A stretch of DNA of 64,000 bases from an uncultured delta proteobacterium. GTDB lineage: Bacteria > Desulfobacterota > WTBG01 > CAIYCZ01. The notes under the pieces were generated by a model. The model saw only the letters and a list, made by a program, of their open reading frames with translations, was not told the DNA's origin and searched no databases. The DNA is taken from contig CAWDOY010000015.1 of NCBI GenBank assembly GCA_963803975.1, positions 1 through 64,000 on the forward strand, given 5' to 3'. The position numbers were made by a program, and so were the translations under genes. Every line of letters begins with the position of its first letter. The first letter of the stretch is position 1. Positions 1-64,000 of this stretch are shown one piece after another.

Positions 1-91
1 AACCTTTTAGCCTGTTAACCTTTTGTCCTTTTAACCTTTTACTTTTACAACTCCTTAACTCTTAACTTAACTTCATACAGGAGGAAAAGAA

Positions 92-1136
92 ATGAAAAAG
101 ATTGTCAGTGTTTTTCTAACCGTACTGCTCACCGTTATGTTCAGCGCGGGAAGCTCTTACAGCGCCTCCAAACCAGTCCTGCATATTTATACCTGGGCTG
201 ATTATATCAAGCCGGAGCTGGTGCAGCGTTTTGAAAAGGAGCATGATTGCAAGGTTGTAATCGACACCTTCGATTCCAACGAGGCAATGTACGCGAAAAT
301 CAAGGCCGGCGCGTCCGGTTATGACATCATCACGCCCAGCAGCTACATGGTGGCCATTATGTTCAAGCAGGGCATGCTGCAGAAGCTCAACCCCGCGCTG
401 CTGCCCAATATCAAGAACGTCGACCCCGATTATCTGAAATTCGCCCTTGACCCCAAAATGGGCCACAGCGTGCCCTACATGCTGACCATCACCGGGATCG
501 CCTGCCTGAAAAGCAAGGTAAAGGATTTCAAGCCGTCGTGGACAATGTTTGACCGCGCTGACCTGAAAGGCAGGATGACCATGCTCAACGACATGCGCGA
601 GACCATCGGCGCTGCCCTTAAATTCCTCGGTTACAGTCTGAACACCACGAACGAAACCGAGCTGAATGCCGCGAAAGAGGTTCTTATCCGATGGAAAAAG
701 AACCTGGCCAAGTTTGAAAACGAACAGTACAAGACCGGGCTTGCGTCGAGCGAGTTCTTGCTGGTGCACGGCTACAGCGGCGATATTATGCAGGTGCAGA
801 ATGAAAACAAGGATATCGCGTTTGCCATTCCGGTGGAGGGTACGTCATTTGCCTGCGATGACCTGGTGATTCCGAAAAAAGCTTCGCAGGTAAAACTCGC
901 GCACCAGTTTATCAACTTCCTCTACGAGCCCCGGTCTCAGCGGAAAATACCGAGTTCATCAGCTACCTGTGCCCGAACACGGCCAGTTACGGCAAATTGA
1001 GCGCTGAGCTGAAAAATAATCCGGCCATCTTTTTTCTGAAGATGCAGGGGAGCTCAAAGAATGAGGTCATCCGGACCTCGGGGCGGACAATGCCAAGTAC
1101 ACAAAAATCTGGGACCTGGTAAAAGGGGCGGAGTAA
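92..1136 (+). CDS. potD: Spermidine/putrescine ABC transporter substrate-binding protein (frameshifted near the 3' end)
   Basis: Signal peptide, YTWADYI, DTFDSNEAM and YDIITPSSYM motifs; GGAGG RBS; continues in another frame to TAA at 1134-1136. Confidence 0.85.
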
Positions 1137-1236
1137 AGTCTTGCCGGAATTGGTGCGGTATTTCAGGCGGTATCTTCATGAAAATAATTCTGCGCTTGAA
1201 TACTACGCTGCGTTCTGCTCTCAGGCAGATAGCATC

Positions 1237-1384
1237 AGGTTGTTGAAAAAGTAGTTTTCCCCAGGCTGGTCAAAAACGTCCGGATGCACGGCGCGCGAAA
1301 TCAAGAGGAATGAGACGTACTTTGCAGTACGTCGCAATGACGAAGGATGAGCGCAACAAAGCAGACGGATGTTTTTCAACAGCC
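1237..1384. repeat. REP/MITE-like palindromic intergenic element
   Basis: GGTTGTTGAAAAA and GGCTGGTCAAAAACGTCC at the left are inverted to GGATGTTTTTCAACAGCC at the right; inner hairpin GACGTAC-tttgca-GTACGTC. Confidence 0.6.
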
Positions 1385-1403
1385 GATAGAAGGCGGCAGA
1401 CCC

Positions 1404-2512
1404 ATGGTCCTAATCCGCAAGGGCACGTGCCACGTGTTATATGCGTATGATATCGGCATAGCCATCAATCTGGCCATGTGTCCTGAACGCCTTGCATCGC
1501 TGGGCCGCACCACGGTTTCGGGCCGCAACCGCCGCGCCCCGAAGTGCTTTGATTATGATCCGCCGCCGCTGACGATCATCCAGGAAGCCGCCGTACCGGG
1601 TGTGGGACGGTATCAGGTTTCACCCCCCGTGTCCCTGACATTCTATGACTTCGGCGCGGTTTCGATCAGCTATGAGATTGCCTGTGCCGGCAGCCTGGAA
1701 GACCTGCGCGAGCTGAGCGTGGAAATCGCTCAGAACGACATACTCTTGCACGACTCACGATGTCGCGTCCATGACATCCTGCGCGCGCTCGGCGATGCAG
1801 TCGAGCAGCCCGGCGTAGCTGCGCCGGTGGAGGACTATGCGATATTCGAGGTCCGGGATTTTGAACTCCCCTGCCCCGCGGATGCGCTGCCCCGGTCAAC
1901 GGCCCCGTCCTCGCTCAGATACTGCGGGCAGAGCTGCAGGATCTTTCGGAGCAGGAGACAAACGATGCGCTCGCCTGTCGCATCACCTACGGCCGCGACG
2001 ACATCACGCTGATTGACTGGAATGCCGCAATGATTTTTGACCGGGAGGCCGAGGACATTCGCTCCGTGCTTGAGTTTGCCAATATCGAACTTCTGGAGCT
2101 GCGCTTCCTGGACCACCAGCTTGACGCCTCCCTTGACCGTTCCTACGAGCTGACCTCACGGTCGCCCGGCATCACGCGCTGGGTGCCGGGCTGGGCAGCG
2201 CGCACCATGCGGCAGATTTCCCGGATGCAGCTGGAAGGTGCCATCCTCTTCGAGCGCGTCAGCAATGCGCCGAAGCTGCTGGGCGACCAGTTTCTCGCCC
2301 GCGTGTACCGCCTGGCTGCCCAGCGCTTCCATGTTAGCGAGTGGAACGCCAGCATCCTGCGCAAGCTCGATACCATCGAGGATTTCTACCAGCAGCTTCA
2401 CGCCAGCGCTGCCGGACGGCGCATGGAAGTGCTGGAATGGATCATCATCATCTTGATTGCTCTGGAAATCATCATGCCGTTCTTCTCCCGCATCCTGCCC
2501 GGCCGGCATTGA
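1404..2512 (+). CDS. RMD1/DUF155-like membrane-anchored protein (frameshifted)
   Basis: ORFs 1347-2012 and 2030-2512 join; LEFANIELLELRFLD and C-terminal EVLEWIIIILIALEI helix. Confidence 0.6.
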
Positions 2513-2790
2513 AAAGATCATAAACCACGTTTATCACCCTCTGTTTCCGCATCAGAGTTTATTAATACTCTCTTATGCAAGTCCAAATCCCTTAGCCCGA
2601 TATCTTTAAATTATCTCCGTACCTTCTGAACGCCCGGCGGAAAGCTTAGTGAAATTCCTTTCTGTGATTGCACCCTGAGAGCCCTGCAACAGATTGGGAA
2701 ATAAAATATTTTGCCCATCTTGACTTTCACAAATTAAATTTTATTTTTAAATAAAACCAAATTATAAATTCAGCAAAGGAGGTACATATT

Positions 2791-3234
2791 ATGATTGCAC
2801 GATGGTTTTATGATTTAGATCCGGTTTTCAACGATGTAAACAGATTAACCGATGTTCTGGACAGGGTGTTAGATGTGGGTCTCCCGCTCGCAAATATACG
2901 CAGCGTGCCCAGGGGCACATTCCCGCCCGTCAATGTACAGGAAAAAAAGACGGGGTGTCAATTCAGGCTTATATCCCGGGGGTTGAGGCTAGGAAGCATC
3001 GAAGTAACGTTCCACGACAATGCACTTACGATAAAAGGCAGGCGTGATACTGCATATAAGGGCACATTCACCGGCGGAGAGCGTTTTAACGGAGAGTTTA
3101 CCCGCATCATCGGGCTGCCGGAAGGACTTGATGCGGAGAAAATAAGGGCCCAATACCGGGACGGGGTACTGTCCATAACCATTGACAAGATGGAAGAGCA
3201 AAAACCCAAACAGATACCGGTAAAAATAGATTGA
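2791..3234 (+). CDS. Hsp20/alpha-crystallin small heat shock protein
   Basis: FPPVNV, ERFNGEFTRII and AQYRDGVLSITI motifs; AAGGAGGT RBS. Confidence 0.9.
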   Translation: MIARWFYDLDPVFNDVNRLTDVLDRVLDVGLPLANIRSVPRGTFPPVNVQEKKTGCQFRLISRGLRLGSIEVTFHDNALTIKGRRDTAYKGTFTGGERFNGEFTRIIGLPEGLDAEKIRAQYRDGVLSITIDKMEEQKPKQIPVKID

Positions 3235-3250
3235 GAGAGGAGAATTAGCC

Positions 3251-3641
3251 ATGGCTGAGAGAAATGAACAGGCAGTGGCCGGAAAAGAGCCTGACAAAAT
3301 ACAGGCCCCCGCGAAGGGAAACATTGTTCCGCCGGTTGATATTTATGAGGACGGGGACGTCGTGACGCTGTTTGCCGACCTGCCCGGCGTGAGCAAGGAA
3401 AATCTTGACGTGCAGGTTGACAAAGATACGCTCAAGGTCCACGGCAAAAGAGCTGTCGGAAACGGCGCTGAGGGGGTGACCCGCTGGTATGATGAGATTC
3501 CGGCCAAGGACTTTTCACCGTGCGTTCACCATCGGCGAGGAGATTGACCGCGAGAAGATAACCGCCACCATGAACAACGGCGTACTGAAGCTCACCCTTC
3601 CCAAGACTGAAAAAACAAAGCCGAAGAGGATAGACATATAA
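3251..3641 (+). CDS. Hsp20/alpha-crystallin small heat shock protein (frameshifted)
   Basis: PPVDIYE...ADLPGV; shifted frame gives ITATMNNGVLKLTLPK...PKRIDI*. Confidence 0.85.
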
Positions 3642-3671
3642 AAATATCCTGACGGGGCCGGGGACAGAGGA

Positions 3672-3850
3672 TTCAGGAACTGCTGATTAGCGAGTGCTGA
3701 TGGCGGATAGTAAGTCGATGCCCGTACCTCAGCACTCGTCTATGGTGAGCCGGACGGCTTTGACTTCGATGGGCTCGTTTCGTCTGAGTCAACGTCGAAG
3801 ACAGCCGAATCGAGCTTGTATGCGAAAGGCCTGCTGAACGGTCAAACCGT
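3672..3850. ncRNA. Candidate structured RNA or palindromic element (unassigned)
   Basis: Two long imperfect hairpins plus a short hairpin in the gap between convergent genes; found by manual pairing only. Confidence 0.35.
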
Positions 3851-3882
3851 GTTTCTCTTATTAATACGTTCAATGCATAGTT

Positions 3883-4332
3883 TCAGCTGCCTTGAATCAG
3901 CGCTTCATATTTTCCCCGGGATAGCACATGATAGGTTCCTGCGGCGCTGGAGCATAGAATACCATCCGCGTTTGTCAGCGATGCCTCAAGTTGCACTTGG
4001 CGGTCTTCCCGCGTTGTCACCCGGCAGGTGACCCGCACCGGATTTCCCATATACACCGGCGCAAGGAATCGCACGCTGATTTCTGAGGTGACCGCCATTT
4101 TCCCGGTGTGCACGTGGGTTGCCCAGCCCATAATTTCATCAAGCAGGCCCATCTGTATGGCCCCGTGAAGAATATCCCCCTGGCCGAAAAACGGCTCCGC
4201 AGGAATATAGTCTGTATATATCTCGCCGGTTTCATCATCCCGGAAGAACTTCAGCTGCAGCCCCTCTGTATTATTGCTGCCGCAGATGAAGCAGCGATTG
4301 TCAGTATAGGGACTGGGTATTTCTTTTTTCAT
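3883..4332 (-). CDS. PaaI family (hotdog fold) thioesterase
   Basis: CFICGSNN..GL and ILHGAIQMGLLDEIMG motifs. Confidence 0.85.
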   Translation of the reverse strand: MKKEIPSPYTDNRCFICGSNNTEGLQLKFFRDDETGEIYTDYIPAEPFFGQGDILHGAIQMGLLDEIMGWATHVHTGKMAVTSEISVRFLAPVYMGNPVRVTCRVTTREDRQVQLEASLTNADGILCSSAAGTYHVLSRGKYEALIQGS

Positions 4333-4461
4333 TATTGTTTTGAATGCTGAGTTTTGCGTTAAAAAGTGAAAAGCAGACAACAGAAGACAGACGTGGAAAG
4401 CAGAAAAAGTGTGAAATCTGCACTGAATTGCAATCTCCTCACTCCGTTACTCGTGTCCGAT

Positions 4462-7442
4462 TCACCTTCTTTTACCATATAGTAATCTCGGCATCGCGGA
4501 AACCGGCCCGTGGAATGTTGTCACGTACCATTCAGGTCTATATCCTCCAGCTTGTAGAAATAAGTCTTTCTGTTTTGCACATTCTTATCAACAAACTCAT
4601 ACGACAGCGCCCTGCGTGGAAGAGCCCTGTGCATGAATCAGCGCACCATTGATTTTAGTGTATTCTCCATTCTCTGATGCAGCGCGGTAGATATTAAATC
4701 CTGCATTATCAATTTCTGATTCAGTTGACCACACAAGGGTAACGCTGCCTGAAGCAGGAGACGCGGTGAATGTTGACAGCTCCACAACCGTGGGCGGCAC
4801 CGAGCTGGTGGTTGTGAGCGCAGCTGTGGTGGTTGTCGTTGCCGGGACAATGGATGTTGTGGTGGTGCCTGTTACCTCTCCAAAGTGCAGGACCGTGCCG
4901 GAATCGCCCCCCGCATACACATCCGCTGACGATGCCCCCCATACGGATTTCAAAGCCGGCAGGGCGGTTGTCGCCAAGGTTGAAAACAGGCGGGCTGCCC
5001 CGCGTTGTGCCGGGTCCGGGATTGCCGGAAATAACGTGCTGATATCAACCAGCGACCAGGCCGACCCGTCATAGTGCAGCACCGTGCCCCAGTCACCGAC
5101 CGCGTAGATATCGCTTGCCGAGCTGCCCCAGATGCTGTACAGCGTATTTGACGTGGGGCTTGCCATGCGCGACCAGACGGTGCCGTCATAGTGCTTGATG
5201 GTTCCGTAATCACCAACCGCATAGACATCGCTCGCCGAGCTGCCCCAGATGCCGTGCAGATAATTCGACGTATTGCTTTCCACGGTCTGCCAGTTTAAGC
5301 CGTCATAATGCACAATCGATCCCTGTGAGCCGACTGCGAACACGTCGCTGCCGGAGCTGCCCCAGACGCTTCGCAGCTGCTGTATGCCGCTGACAGCGGT
5401 CCGTGACCACGAAGCGCCGTTAAAGTGAAGGATGGCGGCGCTGCTGCTGTAGCTGCCGACGGCAAATATATCCTGCGCAGAACTCCCCCAGATGCCCAGT
5501 ATCGTTGTTGATAATGTGGTGGCCTGATTCCAGGCGCTGCCGTCATAGCGCCAGATGCCGCCAAAGAAAGCGCTCATGTAGATATTGCTCGCCGAGGTCC
5601 CCCATAATGCGTCCAGATCAACCCCCATGTTCGACGGCAGGCTCATTTCAGACCAGCTCTGCCCGTCGTAATGAAACAGCCGGTTGATCGCAAGGCCGCT
5701 GTTGCCGCACACATAAATATCATTCGGCGATGTTCCCCACAGATCCTGAATCATCATGTCCGCCGCTATCTGCGCGTAGGTCCAGCCGGCCTGAGAGTCG
5801 CAGGCATCCCCCACGCCGTCGCCGTCACTGTCCGCCTGGTCGGGGTTATAGGCGTCCGGGCAGTTTTCAACATCTCCGCACACTCCGTCCTGGTCCGCGT
5901 CATTGAGCGCGTCATGCGTGCAGATATCGCAGGCATCCCCCGACAGCGTCGTTGTCCGTATCAGCCTGGTCAGGGTTATAGGCAGCTGGGGCAGTTGTCA
6001 AAAGCATCCGCTATAGCGTCACCGTCTGAATCCATACTGTCTTGTCGCAGGCATCGCCCGCCCCGTCGCCGTCGCTGTCAGCCTGGTACGGGTTGATAAC
6101 CGCCGGGCAATTATCCGTTGCGTCGGCAAATCCGTCACAATCACTATCAGTCAGTCCCCCTATGAGGCAGGGTTCTCCCGCGTCTGCATCGCATACCGTT
6201 GACACGGTGGCCGCGCTGTTTGACACGGCGACGCTTGTGCTGGTTGCGTTAATCGTCAGTGTTTGCGCCGGAACCGTAACCGCGACCGGGACAATGGAAC
6301 CGGCCGTGACCGTAAAGTCCCCGTTTTTCATCAAGCTGCAGTTTGGCATGGCGCCGTTTTCTGCGATCTTCATCACAACGGCATCCTCGTACTGTTCACC
6401 GGAGTTTGAAATGGTGCCACACAGCAGATACCCGCCATCAGCAGCCGCGCTGATAGACCTGGCCATGTACCGCGGCCCCGCTGCCGTAGCGCTTCTGCCA
6501 CTCAATGCTCCCGTTTCCTGCGAGTTTGAGCACGACCACATCCTCATGCTGCTCTTCCCTTATCCATGAATACCCCGCGACGACATAGCCTCCGTCCACG
6601 CTCTGCAGGACTTCGTAAGCATAGTCGATACTGTTTCTGCTTAATATACGCTGCCAGATGATGTCACCGTTTGCTGCAAGCTTCAGAATCAGGATATCTT
6701 GAGCCGAACCATACCTGGTCCCGGCGGCAATGTACCCGCCGTCCGCGGTTTCCTGTACCGAGTAAGCATACTCGTTAATGGAGCTGCCGTATGATTTCTG
6801 CCAGACAACCTCGCCGGTCGCAGTAATTTTTAAAACCATGAAGCCCACGATGCCTGCCCCGATCGGGCCAATACGTCCGCATATGATGTACCCGCTGTCA
6901 GTGGTCTGCCGTATCGCGTAATATTCGGCGGAATCAGAATACTTCTTTGCCCACGTTACCGTCCCGGTTGCAGAAAGCTTCAGGACGCAGGATATTCCGG
7001 CCGCAACGTAGCCGCCGTCTGCCGCCTGGCAGACAGCATACAGGGTTACGCCGTAACTTTTTGACCAGATAATGTTACCTGACGCATCAAGCTTTATGAC
7101 CCGCGATTCGCCGGCCATGATAAACCCACCATCAGCAGTCTGCTGCGCGCCGGCAACCGAATCCCGGTACGAACCGCCATAAGTCTTCTGCCATGACAGC
7201 TTGCTGCTGCTGTCAAATTTCATCATCCACATGTCCTTGTATCCGGCGCCGAATGATTCGGTGCTGCCGCCGACGATATACCCGCCGTCCGCGGTCGGCT
7301 TGATTACATTCGCCATATCCACGCCGCTGCCCCCGATGACCCTGGTGCCGTAATGGCTTGAGGCAACGGCAGTGCTGTTGAAAGTGAATGCGAAGAAGAT
7401 AAAAGATGTGGCAATGAAATTTATTGACAGTGACTTTTTCAT
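4462..7442 (-). CDS. Secreted modular protein 1: beta-propeller, thrombospondin type-3 repeats, WGSS repeats, Thr-rich linker, shared C-terminal domain (frameshifted)
   Basis: ORFs 6438-7442, 6011-6547 and 4597-5883 join; signal peptide; QTADGGY repeats; DNCP..NPxQxDxDGDGxGDACD; ends [16 protein letters not shown]. Confidence 0.75.
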
Positions 7443-7611
7443 GAATCCCTCCCTTTTCGTAATGAGCGTGCGTAGAGCTTCAGCAAGCGGCTCATGTTTT
7501 AATTTAGCAAATTCATTTATCTACTGCAATATAATAAACGCGGTGTTGCACTCACCGGGCCGTGCTTTTTCGTGGCTCGTGACCCGTGCCTCGTATTTTA
7601 ATAAATTCCTC

Positions 7612-9652
7612 TTATCTGTTTCTAAAAAGCAGGCGTGGTGTTGCACTTATTGGCCCATGTAGGGTCGAGTTCCCCCAAGGTCTATGTCCTCCAGCTTGTA
7701 GTAGTAGGTCTTCCTGTTCTTCACACCTGGAATCTGTGAACTCATACGCTGCACCCTTCGTGGAAGAGCCCTTTGCGGGGATCAGTCGCTGTTTATCTTT
7801 ATATAGTCCCCATCTTCTGACTCTGCGCGGTAGATATTAAAGCCTGCGTTGTCGGTTTCAGTTTCGGTCGACCAGGTGAGGATTATCGTTTTTGTTCTGG
7901 GAATTGCTGCGAAACCGGAGAGACTGATCATCGTGGGCGGAAGGCTGAAACTCATACGCGCCCATATCATAGTAAGGATACACGCCGCTGCCGGTATTCG
8001 GAATCTCCGGCACATCAAAACGCTGCGTGCCTTTTATATCCATGGCGGGAGCGTTGCTGCTGGTCCCCGCATCAATGCAGGGCGAGCCTGGCTGCAGGCG
8101 AAAGTCATCGTCCGGGGTGCCGATAACATTGTCCGTCCCGTCAGCATCAACAAACAGCGGCTCCAAATTAATGTTTCCGGTTCCCGACCACCCGCCCTGA
8201 ATATCCGAAAACGTGATTAGCGGGTCAAAATAAGGGATTGACTGGCCTTTGACACAGTAATACCCCATGCAATCAATCTCTTTTCCTGACAGCCCGTCTG
8301 CCCAGAAAATGCTATTGGTGATAGTGAGGGGATAGACCGTCTGAACATAACGGGTTGCCAGGAGCCCGCCATTTCTATTATTCGTAAAGGTGCAGTTGGT
8401 AATAGTCAGAGATTCACCATTACGGTCATGGATTGCACCGCCGCCATAGCTGTACTGTTCAGCACTGTTGCCGGAGAAGACAGAGTTTGTAATGGTTACG
8501 GCGCTGTGTTCTGTATAGATGGCGCCGCCACCGTACTGAGCTGCACTGTTGCCGGTAAATGTGCAGCTGGAAATTGTCAGCGGGCTGTTATTATTATATA
8601 TGCCGCCGCCGGAACCTGCAGCGCTGTTGCCTGAAAAGATGCAGTCGGAAATGACTGGAGAGCTGTAATCATTATACATGCCTCCCCCGCCATCGTTGAT
8701 GTTATAGGAGGTGTTAGCGTTAATAATACAATGTAGAGATAGTGGGGGTGCAGCGGTAACCGGTGTGCCCGCATGGGAGGGTCACCGGGCGAGGCCGCCA
8801 CCCACAGGACTTCTCCCCCTGGTTATAACAAACCCGTCCAGCAGAGCATCCCGTGTTATTTTGAAGCATCCAGTCATAGACTGGCCGTCCACCGTCGTTG
8901 TATTGATTTTCCAATCCCGCTGGTTCCTCATTGTTTCCGTGCCGGCAAAACCGCCATAAACGGCAACCGCTTTATTGATCAGTATCTGAGAGGTGAGCAG
9001 GTAGGTGCCCTGCCTGACCCATACCTCCCCTCCCGAGGCATTTATGCCTTCCTGGATTGTCTTGAAAGCGGTTGCCCAGGTTGTGCCGCAGTTGCCGCTG
9101 CAGGCTGAGGCTTTGTCCACATATACAACCGCGTCACTGTCGCATATATCGCCGATACCATCCCCGTCGCCGTCCTGCTGATAGGGATTTGCAATAAAGG
9201 GACAGTTGTCAGAGCCCGTACACGACGGAGCGGATCATGCCGGGATCGCATATGCCGTCATTATCATCATCAGGGTCACAGGCATTGCCGCTGCCGTCCT
9301 GGTCATTGTCAGCCTGGTCAGGGTTGTAAACAGCAGGGCAGTTGTCGCATGCATCACCCAGAGGGTCGGAATCAGAATTTTCCTGACCGGGATTATAAAC
9401 AGGACAGTTGTCAACATCGTCAGTTACGCCATCCGCGTCATGGTCGTTACAGGCGTCTAAGCAGTAACTAAAGCCTTGATAGCAGTCTCTCACGCAAAAC
9501 GGATTAAATACGTCGCACCCTGCCAAACAGGCATCAAGCTCATCCTCGCACGTTTGGGCGCAGGTTGCATGCACGGTGTCCGTCAATACGAAAAGTACGC
9601 CTGAAAACAGAATCAGGCTTATGGCAGTTGCGGATACAATTTTGTGATGCAT
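7612..9652 (-). CDS. Secreted modular protein 2: Cys-rich N-domain, TSP3 repeats, parallel beta-helix (choice-of-anchor-Q-like), shared C-terminal domain (frameshifted)
   Basis: ORFs 9209-9652, 8782-9120, 7858-8679 and 7782-8018; FSGNSA/GGGIY repeats, [20 protein letters not shown]; ends [10 protein letters not shown]. Confidence 0.75.
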
Positions 9653-9836
9653 GCGTATCTCCCTGGATTAGTTTGAAGTGTTGTGTTTTTAGTTTGAAGA
9701 AATATCGAACTCAATGTCTCCAAATTTCAAGACCGAGCCACGAACCGTTAATCCCGAAGACTGAATATAAGACGAGGTTTGCTGCAACAGGCCCGTATAT
9801 TTTGTGGCCCGTGTCTCGGAACCCATGGCTTGCACT

Positions 9837-11928
9837 TTATTCACCCAACCCAAAGATAAGACGAGGAGTAGCCTTTATGGGACCGCGTAAGGTTGATACT
9901 CCATCGAGGTCTATGTCCTCCAGTTTGTAGTAATAGGTCTTCCTGTTCTTTACATCAGTATCAATAAACTCATACGCAGCGCCCTGCGCGGAAGAGCCTT
10001 TCGCGGGGATTAATGCATCGTTGATTTTGATATATTCTCCGCCTTCTGCTTCAGCGCGAAAGATATTGAACCCGGCGGTGTCGATTTCGGATGCGGTGGA
10101 CCAGGTAATATGAACGGTTCTGCTGGAGGGGGAGGCGGTAAACGAGGATAGTTCAATCAGCGTTGGTGTTTCCGCATAGCGGAGTATGGTCCCGGAGACT
10201 CCCACGGCAAACACATCGCTGCCTGAGCTGCCCCAGACTGAGCGCAGTTCATTTCCAGCCCTGCTGTTCATGGGTGACCAGGTGCTGCCATTGTAGTGAT
10301 AGATAATGCCGCAAAAGCCGGCGGCGAAAACATCTGTTGCCGAGCTGCCCCAGACAGCACACAGCCCGCAGTCTGACGGGGGTGTCATGGTCATTGTTGC
10401 CCAGCTATTGCCATCAAAGCGCAGGATTACATTTTCAGTAAAAGTATACCCCACGGCAAACACATTGTCTGCCGAGCTGCCCCACACGCCGCGGAAATAT
10501 GCAGGGTATCCGGTTTGTACCGGAGACCAGCTGCTGCCGTTATAATGGAGCATGCTGCCTTGGCCGACAGCATAGACATCAGTGGATGAGCTGCCCCACA
10601 CGCCATAAAGCGGATTAGTAGTGCCGCTGCTCATTTGCGACCATGTTGTCCCGTCATAATGGAGGATAAGGCCATCATTTCCCACCGCAAAGACATCTGT
10701 GGCAGAACTGCCCCACACACAGTTTAGACCGCTTAACCCCAGATACGGTGTCATAGGGGACCACGAGGTCCCGTTGTAGTGATAAATGACCGGGAGGTAA
10801 TAACAGCCCATGGTGCAGATGCGGCCGGTACTTCCCACGGCAAAGACATCGTGTGCAGAACTCCCCCAGACGGAATAAAGAGTGTATTGACCTGCTGGGG
10901 TAGCAGACCACTCTGTTCCATCATAATGATAGATTGTGTTGCCTCCCACCGCAAAGACATCCGTGGCAGAGCTGCCCCACACGCCGTTTAAGTCATTTAA
11001 TGTAAAATTGCTTGACAGGGGTGCCCAGGGCCATCCGCTGATCCCGTTATAGTGATGCATGGAGCCGTTATTGCCCGCCGCATAGACATCGCTGCCTGAG
11101 CTGCCCCAGATGCTGTTGGCGGAAACAACACTGCTCGAAGACCAGGTGCTGCCGTTATAGCGATAAATACCCGCTGCGCTTCCCGCGTAAACATCAGCGC
11201 CGCCAGATCCCCAGAGGCAGCGAAATTCCGCTGTAGTGCCGCTGGTCATGGCAGACCAGGAGCTTCCGTTGTAGTGATAGATTTTTCCGCTGCTGCCCGC
11301 CGCAAAAACATCATCAGCGGCGCTTCCCCAAACAGCGTAAAAGAATTGCCCGGTGGTGGGCATCGCGGTCCAGCTTGAACCGTCATAATGCAGAATGTTC
11401 CCGCTGTAGCCCACGGCAAAGACATCAGTCGCGGAACTGCCCCAGACCGCAGTAAGCCCGAAGCCGTACGGATTAGTTGTCGCGGACCAAACGCTGCCGT
11501 CGTAATGCAGAATGGTGGCTTCACCCACGGCAAACACATCACTTCCCGAGCTGCCCCAGATGCCGTAAAGATGTACCGCGGTGCCGCTGGCCATGGCAGA
11601 CCAGGAAGCGCCGTTATAATGCAGAATGGTGCCGAACGACCCAACGGCAAAGACGTCGCTTCCCGAACTGCCCCAGGTGCTGTTTAAAATATTGGTTGTG
11701 CCGCTCTCCATGAAAGACCAGGCGCTGCCGTTATAGTGGAGGATGGTGCCGCCGGCGCCCACGGCGAACAAATCGGTTGCTGTAGCTGCCCCAGATGCCG
11801 TTGAGATGATTTCCCTGCGGCAGGGGATTCAGCCACGTCCATTCCTGGCAAAAACCGGAATGATTCACTCCTGATAAAAACACCAAAAACAAAATAGTCA
11901 GTAAAACAGAAGACTTTTTATTCACCAT
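9837..11928 (-). CDS. Secreted modular protein 3: about 13 WGSS-xxDVFAVG beta-propeller repeats plus shared C-terminal domain (one frameshift)
   Basis: Signal-peptide ORF 11731-11928 joins the 644-aa ORF. Confidence 0.8.
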
Positions 11929-12182
11929 ATCCCTCCGTTTTTAGGTGCGTGGCCAATGACCCGTGACTGGTGACTCGGGATGCTAAATATTGAGTGCTGC
12001 TCCCAACCCCAAAAGCTTTCCCTGCTCCGAACTCCCCGTCCTCCGCAGCAGAAAACTGCGGTGGATGGACGATCTTAATTTCTTCGAACTTTTAAACCAC
12101 TAATCTCGAAATTATAAAATAAGCCGCAGCCTTAAGGAGACCGGCCATACTATTTCGTCTTTCGTGACTCGCGGCTTGCACT

Positions 12183-12931
12183 TTATTTACCCAGCCCAAA
12201 GATAAGACGAGGAGTAGCCTTTATGGGACCATGTAAGGTTGATACTCCATCGAGGTCTATATCCTCCAGCTTGTAGAAATAGGTCTTTCTGTTCTGCACA
12301 TCAGCATCAACAAACTCATACGCTGCGCCCTGAGCGGAAGAGCCTTTCGCGGGGATTAATGCATCGTTGATTTTGATATATTCTCCGCCTTCTGCTTCAG
12401 CGCGGTAAAGGTTGAAGCCGATGTTGTCTAATTCAACCTCGGTACACCACATAATAATTACCGTCTTTTTTTTGTAATGGCTGAAAAAGCAGATAGATCA
12501 ATAAGTGTCGGGTCACAGACATCACCAGTGCCGTCCCCGTCAATGTCTTCCTGTGCTTTGCTGCAAAACCCGCCAGCACCGCATTGACCGTTGTAACTGC
12601 ACTGAATGCCTGTGTTTGTCCCCGCAGTGCAGGTTCCCTTGCGAGGGCCGTTTAGGATGTCAGGACAGTTGTCATTTTCGTTCAGGATGCCGTCAACATC
12701 CCCGTCATTCTCAGCAATAAATGCACAGCAATATTGACAACTCGTTATGCATCCCGCATATCCGCCTGGACCAGCACCACTGCAGAACTGATAACAGCCT
12801 ATGGCGCAGGCACCAGTGGGAAAAGTTTCACACGAACCATACTGAGCATACACGTCTCCGCAATTATTATTAAAAAAGGCGGTGCCAATAAGGAATGCAG
12901 TAACAATAAAGATATTACATTTCTTGTACAT
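12183..12931 (-). CDS. Secreted modular protein 4: Cys-rich domain, TSP3-like repeats, shared C-terminal domain (frameshift near 12455)
   Basis: ORFs 12458-12931 and 12183-12452; GGAGG RBS; signal peptide. Confidence 0.75.
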
Positions 12932-12943
12932 AAAAACCTCCCT

Positions 12944-15339
12944 TCAATTTCCCAATCCGTAAATCAGACGTGGTGTTGCACTTATTGGCCCATGTAGGGT
13001 CGAGTTTCCCCCAAGGTCTATGTCCTCCAGCTTATACCAGTAGGTCTTCCACTTTCGCACCGTTGAATCGGTAAACTCATACGATGCACCCAGTGAAGCC
13101 AAACCTTTCGCGGGAATCAACTCGCTGTTTATCTTTATATAGTCGCCATTTTTTGACTCTGCGCGGTAGATGTTGAAACCCTGCGTTGTCGGTTTCTGTT
13201 TCCGTAGCCCATTGCAATATAACTTTGCCTGCTTTCGCTGTCGCAGTAAATGAAGACAGATTAATGACTGTCGGCCCACCTGATTCTGCCTGCAAATAGC
13301 TGCCGCCTATCCCGCCGATGCTGGTCACCCCCTTGCTTGCTAAATCAATCTCTACCGGCGGGGAATGATACACCCACACCTTGCTCTGATACAGTTCGGT
13401 TACGATTACCCCATCATCGGTGGTCGCGGAAATGGTAAAGTTCATGAAATTCTTTGTGCTTATAGACGAGATGTCGCCCCTGATGTCGCGTTGGTTTATT
13501 AATGCTCCGCTGGCATCAAAATAGAACAGATGGCTTAAATACTGTCCGCCGTCAGTATTGCCGATCCCGACAAATTTGCTATTCTGCATCCCCGTCAGTA
13601 TAAAGATGGTTATATTGCTGGAGGTGATATTGACTTTATTGATCAGGTTGAGGGAGTTGTCATAAAAGTAGAGATATGGGGTCAGCCCTGCTCCCCCGAA
13701 ATAAGTGGCGCCGTATTCTGGTAGAACCACAAAGCCTCCGCCTGCCAGTCCTGCCATGTCCCCCATTTTCGACATAGCTATAACTCCACCCCTCAGGATC
13801 AGTCCACGCATTAGTTGTTCCGACTACAGTGCCTGAGGCATTATAAAGAGTAATCTGTCCGGTAGCCACTGGCACTGGTCACGAAATTGCCATTGCTTAG
13901 GCCTGCGTAATTAGGCCCCGGGGCCATGGAGGAACCGCTGAAGGTGTTGCGCAGGGCACCTGATGAATCAATGTGCCAGATTTTCCAGTCACTGCCGCTT
14001 TGCCCCTTCAACAACCAGCCGCTACTTCCGGCATCTCGTATAAAATACGGGTGATCCAAGAGGGCTGAAATCAGCGGTATTAAGAAGATTGCCGGCAAGG
14101 TCAAAGATGAAGACCTTCCGCGCTTTTTCATCAAGCACTGCAAATCGGCTTCCCTGATCACATACATCACCAAAACCGTCCCCATCTGCATCAACTTGGT
14201 CAGGGTTATAAACCGTGGGGCAGTTATCAATAGTGTCATTGACACCATCATTATCATATTCAGTGGGGAAGTTATCACAAGTATCACCCATACCATCCAT
14301 ATCAGCATCAAGCTGATCAGGATTATAGGTGTTTATGCAATTATCACATACATCACCAACCCCATCCACATCAGCATCCTGCTGATCAGGATTAGATATG
14401 TGCATACAATTATCTTGTGTATCAACAAGGCCATCGCTATCCTCATCACCATCATAATGGAGGATTATGCCATACGCACCTGCTGCAAAAACATCCGCAG
14501 CAGAACTGCCCCAAACCCCATATAGATCATTTGTTGTCCCGCTTGACATGGTCTGCCAGCTGTGGCCATCGTAGCGGAGGACAGTGCCACGATCACCCAC
14601 TGCAAAAACATTGCTTGCTGAGCTGCCCCATATATCAAGGAAAGTGGTATTTTTAATGCTGAATATCAGAGACCAGATAGTTCCATCATAATGGAAAATA
14701 CCATCATTACCCACTGCAAAAATATCGTTTGCCGAACTGCCCCATATACCATAAAAAATCTGTGTAGCTCCACTAATCATGGGAGTCCAGGTAAGGCCAT
14801 TATAATGGAGGATTGTGCCTTTATGCCCTACCGCAAAAACATCTGTAGCAGAACTGCCCCAGACAGCCATGAGCTGATTTGTCGTGCCGCTGGTCATGGC
14901 AGCCCAGGTGCTGCCGTTGTAGCGACTAATTGCGCCATCTACACCCACTGCAAAAATATCGTTTGCCGAACTGCCCCATATGCCATAAAGCTGCTTTGCA
15001 ATTCCACTATTCATAGAAGTCCAGGTACTGCCATTGTAACGTCGGATTATACCCGCAGGTCCCACAACAAAAACATTACTGCCCGAACTGCCCCAGATTC
15101 CTGAACCGAAGTAATTCGCCATTAATCCCCACGAACTGCCGTTGTAGCGGAAAATGCTCACTACCCCCTACTGCAAAAACATTGTTTGCTGAGCTGCCCC
15201 AGACATCGAAGAACCAGGCTGTTGTATTGCTGTTCATCACAGTCCAATCAGTGTCATCAGCAAAGGCGCTCGTAGAGGATATCAGTACTAATGCTGCCAG
15301 TAAAAAAGACGGGATAAAAAACTTTTTGAATATTTTCAT
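12944..15339 (-). CDS. Secreted modular protein 5: WGSS repeats, TSP3 repeats, beta-rich domain, shared C-terminal domain (frameshifted)
   Basis: MKIFKK signal peptide at 15339 with GGAGG RBS; ORFs 14022-15161, 13841-14311, 13077-13811 and 12944-13279 join. Confidence 0.75.
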
Positions 15340-15672
15340 AAATTCCTCCCATAAAAAAACTTTTGACAGTATCAAAAAAATAAACCCCCACCAGCCACAC
15401 AGACTGATAGAGGTTTTCATATAATCACAACAAAATAATTTATTGATGTCACCGGACATTCCCCAAAATACAATAAATTTTTGTAAATTTTACAATAAAT
15501 CGCAAGGTTAAGTCAATTAAATAAATATATATTTTTGCAAGCTATAATAATTCTATGCTTTCTATGTAAATATAAGTTAAAGCACTGTACAATATTGCAA
15601 ACTTGGGCTATAAATAAATTGCAAATTCATAAAACAGTCCTGTATCCTGCCTCCATTACAGAATAATATTAT

Positions 15673-16935
15673 ATGCCGTCAAAAAAAGGTATTATCGTGC
15701 TCATGGGCTCGGGAGAGCTGACCGCCACCATGGTCGAGGTGCACAAGGCTTTGCTGGCGGGCCTTGGCGGGCGGCCGCGGGCAGTGTTTCTGGATACACC
15801 CGCCGGGTTTCAGCTCAATGTTGACCAGATTTCCCGGAAAGCTGTTGAGTACTTTGACACCCGCGTACAATATCCCCTCTCGATAGCCTCCTTTAAAGGA
15901 ACCGCTATCTGCACCCCCTATGAAGCAGAGCAGGCATTCCGCACCCTGCGTGAAGCTGATTATGTCCTCATCGGTCCCGGCAGCCCGACCTATGCCGTGC
16001 GCCAGTGGCTGCAGACATCCATTCCCGATATACTCACGAGGCGCGTCGAGGAGGGCGGCTGCCTGGTGGCTGCCAGCGCCGCAGCCCTGACCGTCGGCCG
16101 CTTCACCATGCCGGTATATGAAATCTACAAAGTGGGCACAGAACTCAACTGGGCGGAAGGCATGAACATTCTCGGCCGCTTCGGCTTTAACCTGGTGGTG
16201 ATTCCCCACTGGAACAATGCTGAGGGCGGTAACCATGATACCCGGTTCTGCTATATGGGTGAACCGCGCTTCAGAAAGCTTGAAGCCCTGCTGCCGGATG
16301 ATGCGGCAATCCTCGGGCTTGATGAGCATACCGCCTGTATCATTGACCTTGACCAGGATGAGGCGGTTATCAGGGGAATCGGCGCTATGACCCTCAGGTA
16401 TCACGGCTCAGAGACAATCATTGAGAAGGGCGGGCGCTTTTCGCTGGATGTGCTGCGCGGAAAAGCTGCACGGGCCGGGATGCAACAGCCGGCGCAGAAG
16501 TCAATGCCGGCCGCAGCGGCAGCGGATGCGCAGCAAGAAACATTCTGGGACACCATTCACGCCCTTGAGGAAGCATTTAATAACGGCATTGAAAAGCATG
16601 ACCTGAAAGAAACCGCCTCAGCTGTTCTTGAGCTTGACAAACTCATCTGGAAAGCGCAGGAAGACGGTGAAAGCCCGGAGTTCATTTCCCAGGCGCGGGA
16701 TATTTTCAGGGACATGATTGTACTGCTGACGACAAAGCTTGATGCAGCGCCGGAAAATTCCGCTGCGTGTCTTGCCCCGCTGGTGGAGGAGCTGCTGGCG
16801 CTGCGGCAGCGCTTCCGTGCAGGAAAACAGTGGCAGGAGGCGGATGCCATCCGCGACACCCTGCAGCAGGCAGACATACTCATCGAGGACACCGAAGGCG
16901 GCTCGCGCTGGCGGCTCAATCCTGAACTGAAATGA
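15673..16935 (+). CDS. Peptidase S51/cyanophycinase-like (class I GATase fold) domain fused to a cysteinyl-tRNA synthetase C-terminal-like domain
   Basis: LMGSGE, GPGSPTY, AASAAA and IPHWNN motifs; C-terminus LRQRFRAGKQWQEADAIRDTL...IEDTEGGSRW resembles the CysRS C-terminus. Confidence 0.7.
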   Translation: MPSKKGIIVLMGSGELTATMVEVHKALLAGLGGRPRAVFLDTPAGFQLNVDQISRKAVEYFDTRVQYPLSIASFKGTAICTPYEAEQAFRTLREADYVLIGPGSPTYAVRQWLQTSIPDILTRRVEEGGCLVAASAAALTVGRFTMPVYEIYKVGTELNWAEGMNILGRFGFNLVVIPHWNNAEGGNHDTRFCYMGEPRFRKLEALLPDDAAILGLDEHTACIIDLDQDEAVIRGIGAMTLRYHGSETIIEKGGRFSLDVLRGKAARAGMQQPAQKSMPAAAAADAQQETFWDTIHALEEAFNNGIEKHDLKETASAVLELDKLIWKAQEDGESPEFISQARDIFRDMIVLLTTKLDAAPENSAACLAPLVEELLALRQRFRAGKQWQEADAIRDTLQQADILIEDTEGGSRWRLNPELK

Positions 16936-16945
16936 GGGGGACTGC

Positions 16946-18598
16946 ATGATTACGCATCCATCACTGCCAATACTTATCGCAACGGAAGCAAACAGTCACG
17001 GACTGCATCCTTTATATCCTATCTGCAGATCCATCAGCCACGTTAACCTCACTGTCGCATCGCAGGTTCCCGCTGATACCAGCGCCTTTAAAGTTATTAT
17101 CACAACGGATACATGCCTGTCCGCGCCAGTCGCAAAACAGCTTGAGCAGTTCGTCAGTGCCGGCGGAGGGCTGCTGCATCTGGCCTGCAGCAGCGCTAAA
17201 CCGCTGCCCGCATTTTTCGGCGCACAGCCGGGTCCTGCGGGGCCTGCTGCTGAGCTGCGGGTACTTTTTGAAAACAGAAACCATCCGCTGGCAGCGCGCC
17301 TGCCCGATGCCATCTATGTATCGAGCAGCCATGTTCCTCTCGAGATAACTGCTGATGATGTGGAGACCATCCTCTACGCAGACTGGCACTATACGCACAC
17401 CCCGGTCCTTATCAGGCGCAGGATTGACAGCGGCCATGCCGCCTGCACCACCATCCAGGCCTTTGACAACCCTTTCTTTCAGCAGATACTGTACCGCCTG
17501 CTCTCTGATTTGGCGGGGATGAATCTTTTTAATAAAACTCTGGGAGTCGGCATCCTGGGATATGCGCCGTCTGTGGGCAGGCTGCATGGACAGGGCATAG
17601 GGGCAACGCCGGGGCTTATCCTGCGGGCTGCCGGTGACCTTAACCCGGAACGATTGCATGAGGCAAGCAAGGATTTTCCCGGCATCCACTGTTATGAATC
17701 GGCGGATAAGCTGCTGCATGATCCTGAAGTAGATCTGGTTATCATTGCCACCGCGCCGAACACGCATGCCCGGCTGTGCCTGCAGATGATGGCTGCGGGC
17801 AAGCACGTGGTCTGCGAAAAGCCGCTGGCGTTAAACAGCTCTGAGACCGCTGCCATGGTTGAGATGGCAGACAGGAAGCAGGTGCACCTGAGCTGCCATC
17901 AGAACCGGCGCTTTGATGCTGACTACCTGGCGATAAAGCAGGCTCTTGCCGAAGGGCTTATCGGCGAGCTGTTTTATATGGAGACGTTTGTCGGCAGCTA
18001 TAACCACCCCTGCGGCTACTGGCATTCCCATGCCGGGATTTCCGGCGGCACCACCTATGACTGGGGAGGGCATTATCTTGACTGGATTGTCAGCCTCATC
18101 CCGGAAAGAATAACACACGTCATCGGCACCCGGCACAAGCGCGTCTGGCATGATGTCACCAATGCCGACCAGGAGCGCATACAGCTGCGCTTTGCCGGAG
18201 GGCAGGAGGCGGAATTCATGCACTCTGACATTGCCGCTGTCCGCAAGCCCAAATGGTATCTGCTGGGCACGGAGGGCGCGATAATCGGCACCTGGCGGGA
18301 GGTAACGGTCAACGAGCTTGACCCGGTGCTCTATTACCATGAGCAGGAAATACCGCCGACCGAAATGACTCCCGCGCTGGTCCTGCAGCGCCGCCATTGT
18401 TCCGGGGAGATTGTCAGCCAGAAGCTGGCGATTCCCAAACGGCAGGACTATCAGTTTCACCGCAACCTCGCCGACCACCTGCTCTTCGGAGAACCGCTTG
18501 CGGCGCCGCTCGCAGATTCGATCCGGGTGGTGGCCATCCTTGCGGCAGCCGCCCGCTCGGCAGCGCAGGGCGGGACAATGGAGGCTCTTGATGTCTGA
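16946..18598 (+). CDS. Gfo/Idh/MocA oxidoreductase with an extra N-terminal (ThuA/GATase-like) domain
   Basis: GKHVVCEKP, HQNRRFD and DWGGHYLD motifs. Confidence 0.85.
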   Translation: MITHPSLPILIATEANSHGLHPLYPICRSISHVNLTVASQVPADTSAFKVIITTDTCLSAPVAKQLEQFVSAGGGLLHLACSSAKPLPAFFGAQPGPAGPAAELRVLFENRNHPLAARLPDAIYVSSSHVPLEITADDVETILYADWHYTHTPVLIRRRIDSGHAACTTIQAFDNPFFQQILYRLLSDLAGMNLFNKTLGVGILGYAPSVGRLHGQGIGATPGLILRAAGDLNPERLHEASKDFPGIHCYESADKLLHDPEVDLVIIATAPNTHARLCLQMMAAGKHVVCEKPLALNSSETAAMVEMADRKQVHLSCHQNRRFDADYLAIKQALAEGLIGELFYMETFVGSYNHPCGYWHSHAGISGGTTYDWGGHYLDWIVSLIPERITHVIGTRHKRVWHDVTNADQERIQLRFAGGQEAEFMHSDIAAVRKPKWYLLGTEGAIIGTWREVTVNELDPVLYYHEQEIPPTEMTPALVLQRRHCSGEIVSQKLAIPKRQDYQFHRNLADHLLFGEPLAAPLADSIRVVAILAAAARSAAQGGTMEALDV

Positions 18599-19637
18599 GA
18601 AAGTAAAATGGGGAATTCTCGGCAATGCTACTATTGCCCGGGTGTGCGTCATCCCTGCCATCCAAAAATCACGCAACGGCATGGTGCATGCCCTGGGTAC
18701 CCGTTCTCCTGCAGCTGCCGGAGAAGTGGCTGCAAAAAACAATATTATATATATATACGGCGACTATGAAGCAGTGCTTGCCGACCCTGAAATTGATGCA
18801 GTCTATATTCCCCTGCCCAACCATCTTCATCTGCCCTGGACCGTAAAAGCACTGCAGGCAGGAAAGCACGTGCTCTGCGAGAAGCCGCTTGCCTGCAACG
18901 CCCGGGAGGCGCGCGCCATGGCAGAGGCCGCAGCCGAAGCAGGCCTCCTGCTTATGGAAGCGTTCATGTACCGCTTTCACCCGCGCAGCCAGCGCATAAA
19001 GCAGCTCATTGCCGACGGGTTCATCGGCACGCCGTGCCTGGTGCGCTCGGCATTCTGCTACCATATAGGAGAAGAGCTGCTCGCAACAGCAGACAACTAC
19101 CGCCTCCGGCCTGATATGGGCGGCGGCGCGCTGTTGGACGTGGGGTGCTACAGCGTGAGCCTTGCGCGCTGGCTCCTGGATGCAGAGCCGGCCGCAGTCC
19201 AGGCTCAGGCCATCTGCCATCAAGGTGGAGCTGATGTGCACGTCGCGGGCACGCTGCGCTTCCCCGGCAGCGAGCTTGCAGCGTTTGAAGCAAGCTTCAT
19301 CTCGGCCTTACAGCAAACCTATACTGTTGTGGGAAGTGATGGAGCCATTGACCTGCCCCACGATGCATTCATCCCCTGGGAAAATGATGCGCGGTTTTCC
19401 GTGCGGGAGCGAACCCAGGAAAAAGGCACTGAGTACGTCATTCCCGGTGCTGATGAATATCAGCTGATGGTTGAGCATTTCAGCGACGCCATCCAGGGGA
19501 ATACAGGACTTGCTGTTCCGGTTGAAGACAGCTTGTGCACCATGCAGGTGCTTGATGCCCTCGCTGAAGCAGCTAAAACAGGCTGCACCATAACATTGCC
19601 TGAGTGTAAACTCGGCTGTAGCCCTGGAAGTATTGTG
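18591..19637 (+). CDS. Gfo/Idh/MocA oxidoreductase (3' end uncertain; reads in frame into the next gene)
   Basis: KWGILG, YIPLPNHLH, GKHVLCEKP, EAFMYRFHP and GGGALLDVGCY motifs. Confidence 0.85.
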
Positions 19638-20654
19638 ATGGAATGTGCAGGTACAAAACTGCAGAAAACAGAAAATCGGTTACATGTCAACGCCGAGACA
19701 TTTGAAACTCTTGCAGGCTACTGGCGTGAACAGCGCAGTAATCTGCAACTGGCAGTGCCTGTTTGTTATTCCTGCCTGGCTTACGGTGTGGTGGAATGTT
19801 TTCAGGCCGGAATCAGAGCAGTGCCTGCTGTCTGTCAGCGAAGGATCTGAACTCATCGGCGTCGCGCCGTTAATGGTGAACGGCAGGACAGCGCAGCTCA
19901 TGGGCAGCCCTGATGTCTGTGACTGCCTTGACGTTATCGTTGCGCCGGGGAAGGAGCAGTTGTTCTGCCGGGCGCTGCTTGACCATCTGCGCGCGCAGGG
20001 AATCAGCACGCTTGAGTTAGGACCGGTGCGGCCTGATTCAACAGTGTATACCCATGTTATCGGTGCAGCCAAAAGCTTTTGCCCGCGAGGTTATTTGCAC
20101 ACCGGAAGATGTTGTGTTAGAATTACCATTGCCGGCAACCTGGGATGCGTTCCTCAACATGCTTGCAGCAAAGGAGCGGCACGAGATACGGCGCAAGCTC
20201 AGGCGCCTTGAGGAAGCAGGCCGGGTTGATTACCATGCGGCAGAAGATGATTACAGCGGTCAGGAGCGAACTGGATACGTTCCTGTCATTGTTCAGGCAG
20301 AATCGCGCGGATAAGGCTGCATTCATGACCGGGAAGATGGAATCTTTTTTCCGGTCAGTTGCAGAAGAGCTGGCAGGAGCAGACATCCTGAAACTTTTCT
20401 TTCTTACCCTCAATGATGAGCCGGCAGCAGCCGTGATGTGCTTTGACTATCAAGAGACCAGATATCTCTATAACAATGGTTATAATGAGCGCTTCAGCCA
20501 GTTCAGCGTGGGACTGCTCAGCAAGGTGCTGAACATTAAAGAGAGCATAGAGCGGCGCAGCAGGAAATATGATTTTCTAAAGGGCGCAGAAGTATATAAG
20601 CACCGTCTCGGCGGCGAGCCAGTACCGCTGTACCGGTGTTGCATCGAACTGTGA
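19638..20654 (+). CDS. GNAT of the CelD/BcsL (Acetyltransf_6) type (frameshifted)
   Basis: PAWLTVWW, LIGVAPL, LPATWDAFL..KERHEIRRKLRRL, YLYNNGY..FSVGLL and YDFLKGAEVYKHRLG across three frames. Confidence 0.8.
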
Positions 20655-20920
20655 AAAGGCACACAGGTGAATGCGGTGAATAGGTGCTACGCCTCGGTAA
20701 GCAGGTACTGCGGAGGACGGGGTGAATGGGTGAATCGGAATTTCACTTTTCACCTTCCACTTTTCACGCGTCACTGGCCACTCGCCACTATTCACTGATT
20801 TCGGATGAATCGGCCTCTTGACTATGCTCGGGGCAGGTGAAGAGGTTTTACCTTTTAGCCTATTAACCTTTTGTCCTTTTAACCTTTTATTTTTACTCAG
20901 CACTCAGAACTCAGCACTTA
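20655..20920. repeat. Intergenic degenerate 7-8-bp tandem repeats
   Basis: GGTGAAT and TTCAC(C/T)T units and TTAACCTT units; segments shared with 1-45, 50048-50110, 52775-52840 and 54885-54942. Confidence 0.7.
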
Positions 20921-20933
20921 ACCAGGGGGTTTC

Positions 20934-22205
20934 ATGAATTCCAGTCAGCTAAGAATCGCCATGCTCAGCGTGCACTCCAGCCCGCTTGGAGAGCTTGGCA
21001 CCAAAGACACCGGCGGCATGAGCGTCTATATCCGCGAACTCGCCAGAGAACTGGGCAAACAGGGACACCTGGTTGATATTTACACCCGGCAGAACCATCC
21101 GGCAGGCGAACAATGCGTGCCTGTTTCCCGGAATGTCTCCCTCATCCACATAGAAGCCGGCACCAGCGGCTACATAGACAAACTCGCCCTCTATCCCCAT
21201 CTTGCAGAATTTTTCCAGCAGATGGAGCGGTTCAGGATGCGTGAAAACCGGCGCTATGACATCGTTCACAGCAATTACTGGCTTTCAGGAAAAGTGGGCG
21301 CCTGGGCGCAGATGCACTGGCATGTGCCCCATTTCGTTCTATTCCACACCCTCGGCGCGGTTAAAAATATGTTTCCAATCGGCAGCCCCGAGCCGGCACT
21401 GCGCATAGCAACCGAGAAGATGGTTGCTAAAACCTGCAGCGTGATTCTGGCAGAGACAGAGCGGGAGCGCAGGCAGCTGACCGAGCTGTATGATGCTGAC
21501 CTGGATAAAATTAAGGTGATACCCTGCGGCGTAAACTTTGACCGCTTCCGGCCGCTTGACCGGAACCAGGCCCGCGGCAGGCTCGGCATACCTGCAAACG
21601 AGCGTATTCTATTATATGTGGGCAGGCTTGATCCGCTCAAGGGCGTTGACCGGCTCATCACCGCGCTCAGCTTTCTGGACCACCAGCAGAACCTGCGGCT
21701 GCTCATTGTCGGCGGGGATGGAAGCGAAACAGCAGAGTTCCGCAGCCTGCAGGAGCTGACGCAAAACCTGGGTCTTGAAAATTCCGTCACCTTTACGGGA
21801 AGGGTTGATCACAACGATCTGCCGCACTATTACAGCGCCGCGGATATGCTGGTGCTGCCCTCGCATACGGAAAGCTTCGGCCTCGTGGGCCTTGAAGCTC
21901 TTGCCTGCGGCACGCCGGTAATCTCTACCCGGGTGGGCGCGATGGACCAGATCATCCGCAGCAATGAAAACGGGTTTCTGGTAAACAGCGCCGACCCCCG
22001 CTCACTGGCAGAGGGCATCGAGCTGTTCATGCCGCAGGTTCGTGACGGGTTCCTTTCCCGCGCGGCAATCCGCAACAGCGTCATAGAGTACAGCTGGGAG
22101 AAAGTTGCCGCGGCCATGGCTGATGCGTATCTCGGCGCGATCCAGCGCGCCTATCCCGGATTCGTTATTGGGACCACGAGCAGGCTTCCGGCGTTTGCAG
22201 GCTGA
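20934..22205 (+). CDS. MshA-like GT4 glycosyltransferase
   Basis: MLSVHSSPL..G..DTGGMSVYIREL, HSNYWLSG and PSHTESFGLVGLEALACGTPVI. Confidence 0.85.
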   Translation: MNSSQLRIAMLSVHSSPLGELGTKDTGGMSVYIRELARELGKQGHLVDIYTRQNHPAGEQCVPVSRNVSLIHIEAGTSGYIDKLALYPHLAEFFQQMERFRMRENRRYDIVHSNYWLSGKVGAWAQMHWHVPHFVLFHTLGAVKNMFPIGSPEPALRIATEKMVAKTCSVILAETERERRQLTELYDADLDKIKVIPCGVNFDRFRPLDRNQARGRLGIPANERILLYVGRLDPLKGVDRLITALSFLDHQQNLRLLIVGGDGSETAEFRSLQELTQNLGLENSVTFTGRVDHNDLPHYYSAADMLVLPSHTESFGLVGLEALACGTPVISTRVGAMDQIIRSNENGFLVNSADPRSLAEGIELFMPQVRDGFLSRAAIRNSVIEYSWEKVAAAMADAYLGAIQRAYPGFVIGTTSRLPAFAG

Positions 22206-22297
22206 CCGGCTTCATTCCTCCTGGACACTGCCTGTATATTTTTTTTGACTCCTGACGACGGCACTGGCTGTCTTGCTTACACATACGGAGTGTTGCT

Positions 22298-22993
22298 TTG
22301 GAAAAAACGGCTGACATACTGGTAATAGCGCCGCATCCGGATGATGCTGAATTCGGCGCAGCAGGGACCATTGCCCGCTGGACAAAGGAAGGCAAAAAAG
22401 CAGTTTATGTGGTCTGCTCAAGCGGCGAAAAAGGCACCAGTGACCGCAGCCAGCAGCCTGAGCAGCTCGCGGCTATAAGGGAAAAGGAGCAGATTGCTGC
22501 AGCGCAAACCGTGGGAGTTAGTGAAGTCCTGTTCCTGCGCTATCCTGACCAGGGGCTGGAAGACACCCCGTCATTCCGCAAAGAGATCGTCCGGCTGATC
22601 CGCACCTATCGGCCCGCAACGGTCGTTACCGCCGATCCCTATCGCCGCTACATCTGGCACCGCGACCACCGCATTACCGGCCAGGTGGTGCTTGATGCGG
22701 TCTTTCCCCTGGCCCGGGACCACCTCGCGTACCCGGACCTGCTTGCTGAAGGCTTCGAGCCGCACAAGGTGCAGGAGGTGCTGTGCTGGGCTTCTGAAGA
22801 TATAAATTACCGCTCTGATATCACGCACACCTTTGAACTGAAGCTCGCTGCGCTGCGCTGCCATGAGAGTCAGGTTAAAGAGTTCCATGTTCCCGACCTT
22901 GCGGAACGGCTGCGGCAGCGGTGCATGGAAATGGCCAAAGGTGAGAATTTCGGGCTGGCAGAAGCATTTCATCAGGTAAAGATAGCTATGTAG
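22298..22993 (+). CDS. PIG-L family (MshB/BshB-like) N-deacetylase
   Basis: APHPDDAEF, HRDH and CHESQ motifs. Confidence 0.9.
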   Translation: MEKTADILVIAPHPDDAEFGAAGTIARWTKEGKKAVYVVCSSGEKGTSDRSQQPEQLAAIREKEQIAAAQTVGVSEVLFLRYPDQGLEDTPSFRKEIVRLIRTYRPATVVTADPYRRYIWHRDHRITGQVVLDAVFPLARDHLAYPDLLAEGFEPHKVQEVLCWASEDINYRSDITHTFELKLAALRCHESQVKEFHVPDLAERLRQRCMEMAKGENFGLAEAFHQVKIAM

Positions 22994-23053
22994 CCATATG
23001 GTTCCGCATTCAATAATTTTTCCTAAAAATATCAAAAATAGTAAAAAATGTAG

Positions 23054-23082
23054 TTGACATTTGAGTTAATTAACCATATAAT
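23054..23082 (+). promoter_or_regulatory. Perfect consensus sigma70 promoter
   Basis: TTGACA (23054-23059), 17-nt spacer, TATAAT (23077-23082). Confidence 0.8.
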
Positions 23083-23201
23083 TGAATCAAATATAGTATT
23101 AATCATTTATGCGCTTATAAGATACCGGCAAATAAAAGTGTCGTATATTAATAAGCACAGTAAGGGGAACCACCAGATAGTTTTAGAGGAGGAGTCCGCG
23201 T

Positions 23202-23315
23202 ATGAAAAAAGAGTATGAAGCACCACAGGTAGTAACCTATTCGGAAGATGAAATCGTGGAGATGCTGGGACCGGCACAGACATGTTCACCAAGCCCGTGC
23301 CCGACCTATCAATAA
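23202..23315 (+). CDS. Unannotated 37-aa peptide, RiPP-precursor-like: MKKEYEAPQVVTYSEDEIVEMLGPAQTCSPSPCPTYQ
   Basis: GAGGAGGAG RBS just upstream of the ATG, consensus promoter upstream, terminator downstream; below the ORF-track size cutoff. Confidence 0.75.
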   Translation: MKKEYEAPQVVTYSEDEIVEMLGPAQTCSPSPCPTYQ

Positions 23316-23342
23316 GCAGCTCTCCGGAAAAAACAATTAAGT

Positions 23343-23376
23343 AAAAAAAGCGGTGTCAGCAATGACGCCGCTTTTT
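23343..23376. terminator. Bidirectional intrinsic terminator
   Basis: AAAAAAA-GCGGTGTCA-gcaa-TGACGCCGC-TTTTT. Confidence 0.8.
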
Positions 23377-23521
23377 GCTTATCGAAAACACTGATGACAG
23401 TTGCACTATCAGGCGCGCCTCCTCTTCAATAGTCTTTCCCGTGGCGCCCGCCATATATTACCGCCCTCCCTGAAAAAGCGTTGCCTGGTTCATACAGCAT
23501 CATTGCCGGGTTGCAGGGAGG

Positions 23522-24019
23522 TTATTTTCTCTTTACCATAAGCTCGATATCTTCCAGCAGCGCCTGCAGATCTTCCTCGTGTTCCACTTCCTGCTGCAGG
23601 ATAGTCAAAGCCATGTTGTAGGTAACCATATCTTTATCGCGGGTCTTTTTCATGATTTCATTATAAAACCCGATCGCACACTGCTCGCCCTTTATGTTCT
23701 GTTTAAGAATTGTTTTGACATATTCGTCATCAGGCGGTTCATAGCCGCAGCCGGACCACTTGTACCATAATTTTGGCTCGGTAACGGGCTTCCCGCCAAG
23801 CTGTATGATACGGTTTGCCACGAGATTGGCATGGGCAAGCTCTTCAGTAGAGTGCAGAAGGAGCTCTGCTGCCACAGCATCCTTCATGGGCCCTTTTACC
23901 AGCTTCGCGCCAAGCCAGTACTGATAATAGGCAAACCATTCATCTGCAAATGCCTTGTTGAGCATTTCAAGCAGCTTGTTAACATCCATGCCGACAATCG
24001 CTCTTCCCCTGGTACCCAT
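23522..24019 (-). CDS. Ferritin-like (DPSL/bacterioferritin-related) di-iron protein
   Basis: ADEWFAYYQYW, EELAHA, GEQCAI and EVEHEEDL; AAGGAG RBS before MGTRG. Confidence 0.85.
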   Translation of the reverse strand: MGTRGRAIVGMDVNKLLEMLNKAFADEWFAYYQYWLGAKLVKGPMKDAVAAELLLHSTEELAHANLVANRIIQLGGKPVTEPKLWYKWSGCGYEPPDDEYVKTILKQNIKGEQCAIGFYNEIMKKTRDKDMVTYNMALTILQQEVEHEEDLQALLEDIELMVKRK

Positions 24020-24121
24020 AAGTTCTCCTTTCGCGTTGTTACAGTGTGAGGTATAAGTTTTTAACATGGTTGGTAGCAACAACCTTCAGGTTGCGCCTAC
24101 CAATGTTTATATAGGTATATC

Positions 24122-24568
24122 CTAACCAGTTGTGCCTATGCGTTTCAATTCTGCTTTATGCAGGACAATTTTTGCCTCCGCGAGCTTTTTGTATTTAGCT
24201 CTTATTTTGGTTACATTCCCTGCGGCAACCGCTTTGAGCACATCGCCTTCAAGCTCTGCAACTTCAAGCAGCTTATAATAATCGAGTGATTCTTTCATGT
24301 GCGCCAGCACGATTTTCCCGGTCACCAGAGGATGATTGTTGGTGATATTTGCATCACTGAAGCGCGTTCCGTGCTCCAGTTCCACGTCAAGCCCGGCGCG
24401 AAACTCTTCAACATCAATGGGCATCTTTTCCGTATTGACGGCTTTTAGAATTTTCTGTGCCTCTTTTGTTGTGGCTTTCGGGTCTTTCAGCTTTGTCCAG
24501 TCCCTGATGCCAATCTCTTTACAGATTTTTCTTACCTCTTCACTGGTGATGTATGGAGGAAGTTTCAT
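24122..24568 (-). CDS. Conserved hypothetical protein (DUF5661-like)
   Basis: GLDVELEHG...KIVLAHMKESLDYY motif. Confidence 0.55.
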   Translation of the reverse strand: MKLPPYITSEEVRKICKEIGIRDWTKLKDPKATTKEAQKILKAVNTEKMPIDVEEFRAGLDVELEHGTRFSDANITNNHPLVTGKIVLAHMKESLDYYKLLEVAELEGDVLKAVAAGNVTKIRAKYKKLAEAKIVLHKAELKRIGTTG

Positions 24569-24662
24569 TGCTCGCTCCTTTCTGTCAATCCATAATACTG
24601 TTATATCTCAGACAGCTGATAATTTTTTAACATATCTGTCATCTCTCTTCAACAGTAGTCAG

Positions 24663-25490
24663 TCATGTATCCTCAAACCGTTCAAGCACGTCACTGGGGG
24701 CGTATTCTTTCATAAGCTGCACAAACCGCTCATGCGTGACAATGTCGCTTCCTTCTTTTGTAACGAGATCTTCCACCATCTCAGCAACCATCTGCTGCAC
24801 AAACGAAGGGATCTCTGTGAGCATTTGGAGGGCATCGTCTTCCCAGTGGAGCTTTATTTTTATTGCTTCTTCCCCTTCCTTGGGCGGCGGCTGGTGTTCG
24901 AGCATCTCGGCTGATTTAACGGTGCTGTAATAAAAGTATTTTCTCTTCTCATCCCCCAGGTAAACCGGAAGATTCAACTGCGAAATCCGCTCCCCCCGGT
25001 TCATTGATACTAATTCCTCGTCAACCACAATGGCAGCAATGTCACCGATAACCTTGGCCTGGGTCGGGCCGATCTCAAAGTTTTTATGGAGCGTGCACTC
25101 TATGTGCTGTTTGCATTCCTTAAGGCTGGGCGGAGATACCTTCTGAGAAGCAATTGAAGTAAATTTCGTATGGCTCAGTTCGCTTATTCCTTCACGATAG
25201 AACCGGCTGGTCTCCATGACATCATCGAGGAACTCTGCTGAAGGGAAGTTGACTACAAATTCCCGGGTAGCAACAATATTTTTATAGGTATGGGAGAATT
25301 TGCGCATGCCCACCAGCACCTGGGGGTGGTTATGCATGATATCATACGGCACAAACAAAGAGTAGGGAGCAGCATTGACAATTCCCTGCTTATTAACCGT
25401 CGTGATGATAGTGACGACCTTTGGAATTACCAGGATATCGGAATACCAGAACGGCTTTATGGGGATAGTTTTTTTTGCCATGGTTTTCAC
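24663..25490 (-). CDS. Flavin reductase-like (DIM6/NTAB) protein with a C-terminal PCP_red-like helical domain
   Basis: VNAAPYS, TYKNIVATREFVVN and SQKVSPP motifs; tail WEDDA...IPSFVQ. Confidence 0.75.
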   Translation of the reverse strand: MKTMAKKTIPIKPFWYSDILVIPKVVTIITTVNKQGIVNAAPYSLFVPYDIMHNHPQVLVGMRKFSHTYKNIVATREFVVNFPSAEFLDDVMETSRFYREGISELSHTKFTSIASQKVSPPSLKECKQHIECTLHKNFEIGPTQAKVIGDIAAIVVDEELVSMNRGERISQLNLPVYLGDEKRKYFYYSTVKSAEMLEHQPPPKEGEEAIKIKLHWEDDALQMLTEIPSFVQQMVAEMVEDLVTKEGSDIVTHERFVQLMKEYAPSDVLERFEDT

Positions 25491-25564
25491 TTATTCATAG
25501 TAACCAGAAAAGACGGTCAATAGAACGGCGCGTCGGTCCTTAATAATCTACAGTGTTCAGAATA

Positions 25565-25601
25565 AAGGCCCCTGGAATATTAAGAACATACCCAGGGGCC
25601 T
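25565..25601 (-). terminator. Intrinsic terminator after the fasciclin gene
   Basis: AGGCCCCTGG...CCAGGGGCCT stem followed by T's on the minus strand. Confidence 0.55.
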
Positions 25602-25642
25602 ACAGGTTAACGTCTTTTAAATCCTTTGCAGATTTTCTATGC

Positions 25643-26149
25643 TTACTTTTTAGCCGGTGGCATAAGCACTGTATCAATGACATGAATTACACCGTTGGTT
25701 GCCATGACATCTGTCTTCACCACCTGTGCATTGTTAATCATGACCTTTCCGTCCATCGTTTTGATTTTGATAAACGAGCCCTGCACGGTCTTTGCCCTTT
25801 TTTGTTTAACCACATCCGCTGCCATCATTTCTTTAGGAACAACATGGTAGGTAAGGATGGAAACGAGTTTTGCTTTATTTTCCGGTTTGAGTAAATCTTC
25901 AAGAGTGCCAGCCGGTAATTTTGCAAAGGCATCGTCAGTAGGCGCAAAGACGGTAAACGGACCTTTGCCTTTTAAGGTATCTACGAGACCGCCTGCCTGC
26001 AGTGCTTTTGCAAGAGTGTTAAATGAGCCAGCGGCAACTGCCGTATCAACAATATCTTTCTTGTCAGATGTTTCTGCCCAACCCTGTACTGCAAAAACCA
26101 GTAGCGCAATTAATGAGATAACAGTTAATCCCGTGTGTAACTTTTTCAT
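25643..26149 (-). CDS. Fasciclin (FAS1) domain secreted protein
   Basis: [20 protein letters not shown] and [11 protein letters not shown] motifs. Confidence 0.95.
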
Positions 26150-26524
26150 GCTGATTACTCCTTTTAAAATGTTTTTTTATACAGTGCACCTTTTAGCCTC
26201 TCTGGTACTTCTACAAAAACCTGCTGATACTATACTGTATCTTTCCTCTCCTTTCTTTTTCAATATTCACGTTTTTTAACTATGCTATTTATTACAGCGT
26301 AGCATTTGCAATCAAAGAATGCCAATTTATTAAACGAAAACTAATCTTAAGTTACCAAAAGTGTCACATCCTGCCCTTATCCTTACGCTGCAGGAGGAGT
26401 GATAAATCGATAAAAACCATCTGCCAGAGCACTGAGTTGATAATAAACGTCATAAAAATCGACTTAGAATAGTGAGGGCAAATGCAAGAGACAGATTTTC
26501 CATACTTTGTGCATGGACTCAAGG

Positions 26525-27097
26525 TTACAAGTACTGTTTGATATCCTCCTCAATATCTTTGGGAACGGTCTGCGGTGGATAGCGCTTTACCACCGCGCCC
26601 TTCCGGTCAACAAGAAACTTGGTAAAGTTCCATTTTATAGAATCAGTTATAAATCCCCCCTTTGCTGACGTGAGATATTTATAGAGCGGATGCGCGTTGT
26701 CGCCATTCACATCGATTTTGTCAAACATCGGGAAGGTGACCCCGTAATTTATACTGCAAAAGTGTTTTATCTCATCATTTGTCCCGGGTTCCTGGCTGAG
26801 AAACTGATTGCAGGGAAAACCCAGCACCACAAAGCCCCGGTTCTTGTATTTATCATACAGCTCCTGCAGCCCCTTGTACTGCGGGGTAAAGCCGCATTTG
26901 CTGGCCACATTTACAATAAGCACAACGTTACCCTTGTATTGCGCCAGCGATTGTTCCTGTCCATCAATTGTTTTTACTGAAAAATCATAAATGGTTTTTT
27001 GTGCAGCAGCTTCTTTTGCCTTTAAACCACCCGCACCCATTGATAAAGCAAAAAGCAGCACTAAACCAATATATGATGTCAAAGGGATGATTTTCAT
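26525..27097 (-). CDS. Glutathione peroxidase family protein (Cys-type, with signal peptide)
   Basis: NVASKCGFTPQY, GFPCNQF and IKWNFTKFLV motifs. Confidence 0.95.
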   Translation of the reverse strand: MKIIPLTSYIGLVLLFALSMGAGGLKAKEAAAQKTIYDFSVKTIDGQEQSLAQYKGNVVLIVNVASKCGFTPQYKGLQELYDKYKNRGFVVLGFPCNQFLSQEPGTNDEIKHFCSINYGVTFPMFDKIDVNGDNAHPLYKYLTSAKGGFITDSIKWNFTKFLVDRKGAVVKRYPPQTVPKDIEEDIKQYL

Positions 27098-27216
27098 GGT
27101 TACCTCCCGATATGAATTGTTTGCCTTGCAGATTGGTTTATCTGCGTTAAACATAACATCTATCACACATCTCAATTATATGTGCTTTAACAAATTCATG
27201 CTGCAGAAATATGTTT

Positions 27217-28776
27217 TTACCATTCGTAGCGCACGCGCAGGATAATGCTGTCCTTATCACGATAGGGGTGGCGTGCCCAGCGCGAGTTGTCACCGAACAG
27301 CGCAGCGCCGGTTTCCGCTCTCCAGTGGTTGCCCGGCGCGTAGCTGAGCATGGGCAGCAGGAAATACATACCGTTGGGATTGTAGGTGCCGGCAAAAATA
27401 AACATCCAGGTATCATGCTGGATGGGCTGTACAAAATTCCAAATAATCATGGCTGCATAGCTGTCACCGATGCGGTGGCCGCGTGAGAAATCAACAACAA
27501 GGTCCCGGCCATAACCGAATATTTTTTCATAATACAGCGTAATGCTTGCCTCAAGCTTCTTGTCATTACACCAGCGGTGAGTCACATAGGGGAGAGAGAA
27601 CTTGTCTGCATAATTGAGCCCTGCCCCGCACGAATCCCGTTTTACTTCATCATAGGCAGGCGCTCCCACCTGGCCATCTTGTGCCTTATTATAATGCTGC
27701 CCTATTTCATAAAACCATTCAAGACGCCATACTGATCCCCAGAGCCTTTCAGCAACCGTCTGCGCAGTGCCTCCGACAACCTGATAGCGTTTATAGCGGT
27801 ATACATCATACGAAGGGAATTGAGGAGTGCTGGGCGAGCCGGTCAATATTGAGGGCAAGGCCCCTCGCACATACGCAAGGCTGAACTGCAGAGAGCGGTC
27901 AGGATTTTGCGTTGCAATGTCGCTCAGTGTGTTGAAATAGAAAACGGTCCAGTCAATATCCAGAGTATAGCCGCGCAGCCTCAGGCCGAATTCATAATTT
28001 TTATGCAAATTCCATTTCGGTGCATCCCTGTTCATTTTTTCAAGTACCCAGTGGCTGTAGCCGAAGACATTCCCGGGACTGGGGGAGGTTTCCGCCGGGC
28101 TCGCGCCCCAGTGCGTGCCCTCGTAGGGAAGGCGCATATACTGAAAGTCACCGGGCACAAACAGCCCCTCAATCAGCAGGTCGCCGGGAAGCCCGGTGTT
28201 ATAGAATCCGCGGATCATCCAGAGACCGAGTTTTATCTCATCCCAGGTATCAATCCCCGGCAGCGAGTACCTGAGGTCCAGGGGATTTACAACGTCAGCA
28301 GTGCGCACAATGTCAGTCTCCCCCCAGACCACAATCTGTTTACCGATCAGTGTCCGCAAGGAGCCGCTGCTGATATCCAGATACGCTTCCTTGATGTATT
28401 CGGCATCCTGCGGATGTGCATAGGCACTGCGCACCTGTGAGGGGATGCCATGCCTGAGTTCTGCATCAAATACCGGTGCCTTTTCGTACCAGTACCTGAA
28501 TCCGGTAAATAAATTAACGGTCAGGTCATACCGGTCAGTTATGCGGCAGAGTCCCTCCACCAGAAAGCTGCTGAGAGACATATCCATGTTTGATTTGTGA
28601 AACTGCTGCTCCTGGCGGGGTATTTGGGTGCGGATTAAATAATATTCCCGTGCGTAGCCGGACAGCTCAAGCGCACCATCAAAAAGCAGAATCCGGCACG
28701 ACGCGGAATCAGCCGCACACAATAAATACAGGAAGGCTATCAGCACGATAACCGCCATAGTGCTTTTGTGCTTCAT
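27217..28776 (-). CDS. DUF1302-like outer-membrane beta-barrel protein
   Basis: GKQIVVWGETD..DVVNPLDL, C-terminal RVRYEW, adjacent to a DUF1329-like gene. Confidence 0.65.
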   Translation of the reverse strand: MKHKSTMAVIVLIAFLYLLCAADSASCRILLFDGALELSGYAREYYLIRTQIPRQEQQFHKSNMDMSLSSFLVEGLCRITDRYDLTVNLFTGFRYWYEKAPVFDAELRHGIPSQVRSAYAHPQDAEYIKEAYLDISSGSLRTLIGKQIVVWGETDIVRTADVVNPLDLRYSLPGIDTWDEIKLGLWMIRGFYNTGLPGDLLIEGLFVPGDFQYMRLPYEGTHWGASPAETSPSPGNVFGYSHWVLEKMNRDAPKWNLHKNYEFGLRLRGYTLDIDWTVFYFNTLSDIATQNPDRSLQFSLAYVRGALPSILTGSPSTPQFPSYDVYRYKRYQVVGGTAQTVAERLWGSVWRLEWFYEIGQHYNKAQDGQVGAPAYDEVKRDSCGAGLNYADKFSLPYVTHRWCNDKKLEASITLYYEKIFGYGRDLVVDFSRGHRIGDSYAAMIIWNFVQPIQHDTWMFIFAGTYNPNGMYFLLPMLSYAPGNHWRAETGAALFGDNSRWARHPYRDKDSIILRVRYEW

Positions 28777-28793
28777 CAGTTCTGCCCGACGGT

Positions 28794-30067
28794 TCAGTAG
28801 CCGCCCTTCTGCAAATTATAAAGGGTAAACATGTTCTGGGGTATGTCTATCCCGACTTCTATCCGGGAATTTTTCCAGGTGCCTGCGTGCCTGCGCTGCA
28901 GATCAACAAAGTGCGTGCCCACGATGAAATTTTTAGTCTCCCCGTTTTTTGTTTTAATATCACAGGTCAGATTCTCAAAGCATTTCCACAGGCGCATCTG
29001 TTTGTCATATAGTTCTGTCCACGATACCAGGTAGGTCTCCGGGTCCACATACCAGATTCTCTTGCTGTATATATAATTCGGGTCTTTGCTCACTACCTCA
29101 ACAACCAGCGTTTTGGCTCGCTCGCGGGACAGATTATTCAGCAGGGTCTGACCCGGCTGCCGCTCAGTTTGCGCTATGTCGAGATGACGGGCGCAGAGCA
29201 GCTCTTTATATCCCTTCCAGGAGTAGGTGTTTCTGAGTATCTGACCGTCCCAGAAGTACTCGTCATCGTAGATAAGGTCCGTGCCGTCGATGGAATCGGT
29301 CCGCTCAGTGTTTGAAATGCGCTGAATTCTGCGAAAAGCGCTGAACCACAAATAGGCATTGTCACTTTTATCAAAATCAATATAGCGGAGGTTGAACATC
29401 CGGGTGTTCTTGTAGTCAGGAGGCGAATACATGTGATAGAAGGTTGAGCGGGAAATCCCTTTAGGGTTCTGCCCAAAGGCAGGTCGCGGGTCCACATCAA
29501 CCCGGTGAATCCAGAACAGCTCCCATGCATCCTGGTCACCGACCCGCTCGTTTCTGTCAGCCGGCACTATATTATAGCCGGTCCTGTTATAGAAACAGCC
29601 GTCACCGTGCGTGTTAAAGTCAAAATTCCAGGCAATTTCAAGCCCGGTCTTCGGCTGCGGGAACGGCCGGCCGGCAATCCCGGCATAACGCGCTATGTCA
29701 CCTTTTTCATCAAGCGTAACGGACGGGGCGTATAGCTTTGTCGCTGCCGCCATCCCCGCTGTTTCCGCTGCCCGCTGATAGGGAACGATATAAAAATAAA
29801 ATCCCGCAGGGGCGCGCCCCATGTTTCCGGGTTTTTATAGATAGCGACGTATGATTCAGGGAGAAACGCGGCAACCTGGTCAACAGTGGTTTTATTAATC
29901 TTTTTTCCTGCCCATGTCTGCTCCCACTGCCTGACCTGCTGTAATTCTTCAGGAGAGTAACAGGATGTGAATACCTCCAGTGAAGCCCCCGGTGCGATCA
30001 CGTAACAGGAAGCAACACAAAGAAACAGGTGCCACTACAGCAATATGTTTGAGCGCCGGTATATGCA
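28794..30067 (-). CDS. DUF1329-like periplasmic protein (frameshifted; start approximate)
   Basis: PFPQPKTGLEIAWNF and YIYSKRIWYVDPET; ORFs 29693-30001 and 28794-29822. Confidence 0.7.
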
Positions 30068-30095
30068 AATTAGAGGTACCCTCTTAAAAGAGCAA

Positions 30096-31156
30096 TTACT
30101 GCTGGTTCCAGCCAAGCCACTGCTTGCCGCCAAACTCGACACCGGCCAGGTCTGAGCTGGTGTCAACGACAAGCCGCCACCGCAGCAGCACCTTCTCATA
30201 GAGCCGGACGCGAATGCTGCCGTTGACACTTTCCCATGTCCATGGCTTTATGCCGCCTATGGTCGGATTCATCAGATTCATTAACTGTTCAGTGTCACAG
30301 CTTCCATCGATCATAATCTTGTGCCTTCCCTTTCGCCCTTCGAGGTGCCACGCCCCCGGCTCAATATCTGCCGTGATTCTGGCAGGCTGTTGGGGAAAGC
30401 TGAACGTGTACAGTTTTTCTTTATAGCGAAAGCCGATGCCGCAGGCATTAAACAGATAGCTGGCCCTATCGGCATTGATGCTCCGCCGACTGAGATGCAG
30501 CAGGCATCAGGACTGTCAAAATTATTTGCCTGCAGCCAGTACCAGGTCTCAGGGAACTCATCTCCCCAGTTCTTCTCCTGGTAGCCGAGAATATTCTCAA
30601 ACTCATAGTACTCATTATTCCACTGAATCCAGCCTGTTGCCCTCGCTTTCATGGCACCCACATACCAGTAGGTCTGGAGATTCGGCAGGTTTTCCATCCA
30701 GCCCATGGTGTTGGTCCATGTTTCGGTTACCTGCAGGTCAAACGACCAGGAGCACTGATTTGTGGCATCAGCGACGCTGCCCTCAGCATGCAGCTTCTGA
30801 GCATCACCGGATGCGCGGTTATCAGAACCAACCCCGATGTCAAATCGGTCATAGCTGGCGCTGAATGTTTCCACGCCAAAATTCCTGGTAAATTAATGCC
30901 GCTGTGCCGGGACTGTTATTGCCTGCCATCATAAAGGCCGTGCTGTCCGGGGTCTTCCCGTCAGGGTTGTATACCGCGTAGATAAAGAGAAAGGATTTTT
31001 TTGTTGCCGGGTCAGAGACCTTGAAATACCATCCCTCGAAATAAGTTGACTGGCTGTTCCAGTGATAGGCGTTTGCGTCAGCCCTTCAAGACTATTCGCA
31101 AGAGCGAACAGAAGAAACAGCACATACGGTAATATAAATAATCTAACCTTCATCAT
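30096..31156 (-). CDS. Tocopherol-cyclase-like protein (frameshifted)
   Basis: YFEGWYFK-like segment, GYQEKNWGDEFPETWYWLQAN and EFGG near the C-terminus. Confidence 0.65.
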
Positions 31157-31479
31157 GCGCATCCTGTAAATATTTAGTTCATAGATCAATAAGCTCGTAT
31201 CTTGATACTTCAAGTCACATAGTATAATAATGGTTACCATGTCAAGGCATAATACAGTCAATGGACGCAGACATAATAGATAATATCTGTGCTCAGCAAA
31301 GATTGACCTTTGAAAGTATGCCAGCGTTTTAAAAAACTTGTTGCATCCAGTCAGCGATATTATGCTATGCTATCAATATAAGTTAGGTGAACCTTCTTTA
31401 CAAAAGTCGTTTTATGTTCTAAATTAAGTAGTAATAAGACAATTTAAGTTTAATTAATGTTCACAGGGAGGAGAAGACT

Positions 31480-32037
31480 ATGGACTACAAGAGCTATTTT
31501 AACGGCGCAAGCGGCAAAGGGTATCTGGCCACGTCAAACAAAAAGGGGGAAGTCAATATTGCGTTTTATTCCCGCCCGCATGTTCTTGATGACGGGACGT
31601 TTGTGTTCGGCATGACCGACCGGCTTACCCACGCAAATCTTTCCGACAACCCCCATGCCGTGTATGCGTTCAATGAAAGCGGGTTCAGCGGCAAACGGTT
31701 TTATCTCGATAAAGTCAAGGAGGCAACCGAGGGGCCGATACTCACCGAGATCAGGGAAGCAACAAACCGGTGTGTGTTTCCCGGAGCCGGTGCCCTGGTA
31801 AAATACGTGGTCTATTTCAAGGTTACCAAAGATCTGCCGCTGGTGTGTGAAAAATGCAGCGGCGACCATTCGCAGCACATCTGTGAACTGGCGGGCCAGG
31901 GAAAATTCGATGAGATAAAAAAGCTGGCTAAAGCGCCGGATTTTATGTGTTTGAACTGCGGCAGGCTGGCGGATAAAAAGGAAAACCTCTGCAACCCGCT
32001 TTCATTAGACGATGTTCCCTTCGGCATGGTAGGCTAA
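31480..32037 (+). CDS. Pyridoxamine 5'-phosphate oxidase-like protein with a C-terminal Cys/His metal-binding domain
   Basis: YSRPHV...MTDRLTHANL..NPHA; tail CEKC..H..HIC...CLNCGR....LCNP. Confidence 0.7.
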   Translation: MDYKSYFNGASGKGYLATSNKKGEVNIAFYSRPHVLDDGTFVFGMTDRLTHANLSDNPHAVYAFNESGFSGKRFYLDKVKEATEGPILTEIREATNRCVFPGAGALVKYVVYFKVTKDLPLVCEKCSGDHSQHICELAGQGKFDEIKKLAKAPDFMCLNCGRLADKKENLCNPLSLDDVPFGMVG

Positions 32038-32114
32038 ATGGTTAACAGGCAGAGCCTGTGAGCTTATTAATAAAAGTACCCTTAATAATAAACTTTATTT
32101 AAAAAGGAGAAGCC

Positions 32115-32606
32115 ATGATGTACACAAAAAAAACCTTGTTGTTTGCGCTAATAATTTCTTTTCTGGTTGTCGGGACTGTTCTGTCTTTTTCTGTAAGCCC
32201 GGCATTGTCAGGTGATACGGTACAACTTATTACCCTCAAGTCAGAACATGGTACCGTCTCTCCTGAATCTTTGAAAGCAAAATTAGGAACCACTGTTGTT
32301 TGGTATAATAATGGTCCCGGCCCTGTTACAATAAAGTTCACGACACGGTTAGGGATAGCCTGTTCAGCTCCGGTTAACTTTTATGCTGATATGTTTGGCA
32401 ACTATGAGTCAGTCGCGATTCCGGAGGGTGGAACTGCAAGTATCTGCTTTATTGGTGAGGGAGAATATATCTATACCGTCAGGTGGCTTGTCAGCAAGGG
32501 CAAAGAGAAACCAGTTGAAGTGACTTCAGGCGGTAAGATCATCTCGAGAAGTGATAAGCATATAACACATTTTAAAAGTATATTAAGGGGCGGGTTCTTA
32601 ACTTGA
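32115..32606 (+). CDS. Secreted hypothetical protein (possibly cupredoxin-like fold)
   Basis: Signal peptide; P..L..KLGTTVVWYN and GEYIYTV patterns; AAGGAG RBS. Confidence 0.45.
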   Translation: MMYTKKTLLFALIISFLVVGTVLSFSVSPALSGDTVQLITLKSEHGTVSPESLKAKLGTTVVWYNNGPGPVTIKFTTRLGIACSAPVNFYADMFGNYESVAIPEGGTASICFIGEGEYIYTVRWLVSKGKEKPVEVTSGGKIISRSDKHITHFKSILRGGFLT

Positions 32607-32619
32607 TCCCGCCTTTTTC
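32587..32619 (+). terminator. Intrinsic terminator
   Basis: GGCGGG...CCCGCC-TTTTT. Confidence 0.55.
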
Positions 32620-32657
32620 TTTTGCAGCAACGCAAAGTTTTGTGATTGAACATCATT

Positions 32658-32891
32658 ATGAGTGTAAATAACAACACTATTCAGGAAACAATCCACATTA
32701 CCGGCATGACCTGTGTCGGCTGCGCGCGGACTATTGAAAATGAATTGAGGAAATTTGACGGCATAGAGTATGTAGTCGATTTTCCGGAGCGAAGCGTTAC
32801 CGTCACATATTCTCCTTCTGAATATGACCGGGCGGATTTTGAAAAAGCTATTGAATCCCATGGTTATACAATAAAGGGAAAAACGTATTAA
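32658..32891 (+). CDS. Heavy-metal-associated (HMA/CopZ-like) protein
   Basis: ITGMTCVGCARTIE and AIESHGY. Confidence 0.85.
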   Translation: MSVNNNTIQETIHITGMTCVGCARTIENELRKFDGIEYVVDFPERSVTVTYSPSEYDRADFEKAIESHGYTIKGKTY

Positions 32892-32906
32892 CCGGAGGAA
32901 CAGGCA

Positions 32907-33812
32907 GTGGCACAAGCAACCGGCAGCAATAAAAAGACCTCGACGTGCTGCATCTGCGGCCAGCGCACGCAATACCCCATAGAGCTCAATGAAAAGCTGT
33001 ACTGTTCATCAGCCTGCCTCAATACATACCGTGATGCTGCAGGTGAGCAGCAGTTTCAAAAGGACTCGCTTGCCACGTTTGAAAAAAAGCGGGACACGGG
33101 CTGGATTCCCGAGCGGGCACTTATGTACATCAACATGTGCCGCAGGTGCACTAAGAATTTGCGGGAGATGTGTAAAGCAAATCAGTTTGTCAGCGGCATG
33201 CATCGAGACGCATTGCGCAGAACGGAAACCGTTCCCTGGTGCTGCCACGCCCGCTTCAATCTCAGCTCCTCCCTGTCTGATGGGACGGTGCCCGTATCCT
33301 CAGCCCGGAAGATACAGCAGCGGGCGGAAGATATGGTAAAGAATCCGGCTGTGTGCGAAGCGCTTGTCGGGCCGGAAACGCTGCGCGCAAAAATGGCAAA
33401 ACCGGACGGATTAAAGGGGGTTACAACGACGATCCTGGACATCGCGGCAGCCGAGATGGCACAAGCGCCGGAATATAAAGCACAGGCAGATAAAACCCCT
33501 CAGGAGCAGGGCGAAATCATGATTCATTATGCTGCCTGTCTTGAATGTGACCCGGTCTTCGGCGCTGAATGTGAAGAGCAGGCAGTGGAAAAGGAACTCA
33601 ATCAGTGTATTGAAAAAGTCTCGCCTCTGACCCATGCCCTCTGGTGTGAGCATACCATACATGCCCTCTCAGCACTCATGCTCAATAAACACATGACGGC
33701 AGAGATACTGCGGCAGATCATAGATGCTGCGGAACATATCGCTCAAGAGAAAAATGACCCGGGAATAAATACCCGGCATCTGTTTATTGCGCTGGGCAGA
33801 GCAGTTATCTGA
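32907..33812 (+). CDS. Cys-rich hypothetical protein
   Basis: CCICG...YCSSAC, CRRC...C, WCCH and CLECD...C; GGAGG RBS. Confidence 0.6.
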   Translation: MAQATGSNKKTSTCCICGQRTQYPIELNEKLYCSSACLNTYRDAAGEQQFQKDSLATFEKKRDTGWIPERALMYINMCRRCTKNLREMCKANQFVSGMHRDALRRTETVPWCCHARFNLSSSLSDGTVPVSSARKIQQRAEDMVKNPAVCEALVGPETLRAKMAKPDGLKGVTTTILDIAAAEMAQAPEYKAQADKTPQEQGEIMIHYAACLECDPVFGAECEEQAVEKELNQCIEKVSPLTHALWCEHTIHALSALMLNKHMTAEILRQIIDAAEHIAQEKNDPGINTRHLFIALGRAVI

Positions 33813-33839
33813 TACATCTTTCACCGGAACAAAATTACT

Positions 33840-35307
33840 ATGGATGACCCCGTTGTTCCTGATAACAGACTCGTCCTGGTAACCGGGGCAAGCGGTTACG
33901 TGGGCGGTCGCCTTCTGCGCGAGCTTGAGCGCCGGGGATATCGTGCCCGCTGCCTGGTGCGCAGGCCTGAATTCGTTTCCCACCGGTCCCCTCCATCCAC
34001 GGAAATCGCTAAGGGTGATGTTTTTGATACAGCCTCTCTCGATCGCGCCATGGCGGGTGTCCACACTGCATATTTTCTGGTTCATTCCCTGGCTGCATCG
34101 GGTTCATTTGAAGAAAATGACCGCATTGCAGCAGAAAACTTCGCCCGCGCCGCTGAAAAAGCCGCGCGTGCAGCGCATCATCTATCTGGGCGGGCTCGGT
34201 GCTGGCCAAGGTCTTTCGCCCCACCTGTCGAGCCGGCAGGAAGTCGGTGCAATTCTCAGACAATCAAAAGTGCCCGCCATTGAATTCCGCGCTTCAGTCA
34301 TTCTTGGCTCCGGCAGCCTTTCCTTTGAACTGGTGCGGGCGCTTGTTGAGCGCCTGCCCATTATGACGACACCGCGCTGGGTACGGACAAAAACCCAGCC
34401 GATTGCCATAGAAGATGTGATCGCGTATCTGATCGCAGCGATTGATAGTACGCTTGAGGCAAGCACTGTTTTTGAAATCGGCTGCGCTGACATCACCTCT
34501 TACGACGGCATCATGCGGGAGTATGCCCGGCAGCGCGGTCTGAAACGGCTCATAATACCCGTGCCGTGGCTCAACCCGTGGCTCTCAGGCTTCTGGCTTG
34601 CCCTGGTGACTCCTCTGTATTATAAAATCGGCCGCTGGCTGATTGAAGGGGTGAAAAACGAGACAATCGTGCATGATGCCAGGGCGCTTGCGGTATTTAA
34701 TATCAGACCCCGGGGTGTGCGGGAGGCAATTCAGCGGGCGCTTGCCAATGAAGACCAGGAGTTTGCAGCGACCCGCTGGGCAGATGCTGCTCCTTCATAT
34801 CTGAAAACCGGCCGGGGCGGAGGCAGGGTTGGGAACCGCTTTGTTTATTCCCGGGAAATACAAGTGCCCTATCCGCCGGATGAGTGCTTTAAACCAATAC
34901 ACTGCATTGGGGGTACTACCGGCTGGTATGCACTGAACTGGCTGTGGAGCCTGCGGGGCTTTATTGACAAGATTGCCGGCGGGGTCGGCTCAAACAGGGG
35001 GCGCCGCAATCCCCGATGCCTGTTGCCCGGTGACACCATCGACTTCTGGCGGGTTGAAGCAATTGAGCAGGACCGCATGCTGCGCCTGTTCTCTGAATTG
35101 AAGGCGCCGGGAAGGGCGTGGCTGCAGATCGAGGTGAAGGCAGATGCATCCAATTCTATTATCAGGCTGACATCAATTTTTGACCCCGTAGGCCTTGCCG
35201 GATTGCTCTACTGGTATGTCCTCTACCCCTTTCATGTCCTTGTGTTCAGAGGAATGCTGCGGGGTATCGCAAAAACAATCCGCAGCAGTCAGCCCTTGCA
35301 AAAATGA
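33840..35307 (+). CDS. YbjT-like NAD(P)-binding SDR with DUF2867 (frameshifted)
   Basis: LVTGASGYVG, GSGSLSFE, TQPIAIEDV and DFWRVE. Confidence 0.85.
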
Positions 35308-35384
35308 ATATCCGCACTTATAATCATACGTAAGGGTAGTAGCTTTTCACCACAGCAATTCATCTTCTATCCAGCAATAAGCCA

Positions 35385-36890
35385 GTGAATAATGTATACA
35401 CACCGACACGGGAAGATCTGTTCTGTACAGACCTTCCGACACGACCTGTACCGGGAGTGGGCAAAATTCTTATTACCGGCGCTTCCGGCTATATTGGCGG
35501 AAGATTGGTCAATGAGCTGCTCGCAAGAGGCTACCAGGTTCGGGTTATCATCCGGGAGAATGCCACGCACTACCAGGAGCTCTGGCCCCAAGCGGAAGTA
35601 GTTGTTGCAGATGCCCTCAAATATGAAACCCTTCAGCACGCCCTCAACCAGATAGATACCGCGTTTTACCTCATACACTCGCTTCTTCTTGGCCAGCACC
35701 AGTTTTACGATGCGGACATAACGGCGGCACACAATTTCAGGGAGGCCGCCCGCAAAATCATGTTAAGCGGATTATTTATCTGGGCGGGCTGGGAGATGCT
35801 GCAGCTCTGTTATCTGATCATTTGCGCAGCAGAATCCATGTATCCGAGGAACTACAGAAAGGCCCGGTCCCGGTTACGATTCTCAGGGCCGCCACCATCA
35901 TGGGATCGGGAAGCGCGTCCTATGAGATTATAAAACACCTGATAAAAAAAGTTCCCGTCATCAGTGTACCCAAATGGGCCAATACCCGATGCCAGCCAAT
36001 TGCAATCCGCGATGTGATAAAATACCTGGTAGGATGTCTGGAGAACCCGGCAACCGCGGGAAAATCGTTTGACATCGGCGGCCAAGATATACTGACCTAC
36101 CGTGCAGATGCTGGAGATATTTGCTGAGATTACCGGGAAAAAACGGGTTTTTTTCAGAGGCCCCTTTTCCCGCCTGGGTTTCTACTGCATACATTGCAAG
36201 CCTCGTCACACCGGTTCCCGCGCCCATAATCCAATCTTTGATGGAGGGGCTGAAAAATGAAGTCGTGTGCAAAAACGATTCGAATAAAACAGTTTATACC
36301 GTTTGAAACGCTGTCTTATAGAGAAGCCATACAACGGGCGCTGCAGCGGGAGGAGCAGGACAAGGTCTACACCCGGTGGTCAGATGCCTATCCAAAGGAC
36401 CACAGCCTCGCTATGAAGCTCAGTGAACTGGGGCGGATTCCCTACTACACGACGACCTATTCGATCCTGACTGACAAGAGCGCAGAAGCGCTGTATGCGT
36501 CAATCTGCAGAATCGGGGGAAAAGAAGGCTGGTTTCAGAACAACTGGATGTGGCGGCTCAGGGGTATGATAGACCGTCTCCTGATGGGGGTCGGTTCATC
36601 GAGGGGGCGGCGCAGTGATGTAAGTCTTAAAATAAATGACGTGATAGATTTCTGGCGCGTTGAAGATATCAAGACAAGACAAAAGGCTTCTGCTCAGGGC
36701 AGAAATGAAGCTGCCGGGACGGGGCTGGCTTGAATTCAAAATGGTACCGGAGAAGGGAAAAATTAATTTATCAATTACCGCCTATTACGACACCGACACC
36801 GTGTTCGGCATGCTGTACTGGTATAGTTTTCTCCCGTTTCATAACATGATTTTCAATGATTTAATAAAGCAGATTGAAAAGAGAAGTTAG
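35385..36890 (+). CDS. Second YbjT-like SDR/DUF2867 protein (several frameshifts)
   Basis: ILITGASGYIG, GSGSASYE, CQPIAIRDV, IDFWRVE and EMKLPGRGWL. Confidence 0.8.
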
Positions 36891-37004
36891 ACCTGCCGCA
36901 AGGAGGTTGTTATACTCTCTTATAACTATTATTATGCCTCAAAATTACTCAAATACGGGATAGTTTTCAGTCAATTAAAGCAGGATAAATTCAAGGGGTG
37001 CGTT

Positions 37005-37935
37005 TTAATGCCGTCTCCACCGCGATACGCGCACGATGGTGTACGGTGGCTGCGAATTGACGGCATACAGCCATGGGCCGAAGCGGGCAATCGTTGTTGG
37101 CACATTAAAATCAGGATCGGTGATCGCGCCCACGACAGTGCCGCTTGCGAAATCGCGCGCTAACTTGACGACAGCGATCTGATTCAGCCGATTGCGCACC
37201 ACATACAGCGTGCGCCCCTGCAGGCGTATACCGTCGCCGAAGCTGAGACTCTCAGCGCCTATATCGACTTTGATGGCATTGCCTGTTCGCGGATCGACGC
37301 GGTACAGTTCCCCGCGACTGACGATCAGAAGCCACTCGCCGCCGGACGAAGCCTCGATGCCATTGCTGTTGAAGACAAACGACCCGGGGACCTGAATAAA
37401 GTCGCCGCCCAATGGAATGCGTTCCACCAGGCGATTCATCAGGCAGAGAGCCGAATGGTCCAAGCGGCACGCGGTATATGAAGGGCTGGAAAGAGTCGGT
37501 AAAGTAAGCGGCGTCGCACGTAACAATCACGTCGTTTATGAGGCTGGGGAATGCTGTGGCAAGTTGATACGTGGCCAGCAACGCGCCGCTTTCCGCATCA
37601 AAAGCAAAGGCCTGTCCGCTGAGCGTCCCCGCGGCAAACAGAATGTTGCTTTTTTTATCCACGTAAAGCCCGGCAATTGCGCGGCCGGACGCCGGCGGCA
37701 CCAGAATAGAGCCTTCACCTGTGCACAAAGCGCCTCGATAGATTGAGCCGTTCGCGAGGGAGCCGGCGAAAAAACTGGCCGCGCGGCCGATCGCGATACC
37801 CTCCGGCTGAAAGTCATCGGGCAGGTTGATAATACGCGGAAACAGGCTGTCCGCACGGGCAGCCACAGGCTGCAGCGTCAACACCAGTGCCGCAATCACA
37901 ACGGTGCACCCTAATATCCCCCGTACGTTTCGCAT
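37005..37935 (-). CDS. Secreted SMP-30/gluconolactonase-like beta-propeller protein (frameshifted)
   Basis: Signal peptide, FQPEGIAIG, AYFTDSF, NSNGIEA and GDGIRL..TLYVV. Confidence 0.65.
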
Positions 37936-38017
37936 TGTTTAGTGTTCTCCTCTATTGATTCCAAACAAAGTATTCTTATGCAGTGTTCAGGCAGTTTTCT
38001 TCGTGGCCCGCGTGTAA

Positions 38018-38458
38018 TTAAATAGTAATGATCACACGCATGCGGTTTTGATGGATCGAGGGCCCGGGATCCAGGTACTCTAACTTTTTCGGGGTAATCT
38101 TGAGCAAACAATAGTCGGGATCAGAAGGGCCGTGTGGAAAAAAGAAACCAAATGGTTCCTGCCAATATTTTTTACGGAGCCGGTTATCTGTGACAATCTC
38201 TGCTTTCCCGATAATGGATGCGTTTGTCTGATCATTTGGATCATCCACAAACACACTCACGGTGGGATTTTTTTTGATATCCTTTATTTTGCTGGTACTT
38301 AATCCGGTAGCAAACCATATAACAAAATCCTTGCCAAGGGGAAGGTTGGTCATGATCCTTCCGTGGGGTGCTCCATCGGAGCCGAAGGTAATGAGTTTCG
38401 AATACCTGTTGCGCTTGATTAATTCAACCACCTTTTTCTTTAAATCATCCTTTGCCAT
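38018..38458 (-). CDS. Pyridoxamine 5'-phosphate oxidase-like / general stress protein 26 family
   Basis: IWFAT..SKIKDIKKNP and FFPHGPSDPDYCLLKI. Confidence 0.8.
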   Translation of the reverse strand: MAKDDLKKKVVELIKRNRYSKLITFGSDGAPHGRIMTNLPLGKDFVIWFATGLSTSKIKDIKKNPTVSVFVDDPNDQTNASIIGKAEIVTDNRLRKKYWQEPFGFFFPHGPSDPDYCLLKITPKKLEYLDPGPSIHQNRMRVIITI

Positions 38459-38540
38459 GATTGATCTCCTTTTATTTACAGGAACTTGTTTGCGAGTGCC
38501 TGTAATACAAACCCTTGTTTTTATTACAGGTTATGTCCCG

Positions 38541-39134
38541 TTACTGTTTCTCGGTTTTCTCAACCGGTATATGGACTTCAGAACGCTTCAGGAACCACGG
38601 CATAAAGGGCGCATCCCAGAACACTGCATAGACATCACCAGATTGCCGGTATTCTTTATTATCCTTAAGCCATTGTTCCAGCTGCGCTCGAGCTTTTTCA
38701 AAACTGCCTTCCGTATAAACACCCCTGATGCCGATGCTGACCACCGTGCGCTGCGGTACTGTTACTATCCGCACGCTGCCCTGATCTTGCAGCGCCTTTA
38801 CTTTATCTTTTGTCCCCACATAAAATTTCATCTGGGCATTTTCAATGCGTGCTTCAACAGGAGTCGTCATGGCCACATTGTTTTCACTTATGTAATTAAA
38901 CAGCCGCCGAAAAAGGTAATTGCGGGTGCGATAATAATTTCCTTCACCCTCGGACACCATCACCTTTGACTCAGGGATAATCTTCACTTCGATTTTGCCG
39001 GCCGGTGTTTTTTTAAATGCTTCCTCAACGCCATAGATGTTTTTAATCATAAGCGGCACTCCAACAAAAATGAGCAATATAAATATTAATAAATAACTTA
39101 TCCATCGAGGAAAACCCGTCTTTTTTTCATTCAT
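38541..39134 (-). CDS. SOUL heme-binding family protein
   Basis: FRRLFNYI, AMTTPV and PFMPWFLKRSEV. Confidence 0.85.
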   Translation of the reverse strand: MNEKKTGFPRWISYLLIFILLIFVGVPLMIKNIYGVEEAFKKTPAGKIEVKIIPESKVMVSEGEGNYYRTRNYLFRRLFNYISENNVAMTTPVEARIENAQMKFYVGTKDKVKALQDQGSVRIVTVPQRTVVSIGIRGVYTEGSFEKARAQLEQWLKDNKEYRQSGDVYAVFWDAPFMPWFLKRSEVHIPVEKTEKQ

Positions 39135-39275
39135 TACCTCTGCGTGATTTATTGCGGCTTTAGCTTAATGCTTCAGACTTCCAGAGATATGGCATGCTGT
39201 AGGTTCAGCCACGGCATAAATGCGCTCCTACAGAAATATCAAATATCTTTGGCTATCATTACAACACTAATAGTA

Positions 39276-39923
39276 CTATCTTCCTGTTTCATTGATAATG
39301 CCAGGCAATTCTTTTTTATATACTCCATATACTGCTTCCAGCGTTGCTTTTGCTACCATCTCTGAACGCTGGTGCTCAAAACCCCGCGCCTTGGTATACA
39401 GTTTATCGATTATGATTTCAGGCGGGATCAGGAACTGTCTGGTCTCACTGCCTGCAAACTCCTTGACAACAATAGACCGTGCTCCCAGAGGTTTGTTGTC
39501 TTTGATTGCTTCAACGTGCAGGGTAAATGAAACATACGACCGCTTTGTGGGCCAGGGGAAATTCCACTTGTAGGAAAAATCAGTTATATAGCTCTGCACC
39601 GCTAAGTTATTCTGTTTTAATGCGGGAGAATCCGGGAGTCTGCTCAATACCGTGCGTGCAGCTATCTCCTGTATTGATTTTAAATCAACGGTTACTCCCC
39701 AGGTCATGTAGCCAATAGATGAAGGCCGACCCGTGTAAACTTCGATACCCTTCTCAGCCACTGAGAATGGTATTTGTATTTTTTGTGCTGTGGGCTGAGT
39801 CGCAGAAGCTTCCTTAATCCAGGACTCATCAACTTTGGCCATCCTGCCGGTGCAGGCGGAAAGGGTGAGCAAAGCTGCCAGCAGATAAAGATGGAAGATA
39901 GTATGCACTGATAGTTTTTTCAT
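39276..39923 (-). CDS. Hypothetical lipoprotein
   Basis: Lipobox LSAC after a hydrophobic stretch; AGGAG RBS. Confidence 0.6.
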   Translation of the reverse strand: MKKLSVHTIFHLYLLAALLTLSACTGRMAKVDESWIKEASATQPTAQKIQIPFSVAEKGIEVYTGRPSSIGYMTWGVTVDLKSIQEIAARTVLSRLPDSPALKQNNLAVQSYITDFSYKWNFPWPTKRSYVSFTLHVEAIKDNKPLGARSIVVKEFAGSETRQFLIPPEIIIDKLYTKARGFEHQRSEMVAKATLEAVYGVYKKELPGIINETGR

Positions 39924-40108
39924 AATACACCGCTCCTTTTCCGTTACGCATTTTACATCTTATCCACAGAGCACCATGAGAAAAATAGCGCTCTGAAACA
40001 CATTCCCCGGGAAGATACAATCAGCACCTCTATATTTCCCGGATTAAAGATTTTATCTTTATTTCTGTGATGAACGCAAGATGTATCTGCGCGGGTCATA
40101 ACAAATAT

Positions 40109-41239
40109 TTAAAAAATGCCCCCAAGACTTCCCGCATAACCGGTCAGCTCAACATAGCCCTCGCATTGCACCGCTCTCCCCCCGGACGTCCCCTTCCCTG
40201 CCACAGCCCCTTCCCAGTAGATAATGCCGGTTGACTGCCGGGTATCAAGTTCCTGGTCCGGAACAAGGGGTGAGATAATTATATCGATTTGACTGGACGG
40301 TATTGCAATTCTCCACTTGCATGGATATTGACCGCTGCTTTTGGGGCTCTTCCATGTATCAAGTACTGTCACTGAAAAATCTGATAGTTTCAAATGCCGA
40401 AAGGACCCATCAGGTTCAATGATAGTTCCCGATGATTCTTGATTGATTGTTTTATCTGTTTTTCGCAACAGGTAAATCATCAGATCCCTGCCATCAGATA
40501 AATGCAGGCCGAACCAGTCCCATCCCTCCTGATCGCGGCTAAGCTGAGTGGAGCCGAATTCATGATCAAACCAGCTTGTTCCCTGCACAGAAATCTGCGG
40601 CCCATTGGGCTTTGTTTGTATGCTCCCCCTGGTCTCAAGGTCGGTAAACGATGTGTAATAAGAGGCCTGTCCCTTTCCCGATCCCTTTTTACTGAGGCCG
40701 CGATCACCATGAAAAACCAGAGGCTTCCGCGGCTTCAATTCGAGCTTGAGCTGCAGCTCATTATTTTGAGCCTCGAGAAAGATGGTGTTTTCTTCCATCT
40801 TTGCTTTCCAGTTAAACAGCCATACATGCATCTGTTCTGCGAGAGCACCTGCTAATCCGGGACCTGACCGTGACATACGCTCATCCATGAGGAACTGGCC
40901 GGTGCTCACATCGGTGATAGTGAAATGAGCGCTGTAAATGTCACGCACAGACCAGGCATTTGCGTTGCTGCCAGTCTGCTCCCGCAGGCCGTGGCGGAAG
41001 AAGGTAAGCTGATATCCATACCGGTTGCCTGTATCGTCCTTTAGATTTCCGGTAAAGTACCACCACTCCGTGCGATACTCCGGATGCGCGCCGTGATCAC
41101 GGGGGAAAATCCATGCGCGCGGCTCAAGCGCAAGCTGCCACTGATCAGCAGCATCAGCATAAGCCCCCGTGCCGAACAACACAAAGGCAAGAAAAGCCGC
41201 CGCCAAAATAAAGGGTTCAAAACATTTGCAATTTGTCAT
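40109..41239 (-). CDS. AttH/CrtC-like lipocalin-fold protein
   Basis: FPRDHGAHPEYRTEWWYFTG, WFDHEF, GWDWF, YWEGAV and GYVELTGY. Confidence 0.9.
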   Translation of the reverse strand: MTNCKCFEPFILAAAFLAFVLFGTGAYADAADQWQLALEPRAWIFPRDHGAHPEYRTEWWYFTGNLKDDTGNRYGYQLTFFRHGLREQTGSNANAWSVRDIYSAHFTITDVSTGQFLMDERMSRSGPGLAGALAEQMHVWLFNWKAKMEENTIFLEAQNNELQLKLELKPRKPLVFHGDRGLSKKGSGKGQASYYTSFTDLETRGSIQTKPNGPQISVQGTSWFDHEFGSTQLSRDQEGWDWFGLHLSDGRDLMIYLLRKTDKTINQESSGTIIEPDGSFRHLKLSDFSVTVLDTWKSPKSSGQYPCKWRIAIPSSQIDIIISPLVPDQELDTRQSTGIIYWEGAVAGKGTSGGRAVQCEGYVELTGYAGSLGGIF

Positions 41240-41264
41240 TTGGTCTTTGACATTCCTGTACTAT

Positions 41265-43749
41265 CTATTCCTCGCGAATCTGCATTTGCGGGTAGGTGCG
41301 GCAGATTCTCCAGACCGGATACACTGCAGCCCCGATGCTTGCAAGCAAGGCAGTCAGGGCTGCCAGCAGATACGGCTTCCATTCAAAAAAATAAAAAACA
41401 GTCCAGTTAAAGCTGTGAAAGTTTATCACCTTGATCAGGACAAATGCGAGTGCGGTGCCGACAACCGCGCACAGCACAAAGCTCACCAGTCCCATGGCGA
41501 TGCCCTCCATGAGCGTCATGCCCGCCACCTGGACTGTTGAGAAACCGAGCGCCCGGTAAATGCCAAATTCCCGCTGGCGCTCTATAAAAAGAGTAAGCAG
41601 GGCATTGGCAATGCCAAAGAATGCAACTATGATTGCAATCAGGCGCATGGACTGTGTTACTGCAAACGTGGAGTCAAATACCGCGAGGATGCCTTCGTGC
41701 ATCTGCTGCTGCGACACAACGGGGAGCTTCCAGCGCAGGGCAGTGTTCTTTATTGTTTCTATCAGGGCATCGCGCCTGGCACTATCTTTATCAATAAAGA
41801 CTGCGACACTGTCTATGGTGCGGTCTCCAAACAGTTTCAGATACATTGACCGGTCCATCATGATAAGGCCGTGCTCGCTGGTATAGTCATAAAACACCCC
41901 GGCTATTTTCAAGGGGTGATCGTCCGGCAACACTGTCAAGAGTGACCGTGTCGCCGGCACTGAGGCTAAACCTGCGAAAAAAGCTTTCTGAGACTATTAC
42001 ATCACCCGCTTTGACAGAGTCCCAGTTCTCGTTATTGCCGGTAAGCCAGCCGAAACGGGCATATTTCTGCAGGACTGCTGCATCCACAGCTGCTATCCGG
42101 ATCGTCACCCCCTGGTAGAGAAACTGCACATTGCGGTAGGTATCAATCCCGGCGATTCCCCTGATGTTTTTTATCGCTTCATAGAAAGCCTCCGGCACTT
42201 CGATGTCGGCAGAAGGCGCCACATAGAGGTCTGCGGCAAGCTGGCTTTTCATCCACCACTGCACCGAGCTCCTGAAGCTTCCAATCATTGACCCCAGACC
42301 CACCAGCATGGAAAGGGCAATCATAAACGCTGCAATTGCCACCGCAGTGCGGCTGAGGTTGGTGCGGATATTTGCTGCTGCTATCTGCCCGGGAAGCCCG
42401 CTGCAGAAATAGAGCGTTTTCTTTAACGCAGGGGCTATGGTGACCAGCACCAGCCCGGTGGTCAGGCTTGCTCCGATCAGCAGGAAAAAGGCACCGGCAA
42501 ATCCAAGATAGACATTAAAGCGCGCTGCTGCCAGAAACCCGAAGCTTGCCAGTATCACCGCAAACCCTACTATTGATATTTTAAATGCTGTTGCGCTTTC
42601 TGTCCTGCTGACAACACGACCCTGGAGCGCTTTAACCGGGTCAACCCGTGCTAATTCATAGAGCGGGAAGAACCCGCCGGCAAGGCTTGCGCCGCAGCCA
42701 AGCACCATGCCGTATAAAATAATCCACCAGGTCCAGGGCGGAGCAGTGGGCGTTAAGAAAAAGTAGAGGCTGCTGATGGTCCTGCCCACCAGTCCGGTGA
42801 GTACCTGGCTGAGAAAGTAGCCAAGCACGCCGCCGAGAGCTCCACCCACAAAACCGGAGAGAATAATTTCAAAGAGAAAGGCAAAGACAATTTCTCCCCG
42901 CCGCGCTCCCAGGCTGCGCAAAATGCCGGCATCTTTCTTGCGGCTCACCACGGCAAACATGGCAGTATTATAAATCAGGAATACGCCCACAAACAGGGCA
43001 AGCAAAGAGAGGGCCTCAAGGTTCAGACGGAAAGCCTGGAGCATATCGCTCAGGGCTGCTTTTCGCTCCTCGCTTGCCTGGATGATGAAACCCTTCTCCC
43101 AGCGGGATTTAAATGCCTGCTGATCGCTGAGGATAAGCTCAATGCGATCCACCAGCCCGTGCAGATTAAAAACGTTTTGTGCGTGGGAAATATCCATGAG
43201 CAGGAGCGGTTCTCCCGAGGGATTAGGGAATACGCCGGCAATGGTAAAAGTACCGCGCTCAGTTTTGATAAGGTCCCCCGGGTTGAGCCCCAATTTCTCA
43301 GATAGCCCTGAGTCAACAAAAACCGCACGCTCATCCAGTAAAAAGGTGCGTGCTTCTTTTAGAGAGCGCTGTTCAGAAAACGAAATTGTTGCAAATCCGG
43401 GTCTCATGGCACGGTCAAGAAAGGGGTCTATGCCAAGCACCCGGACCGGCTCGTTGCTTTCAAGCTGCACCTTCCGGTCAATGACCGGAGAAAACGCCTG
43501 AACCGCGGCATCCGCCATAAGGCGTGCGACAATCTTCTCATCCATAGGCCCGACCGGCCCGGTAATGCTATGGGTGGATTTACCTCTGAGGAATTCAACA
43601 GCCCGGGAAAAGCTTGCAAGGGAGGCCTGGGAAGAAAAAGCCATACCCACTGCTGCTGCCACGCCGCAGGCAACGCCAAGAAGCTGGAGAATGCTTAAAC
43701 TGCGGCGCCGTGGTATGTAGCGAAGAAAGGCCTTTGTTACTGTTTTCAT
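41265..43749 (-). CDS. FtsX-like ABC permease (AttF/G-type; frameshifted)
   Basis: Two FtsX halves: GILRSLGA and REFGIYRALG. Confidence 0.85.
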
Positions 43750-44438
43750 GCATCTGGTTCCGGGCAGGAATGATCTTCTTCCAGAACGCCATCCACCATC
43801 CGCATGGTCCGGTCCACATAACGACAGGTGAGCGGGCTGTGAGTGGCAACAATCAAAGTGGTCTTTCGTTCCCGGCAGGTGTGGGACAGAAGGTCAAGTA
43901 TCTGGTTGCCGATCTGTGAGTCTAAATTGCCGGTCGGCTCGTCTGCAAGGATTATGGAAGGCTGCTTTACAAGTGCGCGGGCAATGGCAACCCGCTGCTG
44001 CTCGCCCCCGGAGAGTTCATGGGGAAACCGCTTTTCCTTGCCTTCCAGGCCCAGGGCTTTGAGCGTTTCCAGGGCTGCCTGTTGCTCTTTTTTGCCGGCA
44101 AGCTCAAGGGAGAGAAAAACATTTTCCAGCGCGGTGAGGGTAGGAAGGAGGTTGAAAAACTGGAAGACGAACCCGATGCGGATGCGGCGCAGCATGGTTC
44201 TGCCGTGCTCGCCGAGCGCTGCAAGGTTTTCACCGGCGACTTCTATCAGCCCCTGAGAGGGATGGTCAAGGCCGGCGATCAGGTTGAGGAGCGTGGTTTT
44301 GCCGGACCCGCTTTTGCCGTAGAGCGCTACCAGCTCTCCCGCTGCGACGTCAAGGCTTGCCCCGCGCAGAGCAGCAGTGCTGCTCCCATCGTCACTATAA
44401 TATTTCCAAACATCAGCAACCCGGATTACTGGGGCCAT
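43746..44438 (-). CDS. ABC transporter ATP-binding protein (LolD/AttE-type)
   Basis: [16 protein letters not shown] and [11 protein letters not shown]. Confidence 0.95.
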
Positions 44439-45155
44439 GCAGCGTCTGCTTGTAGAGTAATCTTACTTCTGTTTACCTTCAAAAGCCTTCAGCACATTGG
44501 GGACGGTATCTTTAGAGCTTATTGTATGGTGCAGCCGGGGGTATCAGCCTTTGGATAAAAATAGAGCAAAAGCTTTTTGCCCCTGAAGTACGAGAGTTTT
44601 ACTTTTTACCCTGCTGATCGAGAAGTTCTAATGATGGTGCCTTTACGCCTGGCTTAAGTTGAACTATAGTTTTCATCTCATAAAATATTACTATTAATTA
44701 TTTAAGAGTTGTTAAAAGAAACAAACTATATCCCCAGTAAAGAATTAGACTGACATGGGCTACATAAAGTAACGATTTCGTATTATGTTTCCAAATTGAA
44801 AGGGTTATCTGCATAATGGCATTTATTGTTATACCCAAAGAAAGAAGACAAAAGATAAATTCGCTAACACTTTTTGCAGTAAAAACACCAAGACGCTATT
44901 ATAATCTGGTGCTATTGATACTATTGCAAAAGAAACTCCAGATTTAGATAGTAAAGATCCATAGCTTAAAATTAATAACAAGGTAAAATATATCAATACA
45001 TTTATTAAAAAACTTAATCTTACAAAACGACGAGACATTTGTTTCCCATTGTTTTTGGAACTTAAAAGGAACGGTTATGTTTATTAGCTTTTTCCCAATT
45101 CTTGAGACTACCCTTCGGCTTTATTAGCGCTTCTAACTTATATACCCTCTGCATC

Positions 45156-46539
45156 TTATTTAAAGTTGTTTTTATCTCCAAGCAATTTGTCTAACTCTGC
45201 TTCTGGCAGTATCTTTTTTTCAAGAGCGATTTCCCGGATGGTTTTACCGGTCTCGCGTGCTTCTTTGGCAATGGCGGCTGCTGTATCATAGCCGATAACC
45301 GGCACCAGGGGCGTGACCAGCGCAATAGTCGTATCAACCGTTGAAGCGCATTGCTCCTTGTTCGCCGTAATCCCGTCAATACATTTTTCAGCAAACAAGG
45401 TAACTGCCGCAGCGAGTATCGTGATTGACTGCAGCAGGTTGTAGGCAATAAGCGGGAAGCATGGTGTTCAGCTCAAAATTGCCTCCCTGCCCGCCAATGG
45501 TAATAGCCGCATCATTTCCAATCACCTGGGCAGCCACCTGCAGCACCACTTCAGGCAGAACCGGATTGACTTTACCCGGCATGATGGAAGAACCGGGCTG
45601 AAGATCGGGTAGTATTATTTCACCAATGCCGCAGCGCGGCCCGGATGCGAGCCAGCGAATATCATTGGCAATTTTCATCAGGCTCACGCAATGGTCTTTA
45701 ATACCCCGCTTGCCTCAACCGCCGCATCCTGTGCTGCCTGGGCCGCGAAATGGTTTTTCGCTTCAATAAACGGGCACCCGGTCTCCTGCGCAATTAATGC
45801 AATCACCCTGCGGGCAAACTCTGCGTGCGTATTCATGCCGGTGCCGACCGCGGTGCCGCCGAGGGCAAGCTCCGCAAGCCGCGGCTCTATTGCTTTAAGC
45901 CGTTCAATGCCAAGCTCCACCTGCCGTGCATAACCGCTGAATTCCTGCCCCAGGGTCACGGGCACGGCATCCTGCAGATGCGTCCTGCCGATTTTGGCAA
46001 TCCCGGCAAATTCATGCGATTTTTTTTGAAGGCTCTGGCAGAGCTTCTCCAGCGACGGCAGAAGATCATTTCTCGCGGAGATGAGCGCGGCAATATGAAT
46101 GGCGGAGGGGATAACGTCGTTACTTGACTGACCGCAGTTTACATGGTCATTCGGGTGCACCGGTGATTTTCCGCCGATGTTCCCGGTGATGATTTCATTG
46201 GCGCGTCCGGCAATGACTTCATTAACATTCATGTTGGTTGAAGTGCCGGAGCCGGTCTGAAACACGTCAACCACAAACTGTTCGTCAAACGTGCCGTCTA
46301 TCACTTCCTGTGCAGCCTGCATGATAGCCGGGAGCCAATTCCGGAGAGAGAAGGCCAAGGTCCCGGTTAACCTGCGCCGCGTACTTTTTTATCAGCGCAA
46401 TGGCTTTAATAAAGGAGAGCGGAAAGCACAGGCCGCTTATGGGAAAGTTGTCCACAGCGCGCTTAGTCTGCGCTCCGTAGTAGGCATCTTCGGGAACGTT
46501 GACCGTTCCCATGCTGTCAGTTTCCTCTCGAAAGCTCAT
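45156..46539 (-). CDS. fumC: Class II fumarate hydratase (frameshifted)
   Basis: [19 protein letters not shown] and [11 protein letters not shown]. Confidence 0.9.
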
Positions 46540-46639
46540 TGGTTTCCTTTCGGAAACCGGGGTTAGGGTTTGGGGATTAGGGTTTCGGGAAAGCATATCG
46601 TTACACAAACCCCGAGTCCCGAACCACTGAGCCCCGGGA

Positions 46640-47494
46640 TTAAAGTTCTTTCAACAACTTCCTCAGCGGCTCCGGGCTGTAGGTTCTGTCCACCAGCGGG
46701 CCATCCTTGAGGGCGAAAAACTGGTCTGTGAAAGACGGTTTGTCCTTTCTGTAAAGAATACCGATGGGGATGCGCTCTCCCCATTCCTGTGCTTTCGCCA
46801 TGGCCTGCACATAGTCAGCGGGAGAATAATTTTCCTTCTCCAGCTCATAGACCCGCTTATTATACCACTGGTGTGTATTCACATGATTAAATGAGACGCA
46901 GGGCTGCAGTATGTCAATCAGGCTGAAGCCGTTATACTGCAAGGCCTGCTGTATGATCGAGCTTAAATGCTCCTTCCGCCCGGAAAAGCCGCGTGCCACG
47001 AACCCTGCCTTCAAAGAAAGCGCGACCGCCATTGGGTTGAACGGTTCCATGATAACGCCATGCTGGTTCACGCGGGTGATTGTGCCGCGCTCTGAGGTGG
47101 GAGAGGCCTGGCCCTTGGTAAGGCCGTAGACCATGTTGTTGTGGGCGAGTACCGTGAGGTCGATATTGCGCCTGACGGCATGCATGAAGTGATTGCCGCC
47201 CTCGCCGTAGCAATCGCCATCGCCGGTGTTCACCAGAATTTTTAAATTGTGATTGGCAATTTTGGCAGCAGTTGCAAGCGGCAGCGCCCGACCGTGCAAG
47301 GCATGGAACATGTTGCATTTCATAAATTCCGGTGTCTTTGCCGCCTGGCCGATGCCGGAAATGACGAGCACCTGTTCAGGACTCAGGCCCAGCTTTGCCA
47401 GCGCATCCTTCATGGCATCAAGGATGCCGAAATTGCCACACCCCGGGCACCACTTTATCTCGGTCTTTGAATCGAAATCAGCAGCAGTAACCAT
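46640..47494 (-). CDS. 2-oxoacid:ferredoxin oxidoreductase beta subunit
   Basis: WCPGCGNF, GDGDCYGEGGNH and YGLTKGQASPT. Confidence 0.95.
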   Translation of the reverse strand: MVTAADFDSKTEIKWCPGCGNFGILDAMKDALAKLGLSPEQVLVISGIGQAAKTPEFMKCNMFHALHGRALPLATAAKIANHNLKILVNTGDGDCYGEGGNHFMHAVRRNIDLTVLAHNNMVYGLTKGQASPTSERGTITRVNQHGVIMEPFNPMAVALSLKAGFVARGFSGRKEHLSSIIQQALQYNGFSLIDILQPCVSFNHVNTHQWYNKRVYELEKENYSPADYVQAMAKAQEWGERIPIGILYRKDKPSFTDQFFALKDGPLVDRTYSPEPLRKLLKEL

Positions 47495-47497
47495 CTC

Positions 47498-49187
47498 TCA
47501 CCTCGCCAGTTCTTTGATTTTGTTTGCAATCTCAACCGGGTAGAACGGACGGCCGTCATATTTTAACAGCAGTCCGTCAGGGGCGCGCAGCAGTTCCTGG
47601 CGGATAATCTGCGCCAGCTGCCCGGTAGCATTATTTTCCACTACATAAAATCTCGCTGCTTTCTCCAGCACCTTTTTTGCAGCCGCAGCGGGAAACGGCC
47701 AGAGATCTGAGAAATGCAGAGCCCCGCAATCAATACCTTCAGCGCGCAATAGATCAACCGCCTCCTGTATAGTACCGGCAGTAGAGCCCCAGCCGACCAG
47801 CAGCAGGTGAGCATCCCCGTAATAGGGGTGCGGCGGCTCCATCTCCTGCAGCATGTGGGGAACTTTTGCCAGGCGTTTCTGCACCATCTTGTTGCGCTCA
47901 ACAATCTCTTCGGTGGTATGGCCGTCCTCTGAATGCTCATTGCCGTTTGCCACCACCAGCGCGCTTCCCCGGCAGGGGAGCCTGCGGGGCGACACTCCGT
48001 CTGCGGTCACTGCGTAGCGCTTATATCCGGCGCCGTCTCCGTCCGCAATATAACGCTCAATCCGGTCCGGCACGCTAAATTCCTTTTCAATAATGTAGAG
48101 TGAATCGAGCAGAAACTGGTCCACCAGAATGATGGCCGGCACCTGGTATTTCTCTGCCAGATTGAGCGCCCGCGCGGTTATGCTGAACGCCTCCTCAGGA
48201 GACCCCGGGGCAAAGACAAAGCGGGGAAATTCATCCTGGGAAGCACTGATGACAAACTGCAGATCGCCCTGCCCGGTGCGGGTCGGAAGTCCGGTGGCCG
48301 GCCCCGGCCGCTGGGCATTCACGATGACGATCGGCGTCTCGGTCATGCCTGCAAGCCCCAGCGCTTCCACCATCAGGCAGAACCCGCCGCCGGAGGTCGC
48401 GGTCATTGATCTAACACCTGCAAACGATGAGCCGATAATCATGTTTGCCGCAGCGATCTCATCCTCTGCCTGCTCCACCGCCAGCGGGAACTTATCGGCG
48501 ACTGCTGTCAGATGCGTCAGGATGCTTGTCGCAGGAGACATGGGATAAAATGCAGCAAAGCGCAGATCCCCGGCAAGCGCGCCGAGCGCTACTGACTGTG
48601 ACCCCTCCATGAGTATTCCCCGGGGATTCTGTCCCGGCCAGTTGAAGGCAGCGCTGCATTTCATCCCGGCAACCGCCTCGTAACCGAGCCGTGCTGCTGC
48701 GCTGTTCTGCGCGATCATCTCAATGCTTTTGCCGGCAAACTGCTTCTCTATTATTGAAAGAAAAAGCTCAAGCGGTGCGCCCAGAAGCGCGAGACAGGAG
48801 CCGGCTGCAACCGTATTGGCGGTAATGCTGCCCCCGGCCTTGTCTGCCAGAGCAAATACCGGTATTGTCAGCACTCCCTGCTCGTCACCCGCGTCCTGTG
48901 CCGCCATCATGATTATACCGTCCGCCACTACTTCAGAACGGTGCAGGTCAAGCGTCCGGCGGTCAAGACAGATCAGCATGTTCACCTGGTGGTGGGGAGC
49001 ACGCACCTGTTTGTCGCTGATGCGGAGCTGAAAGAAGCTGTGGCCGCCGCGGATGCGCGATTCAAAATCATTGATGGCAAATACATATAAGCCCTGCCTG
49101 CCGGCAGGTCAGGGCCAGAAGCTGGCCCACGGTCTGTATCCCCTGCCCTGCCTCACCGCCGATTTTAACGGTTACGTCTACAGCCAT
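47498..49187 (-). CDS. 2-oxoacid:ferredoxin oxidoreductase alpha subunit (frameshift near the N-terminus)
   Basis: IGGEAGQG, ESRIRGGH, YPMSPAT, QAEDEIAA and QRPGPATGLPT. Confidence 0.9.
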
Positions 49188-49431
49188 GAATTATTCTCCC
49201 TGAAATAACCAATGTACCGATTCACTATTCACCTATTTACCCTAAATCAGTGACCTGTGGCCAGTGACCAGTGACTCGAACTCATCGCTCATCACTCGTT
49301 ATTCAGCACTTTTCTATGTGCCTGTTGCCTATTGCCTTTTACCTCTTCGCCCATTCACCCTTTACCCTTCACCTTTCACCTTTCACCTATTCACCTTTCA
49401 CCTTTCACCTATTCCCATTCCCATTCACTTT

Positions 49432-49599
49432 TTAATCTGCCAGTATTGCAATAGCCCCGTGCAATGTTGCCGTAACCAGCAACGTAAGGCCTGCCCGCTT
49501 ATGAGCGGTAAAGGACATCTGTATATACTTCATGCCTGAGGCAACCTGAAACAGCACCAGCGCAAGATTAATAATTCCCAGCACTAATATTATATTCAT
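49432..49599 (-). CDS. Unannotated 55-aa two-helix membrane protein MNIILVLGIINLALVLFQVASGMKYIQMSFTAHKRAGLTLLVTATLHGAIAILAD
   Basis: Clean ATG-to-TAA frame with GGGGG RBS-like site, downstream of the SOR-like gene. Confidence 0.6.
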   Translation of the reverse strand: MNIILVLGIINLALVLFQVASGMKYIQMSFTAHKRAGLTLLVTATLHGAIAILAD

Positions 49600-49641
49600 T
49601 TCCCACCCCCTTCGGTATTTTTTTATCGCACGGATATAGTT

Positions 49642-50001
49642 TTAGTCAGCCGGGCCTTTGCTGCCGTGAATATTGCAATTGGCCTCTGCCTTGATTTCTA
49701 CCGGGCCCGTGACCTTATATTTTATCTCTCTGGTAAAGGTTGCATCAGAAGGTTTTTTATTCCATGAATACTCCCATCGCTCCACTTCCTTTCCATTGAC
49801 CATGACGTATACCCAGTTTGTATAATGCATAAAATTATTTGCACTGTGTGTCACGGTTATCTTGATGGTAACTTCAGAGCCGACAGCAGCGCTTTCAGGC
49901 GCTTCTATTGTGACCGCCGCCTTGTTGGCAAACGCATCGGTTGCCAGACCCATACCGAGCAGCACTGCAAACACGAAAACTATTGTTTTAAAATAACGCA
50001 T
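49642..50001 (-). CDS. Secreted desulfoferrodoxin/superoxide-reductase-like protein
   Basis: Signal peptide; H......HYTNW and ANCNIHG. Confidence 0.7.
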   Translation of the reverse strand: MRYFKTIVFVFAVLLGMGLATDAFANKAAVTIEAPESAAVGSEVTIKITVTHSANNFMHYTNWVYVMVNGKEVERWEYSWNKKPSDATFTREIKYKVTGPVEIKAEANCNIHGSKGPAD

Positions 50002-50181
50002 AATGCCTCCTTTGGTAATATGACCCGTGGATCATGACCAGTGATCAGTGACGCGTGAAAAGTGGAAGGTGAAAAGTGAAATGCCGATTCACCCATTCAC
50101 CGATTCACCGCACTTTTCCTATGTGCCTATTGCCTCTTGCCTATTGCCTTTTTACCTCTTTGCCTTTTTGCGTCACCTCTT

Positions 50182-51294
50182 TCATAGCACATTCAACCTG
50201 TTCCGCAAAGAAAACCCTCTGAGCTGCGGATTCCCGCTGCCCTTGTACTGCGCAAGCACCTTGTGCGTCTCGCCGAAGCCATCAGGAGAAATGAGCGAGC
50301 TGACGTTGCCCGGCCCGGAAAAAGAATCTTCGCTGCTGCTGAAGCGCTCCTTCATTACTTCATCAATGCCGAGAGAGACAAGAAATGTTCCCTGCGGGCA
50401 GTAGCCGATGGTTTTGAATCCAGCCTCTTCCCCCCATTTTTTTATTGCGGAAAAATTGACATGGGCGCTGATATCCTGCATCCCGACATGCGCATACGGG
50501 TCCTCGCTGTCCTGGTGCTTATAGTAGCAGACCAGGGTGCCCCTGCTGCGCGCGGGGCCATAATAATCCCATGCCGGATAGCCATAGTCGATGCTCAGGA
50601 TAAAGCCTTCAGAGAGCGCCTGCCCTGCATCTCTGAGCCAGTTCTTCGGCTCCAGGTTTATCTCGGTGCGGTACCCCGGCGGCAGTTCAATGCCGAACTC
50701 CTCCAGATACGCTGCCGCCCCGGAACTGCATGCGCGCTGCTCCTCAACAAACCCGTCACCATGTACTGTAACATATATTTCTTTTATTGTGTCTCCATCC
50801 CGGTAAATACTATGCACGGGAAATGCGTCAAGCAGTTCATTGGATACAATGCAGCCCCGCACCCCTGCAGTTTCCGCCAGGGCCTGCGTCCAGCACACGC
50901 GGTCTATAAACGGAGCCAGCAGCTGCTCCTGCTTCTGTCGCATGAAAGGGCTCATCTCAACAATGGTGTATCTGATGGTGCTGAAGAATGCGGTATCCTT
51001 AAGATACGCAAGCAGGTCAGCGGCAAGATACCCCCTGCCGGCGCCGGCCTCGATGATGTGAAACTCCTCCGGCTCTTCCAGTGCCCGCCACATCTCCTCT
51101 GCCTGCCGGCCAATGAGCGCGCCAAACACCGGATGCACATGCGGGCTGGTGTAGAAATCACCCCTGCTGCCGATATCTGTCTCCGGAGAGGTATAGTATC
51201 CATGGTGCGGGTAGTAAAGCGCCATCTCCATGAAATCTTTGAATGATATCGGCCCTTCGCGTTTGATCCGGTCGATTATGAGTTGCCTGAGCAT
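50182..51294 (-). CDS. SAM-dependent methyltransferase, MidA/NDUFAF7 family
   Basis: FMEMALY, GDFYTSP, SNELLDAFP, IDYG and QDISAHVNF. Confidence 0.9.
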   Translation of the reverse strand: MLRQLIIDRIKREGPISFKDFMEMALYYPHHGYYTSPETDIGSRGDFYTSPHVHPVFGALIGRQAEEMWRALEEPEEFHIIEAGAGRGYLAADLLAYLKDTAFFSTIRYTIVEMSPFMRQKQEQLLAPFIDRVCWTQALAETAGVRGCIVSNELLDAFPVHSIYRDGDTIKEIYVTVHGDGFVEEQRACSSGAAAYLEEFGIELPPGYRTEINLEPKNWLRDAGQALSEGFILSIDYGYPAWDYYGPARSRGTLVCYYKHQDSEDPYAHVGMQDISAHVNFSAIKKWGEEAGFKTIGYCPQGTFLVSLGIDEVMKERFSSSEDSFSGPGNVSSLISPDGFGETHKVLAQYKGSGNPQLRGFSLRNRLNVL

Positions 51295-51395
51295 TTTTTT
51301 AATTCAGAGCCCGTCTCTCGTGCCTCGTCGTTCGTGTCCCGGGTCACGAGTCACGATTCCGTATTGACATCACGTCACGCAACCCCTAACCCCTG

Positions 51396-52742
51396 TTATT
51401 GTGGTGCCGGCACCAGTTTCCATACCTGCCCGGTGCTGCCGCTGGGCCCGGTCGTGGTTGCGGTCAGCACATAGGCCTCCTTATCAAGCCCCTGGCCGAC
51501 TCCCAGCACAAAACTGTTGAGCCGGTTATTCCTCTGCCCGGCAATACCGGCCTCCTTCACCTTCCAGGTTTTATCCGGCTGCTCCTCAGCGATAAACAGC
51601 TTGCCATCCGGCGCAGCAAAACTTCCTGACCAGTCTGCGAAAATATATTTACCGATGAGCGCCGGGATAGCACTTCCCCGGTATACAAAGCCGCCGGCTA
51701 TCGCCTTGCCGACTATAGCCGTCCTGCTGCCGCTATGGCTGTATTCAATCACAGGGTCAATCAGAGCCTCACCGCGGGCGCCAATGGCGGGGCACTGTGC
51801 CGGCGGAGAGCTGGGGTTCTGCGGATCAAAGCAAAGGGTTCCCTCCTTGATGTTCCACCCGTAATTGCCGCCTTTGGTTATTATGTCCACCTCTTCAATA
51901 AGATTCTGCCCTACATCCGTGCAGAACAGGCGCTGCTCACCGCCGGCATCAAATGAAAACCGCCACGGGTTGCGAAACCCGTAGGCATAGATTGCCGGCT
52001 GAATATCAGGATCACTGACAAACGGGTTATCCGGCGGTACCTGCACTGTGCCGGGCGTGCTCACATCATACCTGAGTATCTTTCCCAGCAGCTTATTCAG
52101 ATCCTGACCATTGCCGAGGCCCTCGGTGTGGCCTGTGCCCACGTCATTGGCGCCGCCGCCATCGCCAATCCCGATATAAAGATACCCGTCAGGGCCGAAG
52201 GCAATCTCTCCGCCATTATGGTTAGACGACGGCTTGAGCACCTCAAGGAGCACCTGCTCGCTGTCGGGGTCTGCTGCATTCTGGCCGCCCGGTTGTGCAA
52301 GAAATTCAGAAACGCGGACACGGCAGTCAAAGTTCTGCGGGTCTCCGGCTTTGAGGGGCACGTTATAAAAAACAAAAAAGCGCCGGTTGTTTTTGAAATC
52401 CGGGTGGAACGCCAGGCCCAGAAGCCCCCGCTCATCATAGCTCGTGCTGAGGGTGACCATCTTTCCGGTCACATCAAGGTACGGCTGTGCCTCAAGCGTG
52501 CCGCTGGCATTAACAACATATAGCAAGCCAATCTGGTCAACAATAAACAGCCTGTTGCTGCCGTCATCCGGCACTGCCACTGCCACCGGGTGGTTGAGCC
52601 CCCCTGCAACCAACGCTATGCCGACGGCGATGTCAGGTTTTGGCTGGCAACCAGTCTGAACGAGCATCAGGCTGATGATGATGAGCGCCTTGATGCCGCT
52701 TCTCAACACTACTACCCTGCATACATCTCTAAGCTTTTTCAT
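51396..52742 (-). CDS. PQQ-dependent glucose/sorbosone dehydrogenase family lipoprotein
   Basis: ERGLLGLAFHPDF, NHNGG..FGPDGYLY and YGFRNPWRFSFD. Confidence 0.9.
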   Translation of the reverse strand: MKKLRDVCRVVVLRSGIKALIIISLMLVQTGCQPKPDIAVGIALVAGGLNHPVAVAVPDDGSNRLFIVDQIGLLYVVNASGTLEAQPYLDVTGKMVTLSTSYDERGLLGLAFHPDFKNNRRFFVFYNVPLKAGDPQNFDCRVRVSEFLAQPGGQNAADPDSEQVLLEVLKPSSNHNGGEIAFGPDGYLYIGIGDGGGANDVGTGHTEGLGNGQDLNKLLGKILRYDVSTPGTVQVPPDNPFVSDPDIQPAIYAYGFRNPWRFSFDAGGEQRLFCTDVGQNLIEEVDIITKGGNYGWNIKEGTLCFDPQNPSSPPAQCPAIGARGEALIDPVIEYSHSGSRTAIVGKAIAGGFVYRGSAIPALIGKYIFADWSGSFAAPDGKLFIAEEQPDKTWKVKEAGIAGQRNNRLNSFVLGVGQGLDKEAYVLTATTTGPSGSTGQVWKLVPAPQ

Positions 52743-52911
52743 AGCAAACCTCCATAAAAAGTTAACCGTGACACGTGACGCGTGAAAAGTGGAAGGTGAA
52801 ACGTGAAATGCCGATTCACCCATTCACCGATTCACCTATGTGCCTATGTGCCATGTGCCTGCCGATGTCACCTATTCACCTGTTCACCTGTTTACCTTCA
52901 CCTATTCACCG

Positions 52912-54656
52912 TCACAGAGCTTCCGCCGGCTGCGCAGGCTTCCTGAATATTTTGACGGATAAAACAATAACCCCAAGAGACAGGCACAGCAGGATAAGAT
53001 CGGTGACAATGAGGATATAATTTCCCTTCTGCACATAGTTCCGCAACAGTATGAGCAGCGAGGCCACCGTGGTTGCCATCATGAATAGTGCCGGGATCAC
53101 GGCAAAGAAATAATTTCTGCCGCGTATTAACAGCCAGCTTGACACTGCCAGAAGGCTCAGCGCGGCCAGGAGCTGGTTGGCTGCCCCGAAGATGGGCCAG
53201 AGCGCGCTGAAGGCATTGGAATAGGCAAGAATGCCCATCAGCGCCACCGCAAGAAAGGAGTTAAACCAGTAATGCTGCAGGAGGCGGGGAGGATTCTTGA
53301 ACAGGATTGCCCACAGCTCTTCAAACAAATAGCGGTTCAGGCGCACGGCAGCATCAAGGGTGGTGATAACAAACCCCTCGACAAGCAGAATGCCGAATAC
53401 AGTGCCGAGCGCCACTGGAATGCCCAGCCCTTTATAGAACAGTTTCCCGGCGGCAAGGGAGAACCCGAGGATCGGATTTGATTTGATCGCAGGATCAGCA
53501 GGCCAGACAATTGCTTTGTAATCAGAAAAATCAAGACCGATGGACAGCGCCAGCAGCACGCACACCGCCAGCAGCGATTCCAGAAGCATGGCATTAAACC
53601 CCACAGTGCGCGCATCGCACTCGCAGGAGAGCTGCTTGCCGGTAGTGCCGCCGGCAACCAGCGCGTGGAACCCTGAAATGGCGCCGCAGGCAATGGTTAT
53701 AAACATCATGGGCCATATGAGCCCGAGCTGCTGCACACCGTCTTCAAGGTTGAAGCTGGGCGCGGCGAGGGGCACGCCTTTTATGCCGGTGGAAAATATG
53801 GACAGCACCAGCAGGGCAATGCCGGCGTACAGTATCTGCACGTTGATAAAGTCGCGCGGCTGCAGGACCAGCCATACCGGCACTCCTGCGGCAAAGAGTA
53901 CGTAGATGGAAATGATGATCATCCACACGGTGGGAGAGAATGTCAGGGGATACATGATGCCCAGAATGATGGAGCATGAAACAGATCAGGGAGGCCAGCC
54001 CGTAGGCTGTCACTGTTTTAATGCCTTTGCGGTGAATAAGCCATCCCAGAAGCGGCGAACAAAGCGTGATAATAATCACTGACATGGAGGCAATGCCGCC
54101 GATTTTGCCCATCTGCCACGCCGTCTTTGACCACTGTTTTTAAAAAGGTCTCACCCTCCTGCACGCCGATTTTGCTCAGGGGCCACAGCGATGTGAGAGA
54201 GATAGCGGTTGCGGTAAGGAATGACGAGGTGAGCAGCACCAGCATCAGGATGGTGAAAATGATGAAGAGGTTAAAGCCCGCGGTGCCGAGTGTTTTACGG
54301 GCAATCTCTGCGACTGATTTCCCGCCTTCGCGCAGGCTCACAAACAGCACCGTAAAGTCATGCACAGCGCCGATCATGATGCCGCCGAACACTACCCAGA
54401 GCCATGCGGGAATAAAGCCGTATAAAATGGCCATGGTCGGCCCGATGATGGGGCCGGCACCGGCAATTGCGGAAAAATGGTGGGCAAAGACTACCGGCTT
54501 CCTGGTCGGCACATAATCCCTGCCGTCATTAAGGCACTGCGCAGGCGTAGGATTTTTATCATCTTCGCCCAGGGAGCGCGCAATATAGCGCGCGTAGAAG
54601 CGGCTTGACAGAGCAAAGAATAGAGCTGCCGCTATGATATAGAACAGAATGTTCAT
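52912..54656 (-). CDS. cstA: Carbon starvation protein A family transporter (frameshifted)
   Basis: HHFSAIAGAGPIIGP, LQPRD, FITIACGAISGFH and LWPIFGAANQLLA. Confidence 0.9.
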
Positions 54657-54965
54657 GCAACATGCCTCCTCTATCCAATATCCTCACTATGCCTCTTATT
54701 ATGTAATGTATAGAATAAAAGGTGTTCGCGTGTCAATTGAAAGGGGCTTGACAACAGCGTCTATCTGGTAAAATAATGCCATTGAAGCTGGCGGGAGTGA
54801 CCGTGACTCGTGGCTCGTGCCCCGGGCAATCAAAGAGTGGGTGAAGAGGTGAAGGGTGAATGAGGTAAAGAGGATTAACTTTATTAACCTCTTAACCTTT
54901 TGTCCTTTTAGCCTTTCACCTTCCACATTTCACTTTTCACCTAAATTAGCAACAAGGAGTTTTTT

Positions 54966-55484
54966 ATGGACCTGACCATTCTCGATGGGATGGATAAAGA
55001 CGAGCTCAGATCATACCTTGAGTTTCTTCTCTGGCATTACCGGGTCGTTGATTCATTCTGGTTTATCTATGTGACCGAGCAGTTTGACCAGCCGACTGCC
55101 GAGCGCCTCAATGAAAAGGTCTGGAGCCGCGTGGGCGGCATGGCGGCAAAAGACCTCATCAAACGCTTTAATGTGACAGAGACCGGCATCAGGCGATTTG
55201 CCGCCGCGCATAAGCTGTACCCGTGGTCACTGCTGGTCGGGTATCAGTATGAGGAACGGGAGGACGAGCTTATCATAACAGTACCCAGCTGTCCCACGCA
55301 GGTTGCGCGCATTAAACGGGGCCTTGATGAATACGTGTGCAAGGAGATGCATCGGGGTGAATTTGAAAACTTTGCCCGCGAGGTTGACCCGCGCATCACG
55401 GTTGAATGCGTCTTTGCTCCGCCTGACCCGCACCCCGAAGGATGTTTTTGTAAATGGAAGTTTACGATTGGCAAAGAAAAGTGA
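54966..55484 (+). CDS. Conserved hypothetical protein (DUF6125-like)
   Basis: DSFWF, CPTQVAR..C and [16 protein letters not shown]. Confidence 0.6.
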
Positions 55485-56020
55485 AAGGTGGAAGGTGAAA
55501 AGTGGAACGTGAAAGGTGAAATGCAAAGAGTGAAATGATATGCGTCAAATGATAAGGGGCCAGTATGATGAAATTCTTTGAGGATCTGGAGGTCTGGAAC
55601 AGGGCCTGCCAATTATATTTGGATGTTTATAAAAAGTTCAGACCTTTACAGGACTGGGGGTTCAGGGATCAACTGTGCCGTTCTGCTCTTTCTGTTCCAT
55701 CCAATATTGCTGAGGGATTTGAACGTGGTTCTACACAGGAGTTTATTCGTTTTTTGTACATAGCAAAAGGCTCTTCTGGAGAATTGAGGACGCAGTTACA
55801 TCTGGCAATTAAAATAGGCTATGTAGATACTACTGGTGGCCAGAACCTCGTCGATGACTGTAAACATGTTTCGAGAATGCTGCAAAACCTGATTAGCAGT
55901 TTAAAAATAAAACAGGGAAAAAGCAGCAATGTGAAACGTGAAAAGTGAATTCAATTCTTCCACTTTCCACATTTCACGTTTCACCTTTCACGTTCCACTT
56001 TTCACGTTCCACTTTTCACA
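55481..56020. repeat. Inverted heptamer tandem repeats flanking the four-helix-bundle gene
   Basis: GTG(A/G)AA(G/A/C) x6 upstream; (T)TTCAC(G/C/T)T and TTCCAC units x8-9 downstream. Confidence 0.8.
55565..55948 (+). CDS. Four helix bundle protein (23S rRNA IVS protein/TIGR02436-like)
   Basis: FEDLEVW, DQLCRSALSVPSNIAEG and FLYIAKGSSGELRTQL. Confidence 0.9.
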   Translation: MMKFFEDLEVWNRACQLYLDVYKKFRPLQDWGFRDQLCRSALSVPSNIAEGFERGSTQEFIRFLYIAKGSSGELRTQLHLAIKIGYVDTTGGQNLVDDCKHVSRMLQNLISSLKIKQGKSSNVKREK

Positions 56021-56035
56021 TCTAAGGGCTAACAT

Positions 56036-56431
56036 ATGGACCACAAGAAGCGCTTTCTTGACAACGACAAATTCGCTCTGCACGCAGGAATTGAATTGCT
56101 GGAAGTAACCAGCGGCGGCTCAAAGGTAAAGATGGCAGTGCAGCCTTTTCATATAAACGGCGTGGGCCTGGTCCACGGCGGGGCGCTGTTTACCCTTGCT
56201 GACTTTGCCTTTGCAGCAGCTGCCAACTCGCACGAGGAAGTTGCGGTGGCAATTAATGCCTCAATCTCCTACCTCAAGGCGGTAAAATCCGGAACCCTCT
56301 ATGCCGAAGCTGAAGAAATCTCAAACTCCCGGAAAATCTCTGTCTATTCCATCAGGGTAACAGATGAGCATGATGAGCTGATTGCGATGTTTCAGGGCAT
56401 GGCGTATAAGAAAGGGTCCGGGGACACGTAA
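56036..56431 (+). CDS. PaaI family thioesterase
   Basis: VHGGALFTLADFAFAAAANS. Confidence 0.9.
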   Translation: MDHKKRFLDNDKFALHAGIELLEVTSGGSKVKMAVQPFHINGVGLVHGGALFTLADFAFAAAANSHEEVAVAINASISYLKAVKSGTLYAEAEEISNSRKISVYSIRVTDEHDELIAMFQGMAYKKGSGDT

Positions 56432-56551
56432 TGCGGAATGGGGAAATTCGTGCCCAGGGGCTTGTCCACCCTCCGCAGTGTTAAATAAAAAACTTATTGG
56501 TGATTGCTAAGTATACTTTTGAATTTAAACTGACTACACTTTTCAGTGCTA

Positions 56552-56607
56552 CCTGCCCTCCGCACGAAGCGTGCTCTCGCCTTTGCGTAGCGCTTCGGCG
56601 GAGCAGG
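56552..56607. repeat. GC-rich REP-like palindrome
   Basis: CCTGC.CTCCG..CGAAGCG...CGCTTCG.CGGAG.CAGG. Confidence 0.5.
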
Positions 56608-56725
56608 GTCGGAAGGCGGGCGAAGGACGGGTGACCCGTGTCACGTTTAAATAAAATAATGAATTGTTGCGATAGCAGAAGTCGCGCATTTTTGCCAATA
56701 ATGGCTCACCACAATATACAGGTGC

Positions 56726-56758
56726 AAAAAGGCGGAGCCGTTGTTGACTCCGCCTTTT
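56726..56758. terminator. Bidirectional intrinsic terminator
   Basis: AAAAAGGCGGAG...CTCCGCCTTTT between convergent genes. Confidence 0.7.
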
Positions 56759-56854
56759 AGAGGGCGTAATAAAGTATAAGGCAAGATTATTTCTGATCCT
56801 GCCTTATCAATGATGCTTTATGTATCCACTATCCAAACTTAACAGACACAAGTA

Positions 56855-57490
56855 CTATTTTGGGGAGCATTGAATTTTATTTCCGTTTTCACCATAGCAA
56901 TTTGATGAAAATAATTTGCCATCTGTAAAATTAGCCTCTGCTTTTAACTTGCCATTCTCATAGTACCATCTACATATACCGTCCTGTATGCCATCTATCC
57001 AATTCCCCTCTGTTTTTAAAGTGCCACTCTCGTAATACCATTTACACATGCCATGCATCTTGCCATCTTTCCAACTTGTTTCTGACGATAATTTTCCGTT
57101 CTCGCAGTACCATTTAGATATGCCGTTCTGCTTGCCTTCTTTCCAGTTCGTTTCTGATTTTAACGTACCACTTGAGTAATATGTTTTCCCTGCGCCATTC
57201 TGGGGTGGTGCTTCATAGTATCCAGTGTTATATTGATATGGGTAAAATCCTCCATAATAGTATGGGTACAAGGGGTAATATGGGTAAAATCCATAACCTC
57301 CATAATAATGTCCTCGTCCATAATACCCTGACCCATGCCATCCTCCATGCCCCCGACCATGCCATCCGCCATGTCCAATACCATGTCCCCCGCCACGTCC
57401 TCCGCCTCTGCAGTATCCAGGATATGCACCGATACAGACATAAAGAACTGCAAACAAACATATCACTAATGCTTTGATTTTAGTTTTCAT
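56855..57490 (-). CDS. Secreted MORN-variant repeat protein (YwqK-like) with a Gly/His/Tyr low-complexity region
   Basis: G..K.YYE.G.LK.E.NW.DG repeats; signal peptide. Confidence 0.75.
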   Translation of the reverse strand: MKTKIKALVICLFAVLYVCIGAYPGYCRGGGRGGGHGIGHGGWHGRGHGGWHGSGYYGRGHYYGGYGFYPYYPLYPYYYGGFYPYQYNTGYYEAPPQNGAGKTYYSSGTLKSETNWKEGKQNGISKWYCENGKLSSETSWKDGKMHGMCKWYYESGTLKTEGNWIDGIQDGICRWYYENGKLKAEANFTDGKLFSSNCYGENGNKIQCSPK

Positions 57491-57711
57491 GGTTAACCTC
57501 ATTTAACGCAATTAATTAGAATGATATAGGTTGATTTAAGCTGTCCTGACATAATATGCCCTCATATATTTATTATATATCATATTTCTTTAGTTGAGAA
57601 GCAACCAATGATCTCGGAAAATCTTTGTATGGCCCGGATGGCCACTTGAAAATCCCCCACCTGTGGCCGGGTCAAAATCCCCCACCCTGAGGCGGCAGAA
57701 CAGGTTTTTAA

Positions 57712-58486
57712 TTAGTTCTTTTTCTTTTCTAATGCAAGTCTTTTAGAAGCCTCCTTGAGCCGGTAACTCTTTCCTTCAAATTTCAGCAGATGACCCCGGT
57801 GCAGCAGGCGGTCAAGAATGGCCGAAGCCGCCGCATTGTCTCCAAGCAGTTTCCCCCAGTCTTCAATCGGCCGGTTTGAGGTGATCAGCGTGCTTTTTCG
57901 GTTGCGGTAACGCTCCAGAATCACATCCATAAGATCATCAGCGGCATGTTCCGGCAGACGCTTTTTTAAGAACAGATCATCGATGACCAGAAGATCGGTG
58001 CCACAGAACAGTTTTAACAGTTTTTTGCGTTTTCCGGTTTGCGTGGCTTCAAAGATGTCTTCAAAGAAACACTGTTCTTCCCGGTAGGCAACCTGATAAC
58101 CGGACTGGATCGCGGCATGCGCAATCGCCTTGGCCGTGTGGCTTTTGCCGGTGCCGGGTTGACCGATCAAAAGCGCATCGTCACCGTTTTGGACGAATTG
58201 CGGTTGTTAAGAGTTCAAAGACCTCCTTTTTGGGCAGCTTCGGGTTAAAGCACCAGTCAAAGTCGTTCATAAGCTTTTTCTCATCAAGACCCGATGCGTT
58301 AAAGCGGCGGTCAACAAGGCAGGAGAGCCTGAAGTCCAGTTCATCCTGGACAAGGGCTGTCAGGACATCAAGAACGGGACTCTTGTCCTGCTGTGCCTGG
58401 AGCAGGCGGGCCTGAAGGCTGCGGGCCATGCCGTGCAAACGAAGTGCTCGGAGGTGTTTTTCAACTTCTTCAAGTGTCATGGTCAT
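57712..58486 (-). CDS. istB: IS21 helper ATPase (frameshifted)
   Basis: GQPGTGKSH, LLVIDD and AILDRLLH..GKSYR. Confidence 0.9.
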
Positions 58487-58626
58487 AAGCTTACTCCTTT
58501 CTGTTTTTGGCTTTCATAAATGCCCCACAATCGACGATTCACTGCGGGGATACATTCAGGTACGCCTTCACCGTGTCTGTCCGGGCTTCTTGGGGAGATT
58601 GCAGGACTGAAGGCTTTGTCACTGCA

Positions 58627-60234
58627 TCACGACTGCTGAGCCGGCCGCATGGTGTTCAAAGAAAGCGCATAGTCCTGCGGCGAACGAATGAACTGGTGCT
58701 CCTGCGTAATGCTCGGGATGTCTCTGGGGTGGGTCTTTTGTCTAATTCCGGCAAGGTCAGTGACTATCCGGCGGATGATACTCACGGTGCGAAGTCCTTT
58801 TTCAAAGGCCATCCGGGCGGCCTGCTCAATATGGATGGCACAATGCTGGCGTACCATGCTCACAATGCCCTGCATGCGACGGTGCCCCTGGCGACCCTCT
58901 CCCTCAAACAGTTGCTTGCACAGTGCTTTTCCGTAATGGGACCGATCGCCGCGGCCCGGGCCAATAGATAGCACGTCTGCCGGGAAGGATTAAATATCCG
59001 GTCTTTTTCCTCCATCAGGACCATGCCCTGCCGGCTGCCTTTGGGGTGCCGCCGCAAAACGGTCAGGGTTTGAGGATCAATGATTTCAATCTCGTAGTCG
59101 TAAATGCGCACCATGACCTTGGTATGCAGCCGGGCGGGAAGTGCTGCATAATAGCAGTCCTGGACCTGAATGGTGCCGTCATCCTGGACCGTGCGGGTTT
59201 CCTGGCGGAAGAAGAGCAAATTTCTTGAGCGGCAGAATCTGGAGAAACGGTTTTTCTTCTGCAAACATCTCCTGCGACCTGTCGTTTCGTTCGGCCGTGT
59301 ATCCGCTGGGCCGCCCAGCGTCTCTTCCCAGTGCATAAGCAACCTGTTTTGTTCTTCAATGCTTTCAAACCGGCGGCCTTTCAGGGCGGTGTTCTGGGTG
59401 TGCTGGATGGCGTTTTCAACGCTGCCCTTGCGGTCGGGATCTGCCACGCGGGCCGGGTCTGCCACGACACCGTAATGGGCAAGCAGAGCTGCATAAACCG
59501 GGTTTAGCTCCGGCTCATAGAGATCGGGCTTTATGACACCTTCCTTCAAATTATCCAGAACCACATACTGGGGGCATCCGCCAAAATACCGGAAGGCCTC
59601 TTCATGCAGTTGGGCCCATACCACCTGGCTGGATTTCCAGACCACCTTTCGGAAACAGCGGCGGGAGTACTTCAGCGTCATGACAAACAATCGGGGACGG
59701 CGGTATGTGTTTGTCCCGGGATTACGGGTGAGAGCGCCCAGACCATAGTCCACCTGGGCCTCCTCTCCGGGCAGAAACTCCAGCCGGTCATACTGCTGCG
59801 GATGTTTTTTGCGCAGCGCACGGCAAAACGTTTCACGCTGTTGTATCTGCTGGTAAAGGCAAACCGCTCAACCAGGTCCTGATAAATGGAGACGGCATTG
59901 CGGCCCAGGCGCACCTGCTCCTCTATCCAGGGGCGGTGCTCTTCGCAGGCTGAGCGGGCATGGGCCGGAATCTGATTGCTTCCTGATCCCGACCCTGAAA
60001 AGCCGGTGGCCGGGGTGGGGGATTTTGACCGACACTACTCTTCGGAGCCGGTGGCCACCCCGGGGGATTTTGACTCTGTTGCGCTCGGTCTGCTGTCAGC
60101 AGGTTATGCAACCGGGCGTACTTGCGGATGGTCTTGCGATCCACGCGTGCCTTGCGGCTGATCTCGCGCTGACTGATTCCATTGGTAAGTAATGTAATTA
60201 TTGCTGCTTTCTTGTTCGGTTGCAAAACGTTCAT
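58627..60234 (-). CDS. istA: IS21 DDE transposase (frameshifted)
   Basis: HTH DRKTIRKY, PGEEAQVDY, FGGCPQYVVLDNLK and KGSVE. Confidence 0.9.
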
Positions 60235-60705
60235 CCTTTCTCTTCCTCCCATTACTTTTGTAAAAGGGGAGTTGTAACGTTCTGCTGCCAGTTTGAAAAG
60301 CTCTTTATGAAGGCTTTTCCGATTTCTGGACGTGCTAGGTGGGGGATTTTCAAGTGGCCACAGGTGGGGGATTTTGGGTGGCCATCCGGGGTGTTCCTTA
60401 AAGCATTGTTAATAATCAGTGATCCCATAATCTTTTGGTTATATTGAGCCAAGGTGTTAATATCTAACATCTATAGTAATGATAATAATGGCTCATTTAA
60501 ACCATAAAACTTTTTCCCATAATTTCTCAATCCCCATTTTTGCAGAACCCTTCCAAACAGCTAACCTCTTTAAATAGCTCTATATTTTTAAATCCGGCGT
60601 TTTAGGTATTAAGCACAATTATACCATTGGCACAGGAGTTGAACATGTGACTGTGCACATTGGGGTTATTGATTAAAAAAAGTTCACAATTTATGGGGTA
60701 ATAAA

Positions 60706-61482
60706 ATGAGAGCAATTAAAAATGTATTAATTATGAACACTGCCACAAAGGGACCGGTACGACTGATGGAAAATAACAGCTACTTTGCTCACGATACCCA
60801 TAAATACATGTATTGTACTGATGGGGTCTTTTCAGATTTTATTTTCTCTCTGATCACGGAAACGATTCCTGTTGATCTTAAGAATTATCAGCATGCCTTT
60901 GAGATGGGAGCCGGCATGGGGCGCTTCTCCTTTGCGCTGGTGAGTCATTTCCCGAAGGTTTCTCTCATTGAGCCCTCGGCATCCTATACCGCTGTACTGA
61001 AAAAACTTTTTGATCAGGAGCAGGTTGCCATCGTGACTTCGACGCTTGAGGATTTCTTCGAGAAAAACAGCATCCCGGACCGGTCCATATTCTTCAACTT
61101 TCATCTCCTACATCATTTAACCTTCGAGCAGCGACGGGACTATTTCAACTGCCTGCGCAAAGCCAAGGCGCCAGCCCTGTTTATTGAGCCGAACCCATTT
61201 AATCCATTAATTATACTACAGCTTCTGCTCTATCCTGATATGAGAATGAAAGATGAGTGGCAGTATCTCTCCCTCACCAGAAAGCGACTCACCCGGGAGT
61301 TTAATGCCTGCGGCCTGGACGTGGCAGCGCACAAAACGCTCTGTTTCCTGCCGCCGCCGCTTACCAAGTTGGTCTTAAAACAACCGGCTTTCAGGAAGCC
61401 GCTGTTGTCCCTTGATGGCTACGCCCGACTACTGCCTTTTTTAAGTTCATATCATCTATTTTACTGTAACGCGGCAGATTGA
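60706..61482 (+). CDS. Class I SAM-dependent methyltransferase
   Basis: EMGAGMGRF, HLLHHL and IEPNPFNP. Confidence 0.75.
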   Translation: MRAIKNVLIMNTATKGPVRLMENNSYFAHDTHKYMYCTDGVFSDFIFSLITETIPVDLKNYQHAFEMGAGMGRFSFALVSHFPKVSLIEPSASYTAVLKKLFDQEQVAIVTSTLEDFFEKNSIPDRSIFFNFHLLHHLTFEQRRDYFNCLRKAKAPALFIEPNPFNPLIILQLLLYPDMRMKDEWQYLSLTRKRLTREFNACGLDVAAHKTLCFLPPPLTKLVLKQPAFRKPLLSLDGYARLLPFLSSYHLFYCNAAD

Positions 61483-61848
61483 ACGGAGCCGGTATGCAGG
61501 GTGGTTTGGTTACCATCATTAACTATGTGAGCCTGTTCATTTTCCATCTCGAGTGGTGGGCATTAATCGCTAAAAAGTGCAGCTTATGACACGAAGTCTG
61601 CAGTTTTAAAAAAGTAACAGATACATCTGGTAGTCTGCTGAAGTTAGGTAGGACTAAACGAGTTGTTGATAGCGAGACTGTCGAAAAACCTCTCTGTAAA
61701 GAGATTTCCTATTAACGATGAGTTGATTCCTTAAAATTTACATCGTTAGTTGATGTATTTTTTATATTAACCTCTCGTTTTTATCGTTCACAGCATCCCG
61801 TTTCTCCTGCAATTGTCCGATATATCAAAACGTTAACAAAATGCTCCT

Positions 61849-63690
61849 TTAATAATCAATAAACGAAACCGAAATACTGCTCTCATTATTGCAATTACCC
61901 ACCCTCATCTCTCTCCAATATTCTTTATCATTCTCATCAATACGCCTATAGGTTTCTGTGATCGAGGATATATGAGTACGAACATCAGAGCCATAGGAAC
62001 TAAATTCGATCATCTTTAAGACAGGGTCATCGGCTGTTGCCGGAAGGTTGAAACCATGGATACCCCATACTGCAGACTCTTTTGCCCATGGGTTGCTGTA
62101 ATTACCATACAGATCAAAACTGACTACGCGTAATTCATTCCGGTCAACAATAATAGTGCCTTTGTTTGACCCTGAATTAGACGGCTCAAACCACGCGCCA
62201 GTAAATGTATCACCAGAGAAACTGCCGGCTAACCTTTCTGCATCGCTAATATTCTCCGACCAGGTCGCGCCTTCAGAATCTTTAAAATCACCAATAACGG
62301 TGTACGCAACAGAGCAGAAATTAAAATCAGTAAGCTCTTGCGACAATTCCTTTAACTCTATGGTTACTTTTGCTGAAGCGTTTCCCTTGTATGGATAAAG
62401 AGCGCGGTCATTTACCAAAACCACATTGACATAAACTCTATTGCTTTTCCCAAACCGGGGGATGCTTGCTTTTACTCCGGTCGTCAAATCATCTACCTTT
62501 ACCCAGGGGGTAACGGTTCCCTTTGCATAAATAGCTCCTTTAATAGGCAGATCAGCTTCCTCTAGAAACACTTGAAGGAAGGCGTTGTCTGGTACTGTAA
62601 AACCCATTTGAGGTTCTACAATACAATTCCAGGCAGAAAGATCTGCAATGGTTATTGAGCGGCTTTGGCTAGTGTCTATCGAGTTTATTAATAGTTTGCC
62701 ACCGGAAGGTTCTGGTTCTTCCCATGTTCTTTTCTGGTCTATCTGTTTTGTAATATACCTGAAAGCAAAATTGTTAAATTCTTCACTCAGCTGCGAGTCG
62801 CTCCCGAGAGCTTCTTCCAGCGCGCGAGTGCCTGATCTCGATTTGCTGTCTTGCTGTGCTTTAACCTTTTCATAAATCTGCAGCAGCAAATTACTGTCAT
62901 AGTATTCAGGCTTTGAGGTAAGATACGTTAAAAATGATGAAGCACCATATCCGTGCCTGCGATTCTCTTTCTCAAGCGGCTCATAGATAAAATTCAAATT
63001 TTTATAAACTCGATTTGAAATGTAGGTATCTTCAGTATCTGTCATCTGTGCTTCAAACCAAACCGATGCGGCGTCATTTAGCCAGACAAATTGATACTTC
63101 CAGCTAAGAGTACTATAGGCATCATAGCACCACTGAGCTATATGAAACAATTCATGGCCTGAATGAATCCTCAGCCGATCGTCAGGCAGGCCTGGTAGAA
63201 TCTCAATATAATAATAAATTCTACTCAGTACATAATCCCAGCTTACATAATTTCGATTTGCTGTAGCCGGTTCCTCTTCACTCAACCAAATTTCTGTAAT
63301 ATATACGTTAATGGGGAAAGTTTTTACCGGAAATAAAAAGCCTTGTTTCTCAATCTTTGTTTTTGCTTCATTGAGGTACATAAGAATTTTATTCGCATAC
63401 TCTTCCTGAGGGGGCAAAAATAATTTTTCATAATATTGCCCCCTGATGATGCGAAAGTATTTATCTTCCACTATAACCTGAGTAGTTATTTTATTGTCAA
63501 TCAGGGATCGTCCCTGGTTCTCATCGGAAAACTCTACGGGTTCATCTGCATAAGGGTTGTTCTTATGCCCCCGAATAGGTCCCTCTCTTTCCTGAGCCAA
63601 AAGGATTTTTGTAGCACCGCTCAGCACCAAGAGTATCCCTATCAAAAAACACACAAGCAGCGCTCTATTTATAGAAATTTGTATTTTCAT
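61849..63690 (-). CDS. Secreted putative zinc metallopeptidase
   Basis: Signal peptide, HELFHIAQ (HEXXH), WLNDAASVW and HGYG; AAGGAG RBS before MKIQ. Confidence 0.55.
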   Translation of the reverse strand: MKIQISINRALLVCFLIGILLVLSGATKILLAQEREGPIRGHKNNPYADEPVEFSDENQGRSLIDNKITTQVIVEDKYFRIIRGQYYEKLFLPPQEEYANKILMYLNEAKTKIEKQGFLFPVKTFPINVYITEIWLSEEEPATANRNYVSWDYVLSRIYYYIEILPGLPDDRLRIHSGHELFHIAQWCYDAYSTLSWKYQFVWLNDAASVWFEAQMTDTEDTYISNRVYKNLNFIYEPLEKENRRHGYGASSFLTYLTSKPEYYDSNLLLQIYEKVKAQQDSKSRSGTRALEEALGSDSQLSEEFNNFAFRYITKQIDQKRTWEEPEPSGGKLLINSIDTSQSRSITIADLSAWNCIVEPQMGFTVPDNAFLQVFLEEADLPIKGAIYAKGTVTPWVKVDDLTTGVKASIPRFGKSNRVYVNVVLVNDRALYPYKGNASAKVTIELKELSQELTDFNFCSVAYTVIGDFKDSEGATWSENISDAERLAGSFSGDTFTGAWFEPSNSGSNKGTIIVDRNELRVVSFDLYGNYSNPWAKESAVWGIHGFNLPATADDPVLKMIEFSSYGSDVRTHISSITETYRRIDENDKEYWREMRVGNCNNESSISVSFIDY

Positions 63691-64000
63691 TGTATGCTCA
63701 CTCCTTATCTGAGAAATTAAAAAACCTCCATCAGCACACAAGCTGATAGAGGTTAAATTTCTCGCCAACAGATCATCTTCAGTGATATGCCCAATCATGG
63801 GATACCTCCTTTTATGTTAATAATTATACTCCCTTATAATAAGCATTCAATAAAAATAAAGGATAAAAACGACATGTTGTGGTGGGCATTAACGGTAGGA
63901 AATTGCGGACCTTGTATCAGATGCAGCAATATGAAATATTGCACACTACTTCCGCTATCCTGTCATTTTTAACCCCCTCCAGAAAGTGTAACATTCGGCT

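Follow-up and report, generated by a model that had tools for sequence, protein, structure and literature searches.

A mycothiol-like gene set without MshC and a candidate tRNA-dependent ligase in an uncultured delta proteobacterium

How might an anaerobe build a mycothiol-like molecule without the enzyme that ligates its cysteine? Mycothiol is a protective thiol, which Actinomycetota produce by means of Ino1, MshA, MshA2, MshB, MshC, and MshD. The mshA–D genes and complete msh pathways are reported from Actinobacteria only, as far as the excerpted text of PMC6282198 goes. Low-molecular-weight thiols are unidentified in most anaerobes; an unidentified one is described for Chloroflexus aurantiacus and other anaerobes in the part of PMC6336425 consulted. 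The window analyzed here, a 64,000-nucleotide stretch of DNA from a 98% complete genome, contains a locus that raises this question.

All six genes named in the preliminary description are present on the plus strand between 15673 and 22993. They encode an S51-like protein fused to a CysS_C domain (15673–16935), a Gfo/Idh/MocA dehydrogenase with a ThuA-like N terminus (16946–18598; both assigned by Pfam/NCBIfam), a second Gfo/Idh/MocA dehydrogenase (18591 to approximately 19637), a Fem-like tandem GNAT of the Acetyltransf_6 family (from about 19635 to 20654), an MshA-like retaining GT4 (20934–22205), and a PIG-L/LmbE Zn-dependent GlcNAc de-N-acetylase (22298–22993; PF02585). The last three form the core triad. 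The genes had been called partly overlapping, which holds for one clear overlap of 8 nt between the ATG of the second dehydrogenase at 18591 and the stop of the preceding ThuA-Gfo gene; gaps of 279 and 92 nt separate the GNAT from the GT4 and the GT4 from PIG-L. In this assembly, the frame of the second dehydrogenase continues to 19850, and the GNAT is broken by three single-base insertions at 19748, 20081, and 20249. The base at 20249 is missing from the public contigs of four of four independent runs, that at 20081 from three of four, and that at 19747/19749 (the 19748 insertion) from one of four. Because public contigs omit these bases and frames are also changed in six of 42 genes tested as well as in the housekeeping cysS, the insertions are most likely assembly errors. 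The ThuA-Gfo gene contains a compensated frameshift pair (17004/17025), and the public contigs have neither change.

Synteny of the core triad recurs across two phyla. PIG-L is sometimes unlinked, being located elsewhere in all five genomes without adjacency, and the MshA-like gene is missing in two 98%-complete genomes that retain S51, GNAT, and PIG-L. The reported lack of MshC was borne out, the sole match to the MshC model in the source genome being cysS. Above the cut-off, MshC occurs in none of 80 carriers; four of them have an unlinked CysRS paralogue of about 400 residues that scores 367–397 bits against this model. An unlinked, MshD-like tandem GNAT at C9:16154-17095 reaches 94 bits (cut-off 163), finds Mtb MshD as its best solved match, and possesses the CoA motif Q/R-x-x-G-x-G/A; with this query, no such gene was found in 200 other genomes of the phylum. 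The MshA, MshB, and MshD family scores are all under the curated cut-offs.

The best explanation, to which we assign a probability of roughly 45%, is a mycothiol-like pathway whose ligase depends on tRNA and in which the S51–CysS_C fusion would be accessory, as a predicted serine hydrolase docking on tRNA(Cys). The analysis establishes the genes, their synteny, the folds, the conserved residues, and the lack of MshC and BshC. In this pathway, whose every substrate and product we infer, the unlinked Ino1 would provide inositol-1-phosphate, onto which the GT4 would transfer GlcNAc from UDP-GlcNAc. A housekeeping phosphatase would take off the phosphate, and PIG-L would deacetylate the product to GlcN-inositol. 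The GNAT would then use Cys-tRNA(Cys) to attach cysteine to the amine of the sugar, yielding Cys-GlcN-inositol (des-acetyl-mycothiol), which an MshD-like enzyme may N-acetylate in a minority of carriers, perhaps including the source genome. Cys-GlcN-inositol has a mass of 444 Da and mycothiol one of 486 Da. The fusion might edit or recycle Cys-tRNA that is damaged or N-blocked; optional redox chemistry on the cyclitol or sugar might fall to the Gfo pair. The system resembles that of mycothiol in its MshA-type GT4 with a conserved acceptor site, its PIG-L deacetylase, its presumed dependence on ino1, and perhaps an optional MshD-like tandem GNAT. It differs in that MshC is missing and the GT4 is instead accompanied by a Fem-like GNAT, that MshD-like proteins are mostly missing, and that the genes lie outside Actinomycetota.

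Herein, the GNAT is a candidate aminoacyl-tRNA-dependent ligase in place of MshC. The model of its G002 orthologue displays a double GNAT fold that matches Sbb17/Sba18, and the structure comparison with FemX-type enzymes places it nearest to aminoacyl-tRNA-dependent transferases, some of which acylate an amino sugar. Domain 2 contains a basic helix with a net charge of +2 to +7 across 70 sequences, and Lys315, likened to the catalytic-site lysine (FemX Lys305/DhpH Lys329) by motif position and not by superposition, is kept in all 70. Further invariant GNAT residues are D90, H176, E177, K220, N273, and E312. Both features also occur in three out-group Acetyltransf_6 proteins, two of which stem from multi-GT polysaccharide-type loci, and therefore mark the family and not this particular function. 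Orf11 of BD-12, Sba18, and Sbb17 (streptothricin-type) as well as FemABX share the double-GNAT fold and probably the basic tRNA helix and the C-terminal Lys; the streptothricin-type enzymes would also share the amino-sugar acceptor (9wqx, 9wqy). However, they are only 12–15% identical to the GNAT, act in a secondary-metabolite or peptidoglycan context, and use Gly/Ala-type donors. A Cys-tRNA user is not among the GNAT-fold enzymes described in the available text of PMC12945691.

With the same backbone and a tRNA-dependent GNAT, an amino acid other than Cys (Gly, Ala, or Ser, following the streptothricin-type enzymes) would lead to a non-thiol aminoacyl-GlcN-inositol, serving as a solute or cofactor, with the fusion as a passenger. 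This alternative is unlikely but is the one that survives best, given that Orf11, among the closest characterized amino-sugar acylators, takes Gly-tRNA, that the fold matches Sbb17/Sba18, and that the core triad is widespread without the fusion. Against it stand recurrent glyoxalase-II-like and MshD-like neighbors and a genomic association with Cys-tRNA proteins in two separate ways; these associations amount to about two events, since the S51-adjacent GNATs form one clade and PIG-L–cysS one family. Improbable is an acyl-CoA- or acyl-ACP-dependent N-acyltransferase forming N-acyl-GlcN-inositol as a solute or amphiphile. The CoA motif is found within the last 90 residues of just four of the 70 GNATs, aminoacyl-tRNA enzymes come about 6 Z units ahead of acyl-CoA enzymes in the fold comparison, the 30 annotated neighbors scanned include no acyl-carrier or acyl-ligase gene, and removing an acetyl group only to restore it would be futile.

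The S51–CysS_C fusion consists of an S51 serine hydrolase of the peptidase E/cyanophycinase fold, a CysRS helical bundle, and a tRNA-Cys anticodon-binding domain. Its S51-like part matches PF03575 below the gathering cut-off (E 4e-4), its CysS_C part matches PF23493 above it, and the cysS match is confined to residues 279–414. The model folds like 6nqc, PepE, and cyanophycinase, and weakly like CysRS (1u0b). As in these S51 proteins, a Ser-His-Glu triad is set in a class I amidotransferase-like fold, the combination that defines S51; S135, H179, and E218 are kept in 120 of 120 close homologues and in 27–30 of 30 from Chloroflexota. What the fusion lacks is the Rossmann catalytic domain, with its HIGH/KMSKS motifs and Zn site; it is thus not a synthetase but the reverse of MshC, which retains the catalytic core without the tail. 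Residues R378, R382, W387, D391, R394, and D406 map (+45) to E. coli CysRS R423, R427, W432, D436, R439, and D451. All four anticodon readers of CysRS, Arg427, Trp432, Asp436, and Arg439 according to the excerpted text of PMC13449415, are present, and the tail resembles the CysRS anticodon-binding domain in these GCA-reading residues.

No description of this fusion was found in the literature searched. The family comprises at least 7,931 clusters and is widespread also without the core triad. Linkage is absent from 13 of the 20 regions fetched for the fusion and from all 30 Chloroflexota loci; the fusion co-occurs with the GNAT in 19 of 23 cases in its own phylum and barely tracks it in Chloroflexota (15/32 vs 33/119). 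Twenty of 32 carrier genomes searched lack it, 15 of which were picked for that reason, as do small closed Chloroflexota carrier genomes. Since many genomes have the core triad without the fusion, and the fusion is mostly unlinked, the idea that the GNAT depends on the CysRS tail for the presentation of Cys-tRNA is unsupported as a general mechanism. This distribution, together with a GNAT that alone is universal, also makes it quite improbable that the fusion itself is the cysteinyl transferase, passing cysteine from Cys-tRNA through a Ser acyl-enzyme onto GlcN-inositol, with the GNAT performing another step, although the intact catalytic triad, the invariant anticodon readers, and the co-occurrence in its own phylum would suit such a role.

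The best family of the GT4 is TIGR03449 (MshA) with 349.7 bits, which misses the curated equivalog cut-off of 462.5; sucrose-phosphate synthase (SPS) reaches 116 bits. Four close relatives score 339–354 bits and a divergent one 162; for the close four, MshA leads every other family by about 190 bits or more. The closest solved structure is MshA of C. glutamicum (3c48, E 4e-76). What we take to be its inositol-phosphate site (His9, Asp20, Lys78, Tyr110, His133, Thr134, and Arg154) aligns with H14, D25, K83, Y115, H138, T139, and R157, a site that SPS may share in part; H14, Y115, H138, and R157 are invariant across 24 sequences. The GT4 is a candidate UDP-GlcNAc:inositol-phosphate transferase. 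The ino1 gene, for which a search had been suggested, is located on contig C46, unlinked to the locus, and is common (121/201). Since a CDP-alcohol phosphatidyltransferase is co-encoded in five of eight ino1 regions fetched and the source genome also has such a gene, inositol may serve lipids. The deacetylase has an intact HPDD...HRDH metal motif and scores 48.8 bits against the MshB equivalog (cut-off 224). Unlike in mycothiol synthesis, its nearest relatives of solved structure are archaeal diacetylchitobiose deacetylase (Dac) and LnmX, followed by BshB1 and then MshB. Bacillithiol synthesis (BshA, BshB, and BshC) likewise combines a GT4, a PIG-L protein, and cysteine addition, here putative, and would share a free cysteine amine if the product stays unacetylated. 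However, the GT4 reaches just 119.7 bits against BshA (cut-off 273.7), BshC is found neither in the source genome nor in any of the 80 carriers, and the context is inositol, not malate.

A lipid route, by which GT4 and PIG-L would produce a GPI-core-like GlcN-phosphatidylinositol and the GNAT would aminoacylate it like aaPGS/MprF, is very improbable. In the GT4, basic residues suited to a phosphomonoester acceptor are preserved and the score favors MshA over the GlcNAc-PG synthase model by 350 versus 97 bits, the core proteins have no transmembrane segment (maximum hydropathy 0.8–1.5), and the Chloroflexota ino1 operon has its own separate GT4. Envelope polysaccharide modification, which the preliminary description held against itself, is hardly credible: EPS loci commonly hold GT4, deacetylase, and CelD/BcsL GNATs, and related GNATs sit in EPS-type loci (L138, L139), but 63 of 65 loci checked have a single GT4, both multi-GT loci carry out-group GNATs, the neighbors are housekeeping genes, and there is no sign of such a locus.

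The Gfo pair is optional. The ThuA-like match is weak (E 1e-4), its dehydrogenase falls in the YvaA/YdgJ group, and the second falls in the GFOR/1,5-anhydrofructose reductase group. They adjoin the GNAT in seven and six of 49 own-phylum loci, respectively, and the pair was not found in five of five carrier genomes tested, so their proposed role as cyclitol makers is unsupported as a general mechanism. From the original interpretation, the co-occurrence, the lack of MshC and BshC, ino1, and the GNAT fold stand, whereas the need for the CysRS tail and the Gfo cyclitol role find no support as general mechanisms.

If true, the mycothiol-like pathway would mean that organohalide respirers and sediment syntrophs also have Cys-GlcN-aglycone thiols, made by a three-gene route; it would represent a third solution for cysteine ligation besides those of MshC and BshC, and provide a Fem-type enzyme with a new donor. 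In a wider and rather doubtful reading, many anaerobes, namely Chloroflexota (Dehalococcoidia included) and scattered Desulfobacterota-like lineages, would make mycothiol or des-acetyl-mycothiol without MshC via the first Cys-tRNA-dependent Fem-type transferase, a thiol buffer drawn from the translation pool. In the source clade, the anticodon-reading S51 enzyme would guard this pool as a new trans-editing or transacylating factor. The fusion family is a separate, unexplained enzyme predicted to read tRNA-Cys, and the core triad provides a candidate route to a small thiol by three soluble proteins.

Six genes at 15673-22993 on the + strand of the window encode, in order, an S51-like hydrolase fused to the C-terminal part of CysRS (S51-CysS_C, 420 aa), a ThuA-like and Gfo/Idh/MocA fusion (ThuA-Gfo, 550 aa), a second Gfo protein (Gfo2), an Acetyltransf_6 GNAT, an MshA-like GT4, and a PIG-L deacetylase. 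The GNAT gene carries three single-base insertions compared with L005, a relative at 95% identity. Since public contigs omit them (20249 in 4/4 runs compared, 20081 in 3/4, and 19747/9 in 1/4) and the assembly (4.25 Mb, 98% complete) is indel-prone, with frame changes in 6/42 genes tested and a split cysS, the gene is most likely intact and the insertions are assembly errors. L005 has a 25-nt deletion close to the GNAT end. The GNAT-GT4 spacer (20655-20933) holds short purine-rich and pyrimidine-rich repeats that vary among strains. At 23202-23315 (+) lies a 37-aa ORF that bears a leader-like YxxP motif, has a Cys/Pro-rich end, and is preceded by a promoter-like stretch with a perfect sigma-70 consensus (23054-23082). 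It is presumably RiPP-precursor-like, an NCBIfam match to it was not found, and the stretch holding it is missing between PIG-L and DUF5661 in L005. The window also contains a run of secreted repeat-rich genes (7858-15459, −), several apparently frameshifted, with GSSxxDVFAVG and calcium-binding-like repeats (one gene was scanned, with no Pfam match found), and two ORFs at ~57700-59750 that resemble, by N-terminal sequence only, an IS21-type transposase and ATPase pair.

A GNAT profile built on 19 sequences matches 39/201 genomes of the organism's own phylum and 48/151 Chloroflexota genomes; 20/41 related genomes have an MshA-like gene at E ≤ 1e-60. Among loci selected by GNAT, an MshA-type GT4 directly follows it in 17/20 from the own phylum (four divergent, 26-29% identity) and in 27/30 from Chloroflexota. 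Neighbors were tallied in 69 loci from as many genomes; contig ends truncate some of these loci, and some were selected by GT4 or S51. The 49 own-phylum loci contain GT4 (41, plus 4 divergent), PIG-L (26), S51-CysS_C (15), a glyoxalase-II-like MBL hydrolase (11), ThuA-Gfo (7), nitroreductase (7), Gfo2 (6), inositol monophosphatase (5), and ino1 (4); the 20 from Chloroflexota contain GT4 (19), PIG-L (13), MBL (1), MshD-like (1), and S51 (0). Where PIG-L is not adjacent, an unlinked copy is present in 5/5 genomes (one match weak). The core is, therefore, GNAT-GT4(-PIG-L), the triad, which recurs across both phyla. Both S51-CysS_C and the two Gfo genes are accessory, being found in a minority of loci. 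An operon S51-GNAT-PIG-L in two 98% complete genomes (G121 and G084; L073, L074, and L308), with the MshA-like gene absent genome-wide, may represent a loss or a salvage module. The cassette was not found described in the literature searched, a search outside of which most subscription papers lie.

Neither MshC, BshC, nor gshB was found in searches of the 98% complete genome, which has one CysRS, and in a model screen of 80 carrier genomes, none reached the MshC cut-off or matched BshC, with positive controls matching. Four of the 80 (L285-L288) have an extra ~400-aa CysRS paralogue of MshC-like length (367-397 bits, below the MshC cut-off), devoid of the anticodon domain and in a context unrelated to the triad (3-4 kb examined); some carriers have further long CysRS paralogues. 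Genomes of family f30 (L153-L158, G216) have three CysRS-like genes each, and their ~780-aa cysteine synthase-CysRS fusions, with degenerate HIGH and KMSKS motifs, adjoin a normal cysS.

PIG-L is located directly upstream of cysS in 5/5 f30 genomes examined, which lack S51-CysS_C. In six families, the triad has the glyoxalase-II-like hydrolase as a neighbor. The organism has a single copy of this hydrolase, which is followed by an MshD-like tandem GNAT on contig C9. The best relative of this GNAT, in G341, lies with hydrolase and PIG-L ~4 kb from GT4-GNAT; the same query found none in 200 other own-phylum genomes. A Dps-like ferritin gene and a gene of the glutathione-peroxidase family are among those flanking the cassette. 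These hints to cysteine, the S51 link included, are circumstantial and represent a few independent events. The best reading of the cassette is tRNA-dependent Cys-GlcN-inositol synthesis (probability roughly 0.45). Transfer of another amino acid by the GNAT is rather doubtful, and an acyl-CoA or ACP donor is unlikely. Two identical 95-nt tRNAs, each with the anticodon GCA and a long variable arm like that of tRNA-Sec (C42:2679-2773 and C56:5188-5282; L320) adjoin rhodanese-like-looking genes in the same genome, which also has a normal tRNA-Cys; such a GCA tRNA also occurs in G003 (1/5 genomes tested). They probably belong to the selC-like tRNA-Cys class, which has reportedly been described already.

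The S51-CysS_C family comprises at least 7,931 clusters and is commonest in Actinomycetota and Chloroflexota (Atlas). Its predicted model has a fold like 6nqc, PepE, and cyanophycinase. Ser135, His179, and Glu218 are all kept in 120/120 close homologues and in 30, 30, and 27 of 30 Chloroflexota homologues, respectively. In the tail, where identity averages 18%, Arg378, Arg382, Asp391, Arg394, and Asp406 (29-30/30 Chloroflexota homologues) align with Arg423, Arg427, Asp436, Arg439, and Asp451 of E. coli CysRS, and Trp387 with Trp432; four of the aligned CysRS residues are named as anticodon-domain residues in PMC13449415. Because fold, Ser/His/Glu, and anticodon-domain residues are conserved, the fusion is very probably a serine hydrolase docking on tRNA(Cys), as predicted from model and alignment. 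It is present in 24/201 own-phylum genomes, and the GNAT occurs in 19/23 genomes with it versus 19/177 without. The S51-adjacent GNATs all fall into one clade, also containing Chloroflexota sequences (FastTree, 73 GNAT domains), which suggests a single cassette. The fusion adjoins the GNAT in 7/20 regions examined around it and in 0/30 Chloroflexota loci, where co-occurrence is loose (15/32 versus 33/119). These counts rule it out both as a general ligase and as a required partner of the GNAT; hence, the earlier suggestion that the CysRS tail offers Cys-tRNA to the GNAT is not supported as a general mechanism, and a ligase role of the fusion is slightly less likely still than an acyl donor. 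In L075 (6490-8580) and L081 (214-3586), a second, short S51 gene lies directly upstream of S51-CysS_C, preceded in L081 by a glutaredoxin-thioredoxin-reductase fusion.

ThuA-Gfo resembles YvaA, which we take to be the scyllo-inositol dehydrogenase IolW, and Gfo2 resembles GFOR-type enzymes; neither reached an inositol-dehydrogenase family cut-off. The pair accompanies S51-CysS_C, once without the triad (L164), and likely acts in cyclitol or glycoside redox or catabolism. With ThuA-Gfo in 7/49 and Gfo2 in 6/49 own-phylum loci, it is not required for the pathway.

The GT4 scores 349.7 bits against MshA (cut-off 462.5), 119.7 against BshA, and 116 against sucrose-phosphate synthase, and its nearest solved structure is C. 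glutamicum MshA. In the alignment, it keeps the residues that we take to be the inositol-phosphate-binding positions of MshA. The ino1 gene sought by the preliminary description is present in the genome. It occurs in 32/34 own-phylum carriers versus 88/166 other genomes, counts that are not independent owing to kinship and that exclude from the carriers four low-scoring GNAT matches (three in other contexts), and in 5/5 Chloroflexota carriers tested; in six genomes of two families, it is directly convergent on GNAT-GT4. A CDP-alcohol phosphatidyltransferase gene accompanies ino1 in 5/8 regions examined (three proteins scanned, two called by likeness in position and length), and the organism has such a gene too, so inositol would also serve lipids, a caveat on the ino1 association. 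A lipid pathway as the role of the cassette is improbable, marginally more so than the ligase role of the fusion. Chloroflexota loci L312-L315 contain an operon of ino1, a GT4 that is presumably PimA-like by motif, and CDP-alcohol phosphatidyltransferase, a candidate glycosyl-phosphatidylinositol lipid pathway. Envelope polysaccharide synthesis is highly improbable, as 63/65 loci have a single GT4 and the two multi-GT exceptions are out-group, polysaccharide-type loci.

Since MshC is lacking, the cassette is not counted as a member of the mycothiol pathway, yet as a route to Cys-GlcN-inositol, it is proposed to work alike.

Follow-up and report, generated by a model that had tools for sequence, protein, structure and literature searches.

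A YxxP-leader peptide gene coupled to a C25 peptidase and CTD-bearing surface proteins, and its possible role as an acceptor in protein sorting

The peptide gene at 23202-23315 of the window (the whole stretch of 64,000 nucleotides that was analysed) belongs to a family that is genetically coupled to a surface-protein system comprising a C25 peptidase and secreted proteins that share a common domain, the CTD. It is very probably the precursor gene of a pathway like that of the LPP phosphopeptides, extended by a radical SAM enzyme. For the processed core, we favor a reading in which it is the acceptor onto which the C25 enzyme would transfer CTD-bearing cargo, because the gene layout makes the peptide in step with the cargo; we set the probability of this whole reading at roughly 0.45.

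The peptide gene is preceded on the forward strand by a sigma-70 promoter (23054-23082) that matches the consensus at 12 of 12 positions, with TTGACA at 23054-23059 and TATAAT at 23077-23082 separated by a 17-nt spacer. Seven perfect sites with this spacing are present in the source genome (labeled G000 in the analysis), against 0.47 expected from base composition, and the window copy is the only one of the seven intact peptide copies in that genome to possess one. The ribosome-binding site GAGGAGGAG (23186-23194, forward strand) lies 7 nt upstream of the ATG of the 37-residue ORF (23202-23315). Downstream, the intrinsic terminator (23343-23376, not assigned to a strand) contains a hairpin at 23350-23371 with a predicted folding energy of −24.4 kcal/mol (z = −6.27; none of 200 shuffles as stable), which did not appear in the output of a simple terminator scan of the sequence. 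The A-tract on its 5′ side and the T5 on its 3′ side suggest a bidirectional terminator, common to the peptide gene and a convergent ferritin/Dps-like gene. These elements had all been proposed in an earlier, sequence-only reading of this DNA, with which the translation also agrees, and they are borne out further by two syntenic metagenome contigs (L120 and L175), in which the promoter and ribosome-binding site are kept and the hairpin carries compensatory changes; the peptide core of L175 contains a 1-nt insertion. No significant fold was predicted for the 5′ leader RNA (z = −0.45). Contigs from three metatranscriptome runs and one further run cover the peptide gene and its neighbors at low depth; as assembled contigs, they establish neither transcription of the gene nor its level.

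The leader (residues 1-27, 23202-23282, forward strand) contains a YxxPxV RRE-binding motif and an acidic stretch, and ends in GPAQT; the core (residues 28-37, CSPSPCPTYQ, with the stop codon at 23283-23315, forward strand) places a Pro at +3 between Ser residues at +2 and +4. Cleavage by an S26 peptidase is predicted after Thr27, on the basis of an A(−3)/A,T(−1) pattern in the family and of LppA cleavage after Thr−1 as given in the available part of PMC13381572. Cys28 is the predicted target of the radical SAM enzyme, and a Ser or Thr within residues 28-37 is, by analogy, the predicted phosphosite.

A tblastn search located nine peptide places in the source genome: seven copies are intact, one is truncated (C20:50430), and one, on contig C53, is divergent and frameshifted. 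The seven intact copies are under purifying selection: summed over their 21 pairs, the last 33 codons show 282 synonymous against 44 non-synonymous differences and the last 16 codons 157 against none, so that the core is identical in amino acids in all seven. Homologue searches returned 69 close homologues, and 322 clusters at 50% identity match the peptide profile; neither Pfam nor NCBIfam holds a model that covers the family. A chance, non-functional small ORF or orphan relic might be argued from the lack of an operon copy in the source assembly (see below) and from the metatranscriptome contigs, which give no proof of expression, yet the codon pattern, the number of clusters and the conserved promoter and terminator largely refute this explanation and leave it very improbable indeed.

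Across the family, as had been anticipated for a genuine precursor, the leader is conserved and the core highly variable, residue +1 included. Among the 140 parsable peptides from the best 150 of the 322 clusters, Ala occupies −3 in 135 and Ala or Thr occupies −1 in 135; Cys is at +1 in 91 cores and missing from that position in the other 49, and a second Cys falls at +6 in 31 of the 91 Cys-type cores and at +4 to +9 in 53. Judged from these alignments, neither the second Cys nor the Tyr is conserved, and Cys-x4-Cys/Tyr, which the sequence-only reading had described in the core, is not a family feature. Since the +6 Cys is confined to 31 of 91 and the first Cys absent from 49 of 140 peptides of this sample, the disulfide or aromatic cross-link that had been envisaged is likewise unsupported. 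A second subtype shares the leader and has a longer, His/Gly-rich core (G000:C53:108340-108500, L240, L241, L242 and L244); it is stand-alone, Ser is frequent at its +3, and a frameshift interrupts it in the source assembly; its product is possibly metal-binding.

The gene had been regarded as an orphan precursor whose maturase would be encoded elsewhere. The second part of that proposal holds and the first does not: the source genome contains, besides its seven intact copies, a maturation operon on contig C3 (C3:187260-194081), which encodes a PqqD-type RRE, an RRE-radical SAM/SPASM enzyme, an HprK-like kinase, a C25 peptidase with a propeptide, and an S24/S26 peptidase, so the peptide is not an orphan. 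The kinase, both peptidases and the tie to secreted cargo had been overlooked. The operon of the source genome contains no peptide gene and its HprK-like kinase gene is split by a frameshift. In L022, from the same genus, the peptide gene and its promoter lie between the PqqD and radical SAM genes, and relative to L022 approximately 240 nt with promoter and peptide are absent from the operon of the source assembly. Many genes of the source genome contain single-base frameshifts, so calls of gene absence or breakage in this assembly need care. Among relatives, where the gene order is PqqD-peptide-radical SAM-HprK-C25-S26 with the radical SAM gene optional, 17 genomes supply 19 operon loci in which the gene directly 3′ of the peptide encodes the radical SAM enzyme or HprK, the association with radical SAM/SPASM and PqqD genes that the sequence-only reading had suggested looking for; at one further locus (L105) the operon enzymes are present with no match to the peptide.

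The best PDB match of the PqqD profile is LppB (9x8z), and the conserved Asn37 and Asp75 of PqqD align, in an alignment read by eye, with LppB N33 and D70, which bind YxxP according to the available part of PMC13381572. The S26 peptidase keeps its catalytic Ser27, His66 and Asp85, invariant in nine of nine sequences and like S29, H68 and D93 of LppS; it matches TIGR02228 below the cut-off (E = 1e-7), as the HprK-like kinase does TIGR04352 (E = 2e-15). Phosphorylation of Ser by HprK-like kinases is confirmed for lasso peptide pathways in the portion of PMC8498205 that was accessible. By analogy with LPP, binding of the peptide by the RRE, cleavage by the S26 peptidase and phosphorylation at Ser or Thr are highly probable. 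Co-folding, which had also been suggested as a check, yielded a score of 0.64 for the peptide with PqqD and the S26 peptidase and 0.63 for a control in which S26 was replaced, and these scores are given no weight for or against an interaction. Three more PqqD genes occur in the source genome (contig C25:79978-80253, with 46% identity to the operon PqqD, C19:38528-38827 and C19:48065-48358), with no peptide or maturase seen nearby. A 292-aa gene 5′ of the operon PqqD was left out of the system; it has no Pfam or NCBIfam match and, from the translations, lies behind efp and an EpmA-like gene.

Of the pathways that have been studied, LPP (LppA/B/K/S/D/N, Bacillota) is the closest, and we compare it here as far as the available part of PMC13381572 describes it. 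In LPP, the YxxP motif is the binding site of the RRE, Ser3 receives its phosphate from the kinase, and an SpI-like peptidase cuts after Thr−1 with help from the RRE; that paper leaves the biological role and final product open. Both systems have a YxxPxV leader, a free-standing RRE, a kinase resembling HprK, and a leader peptidase (resembling signal peptidases of archaeal type) with Ser, His and Asp that cuts, here by prediction, after Thr−1; Ser+3, the LppK site in LPP, recurs in the members here that lack the radical SAM gene. Here, however, the leader is longer and acidic, with its Tyr at −23 (−16 in LPP), and ends in GPAQ[AT] rather than HQxIxFET, leaving only YxxPxV and Thr−1 in common with the LPP consensus YxxPxVLxHQxIxFETxxS. 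The operons here further differ by an optional RRE-radical SAM/SPASM enzyme, a C25 gene, the lack of a conserved NTP transferase or MsbA gene, and peptide copies that adjoin, and fuse to, secreted proteins. The operon of the source genome lacks both the NTP transferase and the MsbA-like transporter, and NTP_transf_5 has no match over the cut-off in that genome; in the five genomes searched, this family was found beside the system only in G181, and it occurs in polysaccharide loci of G035 and G232. The main text of PMC13381572, so far as available, makes no mention of C25, gingipain, radical SAM, sortase or Desulfo, and its supplementary tables might list C25. Lasso peptides of the paeninodin type also share the YxxP leader, a B1-like RRE and an HprK-like kinase. 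The Asp or Glu that closes the lasso ring at core positions 7-9 is absent from the window core and present in 29 of 140 family cores (from the best 150 of the 322 clusters); no lasso cyclase or B2 peptidase is encoded among the operon genes; the single PF13471 match in the source genome is in a 487-aa protein away from the operon; and the window peptide scores 13.4 bits against NF033528, for which the cut-off is 33.

The radical SAM enzyme, with an N-terminal RRE and a CxxxCxxC motif, is optional in these operons, and its presence co-segregates with the first core Cys: Cys+1 is found at 13 of 13 operon loci with the enzyme and none of six without it, and the latter six all have Ser+3. These six loci come from five genomes and a single family and so represent few independent events, perhaps one or two losses; two of the genomes (G261 and G401) each contain another peptide copy that has Cys+1. 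The operons without the enzyme provide a natural control for its target. The SPASM domain has seven invariant Cys, with Cys at the eighth position in 6 of 14 sequences, and this pattern fits the open Aux I site that the available part of PMC6231123 describes for CteB and proposes for AlbA. Together with the co-segregation, this makes a thioether formed from Cys28 the likelier outcome, by analogy with CteB, AlbA and PapB, maturases that share the N-terminal RRE, the CxxxCxxC motif, the seven-Cys SPASM domain and a Cys-containing substrate, and that differ in that the enzyme here is optional. The RRE-radical SAM architecture and the Cys co-segregation fit a sactipeptide or ranthipeptide maturase, although the family cut-offs are missed: no NCBIfam family reaches its cut-off, the best score being approximately 138 bits and common to the anSME, MftC and StsB models. 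The same available text of PMC6231123 notes that function is hard to predict within this subfamily. The best PDB match of the enzyme is anSME. The CSPS of the core resembles the sulfatase motif; an anSME-like formylglycine reaction there is less favored because the eighth SPASM Cys is not conserved.

The proteins to which the peptide is tied share the CTD, a domain with no Pfam or NCBIfam match that is predicted to fold as an Fn3-like beta-sandwich (pLDDT 88.7; best match 3mpc, E = 5e-4). The CTD model was built from the neighbors of peptide genes (L019-L035) and then run on other loci. The source genome contains approximately 40 CTD loci, five of them in the window at 4.5-13 kb. These five form a row of CTD-ending genes on the reverse strand (4500-13811; domain ends near 4523, 7614, 9839, 12185 and 12946), several of them frameshifted and none with its own peptide copy; a candidate cargo is the 644-aa ORF at 9837-11771 (reverse strand), which ends in the Fn3-like CTD and an ATPR tail. 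The row is headed by a frameshifted gene (14022-15459) whose secreted, propeller-like repeat product contains thrombospondin type 3 repeats. A Thr is placed three residues before the CTD in 85 of the 92 cargo proteins; after the domain comes a short hydrophobic tail, the place of which is taken in other lineages by a transmembrane helix and basic residues. At L109, L110, L115, L251 and L118, the tails vary between a transmembrane helix with basic residues and Cys-containing motifs before the helix.

Five of the nine peptide places in the source genome lie within 64 nt of a CTD end and a sixth heads an array of CTD genes; seen from the other side, five of the 40 CTD loci have a peptide copy directly behind the domain and approximately 35 have no adjacent copy. 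In the metagenome set (79 loci from the best 80 of 196 matches, close relatives and not independent), the 84 copies flank a CTD gene in 63 cases, 49 directly after and 14 directly before it; the operon accounts for 7 more, and of the 14 found elsewhere six lie near contig ends. The coupling also takes the form of 13 in-frame fusions that run from a passenger through the CTD, Cys-Gly, a transmembrane helix and a basic stretch to a complete precursor. Most have an N-terminal signal-like stretch, they fall into at least two sequence subtypes, and three are open frames in genome G181. Elsewhere, deletion-type junctions join a CTD straight to a truncated peptide gene; the reading frame is lost in the source genome (G000:C20:50371-50470) and kept in P0167. 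Such junctions may be due either to recombination between repeats or to assembly error.

Among 401 genomes of the phylum (kin included, so that these counts are not independent), the peptide was found in 13, the CTD in 31, C25 in 45 and the radical SAM enzyme (E ≤ 1e-60) in 10. All 13 peptide genomes contain the CTD, 12 contain C25 and 9 the radical SAM enzyme; in the one without C25 (G202), the PqqD and peptide genes lie at a contig end. Such co-occurrence, the 63 copies beside CTD genes (of 84, from the best 80 of 196 matches) and the fusions would be left unexplained if the product were a free secreted RiPP, an LPP-like phosphopeptide with a thioether that served as signal or antimicrobial, with C25 at most an outside processing enzyme and the cargo-adjacent copies hitchhiking for dosage. 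The enzyme set (LPP plus radical SAM), the conserved leader with its variable core, and the existence of stand-alone copies, that of the window included, all suit such a product, but a leader peptidase is already supplied by the S26 gene, and we consider this explanation quite unlikely. Seven genomes (G045, G083, G093, G134, G211, G388 and G399) contain CTD and C25 with the peptide undetected; six loci from five of them gave no PqqD, HprK, radical SAM or peptide match. In G093 and G399, a CTD is fused into the C25 protein itself.

The operon C25 protein has a propeptide and a His and Cys dyad, with PorU as its best PDB match; the dyad motif is present in 19 long C25 reading frames, and scores against NF033707 (272-289) are below the cut-off of 420. 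The available parts of PMC4560394 describe how PorU cuts type IX secretion system (T9SS) cargo before the CTD and joins the C-terminus so created to an A-LPS linker, for which PMC7468200 is cited too, and how PorU joins cargo to free peptides when A-LPS is missing. The likeness to type IX secretion extends from the C25 dyad and propeptide to the many secreted proteins with a common beta-sandwich CTD. It ends at the Fn3-like CTD, which no Pfam or NCBIfam model matches, at the lack of a T9SS type A tail (PF18962 has no match in the source genome; the control was positive in 2 of 14) and at the acceptor, which in type IX secretion is a sugar linker of A-LPS, not a gene-encoded peptide. PF11751 (PorP/SprF) also has no match in the source genome, as in its control, which had none either. 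Processing of CTD cargo by the C25 enzyme is probable, and the conserved Thr shortly before the domain is a possible site. A second C25 gene of the source genome (G000:C18:5762-9314), broken into several frames, adjoins a CTD-bearing gene.

In the acceptor reading, the PqqD-type RRE would bind the YxxP leader, the HprK-like kinase would phosphorylate the core, the radical SAM enzyme would cross-link the first core Cys, and the S26 peptidase would cut after AQT to free the core, onto which the PorU-like C25 protease would transfer CTD-bearing secreted proteins, anchoring them at the cell surface. The window copy, with its perfect promoter, would provide a bulk pool of peptide for the approximately 35 CTD genes without an adjacent copy, and would also stand in for the copy missing from the operon. 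The weakest step is the last, that the core is exported, perhaps linked to glycan or lipid via its phosphate, and acts as the nucleophile that anchors the cargo; we hold it tentatively, at somewhat below even chances. Lacking a signal sequence, and placed in the fusions after the transmembrane helix and basic cluster, the peptide is predicted to be cytoplasmic, in contrast to the C25 and CTD proteins, which are predicted to lie outside the cell. No transporter is conserved beside the operon: two f1 genomes have an ABC-2 pair there and G165 has an MsbA-like gene, and none was seen in G141, G172 or G232. The variable residue +1 is odd for a dedicated nucleophile, and the seven genomes with CTD and C25 and no detected peptide also stand against an acceptor, as does the absence from the source genome of an NTP_transf_5 match over the cut-off, a nucleotidyltransferase of this family being one that could link the phosphate to a glycan.

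Several of these observations serve the main rival explanation, in which the matured peptide does not leave the cytoplasm or membrane and works as a receipt or regulator, with one phosphopeptide per cargo tuning export, C25 activity or surface-polysaccharide synthesis, while C25 anchors the cargo to a glycolipid as PorU does. The cytoplasmic topology predicted in the 13 fusions, the lack of a conserved exporter at the operon, the genomes that manage C25 and CTD without the peptide, and the NTP_transf_5 genes in the polysaccharide loci mentioned above are in its favor; in the loci read, however, the operon has no receptor or regulator gene conserved close by, and the core, being invariant among the seven copies of the source genome, carries no cargo-specific information. 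On balance, we judge a receipt or regulator somewhat unlikely. A non-covalent role, with the matured core a stoichiometric ligand, cofactor or activator of the CTD or C25, would agree with the near 1:1 synthesis with cargo that adjacency and fusion suggest, and the His/Gly-rich cores behind the same leader could bind metal; it meets the same compartment problem as the acceptor, and the small share of CTD loci in the source genome with a copy directly behind them (5 of 40) is a further difficulty, making it improbable. The acceptor reading, in its fullest form, describes a RiPP that is matured, joined to the envelope and used by a PorU-like sortase outside type IX secretion as the acceptor for proteins with an Fn3-like domain, the anchor being made in step with its cargo, whose cytoplasmic tail it may itself form, or else being encoded by a neighboring or stand-alone gene; so stated, we rate it as less probable than its negation.

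The maturation core alone is a variant of LPP; what has no precedent that we found is its coupling to cargo, that is, a precursor gene that recurs beside surface proteins and as a fusion to them, while its operon encodes a PorU-like enzyme (among the freely accessible papers that the literature search covered). If the peptide is an acceptor, then a RiPP would play a structural part in protein sorting, a function would be added for C25 enzymes beyond type IX secretion, and the role of HprK/RRE phosphopeptides could be tested with a set of five small genes and a single cargo.

Directly upstream of the peptide gene, the window encodes an MshA-like GT4 glycosyltransferase and a PIG-L deacetylase (20934-22993), a mycothiol- or bacillithiol-like pair with scores below the cut-offs. 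These two genes and the ferritin/Dps-like gene were considered as parts of the system and set aside, as they flank only the syntenic copies in L120 and L175. Further along, at 57712-60252, are fragments that, in translations read by eye, resemble an IS21-type transposase and its helper ATPase.
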